From Lenisia limosa (lineage: Eukaryota; Protista; Breviatea), in NCBI GenBank assembly GCA_001655205.1, contig LPNZ01007654.1, positions 6,662-70,661 on the forward strand: DNA of 64,000 nt, in the 5' to 3' direction. Both the position numbers and the translations under genes were made by a program. Numbering within the stretch: the first letter of the stretch is position 1; each line of letters starts with the position of its first letter. The notes beneath the pieces are model-generated. The model did not search any database, was not told where the DNA came from, and saw only the letters and a program-made list of their open reading frames with translations. Positions 1 to 64,000 of this stretch are shown here, piece by piece.

Positions 1-3000
1 CCGCAAGGTTAAAAGGGGACTGAAAAGCACCATCAGGAATACTGAGTCATGCTTATCTTATATAGCAATGAGAAATAAAAAATAAGGTTGTATCTGGCCA
101 TCACGCTTATAAGAGATATTGAATTATAGGATAGTAATAATTCACCAATCATTTGCCTCCAGCTCTGTGCACATAGCTCAGCGTGCCTCCACAGCATTCT
201 TACCTTGTAGTTGGCACTGTGTTTAGTGAGGTCCAAGACCAGCGCAGTGATATCTCGTACGGCCGATTCCGGTCGATGTTTTAGAATATTGATGAGGCTC
301 TAAGAGGTGAAACAGGCACGTCAATGTAGCAAGAGAATCCACTTCTAAGAGTTGTGTACCTTGAATCTCAGGTTGAAAGACTCGTGGAATCGGGTTTTGT
401 CCGTGAGGAACTTGCGCACCTGTATTATGAGGGTTAGAACGTGAGCAGAAAATAAGCAGTTGCACAAAAACCAGTGGAAGTACTCACGTTAGTTCGTATC
501 TCTTGGTCCCCGTCAACAAGCCTGTCGAAGAGGGACGATATCACCTGCTCTCCAACTTCCATCTAGACGCAATTTAGATGCTTGAGAAAAGACCAAGTTC
601 AATAACAGATCACGAGTCTCTCACCTTGAGAGTTTTCTGATCATAAACAACTTCCAGAAACGCGATTGCATCTCTGCGACACTTCACTATGGGACTATTG
701 TTGGCAAAGTCGCAGATGGAAGGTATTACTCGTTCACACTGAATGTGTCAAAATGGAGGATTGAAAAGATTAAGAGGAGGATTGAAAGATTGAAAGATTG
801 AAAAGATTAAGAGTAGGATTGAAAAGATTGATAAGATTAAGAGGAGGATTGAAAAGATTGACAAGGCAACAGACCTGTTCGTTTGAAAGGTCATTTACAA
901 CAGACGAGAGCACCAAACATGCATGTTGCTGAAGGGACGGATCACTCGACATTTCAAGGTATCGCTTGAGGTCACCAAGCACGGTGGCCACCTAAAGCGT
1001 TTGGACAAGCGCTTATTAACGATAGACGATGCATTAGGCAGACGTCATTAGGCATCTTCTTACTATTCGTTTCTCAAATTCATAGCGGCGTAATCGTCAT
1101 ACACAAGTAGGATGCGAAGCACAAAAAGAGATAGACCCCTACGTACGACTTTTGCCGATTCTCCACGCTGTTTGTCAGTCCAGTGTGGGTGAATGAAGAT
1201 TTCCTGACGCGCAGCCGCCTCATGCGCTGACGCGCAGATCGTAATCACCTGGCATGTGAATAGGGTTTTCTGGGGTTATACAGGGGGTAAAAATATGGGG
1301 GGGGGGGGGNNNNNNNNNNNNNNNNNNNNNNNNNNNNNNNNNNNNNNNNNNNNNNNNNNNNNNNNNNNNNNNNNTGTCTGAGGGAGAGAATAATGGATGG
1401 TAGCATGGCAACGACCTGGCACCGTAACTTTCAATGCTAGCAACTCTCTAAAACAAAACACAAAAAATGAATTTCACAATTATGCATCGATAATTCCACA
1501 ATAAATACCGATATATCCCCTTTTCACGCAATACACCGAACTCACCTTAGACAGCCAAGGCACTGCCACTGACGGGAACTTCTGCCCGGCAATAAGCAGC
1601 AGCTGTAATCCCCTTGCTGGTGCTCCCTCGAAAAAGGCCTTTTCAACCTGGTCTTTGATAAGAAGGCAAGGGCCATGATTCTCAGTCTATCCCAGCTCAA
1701 TACCCCCCCACGGCCTTATAGAAACCGTCAAAAAACGGTACAATGACGTGTTTAGCGAGGTAGGTGTTGTCCTTGTTCGTGACTTCAAGCTTGCGCATTA
1801 CTAGGGCCGTAGCTAGGATATCAGGGTGAGCTTCACTGCCCAAAAAATCATAATAAACACTTACATCTAGTGCTTCACTTCGGTTCGAAAAAAGACTGAA
1901 TTTTTCGATAAATCCTCGAAAACTATCGATATTTTACCGGTATTTTCCGAACCAAAGTGAAGCCCTACTTGCCCTGAATCCCCCCTCACCCAAGGCAGCC
2001 TGAATCCCCCTCACCCAAGGCAGCCTGTCCATGGACCTTCTTCTGGGGGGCGCTGAGACACTCCAACAGGACGTTTCGCTGAACAGAATCGCTTACAAAC
2101 TCATCGGGTACGTCTCCTGTGATGTGTGTAAGTTGAGGGGGGGGGGGGTAAATTGGAAAATTTATNNNNNNNNNNNNNNNNNNNNNNNNNNNNNNNNNNN
2201 NNNNNNNNNNCGCCGAAGCTTCCATTGCCCATTGCTACCTACCAGCCCATATTCCAGCTGCAAGCAGATTGATGGCCAAATTTCGCTCTCGTGGACCTGA
2301 GCAATTATACGACAAGGGTGTGCGTTTGCTGTTTGATTATAAACCCAGGACAACAGAGCACTGTGCAATTAGGGTTCAAACCCAGGACAACAGAGCACTC
2401 TGCAATTAGGGTTCAAACCCAAGACAACAGAGCACTCTGCAATTAGGGTTCAAAAACAACATTACATGGATAATCTAAACGCGGACCACCACAATCACAA
2501 GACCCGTCACCCCTCCCCTCCCACTATCTCTATGTCCATTGACAAGCTGGAGCAACTTGTTCTGAAAAGTGAATGTGAAAACAAAGAAGACACGACAACA
2601 TATACAGTTCCAATGGTCGCATACAATTGGAAGAGGTACCGATTTGCCCCATGTTTGAAGGGCCTTTTCAATGAGCGTGAAGTTGCTGCGGTTTACATTA
2701 GAGTTGGCAGTGATTGCGTTGCTGAAAAGATACTCCTGCGGGGTCAGCATGGAAGAGTAATCCCACTAGCAAGGGGGAAAAGCGGAAGGCATCCCACCAG
2801 CAATCCTTTAGCACTGTCCATATCACGGTAGTCTAAGACGGTGTTGCACTGCCACTCATAGAACAAAACGTTGAGAACGTCTCTAGCCAGGTAGTGGAGC
2901 GGTTCTGACTCAGTTTGACGGACCAAATTGGCCAAATGCTACGAGGGGGATTATAGTTCACCAAATATAAACGAAAAAATGAATTTTGGTAGAAAAAGAG

Positions 3001-6000
3001 TTTGAGTTCCTCTCATCAACAAACATGTACAAGAAGGACGCATAAGATGACCACCCACAGGAAACCAGAGTTTGGCGTAGGGCTTGAAGTACTCCGAGAG
3101 CTTGACAATGATGTTGGCGATAAACCATTTGGTGTCAGTCGTACATGCATTCCTGAGCTGTGAGCACAAAGAACTACTTGCTCAGACCCCCTATCCTCTC
3201 GACACCCTCCCCACTCTTTCTCAAACATGCCGTAGAACTGCTGGTGCCATAAGGGCATTTTCATTCCGCCATACTCAACCTCAGCTTGAAGTCCTGAGGA
3301 GGAGGAGAGGATAAGATTTCTGCTGGAACAACACAACATGGAGGCAAGCCAAACACCAGATAGCAACATGGAGGCAAGCCAAACACCAGATAGCAACATG
3401 GAGGCAAGCCAAACACCAGATAGTAATTAGGGCTTCCCTATGGTCCCAAAAAGACGGAATTTCTCGATAAATCTAAAAAGAAATATCGATATTTTAACGG
3501 TCTTTGTTGGACCGTAGGGAAGCCCTACACATAATGCCAAGTGGTATGAAACAAAAAGGGTAAAGAGAATAAATCCCCCTACTGTCGGCCATGCCATCAA
3601 GATTTCGGTTGTCAATGGTCCCTGCAAAGTCATTGGGCACTTATGACTCTATAACCGAAGAGACTGCCCATATAATCATGCTGGGAGACAGCACACTTCA
3701 CCCAGGAGCCTACGTTCCATTGTGTACGTGAGGTAGCGCTTCAGCAGCTTGACAAAGGCAAGGAACACGGGCGTGTCAGTGAGGGGGGTCGATTCAACTT
3801 CAGGAATAGCTATAAAGATTAGCTCTGCTAATGAATTTAACATTGTCTATCCACCCATTTCATTTCATCTACCCCCCATTACCTATGGCCGCTTCGATCT
3901 CGGGGTTGGCCACGTTGATGCTTTGCTCCACTGGTGGCTGTGGGGTAACAGTAAATATGAGGTGACATGGGGGGGGGGGGNNNNNNNNNNNNNNNNNNNN
4001 NNNNNNNNNNNNNNNNNNNNNNNNNNNNNNNNNNNNNNNNNNNNNNNNNNNNNNNNNNNNNNNNNNNNNNNNNNNNNNNNNNNNNNNACAACGATACCAA
4101 TGGAGCCTAACCAATCGGAAGCGCCACGAATGAAACGTCCAAGCTCCCTTCCTACCAAAGGTGCCTGATCCAGTCTGTCGTACGCGGCAAGGTCCATTGT
4201 GTTCTGCGTTCCCAGTGACGGAGCAACACTCTGCCACAATCAGATTAACAACAATCAAAACAGAGAGAGGCGTATATGATACGTATCATATCATATCAAC
4301 TGTATTATACGCATATCATATTCATCTGACCATTGTCGAACCCTCACCTGTGACTGACTATGGAAGAACGACGATTGTACTGCAGCAGTAGCGAGAGAAC
4401 TCGAGGACAAGTAGCTGGAGGACAAGAGAGATCGGCTTCTAAGGTGCCAGTTAATTCGAGAATATGTTCTTTGCTTCGATGAAAGAAAACTCCCATTCAA
4501 TGGAAAGAACAGGAGCTTACTTTTGGCCCTTCCAAGCCTCAACTTCCACCCTCTGGCCATTTTTGGTGGTTACCTTTGAGAAGCTTGTCATGACTTCAAA
4601 CTAAAGTGTAAGTCAAGCGCTGTGATAAGACTGTGTTTAAGTACCTTGTGCTTGATATTCTTGTCAATGCAATTTGAGAGAACAAGCTGGGTGTGCACAA
4701 GAAGACGACTGAAGAGAATAAGAAAACCACCCAAAAAGTCCTTATCGTTGAATAACAACTGAGAGAATCCTAAAAAGAAGGCCGAATACCCCTCTTCTGC
4801 TCCTACTTTTCAAACACGCTTGCTTTGGCTTGTGTGGTAACAGCGATGGCAGCCCCTGCAGCAAAAGCGGCAGCTCTGTAGTCAACAGTAATCTGTCATA
4901 ATTAGTCTCTACTCTGTATTGAAGAAAAGAAAGGAACGCATGAGAGTGACTTTTAAGTAACCATCATGTCGCACCTTGTAGTCCTTCTCCTCCGGTCTGA
5001 CGATTGGCTGGATGTCCTTCTTGCCCTGAATAACGGTCCGCACTTGGTTGAGACAAGCCGCGTTGATAGACTTCACGAGCTTCTCGTTCGACGGATTCTT
5101 ATCTAGAGTGTCAGATCAAGACCTTCATCATCTTGGTTGCCAATGTAAACATTGAGCCGTGTTATGACAGAGACCTACATCCTTTGAAGAAAGCCTTGCT
5201 AAGGGAGTTGTCTGCAAGGAACAGGCTGGCATTAATCCGTGAATACATCACTTCAATGAGCATGAAGGCACACTATAGGGGGGGGGGGTCAACTGAGGAT
5301 ATGGAAGCGGAGAACAGTTGAAGTATTGAGCACTTTCAGTTCCAATAAAACCGAACATTGAATATACATATCATATACTGTCATATCTGGGAATTTTGAT
5401 AATATCAAGACCATAGTGACCCCTTACAGTTCTGTCAGTGAGTAGAGAAGTCATCCGGTGGTTGAATCGACGGGGAAGAGGCTCAGGTATCTGCAAACAG
5501 TAAGAGGCGAATAAATGGAAGAAGGAGCAATCCAATCCAGACAGGCATCGAACCTCAAGAAGCCTGGCCACGTTCTCGACCTTTTGCTCGAAGATACTGT
5601 AGCAGTCGTCCCGACTTAGAGACTCGAACAAGGGGACGCAAATCTGTCAGGGTATTAGCTGCTGACTTTGGAGAATGGCCTTGTTAAAAGTGGTAAAGAG
5701 CATGGATTGTTAATGTTCAAGACAGTGTCATCACCGGCAATTACACCACCAACCGATTTCATGACGAACATTCTGGTGTGGTCCGGGAGTTCGGCTCGGT
5801 TAGCAAGGAGGTCAAGACAATGCACAACGATTCTCTGGCTGGCCTGGCGATTATCAGCCGCAGAGGCGACAAAAGCTCTCAACGCGGACGTAATGGCAGC
5901 TGGGGGGGGGGNNNNNNNNNNNNNNNNNNNNNNNNNNNNNNNNNNNNNNNNNNNNNNNNNNNNNNNNNNNNNNNNTATACGGCTCCGAAATTTGACTCAA

Positions 6001-9000
6001 CTGCATCGAATCCCTGACAGAATATAACCAAAGGGTATTGTGAGAATATCGGAGAACACGTCAAAGAAACCCACCCGAATGAACATGGTTTTCCTCTCTG
6101 AAGAGGGGCAGTGTGTTGTTGAGCATCAGTAGGACGGCTCTAAATGCGTGAAGTTAAGGGATACTGGACCAAAAAAGGGAAGTTCTCACCCAACTCACCC
6201 TTCAGCTTGAACTGAGGCGACGCAATTGCGGAAAACGTTAAGGAAGTCATCAAGAGCATCAATAAACGCAGAGTGCTGAAGCATCAAAAAGTAACCAATA
6301 TCTGCGGCCGGGACTTTGTTCCCTTACTGTCACTCTATTGCAATTCCTCCCCCCTCAACCCAAAAAATTGAAACAAAAAAAAAATAATAATAAGTTTAAT
6401 GATAGTTTTATTTCAGTAAAAAAGGAACGTGAACAACGATAGCAAAAAAATGAGTATTCATTTGCAATATCGTAAATAGGTAAAGAGACTAGTTCAGTTC
6501 ATCGGATATTTGATTCACAAAACAATTCCTCTTTTGAAATTTTTGAGCCCACCCTCCTCATCCCAGGTCAATTCCTAAACTAGGCTCTTTATGTTTCTTC
6601 AATATGCAATAGGCCTCCATGAAGGGTAGGTGTTCTGGGGTTTTCAAGCCCCAAACACAATCGTCTGACATGGTTGTCCTCCTGACACTGCAATCCCGGT
6701 TCCCAAATATACCAGACTCGCAATCTCCATAATATTCATATGGAATAAGAAATGAGTATTGAAAGGTTTTCTCAATCAGTCAACAAATAATCCATCCCTT
6801 ACACTTTCACACACAATAGCGATACTCCCACTTACCTAAAATATTAGAGGAATACGAGAAATTCATAAAATAAGTTACATATTTTGAGATAGTAACATGC
6901 TATCAGTTACATAACCTCGAACTACTGTGAAATAAAAAGTATAAAAAAAAACACCGTCCTTCCACCCCATGCTGAATTGCACCGACACACTCTCATGGCA
7001 TCGTCATTGTCAAGGTACTCCCGAGAGCTCGCAGGGAATGTGGACAGGGAGAACTTTTTCAGCGCTTCATCAAGTTTAGAGAGCTGAGTAGGGGTGAGAT
7101 TGAAGAGCTGGGTTGGCGGTTTTATCCACCAAAAGCAAAACAGCGCATTGATTAACTCACATCAGACTTGGACAGTTTGGAGTAAGCCAGAAGAGGAGGG
7201 AGCAGGCTGAGAGCCATGGATTTGAAGGGGAGGGAGTGCTTTCCACTGGGGGGGGGGAGTAAAACGAAGGAAATTTCATGAAACAAGCAATAACAAACAG
7301 GGAGGTGGATAATTTATGAAACAAGAAAAGCCTAAAACAACTCTGTTGGCTGACAACACNNNNNNNNNNNNNNNNNNNNNNNNNNNNNNNNNNNNNNNNN
7401 NNNNNNNNNNNNNNNNNNNNNNNNNNNNNNNNNNNNNNNNNNNNNNNNNNNNNNNNNNNNNNNNNNNNNNNNNNNNNNNNNNNNNNNNNNNNNNNNNNNN
7501 NNNNNNNNNNNNNNNNNNNNNNNNNNNNNNNNNNNNNNNNNNNNNNNTTCACAGAGGGCAGTAATAATGGGGGCAACTGCGTTTTCCATTGAATCTCCAT
7601 CATCGAAATACCTACGTGCATTAAAATAGTAATATGAGAAGCTGAGATATAAAAACAATTGCTTTGTTTCTGCATTCCCCAGGGATCACGATGATCAACA
7701 ACTTTAACCCTGATACCCCTGAGCCGCATTGAGAGTTCCAAGCTTGAGTGCTGATTGGAATATTGCCATCACTGCCCGGCCCGGGCTTTCGAACCGATGA
7801 TCCTGGGGGGGGGGTACTATCATTTGCATAGTGAAGAGCATATCACTTGAATAATGAAGAGCATATCACTTGAATAATGAAGAGCATATCGTACTACACC
7901 TTAGATAACGGAGATAAACAAGAAAAATAGGGAGGCAATACTTTTACTGAATAAAGATGTGTGTGTCTCCATATTTAAGAAAATGAACAAACTTTATCCA
8001 TCACAAACCATCACAAACAGTACACTATACCAGCTCCCTTCACTGCCTTACAGAGTCTGTCAGGCGTTGAGCCGTCCGCGTAATTCCTGATGCCCATTGT
8101 ACAATCGAGGCCGATGACTGCGGTGTAAAATTAAAATGTGCTCAAGGTGTGAAATCAAAATGTGTTCAAGCTTTGTTATTCAGGTACAAAACGCCCCTCC
8201 TACCGAAAGGACGTAAGCAGCCATTTTCTCCCGAACATGTTTTTCCTCTTGCATGGCCTTCCGAAGCGCCGAATTCAGAATCTCAATGACAAGGGTTGGA
8301 TGCTGTATTCGTCAAAACGACAAACATGGAAGTAGGGTTTCACTTCGGCTCAATAAAAGACTGAATTTCTCCATGAATCCGAAAACTATCGGTATTTTGC
8401 CAGTCTTTTTCGAACCTAAGTAAAACCCTACAGGAAGCAGACCCCCACCTCAGCAACCCTGCCGCATGGCTCCCCCACCTCAGCAACCCTGCCGCATAGC
8501 TCCTTCGTGTAGTCCTTGATGTCCTTGAGATACGCCGTGTTGATGGCGTCCGAGAATCGCGAATAGAACGGGGCAATGTCCCCTGCTGACGCTGGCGACC
8601 TGTCGTGTCAAAAATGCCCAAAGAATCGGAAAAAAGGGCAAAAACATGAGAGAGAGAAAGTGAGAGGCAGGCAGAGACAAAGGTGTCAGGGGTGCTCACA
8701 TTTTGATGATTTGATCTATGATGGGTTCTTTTGAAGTGGCTTTGTTGAGGGCATAACTCACCAGTCGTGATGATAGGAACTGTGGGTGTGGGTGATGATA
8801 TTGATTAAAAAGTTTGTGGCATGTAAAATCGTAGCTGATGAAAGGCGTTCAACTACATCAAGAACACAGCTTACGGCGTTCTCAGGGGAGGCCGAGAGAG
8901 CTGTCGAAACCTTGACCAGGATCTCCTGGGGGCTTTGCTCATTGAAGGGCTGGCCTGAGTGGGTCATTTATTGGACCTGTCAATGTCTTTACCAACCAGA

Positions 9001-12000
9001 GAGCCAATGGAGAATGCCAGAGTCCTGCAGCAGCTGGAAGCCTGAAACGGCTCTTTCCGCATCAGTTGTTGTCATGGATAAGGTGGCCTTATCTGTGGAG
9101 TCAGGGGGGAGTTGCTCCTGTTTCGCCAGATGTCATTAAGAGCTCAGCACAATCCAACCTCGACCGTCAAGAAGGGCCCAAATCTCAGTGTTACAAGACT
9201 CAATGATGGGAGATAGCACCCTGTCAACAGCTATGGTGTGATGAGGCTGCAAAGAGACACAAGAGCAAAGAGACACAAGAGGAATCCAACTCAACTATTA
9301 GCAAAAACGGACATGCCAGGTTCACGGCACAATTTAGTAATAACCTCCAATAGATGCACCACTCGGATCTGAATCGTGACGTTCGGTAATGGTTACTTCT
9401 TCAGAGTCCAATTCCTCAATCTCCCCACCTTCAATTTCTGAGTCTCTGCAGCAAGTTCCATGGGTATGTCCAGTTTCGAGGGCAGCATAATGGCATGAGC
9501 CACCGCCACCATCCACCCGGGGTAGCCTGTTTAATGAGTTGTGGGTGGGGAAGTTGTAAAGGCGTATACCCACCTCCCGGGCCGTGCTTCTCAGTGATGG
9601 GCAGAGTGTGGGGGTCTGATTCCAGAAGAGCCAGTACCAAACGTAGGGCGTCTAACGGGTCAATTATGTACTACACTGATACAGAGACCGCGAGCAGCCG
9701 CCNNNNNNNNNNNNNNNNNNNNNNNNNNNNNNNNNNNNNNNNNNNNNNNNNNNNNNNNNNNNNNNNNNNNNNNNNNNNNNNNNNNNNNNNNNNNNNNNNN
9801 NNNNNNNNNNNNNNNNNNNNNNNAGATAAGAGAATATTATATTGGAAGCAGGGCTTCACTTCGGTTCAAAAAAAGACGGAATTTTCCGATAAATCCTCGA
9901 AAACTATCGATATTTTACCGATCTTTTTCGAACCGAAGTGAAGCCCTAATTAGAAGGGGTACAACTTTCAGTAACACAGGGTACCATGCATTTGATATCC
10001 GTTGTATATCCCCTCCCCCCACCGCATCAGGGACATGGAGCATGCATATGTGACGGAAGAAGAACGTGAGAGCGGCGGCGGCATGGTCCTTCCCGCCAAC
10101 GTGAAGTGGCCTTGGTCATGTCAATCGACAGTCAAAGACAAGCAAGGCTCGAAACACAGGATTACACAACCCCGATGGCCAAAGAAAAGGCTTGATACTA
10201 AGACTAAGATTACAGGGCTTGATACTAAGACTAAGATCACAACCTCCCCCACAATGAAATATCCCTCGGGACCTCGGATGCCGGTGTGGTCCAGCACTCG
10301 CGGGGGTTCACAATTTTGTTCTCTAAAAGCCAAACCCAGGCTGTGAAGATCGGCGCCGTGCATGAGAGAAAGTCGTTATACTGGAGTGGTAAGAGCGTGC
10401 ATGAGAGAAAGTCGTTATATTGGAGTGGAAAGAGCGTGCATGATGATGAGTAAACGTAACGATTGAAAGAAAGAACAAAACACACTAGATCCTCCTGTTT
10501 CCAAGGTTTCTGTTGAACATCACCCACCTCAGATATGCCAGCAGTTGAAAGCGTCTCGGGGGTCACCGGGGGTGGTAGCGTAGTGAGGTTCGACATCAGT
10601 AGAGCATAACCGTTGTCTACTTCTTTCACTAACTGAAAGGGGGTAACTCTCAAAACCAGACAAGCATCAATATGTCCAGATCAGGCCGAAGATGATTATC
10701 GCCGCCCACTCTGTCCGACACATAGGACTCCAGCGAGGCGTTAAGTGAGGTCAAGGGAGCCAAAGACGACAATGTGCTCAATGCAGCTCTTCTGAGAGGG
10801 TCGAAACGGCTTGTAAAAGCGGATTTGAAGAGCCACCTGTAATGTCAGAGCATTATAGGAAATCGGAGTGGCCGACTTGCAGAGGTCGCGAGTACTACTT
10901 GGCCCGTCACGAGACTCAGATGCCATCAGAAGCTTGGGTCTCTCCTGAACTATGCGCACCATATGGCTGATTGCCTCCATCGTCACAACAAATACTCCTG
11001 GCAATTGTCAGATACACTCTTATTAACAACATAAATGAGCTATAATAATACTGTATATCAGCCATTAGTTATCCGCATCTGCTACCAAAAGTCCAAAACA
11101 ACGCAAAACTCTCTGACCTCCGCTCTCATCAGATGCGTCGATCTCCAGTGAGTTGACCAGCATTTTAATGAGCCCCAGGGTGTGGTACTTGACGACCGCG
11201 TCCGACTCCCTGCAATATCAAATCGGGGGGGGGGGTAAGCTTCCACAGCTGATTGGACACCAACTTCTGAGTCGGAGTGATGAACAAGATAACATGTGGG
11301 CGAAGATTTATTCTTGTAGTTATGCCCTGCAGTACTTTGCATGATGATGACTAATGAAACAACGTAGAAAATGAAGGTCAGATGTGCGAAAAGGACCCAA
11401 AAGGTACAATTGCAAGATTTCCTATATTGCCCACCTAAAAGACCGGTAAATCTTGTTCACGGCTGTGGCAGCGCCAAGTTTGGCCTTTGCTGTGGGGTGG
11501 GCAGACAGGGACTTGATCTGTCTAAGGAGGTTCCTCACTTGGATGGGGCTCTTCGAGTCCTGCAAGAGTCAATCACAATCCAAACAGTGACATTAGAAGA
11601 CAGAACAATCCAAACGGTGACATTAGAAGAGAGAGCAGTGTCAGCTTACAGCCTGTTTAATAGCCCATTTGATGAACTCGTCAAGCAGGCTGGCAGCAAA
11701 GACTCTTCTTCCGGCGTCATTCGTCGATTCTGTGTGTCAAAATGGGCCACAAAAAGAGGGAAAATGGGAGTTCTGAGTTTGATGCTCACGAAGATCCTCA
11801 ATGATAAGCTGAATGAACTGGACAGCCTCGGGCTTATCGGAGCGGTGTTTAGTGAAGAGACGGGCCAATTGGAGGGCAAGACGCTGGAAGAGGCTTGATG
11901 TGATCTATATATGATCAGATCTTAAGGATCTATATATGATCAGATCTTAAGGGGTTATTAGATAAGATAGAAAATATCATTTGGATTGCAAAACCAGCGC

Positions 12001-15000
12001 CGACTCTTTCGGGGTCGGAAGCTAGCTTGAGAATGGCATCTAAGATGACGTTGTAAAGTGGGAGATAGGCTGGGTTGTCTTTTCGAGCCAAGAGGGCAAG
12101 TACTGGTTAGTTAGCAACAACAGTGACTCTTTTTCACCCCACTCACCAATAAAATGCAACAGTTCACCCCACCCACCAATACTATGCAACAGTTCAGAAG
12201 CTGCAACTTTCTGAGATCTGAACGGTTAAATTGGAGTAATATAGAAAAGGATCCCTGATAGCAGAGTTTATATTATACCACTTCTGACCTCACCTGATAG
12301 CAGAGTTTTCAGCGATTTCAATGACAGGTCTGATCACAAGACTCAGGTCAAACTTGATGTTCAGCTCCAAAAAGGGGAGCTCAAATCGGAGTTCGGGAAG
12401 GGGGGCTGGGATGTCCGTGTCTCTATGGTGGTGTGAGCATTGGAACACTTGCCACAAATAACAAGCAGACAAACAGAGTAGAATTATCCCCAACAGAGCA
12501 AAGGAAAGAAAATCCCGAGAAGCAAAAGACCTACAACACCTCCCACTCCTCAGCAAGAACGTCCACAACACCTCCCACTCTTCAGCAAGAACGTCCACAA
12601 CACCTCCGAGACGACCAAGGAAGTCTACAATGTTGTCCCGATGTCTGATACCTGGAATATATTATGGATGTGCTAAACAACGGAAGGATTAATGATAGCT
12701 TAGCAAGCCTCACGAGAAAACATAAATGTCGTATTGTTTTTTCTATCATATCACCAATTAGAGATATTGGAGTATAGAATTATATTAATTCACCCAAAAC
12801 CAATTATAATAGTACGATTATCATATCATATGATATATCATATACTATATCTATATCTATCAATATCTATATCTATATCTATATATCATATATATAGTAT
12901 ATCATATAGTATGATATGATATCTATAAAAATACTATAACATAATAATATTTTATATCGGTGTCCTATCTTAAACTGGGGTTTTGAGATAGCCATCGAAC
13001 GTTTCTGCACGGTAGTCTCTCCAAGCGCCTTCTTCATTGTGTAGAACCCATGCTTGGTCTTGACGGGCTTCGAGACTTGGTCCATGCGTGCCTGAGAGTG
13101 TAAGGTCTCGACCATTTCCGAGTTAAACACGCCCGGTTACTTGGTCATCGTCGGTTTTGGAATCGCTGAGGAAAGCAACAAGGGACTTGAGGAGACTCGG
13201 CATGTACGGCCTCATGAGGTCGGGGTAGGCATGGTGCCACCTCTGGATGCCTGATAGTGCAGCATCGGCTAGGAGGTTAGGATTGTTGGTGATATGGGTA
13301 GACTGAGACCCATTATCAACTGTAAAACGTATCTATTCTGTTAGTTGCTCTCTCTCTTCCTGCTGTATATTTAGGGTTTCCCTACGGTCCAAAAAAGACC
13401 GGTTAAGTATCGACACTTATCGAGGATTTATCGAGACACACAGGCTTTTTTGGTCCGTAGGGAATCCCTATATATGATAAATATCATATACAGTGCATTT
13501 AGATCCATCCCACCCGTTTCATGGAAAGAAAGACCAAGCTTCATTGCTGCAGGTACTGCCGCACATACCCCACTACAATGCTCTACAAAGAGCGCGACAG
13601 GTACGCTGCAAATCACCTGCAGGAATCGATAAGGAAAAAACAATCATAAACTCCAACGAAGATGACACCCCTATCTTCAAGAAAGCCGAATCCAATTCTA
13701 AGATGACACCCCTACCCTCAAGCAAGCCGAATCCAATTCGCCGACATAATGCACGCGGCGCTGGAGGACCTGAACAGTCAAAGGGGCGTGCTATGTGTTA
13801 ATGGAAAAGGAGCGTGCTATGTGTTCGCTTCCACAAATGAGTTGTCTGATCACTGAACAAACCTCTCCAATGAACAACGAGAAGATTTCATGCTGGTGCT
13901 TAGATACGACAGGAGCGTTGATGGCTTCTCTTTGGAACGTGTTTTGGATGTTCGCAGTCTGAGTGTCAAATTTTGGGTTAACGCTTATACGTGAGGTATC
14001 ACTATCAGATAAAGAACGCTGGTTGTTCATTACTTGAAGTTACTTTGGTCATAGCCCACAAACCGTGAGGCACGCTGCAAAGAGGCGATACCATCCACTG
14101 ACAAGAGGCACCTACGGAATAAGCCTCGCAAAACAGTACAATTGAGATCCCAGTTTTCGCACCTGTGTAGATTGCTGGCAGCATGTTCGGGCAATGAGGG
14201 TCAGCCACCTTTCTGTATACTACAACAATGAAACACTCATAAAGCCTATTGACATACATACAACGCTCATGCACCCACCTTTACAAAAGGAGCCGAGGGC
14301 AGTATCCGTTCACAGAAGAGCGAGAGATGAAGGAACAGCTCCTGGTCCCTATCATTCACGGCCTTGAGCTTCTCACCAAGGTCTATTGCTGGACACATGT
14401 CGTCTGGAGGGTCACGTGACGGTTGCTCACTCCCACCTTTTTTGTTGGAAGAGTTTGGTGTAGAGGAGTCGTCAGCATTTTTGTGGTATCGCAGCTCCAA
14501 GTGCTACATGGTGGTGAAATCAAGGAGATCATCATCGGCATTGAGTTGGCATATCAGTTACACAGTCCCCCCAAACAGTAGCCATATCAATAATGGAGGT
14601 AACAACACAGTCGGCCACCGCTGATCTGACTTGATCTTGGACCTCAACAGGGCAGTCTAGAGGGGTGGTGAACTCGATCAAACTAATAGGCTTGATTGGT
14701 AAGTACAGGTTGGAAAACAAATTCAGCAATAGGGGGCACAACTTTAACAATAGGGGGCACAAAATTGTACTAGCTTACCCATTGCAGCGCTGTAATTCTT
14801 CGGTTTCACCAACTCTTCCCAAAGTTCGATATAGTGGGTGTAAAGGGGCTCACTAGGAGGCTCAACTTGTTCCACCTAAATTAGTGAATTATGTTTTATT
14901 CAGCCATTTCTGAAGATACTATGGTAGCACATACTTAATTAAAACGTGTACAAATTTCTTCCCAGTAAAGCACACATGTCTAGGAATTTCCTACTGAATA

Positions 15001-18000
15001 TCTAGATGATCCTCGATAAAAATATTGATAGGCCGGAGGGAAACCTTACACACTACAAATATAATCATACCTCTTCAGGATTGGCCTCATCATCTTCCTC
15101 CAGAAAATCATCCGCTCCAGGGGCTGTGAATGTGAACACAGACAACCATACGTATGGTATGATATACTATGTGTTAATATGACAATCCCAAGACCCCCCA
15201 TGCAAACCGTTCTCCAGAACATCCTCGAGCGCTACCCCTGAAAATGGTCAAAATTGTGGTAAGAAATATGTGGATGTCCCCCGGGCTATCTCAGTACATA
15301 CCTACAGGCGCGTCTTCGGTATCATCAGTTAGCTCGGTGGAGGAGCATGTCAGAACCAAGCCAGCTGAAACTGCAGAGGAGGAAGGAGTAAAATTGGAAA
15401 ATTCATCAAACAAAAAAGCCCAAATCAAGGAGGGGAGGGGGGGGGGTCATAAAACAAAAGACGATTGATAGACACTCTACTGTTGTTACATAATGCTATG
15501 GTGGCAGAGATCATTCATACTTGAGTTGGACAGGAAGCTGTAAAAAGCAGGTCCGGTGGAGTGAAGCGCCACCAGCACACAACAAAGGGCCTCCAATGAT
15601 CGGAACCTTAATTTGCGACTTACTCCTGGGGGGGGGGGAGTAAATAAACCGCAATATCAACATAAATATCAATCATAACAGTAACGTTATTTGGACCAAA
15701 ATTACAAGGGCGCACTTGGATAGAGGGTAAACAAGATGCCAGTGAGGCTTTCAAGCCCTGCCAAAGCCCCTGCGTCGATTGCTGAAGAGTCCAACGCCGA
15801 TATCATTCCTACAACGTAACAATCGTTACCCGACCAGTAAAATGGATTCTTAAACGTAGCTTTGGCCAGCAGGAAACCCGTACCTGCCAGGCCTCGGAGG
15901 AAAGGTGACAGATGGATGACGCTGTCTTCAACCTCCTCTAGTCGGCCATTGAATAGCCGGTTGCTGGGCGTGTGAAAAATAAGGGGGAAGGTAGCTGGAA
16001 ACAATTCTTGTTACTATTTTTAAAGAAGCTTTATCATCATTATGTTCAAAGGGTTTCGATAACAAGTGCCAACCTGAGTGCGAAAAGCGCCTGTAGATCG
16101 GATTGGAGTCTGGCTTCTCCCTAAAAAGTCAGAACCGAAAATATAGCCCCTTAGAACCCGCCATCTCACCTTCAGGATATAACCCTTAGAACCCGCCTCA
16201 CCTTCAAGATATAGCCCCTTAGAACCCGCCTCACCTTCAAGATATAACCCTTAGAACCCGCCATCTCACCTTCAGAACCAGTGTAGCTGGGGACAATTTG
16301 CCGTATCCTCTGACCGCGACAGCCACGTGAGTTCGGTCCGAAGATTCACTGTATGTGTGCAGCTGGTACATAATCGTATCGTATACCTAATAGTTAGCAT
16401 AACGTGCGATAAAGGGTCTATAATATTACAGTGTTCCTGTCATACTTCCATATTCTTTTTGTTGTCCTTCCCTCCTGCAACAAGGGTGTCTACATGCATC
16501 AATGTGCAACGATTTGTTCCCCAAGCAAAAAAAGCCAACCTGAAAGATGTACCATGAAGGCGTCTGTGGCTTCCAGTGCAGTATTTCGTAACTTCTGGTT
16601 CTTATGGGTTGAAAGTCTGTACTGTTACACCAGCAACAACTAAACATACGAGATCAATTCTTTGGACAGTTCAGTTGCCTTGGAACAAAGTAATTCGGCA
16701 AAAGCGTCACTATGATTGGCAATCAGATTTAGCAGCGCAATGGGAGCAGAGTAGCGACTCAAATTTGACGTGGCTATGTTGTGAGTTGCGAAATGACACC
16801 CCACATGGAAGGCCAGTGACCATGGCTTTGAAGTAAACCTTCAGTGTATTCGACTCCTTCAATTCTAAACCGTCAGCAATGTCCAAAGTTGTTTCAATNN
16901 NNNNNNNNNNNNNNNNNNNNNNNNNNNNNNNNNNNNNNNNNNNNNNNNNNNNNNNNNNNNNNNNNNNNNNNNNNNGTGAAACACGCCTCTAAAATGTGCA
17001 GATCAGTGTCGCGGGTGGGGTCTTCCATTTCCTTCTCCAGCATCAGAACCAAACGCCGCATCAGCTGAAACGGTTAATGTTGGTACAACAAGCATACATA
17101 GTGTATAATATGAAACCTAAAACCATAAACTATCTACTATAATATGATATGTATACATGTATTACTATGAGCATAAGACTTGATAGACAAATCAAATTAT
17201 TTTTATCTAATAGTTTTACATATATATATCTGAAGAATATTCCTTTTGATAATATCTTACAATTTTAGCAATTTATAATTCATCTCTTGGTATATGGGCA
17301 TATGAGTCTGATTTTGTTTTATATTATTGAGTAAACGTATCCTTCAACTACCACACCCAACCAACTCTCGGAGCTAGAGTGTCCGCAAAAGAGTCCGGAA
17401 AAGTAGCGACGATGGTGGCCATAGCGCTCAATGCCATTCCCCGCACGGTGCTTCCTAAAGTGGCTCGGTTCGAGAGACCTTCCATTCTAATTGCCTGTTA
17501 GGTTCTCGTGTCGATAGATTGGGGCTTGAGTTTGCAATGTAAATTTGCTAACTCGTTGTGAACCGCGAAATGCTTTAGTAAATAGCACAATACCATAAAT
17601 ACATAAAGACCCGATCGTAAGCTAACCGTTTGTACATGTCCGGAACTTTAAGTTCGTCAGCGTTGGCTTTTGACTGGCAAATCTCAAGACTCTGTCATCC
17701 AAAAATTAATTCAAAAATGAAACAACAACACGTTTCTCTTTTGAAAAAAGTTTTCTACTTGCACCAAATATACCCTCATCAATAGCTCCACGAACCCATA
17801 CCTTGATGACCACTGAGATCATTGCGGACAGAGCAGGCTTGGATTCCTCTTGAAATGTCAACAGGTTCAGCTCGTTCTAGGCCATCAGTACAAATACAAT
17901 ATTTCAAAAGTATAAAGGTTTTATCTAGACGAAGCCGTCCACACTTTCACATTTTTAATGATATGATATTAATTAGAATAAATGGGGAAGGTAAACAATT

Positions 18001-18515
18001 CCCTTATACCCCACCCACAAATATGACAGCACATTGGGAGGAACTGAGTTTTTTGTGTGTATCAAGGAAGTCACAGAGAATCTTACAAATCTCTGTTCGC
18101 CCCTGTTGATGTAAGATTTTAAAAACAAATTGGGTGAGAGCTCATATTATTTATAGTAATGAAAGAAAGAAAGCAGAGTAATTATGTATCAGAATGTAAC
18201 TGATAGAAGAATCACCTTGGCATTCACTTTGTCTGATATCACATTTTTGAGAATAACAAACACTCCCTTCTGGGCATTAAGAAGCAAACTAAGAACAGCA
18301 TCTAAATGATGAATTGGTTGCTTTTGCTTATGTAAAATTCATTATACATGGTATAGGGGGAGTAGCCCACCAAGATTCTCAGTGCAGGAGTTGACTTCTG
18401 CCCCCAGAGTGCTGACGTTTTCAATGAAAACAATGCCATCATTAGCCGATGCCACGACGTCAACAATCCTGTCTAAGGACTGTTGCACCCTGGACAGTGC
18501 GAGTGTGGTCGACAT
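1..18515 (-). CDS. PRKDC: DNA-dependent protein kinase catalytic subunit, multi-exon; N- and M-HEAT regions present, FAT/kinase part lies beyond the left edge
   Basis: Spliced exons are collinear with human DNA-PKcs. The start MSTTLALSRVQQ is at 18515. Matches: NLSRYSAPIALLNLIANHSDAF (human [22 protein letters not shown]); STNDAGRRVFAASLLDEFIKWAIKQ (LRDFCGRCIREFLKWSIKQ); KSPIQVRNLLRQIKSLSAHPTAKAKLGAATAVNKIYRSFR ([40 protein letters not shown]); KWFIANIIVKLSEYFKPYAKLW ([21 protein letters not shown]). Introns are GT-AG, and some exons fall in N gaps. Confidence 0.95.
1868..1967. mobile_element. ~100-bp MITE, copy 1 (subfamily CACTTCGGTT)
   Basis: TA-GTGCTTCACTTCGGTTCGAAAA...TTTTCCGAACCAAAGTGAAGCCC-TA. 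Imperfect TIRs of ~25 bp, with the core ATAAATCCTCGAAAACTATCGATATTTT shared with other copies. Confidence 0.85.
2341..2455. repeat. Intronic tandem repeat, 38-bp unit x3
   Basis: AAACCCAGGACAACAGAGCACTSTGCAATTAGGGTTC(A) repeated three times. Confidence 0.9.
3335..3423. repeat. Intronic tandem repeat, 30-bp unit x3, next to MITE copy 2
   Basis: AACATGGAGGCAAGCCAAACACCAGATAGC x3. Confidence 0.9.
3428..3527. mobile_element. ~100-bp MITE, copy 2 (subfamily CCCTAYGGTCC)
   Basis: TA-GGGCTTCCCTATGGTCC...GGACCGTAGGGAAGCCC-TA, with the same core. Confidence 0.85.
8333..8430. mobile_element. ~100-bp MITE, copy 3
   Basis: TA-GGGTTTCACTTCGGCTCAATAAAAGACTG...CAGTCTTTTTCGAACCTAAGTAAAACCC-TA. Confidence 0.8.
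9849..9948. mobile_element. ~100-bp MITE, copy 4 (best-preserved TIRs)
   Basis: CA-GGGCTTCACTTCGGTTCAAAAAAAGA...TCTTTTTCGAACCGAAGTGAAGCCC-TA. Confidence 0.88.
13372..13470. mobile_element. ~100-bp MITE, copy 5 (core inverted relative to copies 1-4)
   Basis: TA-GGGTTTCCCTACGGTCCAAAAAAG...CTTTTTTGGTCCGTAGGGAATCCC-TA. The core reverse-complements to GATAAATCCTCGATAAGTGTCGATAC. Confidence 0.85.
14981..15048. mobile_element. Degenerate, internally deleted MITE, copy 6
   Basis: TAGGAATTTCCTAC...ATCCTCGATAAAAATATTGAT...GGAGGGAAACCTTA, resembling the family ends and core. Confidence 0.55.
16141..16275. repeat. Tandem repeat, 32-35-bp unit x4, each copy containing a 5' splice-site context
   Basis: CCCTTAGAACCCGCC(ATC)TCACCTTCA; on the minus strand each unit contains GAAG|GTGAG. 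Confidence 0.9.
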
Positions 18516-18764
18516 GACGCGACCTCAAAATGGGAACAACTTCCCCTATCTGTTGACCAGTATCTTAATAACCAATCAAGATATTCCAGTTTTGTTCTCT
18601 TATTATACTATATTATACTATTAACAGTATTTCTACGCTAAGAGGCGAGAAAAGGGAAAAACTGGGCCAGCAAGCAAGACCAACAAAAAGGAATTTGGAA
18701 CCCCAGTACCCGGGTCATATAAAAAAAAATTCGATGGTTAAAATTTCAACGAGGATCATTCAAA
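18516..18764. promoter_or_regulatory. Probable bidirectional promoter (DNA-PKcs / NDK-ankyrin)
   Basis: About 250 bp separate the divergent start codons. Confidence 0.6.
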
Positions 18765-21105
18765 ATGGGTTGTAACGCATCTAAGAAAAAAGAAAACAGG
18801 TAAGAACGACGAGACGAAACCTTTATGTTTCAGAAACGGAGCCGCTGTCCAAAGAGGCCCTGGGGAAGGAATCGAGGGTTTGTTTACTTATAGCTTTTTA
18901 CTTATCCTTTTCAGAGGATGCAAACCAGGAAAGAACCCTTGTGATCATCAAACCAGATGCTGTCGCCGCTGGTTTGAGGCTCTCTTGGCCTCTGAATGCC
19001 TATTCTTTAACCCCTTTTATGTCATTCACCACTTAGGACACACTGATGCAATCCTCCAAAGAATCGAAGAGGAGGGCCTTGAGATTATCGAGAAGAAAAG
19101 TGCCACTGTTTGAGGGGCTGTAGCCGCTTAATTGGGGGAGGGGGGTCAATTTATTTTGATATAGTGGAGGGTAGCGCATGATTGAGTTCAAATCATTGGG
19201 ATTATTTTTGGNNNNNNNNNNNNNNNNNNNNNNNNNNNNNNNNNNNNNNNNNNNNNNNNNNNNNNNNNNNNNNNNNNNNNNNNNNNNNNNNNNNNNNNNN
19301 NNNNNNNNNNNNNNNNNNNNNNNNNAAAGCCTTTCTTCAACGATCTTTGCGAATTCATGACCAGGTAAGGATGGGTGATAGCCAAAGGGATATCTGACCA
19401 GGAAATGATGCATCTGCTGATGAACTAACAATCTTAAAGTGCGTATTGTTTTTCTTTATGTACCAGTCAACCTCCGGATCTTTATGATCCTACTTTCAAT
19501 AGAGACTTTACTGCAAAAGGCATCTTGTTGTAGCTTAACCAATGCCTCTTCCTCACCTTGTAGTGGCGAGTCAACAGCCGTTGTAGTGCAGGGAGAAAAC
19601 TCGATCCAAAGATGGCGTGACCTCATGGGTCCCACCAACAGCATCACTGCCAAGGATCAACACCCTAAGACGTAGGAAACCTTCGTTTATATCATGGCGG
19701 ATTCATCGAGATCGACTTCTGGAATTATTTTGACAACTCCAGTATTCGTGCCCTTTATGGTCTTGACGGATCCAAAAACGCGGCTCATGGCTCGGATAGC
19801 AAGGCCTCTGCTGAGAGGGAAATCGGCTTTTTCTTCGGCTTCAATGCGGGTTGGCGGAATCAAAGGCTACATGTATTTGGTAGATGTTGACAATATTTCA
19901 CAATTGGGGGGTGCTTGGAGGTGGGGTATTAATTGTCGCAGTATTCAGCCCTTTTCACCCCTGCAGAGCCCGCAGAGCCCGTCATTGACGAGCAACCGAC
20001 CTCCATCTCCGCCGCCGCGGCCCAAGGCAACCTTGAACTCGTCAAGACCTTCTTGGAGGTATCTCATCGCAATCTGAAGAGTTAATTCATGTTTTAGGCT
20101 GAAGAAAACCGTACTTCGACCAAGCTTGGCAACAGTCTGTGTCTTGCAGCCCGATCTGGTCATGCTGACGTCATCGCCGCTCTCTTTGAACACGGTGAGA
20201 TTGGTTAACTTGATTACATCATCTATTGCAATACCATACCAATAATTGTAATTTGTACATGCTTTTTTTTTGTTTTTGTTTTTTCATGTTTTTTTTTTGC
20301 TTACTCGCTGCAGACTTCGACATCAATACCAAGGCCTTCAAGGGCATGACCGCTCTGCACGAAGCAGCTAAAGCCAACCACCTTGATGTTGTCAAGGCCC
20401 TCATTGCAAAGGGTTTGCAGGGAGCATCTTGGATACGCTTTAACCCCCCAGGAGTTGACGCCTCTCTGACCAACGCCAAGCAAGAGACGGCTCTGCACTT
20501 GGCGGCTCGTGCTGACGCTTCCGACGTTGTGTCCGCCCTCTTGGAGGCTGGCGTCGACAAAGAAGCCAAGAACGTTGTATGCAGGAGCGGGGGCTCTGTC
20601 TTTCCTTGACATTTGTTCATCATCATTACACCCCCCACCCTACCTGATTTAGTTTCAGATTTTGGTTATACATATATTATTATGAACAAGAGGAAATATA
20701 TCCATTAGAAATCAAGGGAAACAAATAAAGACATAAGGATACCCTAAATAAATTACTATACGTGATTATTACATTTACGCCATCGGAATTTCCTTCGTTT
20801 TACCCCCCCCCCCCCNNNNNNNNNNNNNNNNNNNNNNNNNNNNNNNNNNNNNNNNNNNNNNNNNNNNNNNNNNNNNNNNNNNNNNNNNNNNNNNNNNNNN
20901 NNNNNNNNNNNNNNNNNNNNNNNNNNNNNNNNNNNNNNNNNNNNNNNNNNNNNNNNNNNNNNNNNNNNNNNNNNNNNNNNNNNNNNNNNNNNNNNNNNNN
21001 NNNNNNNNNNNNNNNNNNNNNNNNNNNNNNNNNNNNNNNNNNNNNNNNNNNNNNNNNNNNNNNNNCTGTCAAGAAGTTGTCAAGAAGCAGAAGACAACCA
21101 GTTAA
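18765..21105 (+). CDS. Nucleoside diphosphate kinase fused to C-terminal ankyrin repeats, with an N-terminal MGCNASK acylation motif
   Basis: Exons give MGCNASKKKEN..ERTLVIIKPDAVAAGHTDAILQRIEEEG..KPFFNDLCEFMTSG..RWRDLMGPTNS..SIRALYGLDGSKNAAHGSDS..EREIGFFF. An in-frame spliced join (GCG G|AG CCC) leads into ISAAAAQGNLELVKTFLE, GNSLCLAARSGHADVI, GMTALHEAAKANHLDVVKAL and ETALHLAARADASDVVSALL. The last exon follows an N gap, so the end coordinate is approximate. Confidence 0.88.
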
Positions 21106-21246
21106 TTAATTATTATTGATTGATAGAATTTGTTAGGTAGTTGTTAAGTGGCAATAAGGTTTGTGGTGAAGATAGTTCTACCTTTAAGCTTACCCCCTCC
21201 ACCATCTAGTCGTCAGTTGCAATAATATTGAATATTAACATTAATT

Positions 21247-25802
<4,556 letters not shown>

Positions 25803-26118
25803 CAAAGCCATCTCAATACTATTTTTTTTTTTGTTTCTCTGATTTATTTGAATACATTTCGTCTTCTACGTGCCAATGTACCAATGTACCAGGTGCTAAA
25901 TCTGTGTCCATCTTTCTGTGACACAAAGGCAACTCAAAAGCAAAATTGGTGTAATTGGTTCCCGTGGCCCGGGCTACCCTTCAGGTAGACAAAAAGTAAC
26001 ACGGGCCGGATTAACCCAGAGCTGCTGGGAAGAAATTGTCGCAAAATGAACTGAATTTGTAACTGATCTTTGTGATCCGGGTAAAAAAAGCAAAAAAAAA
26101 ATTGAATCATGCTTTAAT

Positions 26119-26149
<31 letters not shown>

Positions 26150-26230
26150 TTATACACATATATGCATTTTTATAAAGAGAGATAACTCACTTTTTTTTTT
26201 GTTGAACGAATTCTTGACTAACATCTCACG

Positions 26231-27586
26231 ATGAACTGTGCTTTCGGGTAAGTTTGATGCTGCTATAGTCATAAAAGCTAACTTTTTTCAAAAATGTTAC
26301 TCTTTAGTATTCACGAAGGAGCTTTCCATGTTGGGCGAACTGAGCTCTTAAACTTTGTCAATGAACTTTTACAGACCAACTACACCAAGGTAGTCTCTCT
26401 CTTGAAATTCAACATTTTTCATAACGATCAGGTTGAACAGTTTGCCAGTGGAGCCCCCCATTGTGCCATCCTTGATGCAGTTTTCCCAGGTATGGAGTAA
26501 TTATGAGCCGCATGGAAGCACTAGGCTGATTAGTTCCGTTCTTCCCCATCGCCCTACCAAATACTGTTACGTTGGCAGCAGTCTATATGAATCCACTTTG
26601 TTCACCTTATAGGAGTTTGTTATACTATATAATGGAGCTTTCAAGTAAAATAGGGATGTTTCCTTACTTAGATGTGCTTTCTGAAAGGACATACTTTGAT
26701 ATCCCCACTTTTCGCCTCCTTTTGCAATCTTTCTTTTTTGGAAGTTCCTTTGCCAAAACACGATTTATACTCTCATCCATCCCAAACAGGCAAAGTACCC
26801 CTTCAGAAAGTGAAGTTTGACGCCAAGCACCCTTATGAATTTGAGAAGAACTTCAAGGTTCTCCAGGCTGCCTTCGACAAGCTCAACATTTCAAAAGTAT
26901 TCATCAAATATGTCCTTCCATTATGGACTGGATCTATGATATACGAGAATCAAGTTACGTTTCTTTTTGGCTATATTTCTTGTGATCTGGTTGATTTTGA
27001 CCACACAGCATATTCCTATCGATCTCCTCATGAAGGGCAAATACCAAGACAACCTTGAATTCTTGCAGTATGCGAGGCTGCCGTCGTATTTTATTCGTTC
27101 ATATTTTGACTATTCTTGGTCAAAGCTTTCAGACTGAAATCTTTTTCAGCGGATATGAATAGTTTTTAAGTTTACCCCTTTTTCATTTGATGCTTCCTTG
27201 CAAAAACACATTGGTGTTGCCAGTCTTATTGCCTAGATGGATGGTGCGCTTCTACAAGATGCATGCCGCCGAGAACCCCGAGTACGACCCCATTGCTCGC
27301 CGCTCTGGTGCCAAAACTGGCTTCGAAGTAGGCTATCTTGACGTATCTGATTAACATGATAATTAATGACCGTCCTCCCTCTGTGTTTTGTTGGAAGTGT
27401 TTTGCCATAATGCTTCCTCTTTTGGCCAACATTGAAGAACTCCACAGCCACCAAAACTGACCCCCTCTCCTCAGCCCACCACCAAGTCGAGCCCCAAAGC
27501 TACAGCCCCCGCCAAAGCCCCGGCTAAGGTGACACCACCCACCAAGGCCCCCACTGGTTAGTTCTCCAAAAACTCCATTGTTTTCT

Positions 27587-27617
<31 letters not shown>

Positions 27618-28268
27618 TTTTTTTTTTGTTTTTTTTTAAAAAATAACAATGATTTACACAACTGCTGACTAAGTAGCGCGTAAGGCAGCCACGCGTTCCA
27701 GCGCCTCTCCCAAAACTTCAACAAAAGGTATGGCCTGTCGCTCTGATAGTTGCTTCTCTGATGACAGGGCTCTTCAGCTTCATGGCGTTTAACGGTACAG
27801 AAGTTCAAGACCTGAAGGCACGAGTTGCAGAGCTTGAGGAGGCCTACGAGGCTTCCAAATCTGAAGCCGAATTCTATCTTGGAAAGGTTGGCCAAGCTGA
27901 GTTTGGGCTGCCTTTCACGTTATGGCCTCATTGGTGCTGATTGAAATAGTGTCGTGACGTTGAGATTCTCTGCCAAACCCACGAGAACCCTGAGAACACC
28001 ATCATCAAGAGCATTCTGGAAATCCTCTACAAGGTTTGCCATATTGCAGATATTTGGGCTTACCCATCTATCATTCTATTTTTTTATACTATTAAACTTT
28101 ATTTTTATTTACCCGTTTGTTTGGAGTTTCAGATTATTCGGTTCGTTTTACCCCCCAGCATCTTATAATATGAGTATTCCTTCAGAATAAGTAGCTTCGT
28201 TCACCCGCCAGGTTGATGATGACGGTGAATTTGTCGCAGTTGAAGAGGACGGCATGACTGCCGAGTAA
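26231..28268 (+). CDS. EB1: Microtubule plus-end-binding protein EB1 (CH domain + EBH domain)
   Basis: CH domain: AFHVGRTELLNFVNELLQTNYTKVEQFASGAPHCAILDAVFPGKVPLQKVKFDAKHPYEFEKNFKVLQAAF, then KGKYQDNLEFLQWM. A Pro/Thr/Lys-rich linker follows. EBH domain: EAEFYLGKCRDVEILCQ..ILEILY. The protein ends VDDDGEFVAVEEDGMTAE*. Confidence 0.95.
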
Positions 28269-28450
28269 CCCCCCCCCCCTAGTCCGTTTTATGTCACTCC
28301 TCCCCCCACACGTCTGATGTATCCCCCTATTTATTGACACTGTCAGTTTTCATCACAAGGGTCGTTAACATCTTATTGATAACAATTGGTTAATAACAAG
28401 ATCAGCTCCAATTAATACCGTCCACTTTGGCGGCTTGTACGTTGAGGCTA

Positions 28451-29699
28451 TCACCTTCGATGGATTTTTAGTTCATCCCAGGTCGTTTCGGGGTCGATTT
28501 CTCGGCTAAAATCATGAACATAGGGGGAGGGGGGGAGGTAAGAACTATATAAATTAATACTATATGATATATAGTATAAAAATAAAGTAATACTCACACT
28601 TTATGACTTGCAACAAGGCGGTGGGGATTATCAAAAATTGTCTATTTGTCCAACTGGCACATGATTCTGAACCACAACCGATGAACATGGAATCTAGCCA
28701 GTAACGAGATAATTGGCCCCTCACCTAAACACCAGGTCCCTGGACTCTAACAAGACAATTTCCGCTGTGGTGTAGATCTTAGATCCAGTGACAAGATGGC
28801 CTCCAAATGTCTGACCAACTCCGTTGGATATTCTAAGGATTTAGAAGATTATGATAACTTTTCGAGTGGTTGCATTGTTACTGCCACCTGTACTTTGCAT
28901 TAGTTGGTTAAAGTCATCTACTATCTATTACATAGTACATATCATACAACATGTAATTGTATATTAGTATATCATATAATATCATAAAAGTTATAATAGA
29001 GATTTTAAAGCAAAAAAACAAAAGAGAAGTTTGGAATCAGTTTTAAAAAATTCAATGATGTGGACGGCTTCAAACTCATAATATATATCCCACTTACGAA
29101 TGCATTAGCCCACTTACGAAATGTGGATATGAGGGCCGTCCGGGCCAATCGTTCCTGTCAAAGAGACTATTTCAAAAGGTCCTAAATGGAGATGACGAAC
29201 AGTTCACAGAATGAACCCGATCTTGAGCAAAGTAGCCCCCTACCAGTTAGAGTGGTCAAGTCTGTTTGGTTTGCAAAACGGATCCTGGCCTCAGTCAAAG
29301 ATCCAACACATGTGGCAACGGCAGCGGCCTGCGGTAATCAGTTCGAGAACACAAGTGCAAACACTCATCACATTTATGTGTCCCTCGCACTTTGAAGCCA
29401 TGCTTCCTGACCGTGTCCACAATACCCTCCATTAAGTCCTCTCCAGGGTGCAATCTGATTCCGAGGGATTTCGTGTCTACTAAATGAAGCTTGTAGTGAA
29501 TTTATAGGTTCGTACTTGTGTTGAAATAAGTTCAATTTTATTAAATAAGAAAGTCACAGTTGAATTGCACAATTATGAATGCTCAAACAATAATCCACCT
29601 CCTACAAGACACATATCCTCCATCATTTGTACTAGTGACCACCTGGCAAAAGATTGCAACGATCAGAAGCAGAACAGGAAACGTAGACAAATGCCACAT
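28451..29699 (-). CDS. Stand-alone PPC/DUF296-domain protein with a predicted signal peptide
   Basis: Exons give MWHLSTFPVLLLIVAIFCQVVTS, GIRLHPGEDLMEGI, AAAVATCVGSLTEARIRFAN, GPFEIVSLTGTIGPDGPHIHIS, GQTFGGHL..IYTTAEIVL and REIDPETTWDELKIHRR*. These are canonical DUF296 motifs (RLxPGxD, GSL, FEIxSLxG, HxH, GGH). Confidence 0.9.
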
Positions 29700-30055
29700 C
29701 TTGATAGGCAAATGAATTTGAAGAGGGATCAATTATTTCTGCTGTCTACTATTTTTATATTTTATAATTACACTTAGTAGTTTTTTATGGAGGGTGGAAG
29801 GGGGAGGAGGAGGAGACAAAGGAACTCAAAAGGAGGAAATAACTGGGGGTGCGCTGTGGTAGAAAAGTACTATGGTAAAATTGCTCGGAGAACTCTTCAA
29901 TAATCAGGTTTAGAATATTTAATAATATAGATTGTAGTGCTTAATTAACTGACCTAGCAAAAAATTCCCTTTTTGTAACCGCTCTTCCATGTTTCCTTCC
30001 CTTGCCTGACCGCGAAACACATGTGACAAATAAAAAACACTCAGACCAAGGCAGC
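29700..30055. promoter_or_regulatory. Probable bidirectional promoter (PPC protein / Sec3)
   Basis: About 356 bp separate the divergent start codons. Confidence 0.55.
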
Positions 30056-33000
30056 ATGAGGGCTCGAAGGTCTTCCACGCCCGGCACCAGCATCCAGCAA
30101 GAAGTGCAAAGAGGTTTGGCGATGGACTTCTGGAATTATGTGGATGCATCTTAAAAGGGCGTTTCACTTTTATCAATCTATAAAATATAAATGACTTCAG
30201 CTCTCACCGGAGGAGATAAAGTTGAGGCGACCATCAAAGTATGGGGCTCCAAGAGTGCGCGAACCTTGAAGAAAGCCAAGAAGTCAAAGAAGGAGAAGCC
30301 AAGACATCTCTCTATCACTGGTGGGATCCTTTTATAAATCTATGTTGACTAATTTTGCATAATGTCAAATGCATAGAACAGCTCAACAGCCTATAATGTG
30401 GCCATATATTGATAATTACCCACTTCACTCCTCCTTGGAGGAACATTATCAGCAGTATATGACGTTTCAACTGGTTTGGCAGGCTTCACTAGTGACACAA
30501 TTTGTGTGTATTATGATCCTAATTCAATGGAATTTAATGGAAAACAATCGCCAAGTCACTCAGATCACTGCAGTTAAACATGACAAAGTATACATCTACA
30601 AGCTGAAGCAAGATGACAAGAAAGGCCTCCAGCCAACGCGATCATGGCCTGCTGTGTCCTTGATATCGGTAAAAGGGTCTACTATTTTAACAAATAACAT
30701 GTTCTGATGTTAAGTATGTTTAAAAGCAACCCGTCCCCCCCAATTTAAACTATCGATGCTTATTACCTGGGCATATGGAGTGGAGTCACCCTTTAGATCG
30801 AAGTGATCAAGGCCATGGAGCTGTCAGAGCCGAATACGTTGTTCACACTCAACCTTGACAAGGCCTACCACTGGCAGGCTGTTTCCTCGGTGGAGAGAGC
30901 AATGTTCCTATGTAAGGGGCTGTTCGGTACTGAATATGACGGGTTCTTTCCACTGTCTTTGTGACGACACTACAGCGGACCTCGTTGAACTTGTGCGAGC
31001 AACGTCTGGGCGTGAGATTCCCATCATAGGTTCAACAATTCAGCAACTTACTGCCGAAGGTAGTGGTGTAGTCAGGTGCTCCTAACCCGCTGTTGACAGT
31101 ATAAGACTCGTGTTTTTAACTGATGTAGCTGGACAAAGCGCAAGGAAAGGGAGCGATGATGAAGGTAAACCTTGCACTAACCTCTGTTACTGTTATTTAA
31201 CCGCCTTTGTGTCACCCTTGAAGATGAAGACACGTCCCAAATCGCGGTCCTATCCCCTGAGGAAGAAGACCAACTGCTCAGCCTCATGAAGACTACGACT
31301 GACATGAAGGGCCAAGCCGTCTTGGGTCAGTTGGAAGACGTCATTGCGGACCTTCAGGAGGTTAGTTGATGGCAATGGGGACACAGGTCTTCGATTTAAC
31401 ATTCTAGTCGAGTATCCACTCCCTGCTGCAGCACCAAGACGACATTCAGACCTTGAGCCACCAGCTTGACGTTGCCTGTCGAGATGTGGCCAGTATTTCA
31501 AAATGGCTGCGGGCTTTCAACCCTGCTTTGGAGGTTAGCAGCACTTTATCTTTAATCCCCTCCAATTACATTATGCCTTTGTTTTGTATTTTTAAGCCAA
31601 AAGTGAATTTCAAATAACCAAATGTCATTTCGTTTCTGCCACATCCTTACAACTATATCATTGCAAAATACCCATCTGTTACCTCCTTTCAGACAATGAG
31701 GAACAGTATTGAGGCGATTGAAGGGCGGAACAACCTTCTTGAGGTTCAGGCTGCTAACAAACAGGCCATAATACAGGAGGTTGACACGCTCATGGTGGGC
31801 TCACTCCCCTCATGTGGTGCTGACTTGTTTAGGAGAACCTTTCATTGAAACCCAGTTTTGAGAAGTCCCTTCAATTCACCGACCTCAGTACCCTTTCAGG
31901 GGTGGAGACTTGTGTTGAAGGTTGGGCATGCCTATGTACATAGATGTGGATATAAGTACGACTAACCGAGTAGTGACGGACCAAGTGTCGAAAGTTCTGA
32001 ACGCCGTCATTCCGCCAGGAATGTGCGAAATGGTTGCTGTGAGTGGGAGTGTCAACAACACCTCTTAATCCTGTTCTTGCCACTCTCTCTTCAACTTACC
32101 CCCAGGTGATTTCTCGAAAAAAAGAAATCATGGATCTTTGCGACATTTTTGCCACTCGTCTGACAAACCACCTCATCAAGGGCATCACTGAGGAGGTTGG
32201 TATTGACGTTCTGTTGAACTCATTTTTATCGTTTTTAGTGCCACCGCATATCATCCAGCAAATCCAAAGCCAAGAAACTACACATTTCCTGTAGGCAAGG
32301 AAGGGACCAAAAAGCAATTCTGCTACCTATTATTGAAAATGAAGGCAGCTTATGGCAACGTTCATTTCGAAAATTGATTATCCCTTCCGTCGGATGCATC
32401 ACCTGAATGTTACCCCATAGCCCACGAGACCCTCCACGACTTCTTGAGCACGCGAGCAGGACTCATCCAATGGCTCAGCTCATACAGCCCGGCGTAAGCC
32501 TCTTGCATCGACTTCGTGTTGTATTTTTTTACATAGACGATTTACTCACGTCAGGAACTTCCGAACTGTTCTGAATGAACTTGAGGAGGAGGAAGGGAAG
32601 GTCTTCACAAAGAGCATCTCTTCTTTTATGGTGATCCTAAGCAAGCTTTTTGGTCTCTATATGATATCAATACACAGCTCAGCTCAACTCCTGACAATTT
32701 TCCGCTTTACCTTTCAGTCCAGTATTAAAACACTTCTGGTGAAGGAGCAACCGACTTCCCGCCTCTTTGCTACAAGCCAAAACCATATTGACGCGTGTGG
32801 TATGTGGGCACACAATAGGCATAACACTGATAGTATCTTGCCTCATAAATAGAGCTGTCTCACTTTCCTCATACAAACAGTTCCGCATGAGGTAATTACT
32901 GTGGAAGAAGTTTTCCCAGTCATAGGAAGTAACGACAGAATAACACTGGCTCAGGTACGCAATTGCAATTGTTTATCTCGTCACCAAATCGTACTGCTTT

Positions 33001-35309
33001 GTCGTCTTCTGACACTCCAGGCGGCCAATCTGTTCCTTCATACTGTACTTCCCATTGTGGAGGAGGAGGAGCTCTTCTTGTCCTCGTGTATGGTGCTATC
33101 TGACGATGACGAGTGAGAGGCTTGCTTAAAAGGAAAACCATCAGCAAGATCCCTTATAAACGTGATGATAAGGATAGCTTCGGTCTGATACTACCTGTTT
33201 CATTCAGAGTGTATGTTATGATATGCATATACAGCACTATTAATTCTTATGTTAGGATAGTATAATACTTAGATGATACAGAGTAAATCAGAAAAATGTT
33301 CTGTGATTTTTACCTTGAGTACTGTGTTTTCCATTATGTTTACCTCGAAGTTCTAGTGATCTGAGTCTCTCGGCAACCCTTGGTCGGATATTCTGCTCAT
33401 TTCCGTCGGCTTGGGCCGGCTTCCAGTACGCTGGGGGGGGGGGGTGATATTTGAGATATCTCTTCATTGCCAGTTTTCAGTTTCCATGCCCGGTCACTTT
33501 GTGTTGACCAATGCAGTGACATAGCAATGAAATCTGACCATTTGTGTCTCATTGATCTCAATGTTGTTTCTCAGAACTTCCTCGGACATCTTCAGTCGTA
33601 AGAGGGGTGTGGTCCGCATTATATGGATCTCATTTGGGTTTCACTCCTGTACAATAAAGTATATTGATGAATATCAAGACGTTTATACATTCTTGGAAGC
33701 CCTAATCATCGTGCTTTTCCTGTTGGGCATGTACAACATGTAGTATATTATATGATAGTATTTGATTGGTATGGTTGAATCCAATAAATGATTGCTAATT
33801 GCCGGTTTTAGAAACTTCCTTGATGATGTGATGTCAGCCCAGGCGCTTGGCAACATCCGTGACTTCAACCTTTATTTGGTACGGTTTCATGATTGTCTTC
33901 TCCATAACCGTCCAGGACAACCAAGTTGATCACTTAAACGAAACGAAACACGTGGCCAAACGGGTGGGTGTGTTAGCGCCAGTGAGTCACGTGACAATGA
34001 CTCTGCAACTCTTAATGGCACATTGCCTTGGTGAGAAGTACGACTCACTTTTGCCAATGGTGGTTAAGGTGGGAACGGACAGTTGCCACACTAGGGTGTC
34101 TTCGGTGGACATTTGCAATACTTCTGCTCTTTGGTTTGACCCCCCCCCCCCNNNNNNNNNNNNNNNNNNNNNNNNNNNNNNNNNNNNNNNNNNNNNNNNN
34201 NNNNNNNNNNNNNNNNNNNNNNNNNNNNNNNNNNNNNNNNNNNGGTGTCTGCCTCTGACCCAAAGTACACCAACGTTATTCGTCTTGGTAGGCGGTCTTT
34301 GAGTGTTCATCTTCGGCATTGGGACTTCCCAGACACGACGCAATAACCTATTACCCTCCCCCAGAAAACTACCACCACCTCTACATGTCCTTGAACGACC
34401 TTAGTATCCCGGGTGTTGACGACTTCCGTGCCCAAGCTATGAAGCATTATCAGGTTGGCTGCAAAACAGGTTACCATATCAACTTCTGTTCTAATTGCCT
34501 AGGATAACACTGCTGAATATCTTGAATGGATCATTTCGTGTCAGTTCATCAAAACAAAGGTTACTTGGGGTCTTGCACCGAATGCATATTATCGTATTTC
34601 CTCAATCCTTGTGTAACACTTTTCATCACGTTTGTTTTGGCTGAACTCACCTTCAGGACTTCTTCGATTCGATGACGAAACTTCAAGGCCTTGTGGCGGA
34701 ACGCGACATTCAGTACCAAGAGGAATTCTCGAGAGCTAACTTGAAGAAAGCTCTCAAGGCTGCAACTGACAATGTGGGACTGCATACGCTTACCGATGCT
34801 TCCCAAGTTGATTCTTTGTTATACGCTATGATAGCATACAATGACCTTTAACGTCACGCTACAGACGGCTAAACAACTACAAACAATATACCGACGAATG
34901 GACAAGCACCTTTGTGTCAAGGAGGGTCTGCTCCGTGAGCTCTGGAGCGATCTTTCAGTATGCTGCAGCAAGGCTGTGTCAAATATATTATCCTCACATG
35001 CATGACTTCCCAAAAATCACTACATTCTCGATAATATTATATCAGATAGTAAGTAGTATCTATCATATCATATATTATTGTATGTTTGTATTTCAGCCCC
35101 TTACTGTAAAGTCATGGTATTTTTCTCGTTTCCTACAATATGACTAAGACGTTGAGCTGCTTTTGAGAAATTTGACCACCCAGCTGTTCTTTAACAGCTT
35201 ATGGCAAGAATGGATTGCCAAGGTTGAGCTCTGTTACCCAGGTGAAGTCATCTCACTTTCCATCGATGAGCTGACTGCCATGCTTAACGCCACTCCAGAG
35301 AGCATCTGA
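30056..35309 (+). CDS. EXOC1: Exocyst complex component Sec3
   Basis: N-terminal PH-like exons (KVYIYKLKQDDK..RSW; LFTLNLDKAYHWQAVSSVERAMFL), a coiled coil (MRNSIEAIEGRNNLLEVQAANKQAI), AGLIQWL, LNDLSIPGVDDFRAQAMKHY and the C-terminus WIAKVELCYPGEVISLSIDEL. The order and content match EXOC1/Sec3. Confidence 0.85.
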
Positions 35310-35749
35310 TTCTAATTCTATGGTGTGTGTTTTTGTTTAACAGGTCTGATTCCTGTTGCTGCTTCTCAGCTTTTTCCTTTATTTAACACGCCGATTGTGT
35401 CATTACAGGGGGGGGGGGCAAATGAAAATACTATGGGAGATTNNNNNNNNNNNNNNNNNNNNNNNNNNNNNNNNNNNNNNNNNNNNNNNNNNNTCTGACC
35501 TACCCCATCGCGACGTTTTGCTTATCAAATGGTGATCCGCTAGAATTCCGGAATTCCGAGGCGACCTTGCTGGATGGGATGAAAGGTCGAAAATATTCGA
35601 ATTTAGCGCGCTAAGGAGTTTCCCCCTTTCCCGACTGGTTTAGGCGTTGTAACAAGGTGAACCCCCCATTACCAACCCGTGAAATGAGTTTGAATCTTGA
35701 GTGTTTTCCAACAAGATTTCAACAAAATGTACATTGATAATTGATACCA

Positions 35750-38700
35750 TTAGTTTCTAGGGATTTGAATGGAGATGATGCGAATCTGAAAAATGACATG
35801 AGATGAGAAAGGATGAGACATATATTGCTGTTACCAGAAAAGACGGCTTCATGAAACTACTAATATTTTATAGGGATAAGAACATGTTAATCGGTAGCAG
35901 TTTAGCTTACGTCGTCCCTTGGCTTGTCGTACTTGTTGGTGGTAACAGTTTCGATGTCACGACACACGTCCATTCCTAAATCGTTAGACATACCTTGGAT
36001 TTAAACAATGAGGACCCTCCACTCAAAACCTTCGAACCCTTAATGACTCTCCCAAAGATAGTATGTTTGTCATCAAGCCACGGGGTAGGAACCTAATCGG
36101 ATGAAAACCGTATTTACCACAAGACCAATTTCAAGGTTTACGTAGCCGAACTGGACTGAAACGAACCCCCTCACAGTGGTGATGAAGAATTGAGACGCAT
36201 TGGTATTGGGTCCAGCGTTAGCCATGGACACCATAAACGGCTTATCATGGCGCAGCTTAGGGTGAAACTCGTCCTCGAAGTCCTTGCCCCAAATCGACTC
36301 TCCACCGGTGCCGTCACTGGTGAAGAGGAGTTAGGAAAAAACTTTTCCCAGAAAATTACTGTTTTTTAACTACTGGCAAAATGGGAAATTCCCAACTCAA
36401 GTATTTTCCATTCGAATTCCTCCTCATTTTTTTCCGTGGTTTTCTTCCTTTTATTACTAGGAGTTTTCTGTTGAGGAAAACTCCTTGTAAAAAAAGCAGA
36501 ACTATTCCCAAGAAAAAAACTCAGTGGGTTCAAACAGAAAAAAAGGAAGAGGTGGCAAAACGGTTGACGTAGTGAATGCAACTCACCCGAGAGGGTCACC
36601 CGTCTGGAGCATGAAGTTTCTGATGATACGATGGAACACAATGCCCTCGTAGAACTTATTGCGCGAATGGGTCACAAAGTTCTCCACAGCCTTCGGAGCC
36701 TCGTTCGGGAACAACTGGATGGTGAAGCTGGTCCTTTCGGTACCAAAAGGTTGAAACCCTCAGAAGCTGGTATTTCGGTACAAAAAGACTGAAACCTCAC
36801 TTCTGTCCGGAAGATAAGGGTGTTTCTGAAGTTCCCATTCTCACTTCGATGAAGATATCACCCTTGGTTGTTTGAAGAATTGCGGTGGAGGAGGTGGGAA
36901 GAGCGGCCTTGGTAGCCTTGGATGCGAGATGTGAAAGGTCTTGCTTCGGCTTCTCATTGAAGACGTCACGACCCAGGGTCTCATCTCTGTAGTTGTCACT
37001 CTCTTATAATGCTGACCGTCATACAAAAAACACCACAAAAAAGTTACCAATTCCAAGTTGCCCATAATACCCCACTCTTTGGGCTCATTGCGGGTGAAGA
37101 GGAAGAGACGTTCCGACTTGAAGGCACAAGCAACAACAAGGGGTTGGGCTAGGTGGTGAGTTTGTTGGGTGGGGGTAACACGGAAGGGTTTGAATGTCCA
37201 ATTAACAAGGCACAGAAGAGAAACCAACGAGAGTGACCCCATGGAGTCAATTGTAAAAAATAAAAATCGGATAGAAAAGTTGAAGAGTAAATATCCTTTT
37301 TATTACTAGTCATTGTAAGAAAAGGGCTTTGAGGAGCCTGAGCCATTTATGTTCCTGAATACCCAGCCACCTTCCTCGACCTTGTTAGAAGACCCAGGAT
37401 GGAGAAGAGCCTCAGCAGTTTTCATTGTGGGTTCAGACTATATCGTGAGATCGGCCTTGTGCTTTGCAATCTTATCTTTCCAACTGACACCCAAGAGCTA
37501 ACCTGAAAGAGGGCAATCTGGAGGAATCGCTGGGTGTTCTCAGATTTACCAAGGAGAAGAGAGAGGCGGTTCGTGACAATGTTGAGGACTGAGCGGGGTG
37601 AAAACAGCGAGAGAAAAAAGCTGAGTCCTAATAATGGGTCTGTTTGAAAACCAGCAATCGCGCCAGCATACTTTTGATGCCTAACATGGACGGGTAAACA
37701 AGGAAGTGTCCTGACTGGTCAAATACCGCGTTGGAGGGAGGAGCCGTGGCTGGGGGGGGGGGGGNNNNNNNNNNNNNNNNNNNNNNNNNNNNNNNNNNNN
37801 NNNNNNNNNNNNNNNNNNNNNNNNNNNNNNNNNNNNNNNNNNNNNNNNNNNNCCCAAGATACAACTCAATAAAACTCACATCCAACCCATACACAAGGAT
37901 ACAAAAGAGGGACCAGATTACAAGCGCCTACTGTCTTTCTCCAGTTCTCTCTCAGTTGCAACACGTTTTCCAAAGTCGATTGCCTCGAGTTTGATCATTG
38001 AATCAGCGCCCTCTTGCTGCGGTGTTAGTGCGTATTATGAAATGAAAGAAACGAGATACAGCCGCAGTATTCAACCAAATATTATGTGAAAAATACTTGT
38101 CTAATAGGGGAGAAAATCAAAGGGTTATTAAAAGACATATGATTAGCCACAACTCCAATCAAAACTCACCTTCTGTGCAGTGTTGATAACGGACAGAGAC
38201 TCGTCATAGACTCGATGGAGCTTTCCTGTCGCAGTTTTGAAGACCCTTGGTTGTCAACACTGAACTAAAGCAATGGTTGTGATCCCACCTAATCTTTCTA
38301 TCGACGGCAGTGACAACAAACAATGAACCATCACGTGACACATCAAGAGCACGTGCTTGGGTTTTGTCCTACACGGTGAGGGGTAAACTTGGTTAATAGC
38401 AAATGTAGACGGGTCTGAAAAAGATATTAGAAAAAGATTAGGAAATAAACAGGCAAATATAATAATAACTATGAAACCATCTGATATGAAAGAAGCGCAC
38501 CTACACCTTGGTTGTTTCCCTGCTTGAATCCCCCCCCCCCCCAANNNNNNNNNNNNNNNNNNNNNNNNNNNNNNNNNNNNNNNNNNNNNNNNNNNNNNNN
38601 NNNNNNNNNNNNNNNNNNNNNNNNNTTGCACCTGATTTGTCAGCATTACTCTTTAAGTGATCATTTATATATGTTAAAATCCATTTAATGGTATCGAGGA

Positions 38701-40365
38701 TTTTATATATATAGGATGACTGCGTACTTGGACAGCTCTGAAAAGGGCAACTATTTTCCTTGGCTAATTATATTCCACTTTCTTACCTTCTCAGAAGGCT
38801 TTCCTGTCTTGGCATCCCAAATTTCAATGACATTATCCGAGCTGATTGAGATACAAATGTCCTGGGCAGGGTTGTACTGGGGTGGGGGGTGAAAAGAAAG
38901 ATATTTTATTTAAGAATATTGGTAAAAGTACAAAGAACCTCCAAATACTAAGCAAAAAGAAATAATAACAGATATGAGCCGTATATCATATCATATGTTA
39001 AAACTAGACAAAAACTATATATCAGATGTATGTATTACATAAACACACATGAACAAAAAACACCGCCATCCATAAAGCCCAAAAATGTATGAATCATCAG
39101 GATGCTTGGCTCTATATGGGAACCCAAGAAGAAATGACCTACTTTGAGTGCGGTGACGGGTTTCCTGTGGAAGTTGTACGTAGTCACAAGCTTCTCCTCA
39201 GCCTCGAAGTCGTAGATGCGAATAGCTGATGAGTCTCTGTCGGTCCTGAGTGTGTCACAACAATGCTCTCAGGCCACACCACCACGCTTTAAGAGTCACT
39301 CCGCGTTGTTAAGGAGGGTCGAAAAATTAATTAATTTCCAGAATTCACCACCACTTTCTTCCTATTCCAATAAAGTGAACAGGCAGATCCCAGCCTACAC
39401 AGCAAGGTGGTTCTTTTCTCTGCCACCGTGGGTGATGAACTGCAGGCAAGAGGGAACAAAGTCCAAACGGAACATGCACACCATATCTAAAATAGGTTGG
39501 AGATGACATGTCGAGTTTTACCCGAGAAGAGAATAAAAACAATTTAATGAAGTGTTCAATCTCAAATTAATGACGTCAGCCATCTTACCGAAGGACATGA
39601 TGTCGTAGATTTTGACAGCTTTGTCCTCTCCACAAGACGCAAGCCAGTTGCCGTTGGCGGAGATGTTGATGTCATGGAGCGCTCCTGGGTGGGTGTGATG
39701 GATGTATAAAGAAAGACATTGAACCATACACTGGACATCAAACTATCGTTTCTTTCCAATCTCCACACCATATCAATATATCATCTCACCTTTGTGAGCC
39801 TTGTAATGCTTGACAAACTCGAACTTTTCGACAGTCTTCTTCCAGAACTTCAAATGTCCATCAACAGACCCGGTGATAATGTAACCTGGGTGCTATGAGG
39901 TATGCCTCTAAATCCAACATATTCAAGAGGTTTGAGGGAAAGGTTATAACGGTCATTTCCCCCAGCCCTTCTATCTGTGCTTTAATGGAATAAAAACTAT
40001 TTCATTTACTATGGGACAAAAAAAATAAGCTCTTAATAACCTGTGAACAAACCTGATGGTGCGGTAGCAGTGTGGGTAACACGATCGCGATGCATGTAGG
40101 AGTTTTCGTACATCTGTGCACAGGGAAGTTCATCAAGGATATTCTTCTCGTGGTGTAAAACTGAAATGGTTACATTTAGAGCTAAGAGAGCAGAAAGGGG
40201 GTCTAAAAGATTACCTCTCCTCTTCTTCTGCTTGGGTTTGGTCATAAGAGAAAGGGACGGTCCTTCATCCACGTCTTCAGGCATTGTCATTAAGGAAAGA
40301 GAGGGTCCCATATCTTCAGAATCGCTCAAGGGGGCATCCCTCTTCTGATCCAACACTTCACCCAT
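35750..40365 (-). CDS. PPWD1: WD40 + cyclophilin protein (PPWD1/CYP71 orthologue)
   Basis: [33 protein letters not shown] and the C-terminal cyclophilin ([56 protein letters not shown]; [17 protein letters not shown]; [13 protein letters not shown]; [12 protein letters not shown]). The catalytic R, F, Q, W and H positions are intact. Confidence 0.95.
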
Positions 40366-40607
40366 GTTTGAAAATCCCAAGGCTCTGACTCAAGCTATTC
40401 TTAAACAATTGCCTATAATATACAACAAAACATACAACAATGACCAAAGAAGGCGAAAGAGGGCGTTTTTTCTTTTACCAAAAAAAATAGACCAAATATA
40501 AACCCCGCAGGAAGATCGTATAAAGCATGACAAGATTTGTTTTTGTTTCTTTCTTAGATATCTTTTAAAAAAACAATTCATACTACACATCAACAATCAA
40601 AATACAT

Positions 40608-44114
<3,507 letters not shown>

Positions 44115-44309
44115 GGTGATAGCAACTCTCAGAAAAAAAAAATTCTGGGCTTTTATATTTGCGTTCACGCATGACGCAATCCTTTAGAATCCTCCTGTCC
44201 CCTCCCCCTCTCTCCCAAGCTCCCTCGTGTCAGCTTCTACCTTAAACTATCAGAGAAAAATAACACTACATCTATATCAAGGGAGTTCCAGTGAAACAGC
44301 GGACTTACT
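44115..44309. promoter_or_regulatory. Probable bidirectional promoter (PRMT / Obg GTPase)
   Basis: About 195 bp separate the divergent start codons. Confidence 0.6.
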
Positions 44310-47300
44310 ATGGAGCGCCTTGTGATCGGATGTGTTGGCAAGCCGTCAGCTGGCAAGTCCACTTTTCTGAATGCGGTGAGTAGTTATTGTAAGAAACATT
44401 TAATTGTTACTGTTTTCGTATCCGTAATGAAAAACTTGCTTGGTCCAACTGACGTTTCAGGCTACTGAAGCCACTGCGAAGGTTGGGAACTTCCCATTTA
44501 CAAGTGAGCCATTATCAACAGTTTTTTTTTGGTGCTGTATTGAACTCTGCATAATGTTGCTCTAAAGTGCCTTCTAATTCTTCATAACTTCTTCAGCCAT
44601 CGAACCCAACATTGGCGTTTCGTATTATACGGTGGGAGGGGGGCGTAGGACCGTGATTATCTACTAAGTTTTTACTTACTCGCTGCTTGATTTTTTGTGG
44701 AATATCCATTGGATAATTTTCAGTTATCACTGCATCCCCTTGTGGACAAGTTTCTTTATTGTGCTGATAACGAGTTAGACTGAATGCCCGTGTTCAAGGT
44801 TCGATAAGCAGAAGGAATGCTGCCCACGTTATGGTATGGGGAAGGTGACATGCTCAAGACAGAGTGCTCAAAACAGAACTTCATTGACCCTGAAGGAAAA
44901 TGTGTTGATGGCACCCGCTGGATCCCTATCAAAATCCTTGATGTTGCTGGTTTGGTTCCAGGTGCTGCAGAGGGACGGGGGCTCGGGAACAAGTTCCTTG
45001 ACGACCTCAGGTTTGCAGCGACGGCGTATTCTTTAATTTGATATTGTTTGTTTGGTTGTATGAAAGATGATCTTTTTCAACTTTTTTGAAAATATATGGC
45101 TGGGTTATTGAAATTCTTTCCTCTTTGTGTGATGAGCTGTTGATCTTATAGGATGGCTCATGTGTTAATGCATGTTATCGACGTGTCAGGTACCACCAAT
45201 GAAAAGGTTAGTTTGATGAGCCGAATTTTATCTTCTTTCTCTGCATTTCTTCTCATCTAATAGGGAGAAAACACAAGTGGATACGACCCCATTAAGGTTC
45301 GTTTATTCAACTTCTTGTTTTCATACATAGCTAGTTGTATTTATTTTGATAATTTTAAATTCATATTCTTCAAAATACAGAGTTTGGAAAAAGTGTTTCT
45401 TTTTACCTTCAGGATGCTGAATGGCTGGAAGACGAGATACAGGCTTGGATCTTCGGGAACCTTTGGAAGAAATGGGGTAGCCTCAAAAGACGGCACAGCG
45501 CCACCAGTATGCAATTTAGCCTTCATAATTCAAACAATTCAGAATCTACCGCTCTGAACACACTTCAACTACAGTTTTCAGGTTATGGTGCAAACTCAAA
45601 AATTGTATGTGGGAACTGGGGCTTTTTTTTGCTAACTATGTTCCCCTCACCAATGATTTTTTTTACACATTTAGGTTCAAGAAGGTTTAGATCTCGCGGG
45701 GGTGTCTGAACCATCCGGTGTGACTTTTATGATAAATTGATAATTACTCATTACGATATGAGTTACCCTTTACTGTTGAAGCCCCCTTCTGCTTTGTTTT
45801 TATTGAATAGATCTTGAAACATGGGACGAGTTACGTGTCAGAGAAGTTGTAAACTGCTTCATCAAGATCCGATTCCCGATCCTCTTAGTCCTCAACAAGA
45901 TCGACCTACCTTCGGCTGATAAAAATATCATAAACATGGTGAAGAAGTACGGACAGGTGTGTGATACAACCTTGAGTTCCTTATGGTATTCTGTGTCCCA
46001 TTGTTTACCCCTTGAAGGACAACGTCGTGATTACGTCCACTTTAGCTGAGTGTCTTTTGAAGAAACTCAAAGCGGCAAGTTAGCACGCCCTTTTCGATTC
46101 TTCGAATAAACTTTGGTCACAATGTAGAATTGATTGATTATCCTGAAGGCAGTTTTATTGTGAGCACAAAACAAGACCTTGAAGAGGTTTGTTTTTCCTT
46201 CCTAATAATCCTTCTCTTTGACGGCTGACCAGATGCTCCTTTTTCCCTTTCTCGTTTCTACATATCGATTGCATTATGCGTATCATCATATGTAAATATC
46301 AATACAGCTAGATACTATAGTAAACTACTATACTAATCTTTTGTACAAAACCTGTTTTCTGTTTTCTTATTTCTAATTAATATTCTACTATAATATTATC
46401 TCTTATAAGCGTGGTGGTATGGCCGGTTCCGGTCAGACCACCGTGTTTTATATTCTCATCTCAATATGTAGTATATATTATATAATATGTCTCTTCCCAC
46501 TGTTGTACCCGCTTTACGCCGCAGTCAGACCCGATGCACGATCAGCTGAAGCCAATCGATTCAAAGAACCTGGCCCGCTTGGAGAAGTTGAGAGACATGG
46601 TACTCTATCGGTACGTTACCAAGGACAGCAAGACTGTTGTTGTTCTGGGCCGAATATGCACCGTTTTGTTCAAAGTATCATTTGACCCGTTCAGCTACAG
46701 CGGAACAGGGGTACAGGAAGCCGTGAACCGGGCTGTTGAATTGAGCCAAGTCGTACCTGCATACATGGTCCATAATGTCCATTCATTCTACTCTGAAACG
46801 TGAGTTACTTCCCATCTTAGTCTCCTGTCTTTTCATTGCTCTTGCTAATATCTTTAGTTCCGGAAAGGCTTTCCAAGACTGCTACCTTCTGAAGCCAGGG
46901 TGGGTCTTAGCTTTGCTTACTCATAACCTTTGATGATAATATTGAAATTTTTGTGGTACTTAGCTTGACTTTTATGTTATAATCCTACACGCCTAGATGA
47001 GGTAATATGTCAGTCATTTCATACATGTCTCATGTGATATAAAATGGGCTATTTTTTTCCATTCTCCAATCTTCCATCAGCACTACGGTGCGCGAGTTTG
47101 CGGGCGCGTTACATAGCGACCTCTCAGACTATCTCGCCTATGCTGAAGGCTCCGACGGAATGAGGGTATGAGCTTGGACTCTTTGCTGAAGCAAGCCAAT
47201 GGCTGATAATTCCTTAGGTCAGTGAATCAGCTGAAATCACACGAGGAAAGAATGATATTGTGAGGATCGTTGTGACCAGAGAGGTTTGCTGGTTAATTGT

Positions 47301-47530
47301 TGGCATGATTGGGTTTGATAGCGTATTGATACTTAATAGTTGTGAGGGAACGAGAATAAAACATAATGAGCCTAACAATGAAGTAATTCGTAATTCTCGC
47401 TTGCAACTCAATAATCCCTTAGGCTGAAGAAATGAAATCAAAGAGAGAGTACGAGCGAGAAAAGGCGCGAAAAGCTGCCGAGAAAGAGTCAAAGGACAGG
47501 AAGGATCGAAAAGAACTGTCAACGTCTTGA
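44310..47530 (+). CDS. Obg-family GTPase, yeast YGR210C/archaeal-type subfamily, with a TGS-like C-terminus and a charged tail
   Basis: G1 is [18 protein letters not shown]2 is VGNFPFTTIEPN, G3 is [30 protein letters not shown] and G4 is LVLNKIDLP. Also present are [14 protein letters not shown] and GKNDIV, which closely match Ygr210c as I recall it. Confidence 0.92.
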
Positions 47531-47699
47531 AGAGCCAACTCACACTTTGGTTGGTGATACATTGTATTGAAACCATGACCCAGTTTTAAACTCATTTAAT
47601 TCTATGCAGAGCCGCAGAAATAGTCAACAGGTAATATGGTTTACATTTTATTAATTTACATTTTGATATATAGTCCTGGTGACAAAAATGATACATTCA

Positions 47700-49621
47700 T
47701 TAGTGGTTTTTGACTGGAGCGCTCATATTCGACTAAAGCGTGAGATGGTATTTCATAATACAGGATAAGATGCTAGATTAAAATTACAATTGCATTTCCA
47801 TGTGTCTGTCAGACCCCCTCCCACCCAGATCAAGACATTTCCACCACTCATTCCCGTCAAAAGGGCTTGGTGAGAATCAGACCAACTCAGACACGTTGTT
47901 CGATTGAGTATGTGTCTAAAGTCCAAGGAGGCCTGCTGGTCAGGGTCCGGCGGTGCAACAAATGAGACTATTTTACCGTCACTCAGATCGGTCACTGCAA
48001 AGTAGCCTAAAAGGTTACAGAATACCAATAAAGTAGTGTGACGCACCTGTAGAGTAGAAGATATCCGGCTGCTCGGTTGCATCAATGTCATCAGAAACAT
48101 TGAAAGTAATCAAATAGCTAAGATTTGAGAATCAGAAATTTTATTGAGGGTTCATACCGCTCATCCTCAGTAACTTGGAACTGTGTTTCGCTTGGCTGGC
48201 TGTCCCAAATGTAAACGTCCTCAAGATGGTGAAGTAAGTTGCCCTGCTGCGACCAAAGGAATGCCTCTCGGTTCTATATAGTCAACAGAAATGGTACTTG
48301 GAACTGGATTTATCCCCAGCTTACGCAGAAAGTAATGAAGGTTCCTGATTTTGGAAGGTAAATGAAGAGCTGTGGTGAAGGAAACACTTCCTCTGGTAAA
48401 CTCCATGACTCGTCTGTTATCATCTACTTGGTTATTACAATTCAATGACAAATTCAATACCCAATCCGCAGACATTCTTTATTCGGACATTGCTTTCAGT
48501 CTGTTTGATAAACATGAATTCGTCGAACTGCTCAATAAACTCAACCTTTTCAGGACAGGATTGTTGCATTTGGAAGCCCACTTTCTTGAGACGCTAACAA
48601 ATAAATGAGGATAACAAACCACCAACCTCCCCAGTATCGATATCATAAATCAAAAGCGGTACAGTAGCCGAGCTTGGCTCAGGATTCAAAATAGCAAGTG
48701 CAATTCCGGGACAATGTCAATGGAAACAAAAACCTGGTTTTGAAGTCAGCTAACCCTTCTCCCTTGATTGTAATCCTAGGTTTGTATGTTTTCAAACTCC
48801 AAACAGTAAACTTCCTGGAGTAATGAATTGTGAAATACAATTCAACATCCCTCCCTCACTTTCTGCTGCTATCTAACGTCAAAGCCTTGTCATTAAATTG
48901 GTCAAATTCAACATATCCAGGATAACGCAAGTCTTCTTTGCCGAAAAGTCTAAGAACTGACCTGTGAGGTTGTCCTTCTTCAATTGACCTAAACATGTCA
49001 GTCAAATTGAAATTACACTTGGAGTTTTTGCCCTTGTTCAAAGAAGTTTCATACTTACCGGATAGGAATAGCAAAACAAGCAAGGGTATTTTCCTCATTG
49101 TCTCGCTGACGAAGTGTGAGGATCAGGATGTGGTTTCGATATTGATTATGGAAGATTGACAGAATGACCTCATGCTTTGTGAAATTCAGGAAACAAAGAC
49201 GTTTTTGGGTGACTGGTTAGAACAACAGTTTTTTAAAGGGATACAAAATTTAAAATAGGGGGAAAGGGAATAATTAAAAAAAGAAAGGAAGGAGAGAAGA
49301 CAAAAAAAAACATTCACAAAAAATAAATAAAAACTAAAAACACAAAATAAACGAAAAAACGGTAATCAATTGCTGTACAAAGTCCATTTTTACAGAGAGC
49401 AATGACCACATTCTACTTAGTAATTAGGTGAATACCTTCACTAAAATGATATCCACAACTCTGCAACGCTGGTTTAGCGCTGGAACTGGAAATTCTGGAA
49501 TATTTTCAAAGAGATTAACTTTCCAGACGGGATTTAAGTTCTGAAAGCATGTTTGAGAGAACAGCGATGAATTTCGTGAACCTGAGATTTCGCGTTTTCG
49601 CAATATATCCAGAACTATCAT
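47700..49621 (-). CDS. Divergent WD40/beta-propeller protein of the Arabidopsis At3g54190-like family
   Basis: LRKREISGSRNSSLFSQTCFQNL (plant LQRREIS..QERFRNM); IEEGQP..LFGKEDLRYPGYVEFDQFNDKALT (ILRGQP..LFESESLKWPGFVEFDDVNGKVLT); VEFIEQFDEFMFIKQ (VDFIEQFNEKLLVKQ); TTCLSWSDSHQALLTGMSGGNVLIWSN (ITALFYDEERNEIYTGNRHGLVHVWSN). The comparison sequence is from memory. Confidence 0.8.
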
Positions 49622-49892
49622 GTTTTTTCAGCACAATAAATTTTCTCCTCTATTATTACAGTATTATACTGGTTTGGCTTGCTTTTTGGAACCGCTAAAA
49701 TGTTGATTGGTTTTGATTATTAGCACCCTCTCGACGCAACGCGTTCGCCAAGTTCGCAAGCGCGTTCGCACCTCCACTCCAACCCTCCAACCTCTACTTG
49801 CAGATTATCACAATATTATAATACTTATTATTTTATTATACTTTACTTTGAATAAATAAGCAGAAAAAGAAGATCAGAGGAAAGATACGACA
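49622..49892. promoter_or_regulatory. Probable bidirectional promoter (WD40 / sushi-RCC1) with a GTTCGC triplet
   Basis: About 270 bp separate the divergent start codons; a CpG-rich patch with three GTTCGC copies lies at ~49732-49771. Confidence 0.55.
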
Positions 49893-52800
49893 ATGGGTGA
49901 TATTGCCTTCACTTCTTCCTCAGCTCTTCTGGCTGTCTTGCTGCTATTCAGCACCGTGTTTGCAACACCATTGGAGTTGGAGGAGTGGATGTTTTTGTTA
50001 TGGGTAATGCAACTTTGTTTGGCGGGGAGGTTACTTGTACAGGTCACTCACAACCCTTTTTGATTAGCTTATTCTTTAGAGTTTTTCCATCAGGTAGGGT
50101 GCAATTACATCTTGAGGAGGCGGTTGAAGATGACCACGCAACACCCTTGGTAGGAGTAAAGGACAATCTTATATGATATCATATGAATTAACTTCTACTA
50201 ACGATCATAGGGACGAACCAAAACTCTTGAAAACAGTTGGTGGTTGGGACATGCTGTGTGTTAATCTCCTTTGTATTTTAAATAGGTCCCTTCTTTGCCC
50301 TCATTGACCAAAAAGCAATGGTATGCTTCATTACAGGCCCGTCGGTGCCGAGCGGCTTGGCCCTGTCACTGTCCAATGTCCTGACCACTGCCGAAGGAAG
50401 CAGGGCCGACCTTACAGTCACGGTGTGTGACTTGACATTCGGGAATAGAGCATCTTCACCGCTTGTTATTGGATTTACTGAGATATGTTCCTTACATGCA
50501 CAAGGGATCTTGTCCTGAAGGCTCCGAACTTACCTTCTCTTCAAAAACGGTGGAGTGCAGTTTGTTATCGGGATGGGCCGAGGCCCCATTGTGTGTAACA
50601 GGTATGTGGAAGTCTAATATGGAATCAATTTTATTCTTCTTCATCATTACTCTTTGTTAAATGCTCTTGAATTACCTATATTTCACTCTTCAGTCACTTG
50701 CCCAAATGAGTTTCAAGATGGAATAACGTCCAATTGCACTGGTATGGATTGAAAGATCTTTGGCTCATAGCAATCCCCGCCTTTTCCACTAATAACACCC
50801 CAGGTCCAACTTCCGAGTATGGCACAGTGTGCTCCCTGGTATGTAGTTTTCCAGGGACTTCAGGTACCGCTATAGCAACATGCCAGGCTAACGGACAGTT
50901 TGCAACAGACTTTTCATGCGGAGATCGTATGCCAACAACATTTATTTAGTGTAGAGTTATTTCACCTGCTAACCCTTGTCTGATTGTATGTTAATCAAAC
51001 AAGGGTTTCGTGTAGTATAATTTCTAAATTGTTAGACCATATGATATAGTATATATATATATATGTATGTATTATAATATATCACATCGATGTTGATTTT
51101 ACTTCCACTCCTACCTTCCTTGATAGTCCTCATGTCATTAGGTTCAATGTACACTTGCGGAAGAGGTCTCTATTTCGGGCTTGGCGTATGATGGTTTTTT
51201 ATTGGTGAATTATTATTATAATTAATGGATGGTTTTGTTTACATTCCAGACGGGAGGTGATACGGACACAAATTATCCATCGAAAAACGACCTGTCGTCC
51301 AGTTGGGGTTTAGTGAAGATGACAGCGGGAGGAAACTTAGCAACTTGTGCAATCATGAAAGGTTTGGTGTCTTTGAACACCTATGGTGTTAATTTTCTGT
51401 TTTCTCTCGAGGCGGTAATTCTTTTAAACTATTCTTACCTATCAGACGATTCACTGAAGTGCTCTGGCTACAATCCTTATAAAAATGTATGTCTTTTCAT
51501 GTTGGAAAGATTCAACTTATTTTCCTCACCAGGTTGCAGACTCCACCACTACGTCGATCAGTGCAGTCATTGTTAACCCCACGTTTCCGTCAGCCATCCC
51601 TGCAGGGGACCGTGTCGTGGCTTTTGAAAGCGGTGCTTATCACTTCGTCTTAATGACTAGTATGCAGTTCTCGGATTGTAGAACATACAGTAAGACTCAT
51701 ATGTAGCGTATCATATGCAAGAGAAACAAAGGGCACTCTACAAGGCTGCTGTGGAAAGTTACTCTTTAGATACTGGAGAGCTCTACTCTTGGGGGTACAA
51801 TAACCACTACAACTCGCTTCAAGTCGATCCTGCAAATAGCAACACGGTAAAAAAGGTGCGGGGACACAATCTTGAAATTGTTATGCTTTGTTCAAATGTC
51901 TGTATCGCATATTGTGTCATAAGTATACCAAAAAGATAGTCGCATGTCATCAATAGTATATAGTATATGCATATGCATATGATATATGATATTTATTAGT
52001 ATATGATATACCATCAAACTTCTGTTCATACCCAGGTTGTTCTGCCTGATGGACGTTATGCCATTCAAATCAGTTGTTCAGTGTACAACTCGCTCGCTCT
52101 TCTTGGTAAACATCTAGTATTGTGCTATGAATTTTGTGGAGTGTTTATTTTACCGATCAGATGATCGCTCTCTTTTTGGGGGAGGACGGAACCATTTCAG
52201 CCAATTCGGTGCCACTGCAGACCCAATGCCACCAGGCGTCGTGAGCAGCACCTTGCCTGTTGGTTGCGCGTATTGTTTTCTGTAATATGATCATCTAGTG
52301 TCTTTCTTCTGATTAATCAGGCTGGAGAAGTAATAAGCAAGGCTTACATTTCTTACAACTCTGTTGTTGTACTCACGGGTATGCAAATGATATGATATTT
52401 TGATATTATAGTCTATGATATCATAGCAATTTGAAGTTATATTATAGAAATACCTCTTTTGTTTTTGGTTGTTGATGTGATTTGAACAGTCTCGAACTCA
52501 ATATGCTGTTGGTGTCCTTGGATTATACTGACTCTCAGAGAGTCAAAAGGTTTATGGACGAGGAACAGATGCATCTTCAGTTAAAAGCTTCTGCCAGACT
52601 GGCTTGAGCAATGTGTTCATTCTGGTGGGGTAAAAAGTTGAAGGCTTTTATTACTGGAAATATCAGAATTTTTACACCCTAGAGTAATGATAATGCTGGT
52701 CTGGAGCTCCAAGGCCATGTGTCTGAGGTCAGATGCGCTACAAAGATGTGTGCGTTCGTTTTAAGTAAGTTGACCCATTCTGTGCAGCTTCGTAGCATGT

Positions 52801-53572
52801 GTTTAGATCTTATTCAGTGAGCTCTCCTGTATCCCTTGTATAAAAGAACACAATTCACATCACCAGATGATGGGAACATTCTTGGGTGCACTGCAGTAGC
52901 TGATTTGCTACCTGGACACTCTGGGGAGCATGCCATTCCAGTAAGCAGGCAAGTACACCAATCAACTGTTGCCATCTCTATAGCTGTTCCAGCGGATCAG
53001 CCACTTGCAGCTTAGCTTTCTAGGTCAGTCTCACGGACAGCCTCAATAGTAAATGCGAAGCGGGAAAATCTGTCAACAAGTAGGTCCATATGATAAGCAA
53101 TCAGAGTTGTGTTGGTACGGCTGCTTTGGTCTCTTAATGATAACGTTTCTCGATTTATTCTATTTATTTCAATTGTTTTTCAAACTGTATGACTTCGGGA
53201 GCAATAATGTAACTGATGTCCTTCAGAATCTGGGTTGAACAAGGAGGAATCTACTTCGGCGGAGCTGGTAGGTCCACATGTTTCCCTGAATGATATAGCA
53301 ATCCTTCTATACCTTCATTCAAATTATATGTAATAGGTTGTCATGAAAAGAAGCTCTTTGGGTTCAGTGCTGTCACTACTGGAACATATTTATGCCAGGG
53401 TGCAGTAACCACCTTGGGAACTGTGGGTGAATTGTATTTACGAAAACAATCCATGCTTTTTCATTATCTTATGTTCCTGACCACTCAGGTATATGAAGTG
53501 ATGGACACGGCACCAAAGTCTCTTATTAATATGGCATCTTACGGTCCTAACCTTATTGTCGAAGCTGTCTAA
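49893..53572 (+). CDS. Secreted protein with a signal peptide, two sushi/CCP-like modules and an RCC1/BLIP-II-like repeat propeller
   Basis: Signal: MGDIAFTSSSALLAVLLLFSTVFA. Sushi-like: CPEGSELTFSSKTVECSLLSGWAEAPLC and YGTVCSLVCSFPGTSGTAIATCQANGQF. RCC1-like: MYTCGRGLYFGLG, VKMTAGGNLATCAIM, VVAFESGAYHFVLMT..GELYSWGYNN, IQISCSVYNSLALL, KVYGRG and KLYDFGSNN. It ends NLIVEAV*, with no TM helix seen. Confidence 0.72.
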
Positions 53573-53709
53573 CTAACATCCTTCATTCTTATTATCTTTG
53601 TTATACGATTAATATAGCTTTATTATTTGTGCTTCTTCTTTCCACATAAAACTCTTTCCCTATGTTCAATAAGACATTCGTGATTCCATCATTACTTCAG
53701 TCCTAAGCC

Positions 53710-56700
53710 TCAATGGTACGACTCCAATAGAGCTATTCGATTGCGTAGGGTTGAGATCTGCGATCGTTAGTCAAATTCTTGAGTCTGGTTACCTCTCTTT
53801 TAAGGAGGCCAATTTCATCTTCGGGTTCTGGAGTTGGGGGATGAATCAAGATTCCCGGTGCGGCCTTGGCAACCAGCTTTATACCTGGGGGTTATAATCA
53901 TGTAAACTGAAAGACTGAAACTGACATGAAATAGTCAACATTACCGTTCGTACCTTGACCCGTCAAAATGGAAGCGAGAGACTTTGGGATGGTTTTGGGA
54001 AGCTTGGAAACTGAAAAGGGGTTGATAATATCAAATTAAGGAAATGTCTTGAGCAGTAATGGCACTCAAATACTCGATAACGATGAGGATGAGTCCAACC
54101 TTTTCCTTCAGTGCGCTGTATTGAAGCCGACTCCAACCCAGGCTAACAAGTGAAATTGCCATAAGACACCCACAATAATAAAGACAAAAAACATGGTTAT
54201 AACGACAAAAAACAAAGTTACAACAACAAAGAACAAAGTTACAAATAATGTGTAGAGTGGCACGGTACACGTTGATGCTTACATTTTGCAAACTGTTGAG
54301 TCTATGCTTCCTCAGTCTCTCCATTGTATCAGGTAGCATTGTGGATACCACAGTACCATATTGACTTGCTGTCCTTGTTTGCTCAGGGCCTTTTGTTGAC
54401 AATTTGATGTTACTGGCCTTCTGTCCCGTTTTGCCAGTCAAATAGATGATTTTGCTGACTTTGCCTTTTAGCAGCGGAAGTTCTGTTGACAAGGCTTGGG
54501 ATGAAGTCGCAGGAGTGTCCTGTTGCAAGAGCTGAACAGGAGACGTCGGAGAGTCCACATTGATGACCAAAGGTGTTGCTGGTGAGAGTTTTGGGGTCAG
54601 TTTGAGTTTGGTCACAATGGGAGTGTTTGACTTCACCTGTGCCTCAAGATTGGAGATATGTCTGGTGAATTGTGACGAAGGGTTGTGAGGAGAGGGTATA
54701 ACAACACTGGTGCTACCTCCTCCTCCTCTTGAAGAGGATGTCTGGTTGATCCTGAATGTTGGGATGCTTAGCTGCGAAGGGTTTGGAGATGGTGTCTCGT
54801 TCACCTGCTTTTTGATTTGGGATAGTCCCTAATACGTAAATGCCAATTGTCACAAAACCCATATTTTCCCATACCCACCAATTTAGGTCCTCCACACAGC
54901 CATCCTTGGGTTGTGCTCCATTGTGAAGCACGTGACAATGGGCGACACTCATCTTCAGTGCAAACTGCCACTTCGGTGGTGGTCTCTATTGGTGGAGACC
55001 CTATAATATTTGAGATGCAAGTGCTACCCTCGGCTCTGAATTATACTTCGTTGTTAATTCATCAATACCTGTTGTTGACGTCTCTTGTATGAGTTCTAAC
55101 GTGTGGTATTGCACGTTCAGCAAAGGATGTCCTTCGTAACAACTTCAAAGTTACAATCAAATTGGAAAGACTAATAGTTCACTTTGACAGTACCTATTGT
55201 GAATAACAACTCCATCTGGACGTGCCATATGTTGTGATGCGCTGCTTGCTGCCACGACAGCGCCCCATGCCATATATCTGGGCTGATAGCTGCTAATTAC
55301 CCCGCAAACTAAGAATGTGAGGACAGTGTGACTTGATTGTCACTTGTGAAATGGACAAATGTTGTTTTGATAAAAAAAATTAAAAGGCAAGACAAATACT
55401 AACCTGCACTGCCAAAAGCAATTCCAGCAGAAATCTACAATGTGAGCCAGTGATTTCCTGTAACAGATGTAACAAAACAGCCAACTTGGGTCCAGAAACC
55501 AATACCTTTGGAAGAGTATTATCATGAAGCCCCAGATTCTTCAGTTGTGTCAAGATACGTTTGATTGTTGAAGGTAAATCCAAAGCCAAACCAAACATCT
55601 GAATCTGTAATAATCCAAAACCTGATTATATATGTTGCTATTGTGATGCACTTGTTATAACAATGAACAACATTGAATTAAAAGTTTCAAATAGCCCCAT
55701 TTGTCTTACACTATCAATGGGGTTACCATCAAGACCAGGCAGTCCAGACATGATCCAAAACCTGAAGAAGTGAAAGTGGGGCAAATTTGTCACGTTTTTA
55801 TCACAAGAGTTATGTAAACATCTTGTTGTAAACGTCTTGTTATGAAAATATATTTCAATCTACTTATTACTACTCAATCCACCACAAAGTATCCTTACGA
55901 GGGTCCGCATTGTGCAAGGCGATACACATTAGGGTGGCCAATGGTGAGATTGTCCAACTCCTTCCCAAATGTTTGAATGGCTTGTGTGGCCTGTATGCTC
56001 ATCAGGATTGGTTATTAGCATACCTGTGTCGCATCAACCTCTTGATTCCATTTCATGAATTGAATAATATTGACGTTCATCACTGCAATCTAAAGCATGG
56101 TTAGTGGAACACTTGACTGATATCCTATCTCACCTCATCTAGTTGCTCCCAAAGGAAGTCACTACCAGGTTTAAACACGGACAAGTCGTGAAATACTCCA
56201 TTATCCTTCTCAAGCTTCTTAGTATCTACAAGAAATATTTAGAATATGAATTATCAATTCTTTCCCCACAAAGTTGCCAACCTTTGCTTTCTGTTGATTG
56301 ATTGACAGCTTTGTGAAGATGCTGAGCCTCTTTGCGAGATTGTCTTGATCCTATGTGTGAATCAAGCGCATCAATAAGCTTATTCAAGTTTAATTTTGTG
56401 TTTGATAATATTTATTATTAACCTTACCAAAAAACGTTGTAATAACTTTTGTTGTCAAGCCCTCCTGTATTTTGTCATCGGAGTCCAGGGCAGCGTCCGA
56501 CTTTTCGTCCAACTGAACAGGTTGCCCAAGGTAACATTCGGACAGGTGACAAAGAGGAAGTAAAACATTACTTACAATATAATGATATAACCTCACCTGA
56601 ATCATTAGTGGGATTACATGTGGGGGAAACGCTCGGAGAAGGAGATCAATAACCTCCTGTGTCATCAAATGCCTAAGTGATGAATAGTATAACAAAGCAG

Positions 56701-59700
56701 ACAATCATCAAATGCCTAAGTGATGAATATAACAAAGCAGACAGTCATCAAATTTCTAAGTGATGAAAATAACAGCAGACAGTCATCAAAATCGTCAAGA
56801 CTTATTAGTTTCGCCTTCGTCCACACCGTTCAATTGAAAACAGGAAAAGGACTCTCCTCATTTTGATCATTACGGCTGACACATAAAGTGAAAACACACC
56901 AACAACACTCAGAAGAGAAACCGCAATCGTTGCCTGAATTATGAGAGGCAAGTAGCAAAATGACAATTCTATGAAACTGCATCAATCGGTATTTTGTACC
57001 ATCTATTAGAAGTTTTTGAAATTTGTTCATGATTCATTACATAAGTTGAAAAATAACTGCAAACCTCAAGAAAAGGAGTGTCTGCCTTATAGTAGAGAGT
57101 CAATAGATGGAGCAGCGTAATGATCATGACGATTCCTCCTGGCCCTGGTGCTATTCCCAACACTGTTGGAAAGCACAGTAGAACCGTGATGATAGCCATC
57201 CCATTTTCGAAAGACCGCTGAATCTAAATAAGACACGATCTGTTTCCAACACAATTAAAATAGTCATAGATTCTCACATTTGTCGATTCGTCCCCGAAAC
57301 GAATGAAAATGCCGACAGAGAACAACCAAACAGCCCACCATGTTAAGTGTACCCAAACTCTGGGAATCATAAAGAATACAGAGACAGAATTACATCGGAG
57401 TACAAATTTATTTTACATTACAGTACAAAGAGCCACACAAAAGAAACGGAGTGCTCAAAGAATGCACCTTACCTTATTGCTGCCTTTTTTACAATTCTTT
57501 CAAGANNNNNNNNNNNNNNNNNNNNNNNNNNNNNNNNNNNNNNNNNNNNNNNNNNNNNNNNNNNNNNNNNNNNNNNNNNNNNNNNNNNNNNNNNNNNNNN
57601 NNNGTGACCTCACATTTCCTGTTTGGTCATCGGTAACCAAAGATAAAATTGCAGCAATGAAACTAACCAGGAAGCTGAAGATCACCAGTGCCTGGATCTA
57701 AAATAGTTCGCGTGGTATTTGTAATTGTCAATGGTCATATCACATAATATTCAAACACAAATTTAATAGATCCAATACGCGACCCACTTGAGTTCTACTA
57801 CTCCACTCTTGGTACTGGCAAAAGGCTGTTTCGTAGTTCCAGTGCTCAGTCCACCTTAGGGAAAACCTAAAAGGTAATCATTGTGATATTGTGAATTAAA
57901 TTTGCGATAATATACCATGTATTGAAGACAACAGCATTTGACAGCTCCCCTATTGGCATAGAGTTTGCCTCACCAGCTCTGCGGGACGTTGTCGGAAAAC
58001 AAAGGTTCAGCCTCAATTTCGTGTATGTGGGGGGATACAATTTGCGGTTTTTCTAAAGCTGTTGAAGGTTCCTGCGCCCCAGGAGCTGGTGATTGTGATG
58101 GGTATGACATCTCAGTTCTCTGAATCTAAGAAGTCAACTTGTGTTATGTATCAGGCTGAGATAGCTCTCTAGTCGTACCGAAGCTTTAGTTTCAAGCAAA
58201 CTACTGATTGAATTCTTCATAAGGTTATCAACACTGTTAGCCAGAACTTGTTCGGATTGCTCGACTTCCGCTCCAAGTACCTGATGATCATTTCCAAGCA
58301 TAAACCCAAGCCAGAATAGCCCCATCATACCGCATGTAAAGGCTTCAATGTTGTGAATATCTGTTCCTTGAGAGAATCGACCATTTCAGTTGTAATAGGA
58401 ACATCGCTCAATGTGGACAGATAGGCTGGGTCAACAAGGCGCTGAAGGCTGGGGATCTTCTCAAGAAGTTCATCAACATCCATCTGGTAATTAAGTAATA
58501 TACCTGAATGCTGTTGAAATATTTGTGTTTTTGAGCAATAGAAATCTTACCGTACCCGCTTTTCAATTGGGATTTTTGAAGCCAACTCAATCGCCTATGG
58601 GGTGAGGTAACTATGTCCTTACCTGATCACTCAGTTGACCAAGAATGTTCTCTCCTGCAACTTCAAGATGCTGAAATATTGTGGCAAAATCAGCACCAAG
58701 TTGACCAAGTACCTTGCCTACAGATGAGTCTCAATTTTTGAATTTACCTTGAGACGCAATGTAGTTACCCATTATATCCTTATTGTTGCTGAAAGTGGCT
58801 TGAAAGTCACTCAATGACTTTGTTCCTGTCTTAATTGTCTGAGCAACTAACTAAGAATGTAAATATAAAATGTTCTATAGTCCAAATATGACAGAAAGCT
58901 GAATTACCCCTGACTTTCAGAGGTTCAGAGGTAGACTCTTGTAAAGTCTTGCCAATCTACAAAGTCATGAAAAATAAGCAGATAAAACCGAGGATAATAA
59001 AACAGAAATTTGTCAATAGATTATCCCAAAAAGTCACCTCGTCAATCCAAGGGAAAAGACCTGCTTGTTTCTTCCATTTCTGAAAGACTTGGCTTGAGTC
59101 ATATTGACGACTTAACCACATATTACGGCAAATCGCCATTTTAGAGAGATGTAATTTGAAGTACTGAAGATGTTAACTTCACCAAACTCCAAGGATGCAA
59201 AATGAAACCAACCTGTATGGGACATTTGGCTGGTTGGTTTTTTGGTCGAAATCCCTGAAAAATGGGACCAAAATAACAATTCGTGAATGAAAAGATGCCA
59301 TATCAATTAATAATTCATCTCATGCGTCGCACCACTCACCTTAACAACGTACTTATTAGTTGCAGTAATCACGGCTGCTCCCGCATGTGTAACAACAATA
59401 TCACCAGGTTCTCCAACCTATATCGTGACACTTTACCCTTGGAAACGATAAAAACAATACTGCTTACGTTTGCGGCCATATAGTAGTTGTTCATCACCAG
59501 TGTATCCGGCATAAAGCAAACTAACGGGATTAAAATAATACAATTGTTATCAAAAAGGCTCCAAATTACATGTTGGAAACTGTTTGTTGCAAATGGTACC
59601 AGAGCCGGGGGAGGCCCCGAGGCCAATAACGATTGAAGGTTTCGGATAAAGCTTGAACTTTGGGGCTCGTCTAATCAGTTAACATTTTTTGAACTGTTAC

Positions 59701-61676
59701 ACCGAATAGTCAGCAGATCACACACGTTTTGAGTAGGACCGCGAGGTCAACAGCGCCCGTCACAGCCGCCTCTGCAGTGCAAACATTGGGTGCTCCAAAT
59801 GAGAATATCTTTGATTGATGAGAGTGATAATGCAATTGGGGAATGATAATACCAAAATAAATCTTTTCTTTATCAATATCACGCTTACATGTGATTGCCT
59901 TAAAACGTCCAGGATATAGCCTCCATGTGAAACTGCTAACTCTACAGTATGAAGGTAATTCCCTGTCTCGTGTTGATAAATTCTGATTGTTGGCCAACCT
60001 TCAATTTCTTGTGTGTATTTGAACATCCATTTTGTGAAATCTTGTGCCTGTGATGTCAGTTTCAGCTGTCTTGCGTTAATTATAGCTTACATTTAGATTT
60101 TCCTCAAGCTCTTTAAAGTTTACGAGGTTAACAAAGACAATGAATACCATTTCGAATACATGGATTTCTTTGCTGAGTTCCGAAGAGCATTGCTATAGGG
60201 TTCAATTTTTACAATATGATATGATTATTAAAAATGAACATCTGGCAAACCAAAAGACACTCCAAAGGCGATAGTCGAGCTTTTAGCAGCTGAACATCGG
60301 ACTTGAGCTTCACCATTGATTCTCTGTTGGTATTTAACAGTTGCCGGAGGGATGTCTTTTCAATTGCTATAAACTGCATGACAATTATTCTTGAACATTA
60401 GTAAATGCAACAGAAATTACCCGAAAAGCAGAAAGAAAAATGTTTTAGCTGATTTCTCAAGCTGTAAATCTGACTCGGAACTAACAGCTAAAACTAAAAC
60501 TATCAGTGGGAACAATACATGCCGTATTAACACTTCACAATGCTGTCTCGTACTCAATAGAAGGGCCACAAAAATAGCAGTAAAAACAGCTCTTCCCTGG
60601 TGAATTAACCCTCCCATTTCACTAAATTGTCAACTAAACAAGACAGTGGTTGAAGTTTAGCTCTTATTTTCAACTTACATCACAATCAAAAGGAAGGCAA
60701 AATGTTTGGCTCTGATTGGTTATTGAAGAAGTTACCAAAACTCACATGTAATAATTGCTTCGAGTGGGATAGGCTAAAACAGTTATTTAAAATTAGATTA
60801 TTGGCCATACTGAATGTTTTGAATTACACCATACCTGAATCTTCATATGTTGACACAACAAGAACTGAAACAAGGCAAAAAATCCACACAATTCCAAGAA
60901 TAACCTCAAGAGAATAATAAGCTCAAATGTGCATGTATTTCTACCTGGATTTTGATTTTCTCTATTCCAAGAAGATCTCTAAGAGATTAGTGTTTAGAAA
61001 GGCACAGGTGTTTCACATGACAAACAGCATACAGTACTTCTTTTGCTGTGCTGGTTTTGAGAGTGCTTCGACATATCATGAAACGGACACCTATCATCTA
61101 GGCATGATTAGGACCAATGGTATTCAACTATAACATACCATAAGTATTGATATAGAGTACAGTATTATTTCAGTTTCTAAAGATCCTCCACCTGCTTGTC
61201 CACTTATCCTAAAATGTAATTTTGAATTACAATAGTGACAACAAGCTCCACCAACACATCAAACAATCCTGTTGTCAAAAGCAAAACTGCCATAAACAGA
61301 GATGACACCTGAATCAGTAACCAAGTGTATCACAATTGTAATGCCAAAAGTGGACATTGGATATTGGTTCTATAACAATTACCACAAACCTTACCTTGAA
61401 CTCTTCATAGCCATGAATTATCCTGTTTTTCTCTTTTGGAATTTTAACTGGAAATTCTTCTGTTTTGGTATCATCCTCGGATATTTCAGAGCTATCATCT
61501 GTAGAACTATTGGCAGAACCTATATCGTGATATACAGTTATCCAATGCATATCACAACATAGGTATTTTCACTACATATGATATCAGCCAAAATATTGCT
61601 TGCAGCATTTCCACTTACTACCAGCTTCCATGTTTCTCTTCTGAGACGAAGATTGCTCCTCATTGACAGAGTTCAT
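53710..61676 (-). CDS. Transmembrane class III nucleotidyl cyclase-like protein (TM block-C1-TM block-C2-low-complexity tail), probable pseudoenzyme
   Basis: Hydrophobic exons at 60400-61330 and 56830-57700. C1-like: VFIVFVNLVNFKEL, IRIYQHETGNYL, IVIGLGASPGSV, NVGEPGDIVVT. Pre-C2 helix: IDLLLRAFPPHV. C2-like: IAVMNVNIIQF, FWIMSGLPG, MFGLALDL, VCGVISSYQPRYMAWGAVVAASS..ARPDGVVI. Some exon joins are unresolved. Confidence 0.72.
56661..56790. repeat. Intronic tandem repeat, ~40-bp unit x3, adjacent to an acceptor of the cyclase-like gene
   Basis: GTCATCAAATGCCTAAGTGATGAAT..AACAAAGCAGACA repeats with small indels. Confidence 0.85.
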
Positions 61677-62149
61677 TTTGGGATGCGTTTTACATCGAAA
61701 AGAAATAACCTATCTTGAATAAGCGTATACTATTGGTTACTTGTTAATAATTGTTGATTTATTCGATAGTAAACATGGGAAATATCATTCCTTGGACTCG
61801 AGACCTGTTTAAATTTAAGACCTATAATTCCCAATAAGGCAAGTATTTCAAATTTTTGCATATATGATCCAAAGATCTCGACGATAACCAAAAACAGTCG
61901 AGAATTCTTTTGTTTCTTTTCTATAGCAGTTCCTTTGATAGATATAGAAGAAATGAGTGTGTATACCTAAAATGGGGCCCGACATTTCCACATTACCTTC
62001 CAGGCTTCACATCTCGCACATGACACATGCCTTGTCACAGCTCTGTCAACTCTCTGATTCCATGTTTCCATGAATCAGAAATGAATTAATAAATTTTGTG
62101 TTTGCAAAAGAGCCGCCAAAAATGACCCGTATGATATCTACATGTACAT

Positions 62150-64000
62150 ATGTCACGCCTTAAAGTCATCTAACTACCACCTTCGCTCTTATTTCATTGA
62201 CCACTCCGCCACAATTAAATGAACATACGAAACAATACATTATATAATACCATACCAATTAAACCATTACCCTAGGTTTTGGCGACTTTGCGTCACTGTC
62301 AGGGTCAGAGGGGGCCGAAACAAATTCGAATATATTAACTTTATTGAATTAATCTGATATGTAAGAGGGTTTTAAGAAAGAAAAAACAATGTTTGTAATT
62401 TGAAAAGAACTTGTTTTTGTTAATACAACATAAATAGCAAACCTTTTTGCGATCATAAGAGATTCATCAGTCACCTAAAACAGAATAAAAACCAGAGTGT
62501 GAACGACAAAACGAACCACTATCGACGGCACAGAATACTGTGTACACAAGGACCGTCCCCTACCTTTGCTTCATAAAGATGCCATATCAAACAGACCGTG
62601 TAGAGTGCAACCAAAATATCTACAGTGTAGTGCTAGAGGGTTATAAGGAGACAGCAAGCAAGAAGCCTACCTTCCTGGCAGCAATAATCATGACTATCTG
62701 GATAGCAAGGGAGGCGCCAACCTACAGAGTAACTATTTTGTACCCATCAAGAGGAACTCAAGGATCAAGTTGGGATTATCAAAGCATACCATATATCGGA
62801 TCTTGCTGATAGGGGAATGGTCACCGTATTTAAGAACACAAAGACTCAGAATTGTGGCCATGAGAGTGTGACCAGAGAATATTAAGTCAGCACAGCCCTT
62901 CGTAGTGTTTGTCCTCGTTAAGCTGGGGAGGGGGGGGGGTGAAATGAAAGGAAATTTCGGAAATTTCGATGAAGAATATTGGCGTAAAGGTACTTCACGA
63001 ACCGAATAACCTGAAACTCCAAACAAAAAAAAAGCAGGGGAGAGTAAGAAGGAAATTAGTTAACTAATGAGACCGAATTCATATTGAATAATTAAAAAAA
63101 ATACCCCGTAAGAATGAAGTTTTGATAAAATCGACAGCATCATGGGAAAGCCTACATTTCCCAGAAGTTCGTAGGGGGATCATATTCAGCGGAACCCATG
63201 CGACAATGGTGAGCAGGTGAAGGAAGAACAGTTACCTGAGTGGATGGATTATTAGAAAAACTGTCTGGAAGGAGCATTAAGACAAATAAACAGCTGATTG
63301 AATTCTACATTATTCGCATTGTTAGAAATGATCTTCATTCCTCTCATGGCCAACCATAAAAGTGGCGCATCTGAGAACTTGAGCGCACATGCAAACAACA
63401 AAACACCGTCGTGCTACGAGGACACTTTTATAGGGTGATTGTCTGGGGTGTGAAATTAGAAGGGATAGACACAGTATGATATAATACCATGGTATAGTAG
63501 AAAAAAAAGAGTTTTCGGCCAAAAGTGTTCACATCATCATTCTTAAAGCGGAATCTAGTATGTGAATACTAGTAGACAAAATGAAGAACGTTAGCAATCC
63601 TCCCACTGATACAATGGCGCAGTCATGACAATGATAGCTAGCCCCCAGTTGAACATGAAACACACCTGAAGGGTAAAAGCTCTTTAGAAGAAAACTATCA
63701 ATTCAAATAACGACTGTGAACCACGAAAAGCCGACCCTCCTACTTCGCTTATCCAGGTCCAATCTTCAGAGAGAGGTGGTATATTCTAAAGATAATAAAC
63801 ATCAGACAACACAAAGAACTCACCCAAAACAATACCCCCCATGTAGAGACTATCAGTCCCTCCCCTCACATAGTAGCCAAGGTCAAAAAGCAGCGGCCCG
63901 GGTGTGTGGAGATAGTGAACCCAATTCGTGAAGATGGAATGCACAAACTGCATCACAATACTAAACAGGTCAAATAAGGATGGGGCGGGGGGGGGGGGTC
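62150..64000 (-). CDS. Inositol-phosphorylceramide/sphingomyelin synthase-family protein of plant/protist IPCS type; 5' end beyond the right edge
   Basis: WVHYLHTPGPLLFDLGY (plant GVHYIHRPGPTLQDLGF), QVLRCATFMVTVLPSPAHHCR, the D3 motif GCADLIFSGHT and the D4 motif IIAARKHYTVDILVALYT. The stop position is approximate. Confidence 0.88.

Follow-up and report, generated by a model that had tools for sequence, protein, structure and literature searches.

The minus strand of the window (the whole stretch of 64,000 nucleotides of Lenisia limosa DNA that was analysed here) carries a candidate gene for a membrane protein which is laid out like a two-domain adenylyl cyclase, and in which six key catalytic positions are lost from each of its two cyclase-like domains, C1 and C2. 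On the residues that the exons predict, no C1-C2, homodimeric or heterodimeric pocket is able to cyclise a nucleotide by the known two-metal mechanism, and the gene product is probably a non-enzymatic membrane protein, a pseudo-cyclase. On balance we favour the reading that the locus is a single gene, intact and present in one copy in an intron-dense protist, and that its product is non-catalytic and has the domain order of a pseudoheterodimeric class III cyclase with 12 helices.

Predicted gene structure and membrane architecture

In our model the gene runs from 61676 to 53733 in about 43 exons and encodes, in this order, a six-helix block, C1, a linker of about 330 residues, a second six-helix block, C2 and a tail rich in Ser, Thr and Pro (Table 1), which gives a predicted protein of about 1,650 residues. 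This one candidate gene was obtained from an automatic exon-chaining script, with hand-set exons substituted in the cyclase regions. The automatic chain over-extended its exons and ran in the wrong frame in part of C1, so that hand-set exons were used there; the cyclase-region exons were picked by eye with cyclase motifs in mind, which biases the chain test described below in its favour. One frame that the preliminary description of this DNA may have used in reading the C1 exons differs from the frame that gives clean splicing.

Through the end of the tail exon the model comprises 1,618 codons in 43 exons with no internal stop, i.e., 4.85 kb of coding length spanned by exons that are open and in phase. 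The top exon chain on the gene strand scored 178, as compared to 47-61 for the controls (the reverse strand and three shuffles), and a complete exon path also exists when acceptors are restricted to AG. Six C1 exons and eight exons of the C2 region are joined in frame by canonical GT..AG introns of 23-137 bases. One N-terminal junction requires either a 23-base GT..GG intron or an alternative path, and the exon borders are provisional in both membrane blocks and at the 3′ end. The earlier impression that the gene looks intact is thus borne out by its open, in-phase exons and by the canonical splice sites in the cyclase regions. At the 3′ end, the reading frame stops either near 53967 or at 53733, the latter by way of exons 54010-53945 and 53884-53733, which encode a short charged helix. 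Of the C-terminus as it was first described, the Ser/Thr/Pro-rich tail stands; the short coiled coil is uncertain, because the C-terminus past 54283 is ambiguous and has two alternative stops.

Table 1. Features of the candidate gene, from the start codon to the 3′ end (positions in the window)
Feature	Position	Strand	Basis or remark
Putative start codon, ATG	61674..61676	-	best chain begins here with or without non-AG acceptors; exon 1 = 61676-61619
Membrane block 1: six hydrophobic 19-residue segments, model residues 70-284	60362..61308	-	hydropathy; about eight short exons, borders provisional
End of helix 6, helical linker and cyclase-transducing-element-like ..LL.ARLSP.. just before C1	60213..60389	-	approximate match to SxL/MP core
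C1 exon 1, first beta-strand	60091..60172	-	home-made profile 9.2 bits, E 0.041, profile positions 32-55
C1 exon 2	59889..60047	-	chain-test diagonal pairs TGN with IGD; start possibly 18 bases earlier (25-base intron)
C1 exons 3-6: 59808-59726, 59670-59570, 59520-59468, 59417-59340	59340..59808	-	collinear profile segments 103-113, 129-134, 157-159, 168-178, 189-198
C1-to-block-2 linker, about 330 residues, about ten short exons	57788..59254	-	exon chain
Membrane block 2: six hydrophobic segments, model residues 853-1046, contains gap 57506-57603	56827..57697	-	hydropathy, L011
Exon with second cyclase-transducing-element-like motif ..LLLRAFPPHV..	56597..56672	-	likened to LL..ILP..VA
C2 exon 1, first beta-strand	56024..56089	-	profile positions 37-59, 3.9 and 2.1 bits; chain segment 13.7 bits
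C2 exons 2-3: 55990-55899, 55761-55710	55710..55990	-	indel-free from Gly to next exon, on exon 4 chain-test diagonal
C2 exons 4-5: 55604-55506, 55434-55404	55404..55604	-	chain segments 109-126 (10.2 bits), 130-139 (12.3 bits)
C2 exon 6	55194..55308	-	PF00211 match; home-made profile 14.9 bits, E 7.6e-4
C2 exon 7 (55170-55069, after 23-base intron) and next exon (55035-54879, after 33-base intron)	54879..55170	-	in frame, stop-free
Tail exon, 182 codons, Ser/Thr/Pro-rich	54283..54828	-	database copy is just a same-locus ORF fragment (P0001)
Ambiguous 3′ end: T-rich candidate intron with 21-base tandem repeat (54184-54244)	53733..54282	-	exon chain

The assembly gap within the second membrane block is bridged by an independent metagenome contig (L011; ENA assembly ERZ3820729, NODE_89, 54,156 bp), which is 100% identical to the window over 6,397 bases on one flank of the N run and over 13,475 on the other. 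Positions 6671-6748 of this contig show that the run of 98 N represents 78 actual bases: the final portion of a 35-base GT..AG intron, followed by 55 bases at the start of a hydrophobic-helix exon. The reading frame runs on through the gap, because the exon upstream ends, and the following one begins, in phase 0. An exon chain that stays in frame without a break and six hydrophobic segments in each block support the succession TM block-C1-TM block-C2 of the preliminary description as a predicted layout.

In animal enzymes, the C2 domain is preceded by an LL..ILP..VA motif. The ..RAFPPHV.. of the present gene lies about 110 residues upstream of C2, and the 84 bases that follow its exon (56596-56513) are either a stop-free in-frame intron or coding. 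The conserved cyclase-transducing element, which has 19 residues and an SxL/MP core, is located at a fixed distance upstream of C1 (PMC9552081). Here, ..ARLSP.. is found about 33 residues ahead of the first C1 metal position, a spacing similar to that of the known element, with a core that matches inexactly.

In a Pfam scan of six ORF pieces, the linker that leads from C1 to membrane block 2 contained no known domain. A linker of this length without an assigned domain, together with the fact that the halves are joined by no transcript, would suit a locus in which two same-strand neighbours have been misread as one gene, each having six helices and one dead domain and resembling the bacterial half-cyclases, which consist of six helices plus one domain and dimerise. 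We regard this as improbable, since the in-frame exon chain is unbroken across the linker, where no non-coding stretch exceeds 113 bases, and since two-domain cyclase genes are usual in this genome, at least seven other loci of which have a pair of cyclase domains on the same strand, separated by 3-5 kb.

Cyclase likeness and catalytic positions of the two domains

The cyclase homology of both domains appears weak but real, and the evidence for the predicted fold is all of one kind, namely profile matches at the level of exons. The preliminary description had proposed a comparison with the Pfam family PF00211, and in an exon-by-exon scan this family matched one C2 exon with E 0.023 and 14.7 bits, at positions 111-149 of 183 (the exact C2 exon 6 gave E 0.096 and 12.7 bits). 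Even this best value lies below the gathering score of 21.9 bits, a threshold reached by no exon when single exons were scanned, and the other exons did not match the family. PF00211 is the sole Pfam family matched by any exon, and the profile positions are as expected. A further 20 ORF pieces from the linker, the membrane blocks and the tail matched no Pfam family, and an Rfam search gave no match; PDB sequence matches of two exons were rejected as spurious.

A home-made cyclase profile matched four exons, on the gene strand only and in collinear order (best E 7.6e-4). In a collinear chain test, C2 reached z 5.9, with none of 400 shuffles as high, and C1 reached z 3.2, with one of 400 as high; when a bacteria-only profile was used, C1 came out above just 379 of 400 shuffles. 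The stricter settings of this test were fixed after a looser version, which admitted segments of 1-5 residues, had proved uninformative, its null being nearly equal to the observed value (observed 93.0 versus null 87.2 for C1, 99.7 versus 92.6 for C2). In the eye-picked exons of both domains the core elements follow one another in the order h-h-F-x-D-h-x-x-F, G-D turn, R-I-G-I-H-x-G, G-D-x-V-N-x-A-x-R and P-G-x-I, and the core strand and helix sequence pattern of the cyclase fold is retained. The two metal positions are 45 residues apart in C2 and either 42 or 48 apart in C1, the canonical distance being 44.

Every exon stays below the Pfam threshold, the PDB matches are spurious, and genome searches with PF00211 did not return the present locus, all of which would agree with an absence of cyclase kinship, the motif likenesses having arisen by chance in a membrane protein that is hydrophobic and encoded by many exons. 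This strikes us as very improbable, because PF00211 is matched alone and at the right positions, four profile matches are collinear on the gene strand and the chain tests are positive. Furthermore, the spacing of the metal positions is near-canonical, and the domain is present twice, each time behind a six-helix block.

In C1, Asn replaces both metal-binding Asp residues, the first in FVNL at 60135-60124 (codon AAC, in place of F-x-D-I) and the second in TGNY at 59966-59955 (codon AAT, in place of I-G-D-x), both on the minus strand. His occupies the substrate Lys/Glu position, Cys the second substrate position, and Val and Tyr those of the Asn and the Arg. In C2, likewise read on the minus strand, NVNI at 56077-56066 again has Asn for the first Asp of F-x-D-I, and CGP(S) at 55909-55899, followed by ..SGLP, replaces I-G-D-A ...F-G-x-P, which puts Pro at the second metal position. 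TIGH was tried as an alternative for this position and rejected, as CGPS has a canonical spacing (45 versus 44) and lies on an indel-free diagonal; there is no Asp under either placement. Ala is found at the substrate Lys/Glu position of C2 and Met at the second substrate position, while VVAASSAS at 55258-55235 gives G-A-V-V-A-A-S-S-A for G-D-t-V-N-x-A-x-R, with Ala for both Asn and Arg. The substrate-pair residues (His/Cys and Ala/Met) come from a hand alignment on the chain-test diagonals.

The six key positions thus read N, H, N, C, V, Y in C1 and N, A, P, M, A, A in C2. Where the metal-binding Asp pair would be expected, there is Asn/Asn in C1 and Asn/Pro in C2, and the transition-state Asn/Arg is replaced by Val/Tyr and Ala/Ala, respectively. 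As to the substrate pair of class III cyclases, Lys/Asp specifies ATP, and Glu with Cys, Ser or Thr specifies GTP. A live site of the tmAC/ACA type, which combines Asp/Asp of C1 with Lys/Asp and Asn/Arg of C2, is incomplete in both orientations. The exon alignments and the chain test hence agree with the earlier statement that the metal Asp, substrate and Asn/Arg residues are gone from C1 and C2, and the residue losses uphold, for the canonical site, the claim that neither orientation of the C1/C2 dimer forms an active site.

The two C1 Asn codons are each one transition away from an Asp codon, and a weak coordination of metal ions by Asn is possible, such that one could imagine a protein that is still an enzyme and generates a cyclic nucleotide or another product via non-canonical residues (Asn-bound metal), or does so only beside a live cyclase. 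We find this extremely doubtful. Class III cyclases become inactive when either metal Asp is lost, as mutagenesis has shown, and with no Asn/Arg and no substrate pair in either domain, the protein could not complement a partner that lacks either half.

Relatives of the locus and the question of decay

Word searches of the databases, in which the C1 and C2 ORFs and the tail exon served as queries, returned same-locus ORF fragments or nothing. An exhaustive search with the 53-residue C1 exon returned its own 88-residue genomic ORF fragment as well as WD40-repeat proteins, and the latter were dismissed as repeat-summed noise after a Pfam scan. No orthologue was found with these four queries, and neither the word searches nor the exhaustive search with the C1 exon yielded a transcript-derived protein with the queried exons. 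Apart from a 46-base intronic repeat that recurs on another contig, three exons and a 3.8-kb piece of DNA, used as queries against the organism's genome, returned only the locus itself and no close paralogue. When all ORF pieces were compared by tblastn with 35 loci from cyclase contigs (30 of them distinct), the matches were marginal only. The pseudo-cyclase had been called "conserved" in the preliminary description, a term that is unsupported, as these searches found no orthologue, close paralogue or transcript-derived protein.

Among the other cyclase loci of the genome, the live catalytic set is kept in all 25 that were scanned (of 30 fetched). The two-domain genes among these 25 all have Asn/Arg in the first domain and Asp/Asp in the second, and the single-domain genes keep the full catalytic set.

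One might ask whether the gene is a silent or decaying former two-domain cyclase, unexpressed and drifting, whose frame is open through recent death or because the exon model masks defects. The lack of a transcript-derived protein in the database searches with pieces of the locus is in keeping with such a fate, as are the extreme divergence from all other cyclases of the genome and the unusual GT..GG micro-intron needed at one junction. We nonetheless consider decay rather unlikely, as every one of the 43 exons is open and in phase over the whole coding length, the splice sites of the cyclase regions are canonical and the chain score is threefold that of the controls. Furthermore, a large amino-acid divergence without a break in the frame points to a long evolution that was constrained to stay open, and the non-catalytic pattern of the fold, with its hydrophobic strands and Gly/Pro turns, is retained.

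Proposed role and comparison with known cyclases

If the gene is intact and non-catalytic, as we favour, the dead C1 and C2 domains may still pair head to tail beneath the membrane, and the protein could be a membrane-anchored sensor or scaffold, the output of which would pass through the linker and the tail. Alternatively, it might bind regulators or live cyclases in the role of a silent partner. Both of its degenerate pockets would correspond to the regulatory (forskolin-type) pocket, of which animal enzymes have one. It is along these lines that we infer a receptor or scaffold role, or one in nucleotide sensing. An extension that we deem unlikely is that this gene and any other double-dead cyclase-shaped genes of the genome make up a retained 12-helix class, in which the hexahelical blocks would act as ligand sensors and the dead pair would relay the signal by partner binding without a cyclic nucleotide. 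If true, such a class would be a natural split of the debated receptor role of the membrane anchors from catalysis.

Breviates branch near animals and fungi, and a breviate host would give the gene a bearing on how early two-domain membrane cyclases diversified. In animal membrane adenylyl cyclases, the two six-helix blocks account for about one third of the sequence, and their role is debated (PMC9552081, PMC12414865). A natural protein that has the full architecture but does not synthesize cAMP would show that the scaffold is useful apart from catalysis, and would offer a clean system in which to probe the roles of the membrane blocks and of the dead domain pair. The weight of the case is limited because it rests on a single orphan gene that looks unexpressed, in a genome whose cyclase repertoire is very large and often degenerate.

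From the N-terminus through the C-terminal tail, the predicted domain order is the same as in animal AC1-9 and Dictyostelium ACA, and short motifs that approximately resemble their cyclase-transducing elements are found ahead of each domain. The sequence likeness to them is confined to the catalytic-domain pattern, however, and the linker before C2, with about 150 residues, is far longer than in the animal enzymes. Furthermore, one interface pocket is degenerate in the animal enzymes, whereas both are in the present gene.

With the two-domain membrane cyclases of its own genome (e.g., L038-L042, L046, L048), the gene shares many short exons and domains that lie 3-5 kb apart. These cyclases are of a "swapped" type, in which the first domain carries Asn/Arg and mostly the substrate Glu and the second carries both Asp, such that one site is live; this arrangement is known from Dictyostelium GCA and from alveolate guanylyl cyclases. 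Unlike them, the present gene has neither catalytic set, and its tblastn likeness to them amounts to one marginal match of 31 residues. The sGC beta subunit is comparable in that its cyclase-fold domain has partly lost the catalytic set and is kept as a working component of a signalling protein. However, the sGC beta subunit supplies half an active site to its partner, whereas the protein predicted here could supply neither half.

Structure and continuity of the gene

The window is eukaryotic, with about 40% G+C and densely packed short exons, and the gene studied here lies on its minus strand. We modelled it by reading this strand in three frames and with an exon-chaining script, which found an unbroken chain from start to stop codon that persists under restriction to AG acceptors. 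The chain scores 178, versus 55 for the reverse strand and 47-61 for three shuffles, which means that the coding signal of the locus is real. Because the script over-extends exons and chose the wrong frame in part of C1 (the first cyclase-homology domain), the cyclase regions received hand-set exons, six in C1 and eight in the region of C2 (the second such domain). These join in phase, and the introns between them are of GT..AG type and 23-137 bases long. Chained and hand-set exons together number 43 and run for 1,618 codons, free of stops, as far as the end of the tail exon. In this combined model, hydropathy places six segments ahead of each domain, which agrees with the layout of the preliminary description, membrane block-C1-membrane block-C2.

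An assembly gap interrupts the gene. When the long tail exon served as query in a word search, a single protein came back, P0001, an ORF fragment from the locus itself that is encoded on NODE_89 (54,156 bp, here L011) of ENA assembly ERZ3820729, a separate assembly of the same DNA. Next to the N run, L011 and the window agree at 100% identity for 6,397 bases to one side and for 13,475 to the other. L011 also shows that the 98 N stand for 78 bases, some of which close a 35-base GT..AG intron while the other 55 open a hydrophobic-helix exon. Since this intron is in phase 0 with both flanking exons and L011 bridges the gap, the two sides are continuous and in frame. That the locus instead comprises two half-genes is quite improbable.

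The exon borders in the membrane blocks and the 3′ end past 54283 are provisional. The 84-base stretch is in frame and either spliced out or retained. A candidate 23-base intron begins with GTAATT and ends in ..TTTTAGG (possibly GT..GG); the frame is kept only with a cut after GG, because the AG one base earlier breaks it, although the region can also be crossed with AG acceptors only.

Several repeats were seen. The 40-base unit consists of an intron 3′ end and the first ~11 bases of the next exon, and thus each copy holds a spare ..CACTTAG acceptor. The 21-base repeat lies in T-rich sequence, probably the intron that follows the tail exon; translated without splicing, this sequence would yield Cys/Phe-rich, pseudo-hydrophobic residues mistakable for membrane helices. 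A 46-base intronic stretch recurs elsewhere in the genome with 87% identity and may be a short dispersed repeat.

Features of the locus and its surroundings (residues refer to the combined model)
Feature	Window position	Residues	Remark
Exon chain, ATG to stop	61676 to 53733		
Six segments ahead of C1		70-284	
C1		~334-519	
Linker to membrane block 2		520-850	~330 residues
Six segments ahead of C2		853-1046	
C2		~1199-1384	
Tail			S/T/P-rich exon, 182 codons, after C2
Candidate 23-base intron	61230-61208		
Gap	57506-57603		L011 6671-6748
46-base stretch	57384-57429		also G000:C1347:2929-2974
40-base tandem repeat	56661-56790		3.2 copies; minus-strand intron and exon start
84-base stretch	after 56597		
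21-base tandem repeat	54184-54244		2.9 copies
Next minus-strand ORFs	~48400-49100		L011 15156-15819; match PF25463 (DUF7899)
Opposite-strand ORF	near 46530-46800		weak match, OLA1/YGR210-type GTPase domain

Cyclase homology of the two domains

Homology searches were run exon by exon. With ORF pieces and exact exons, Pfam returned one family only, the class III cyclases (PF00211), of whose 183 profile positions 111-149 align with a single C2 exon (ORF piece, E 0.023, 14.7 bits; exact exon, E 0.096; both under the 21.9-bit threshold); ORF pieces of the linker and the tail matched no family. We also report a profile of our own, built from 22 of 24 bacterial cyclase loci fetched and then broadened with 49 exon fragments of this genome's cyclases. 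Against 548 ORF pieces from both strands of the locus, our profile gave four matches, all on the gene strand and collinear in position: C2 exon 6 (14.9 bits, E 7.6e-4, positions 140-180), the C1 first-strand exon (9.2 bits, E 0.041, 32-55) and, not significant, the first-strand exon of C2 (2.1 bits, 38-59) and the last exon of C1 (1.4 bits, 171-184).

Furthermore, chains of collinear ungapped segments were scored exon by exon against residue-shuffled exons (n=400). With the broader profile, C2 reached z 5.9 (0/400 shuffles attaining its score) and C1 z 3.2 (1/400); with the bacteria-only profile the values were z 4.2 (0/400) and z 1.7 (21/400), all of them somewhat flattering because the exons were picked with cyclase motifs in mind. 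A looser earlier version was uninformative. On this evidence, cyclase homology is well supported for C2 and moderately so for C1. Chance resemblance to cyclases, for which the sub-threshold Pfam scores leave room and against which the C2 shuffles speak, is very improbable.

Catalytic residues and a possible non-catalytic role

The key positions of our profile are Asp43 and Asp87 (metals), Lys/Glu83 and Asp/Cys152 (substrate), and Asn159 and Arg163 (transition state). At 43, 83, 87, 152, 159 and 163, C1 reads N, H, N, C, V, Y and C2 reads N, A, P, M, A, A. HMMER alignments fix positions 43, 159 and 163 of C2 and 43 of C1, and the others were set from chain-test diagonals and spacing. Placing the second metal position of C2 on TIGH instead of CGPS was rejected for its poorer spacing and poorer fit to the next exon; Asp is absent either way. 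The proposed loss of key residues in both domains thus held, with six of six positions non-catalytic in each, and with these residues a canonical two-metal active site cannot form in any C1/C2 arrangement. Residual activity is most improbable.

The C1 Asn codons, AAC and AAT, are each one transition from an Asp codon. Database searches with separate pieces found no transcript-derived protein or orthologue of the locus, as might be expected of a silent or decaying gene. We consider this unlikely, since long divergence with no frame break over 43 exons argues for selection keeping the protein. The fold pattern is kept while all catalytic residues are gone, which points to a function of the domain pair other than catalysis. 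The most likely reading, held with somewhat more belief than doubt, is that the protein is a functional but catalytically dead representative of the two-domain membrane cyclases, whose domain pair could serve as a ligand pocket, in partner binding or in regulating live cyclases.

Comparison with other membrane cyclases

A PF00211 search of the 49-Mb assembly gave 116 exon-sized matches, the studied locus not among them. Of 30 further cyclase loci that we retrieved, 25 were read at the key positions. Here, single-domain genes carry the full catalytic set, and two-domain genes are all of a swapped type: Asn/Arg lies in the first domain, where position 83 is mostly Glu, and Asp/Asp lies in the second. 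In most of the swapped genes (L038-L042, L046 and L048, on G000 contigs C11241, C5834, C8880, C9413, C1112, C4930 and C8619) the substrate positions are occupied by Glu together with Ser, Thr or Cys, suggesting guanylyl rather than adenylyl cyclases. None of the 25 is dead in both halves, and no close relative of our gene was found among the fetched loci or elsewhere in the genome.

A literature search of partial coverage, and hence weak evidence of novelty, found nothing relevant on pseudo-cyclases with such architecture. For 12-helix pseudoheterodimeric cyclases, the domain order and transducing elements have been described (PMC9552081). The protein studied here is alike in shape and may be likened to them in its working, but it fails their catalytic criteria and is for this reason best classed as a pseudoenzyme variant of these proteins, not as a cyclase.
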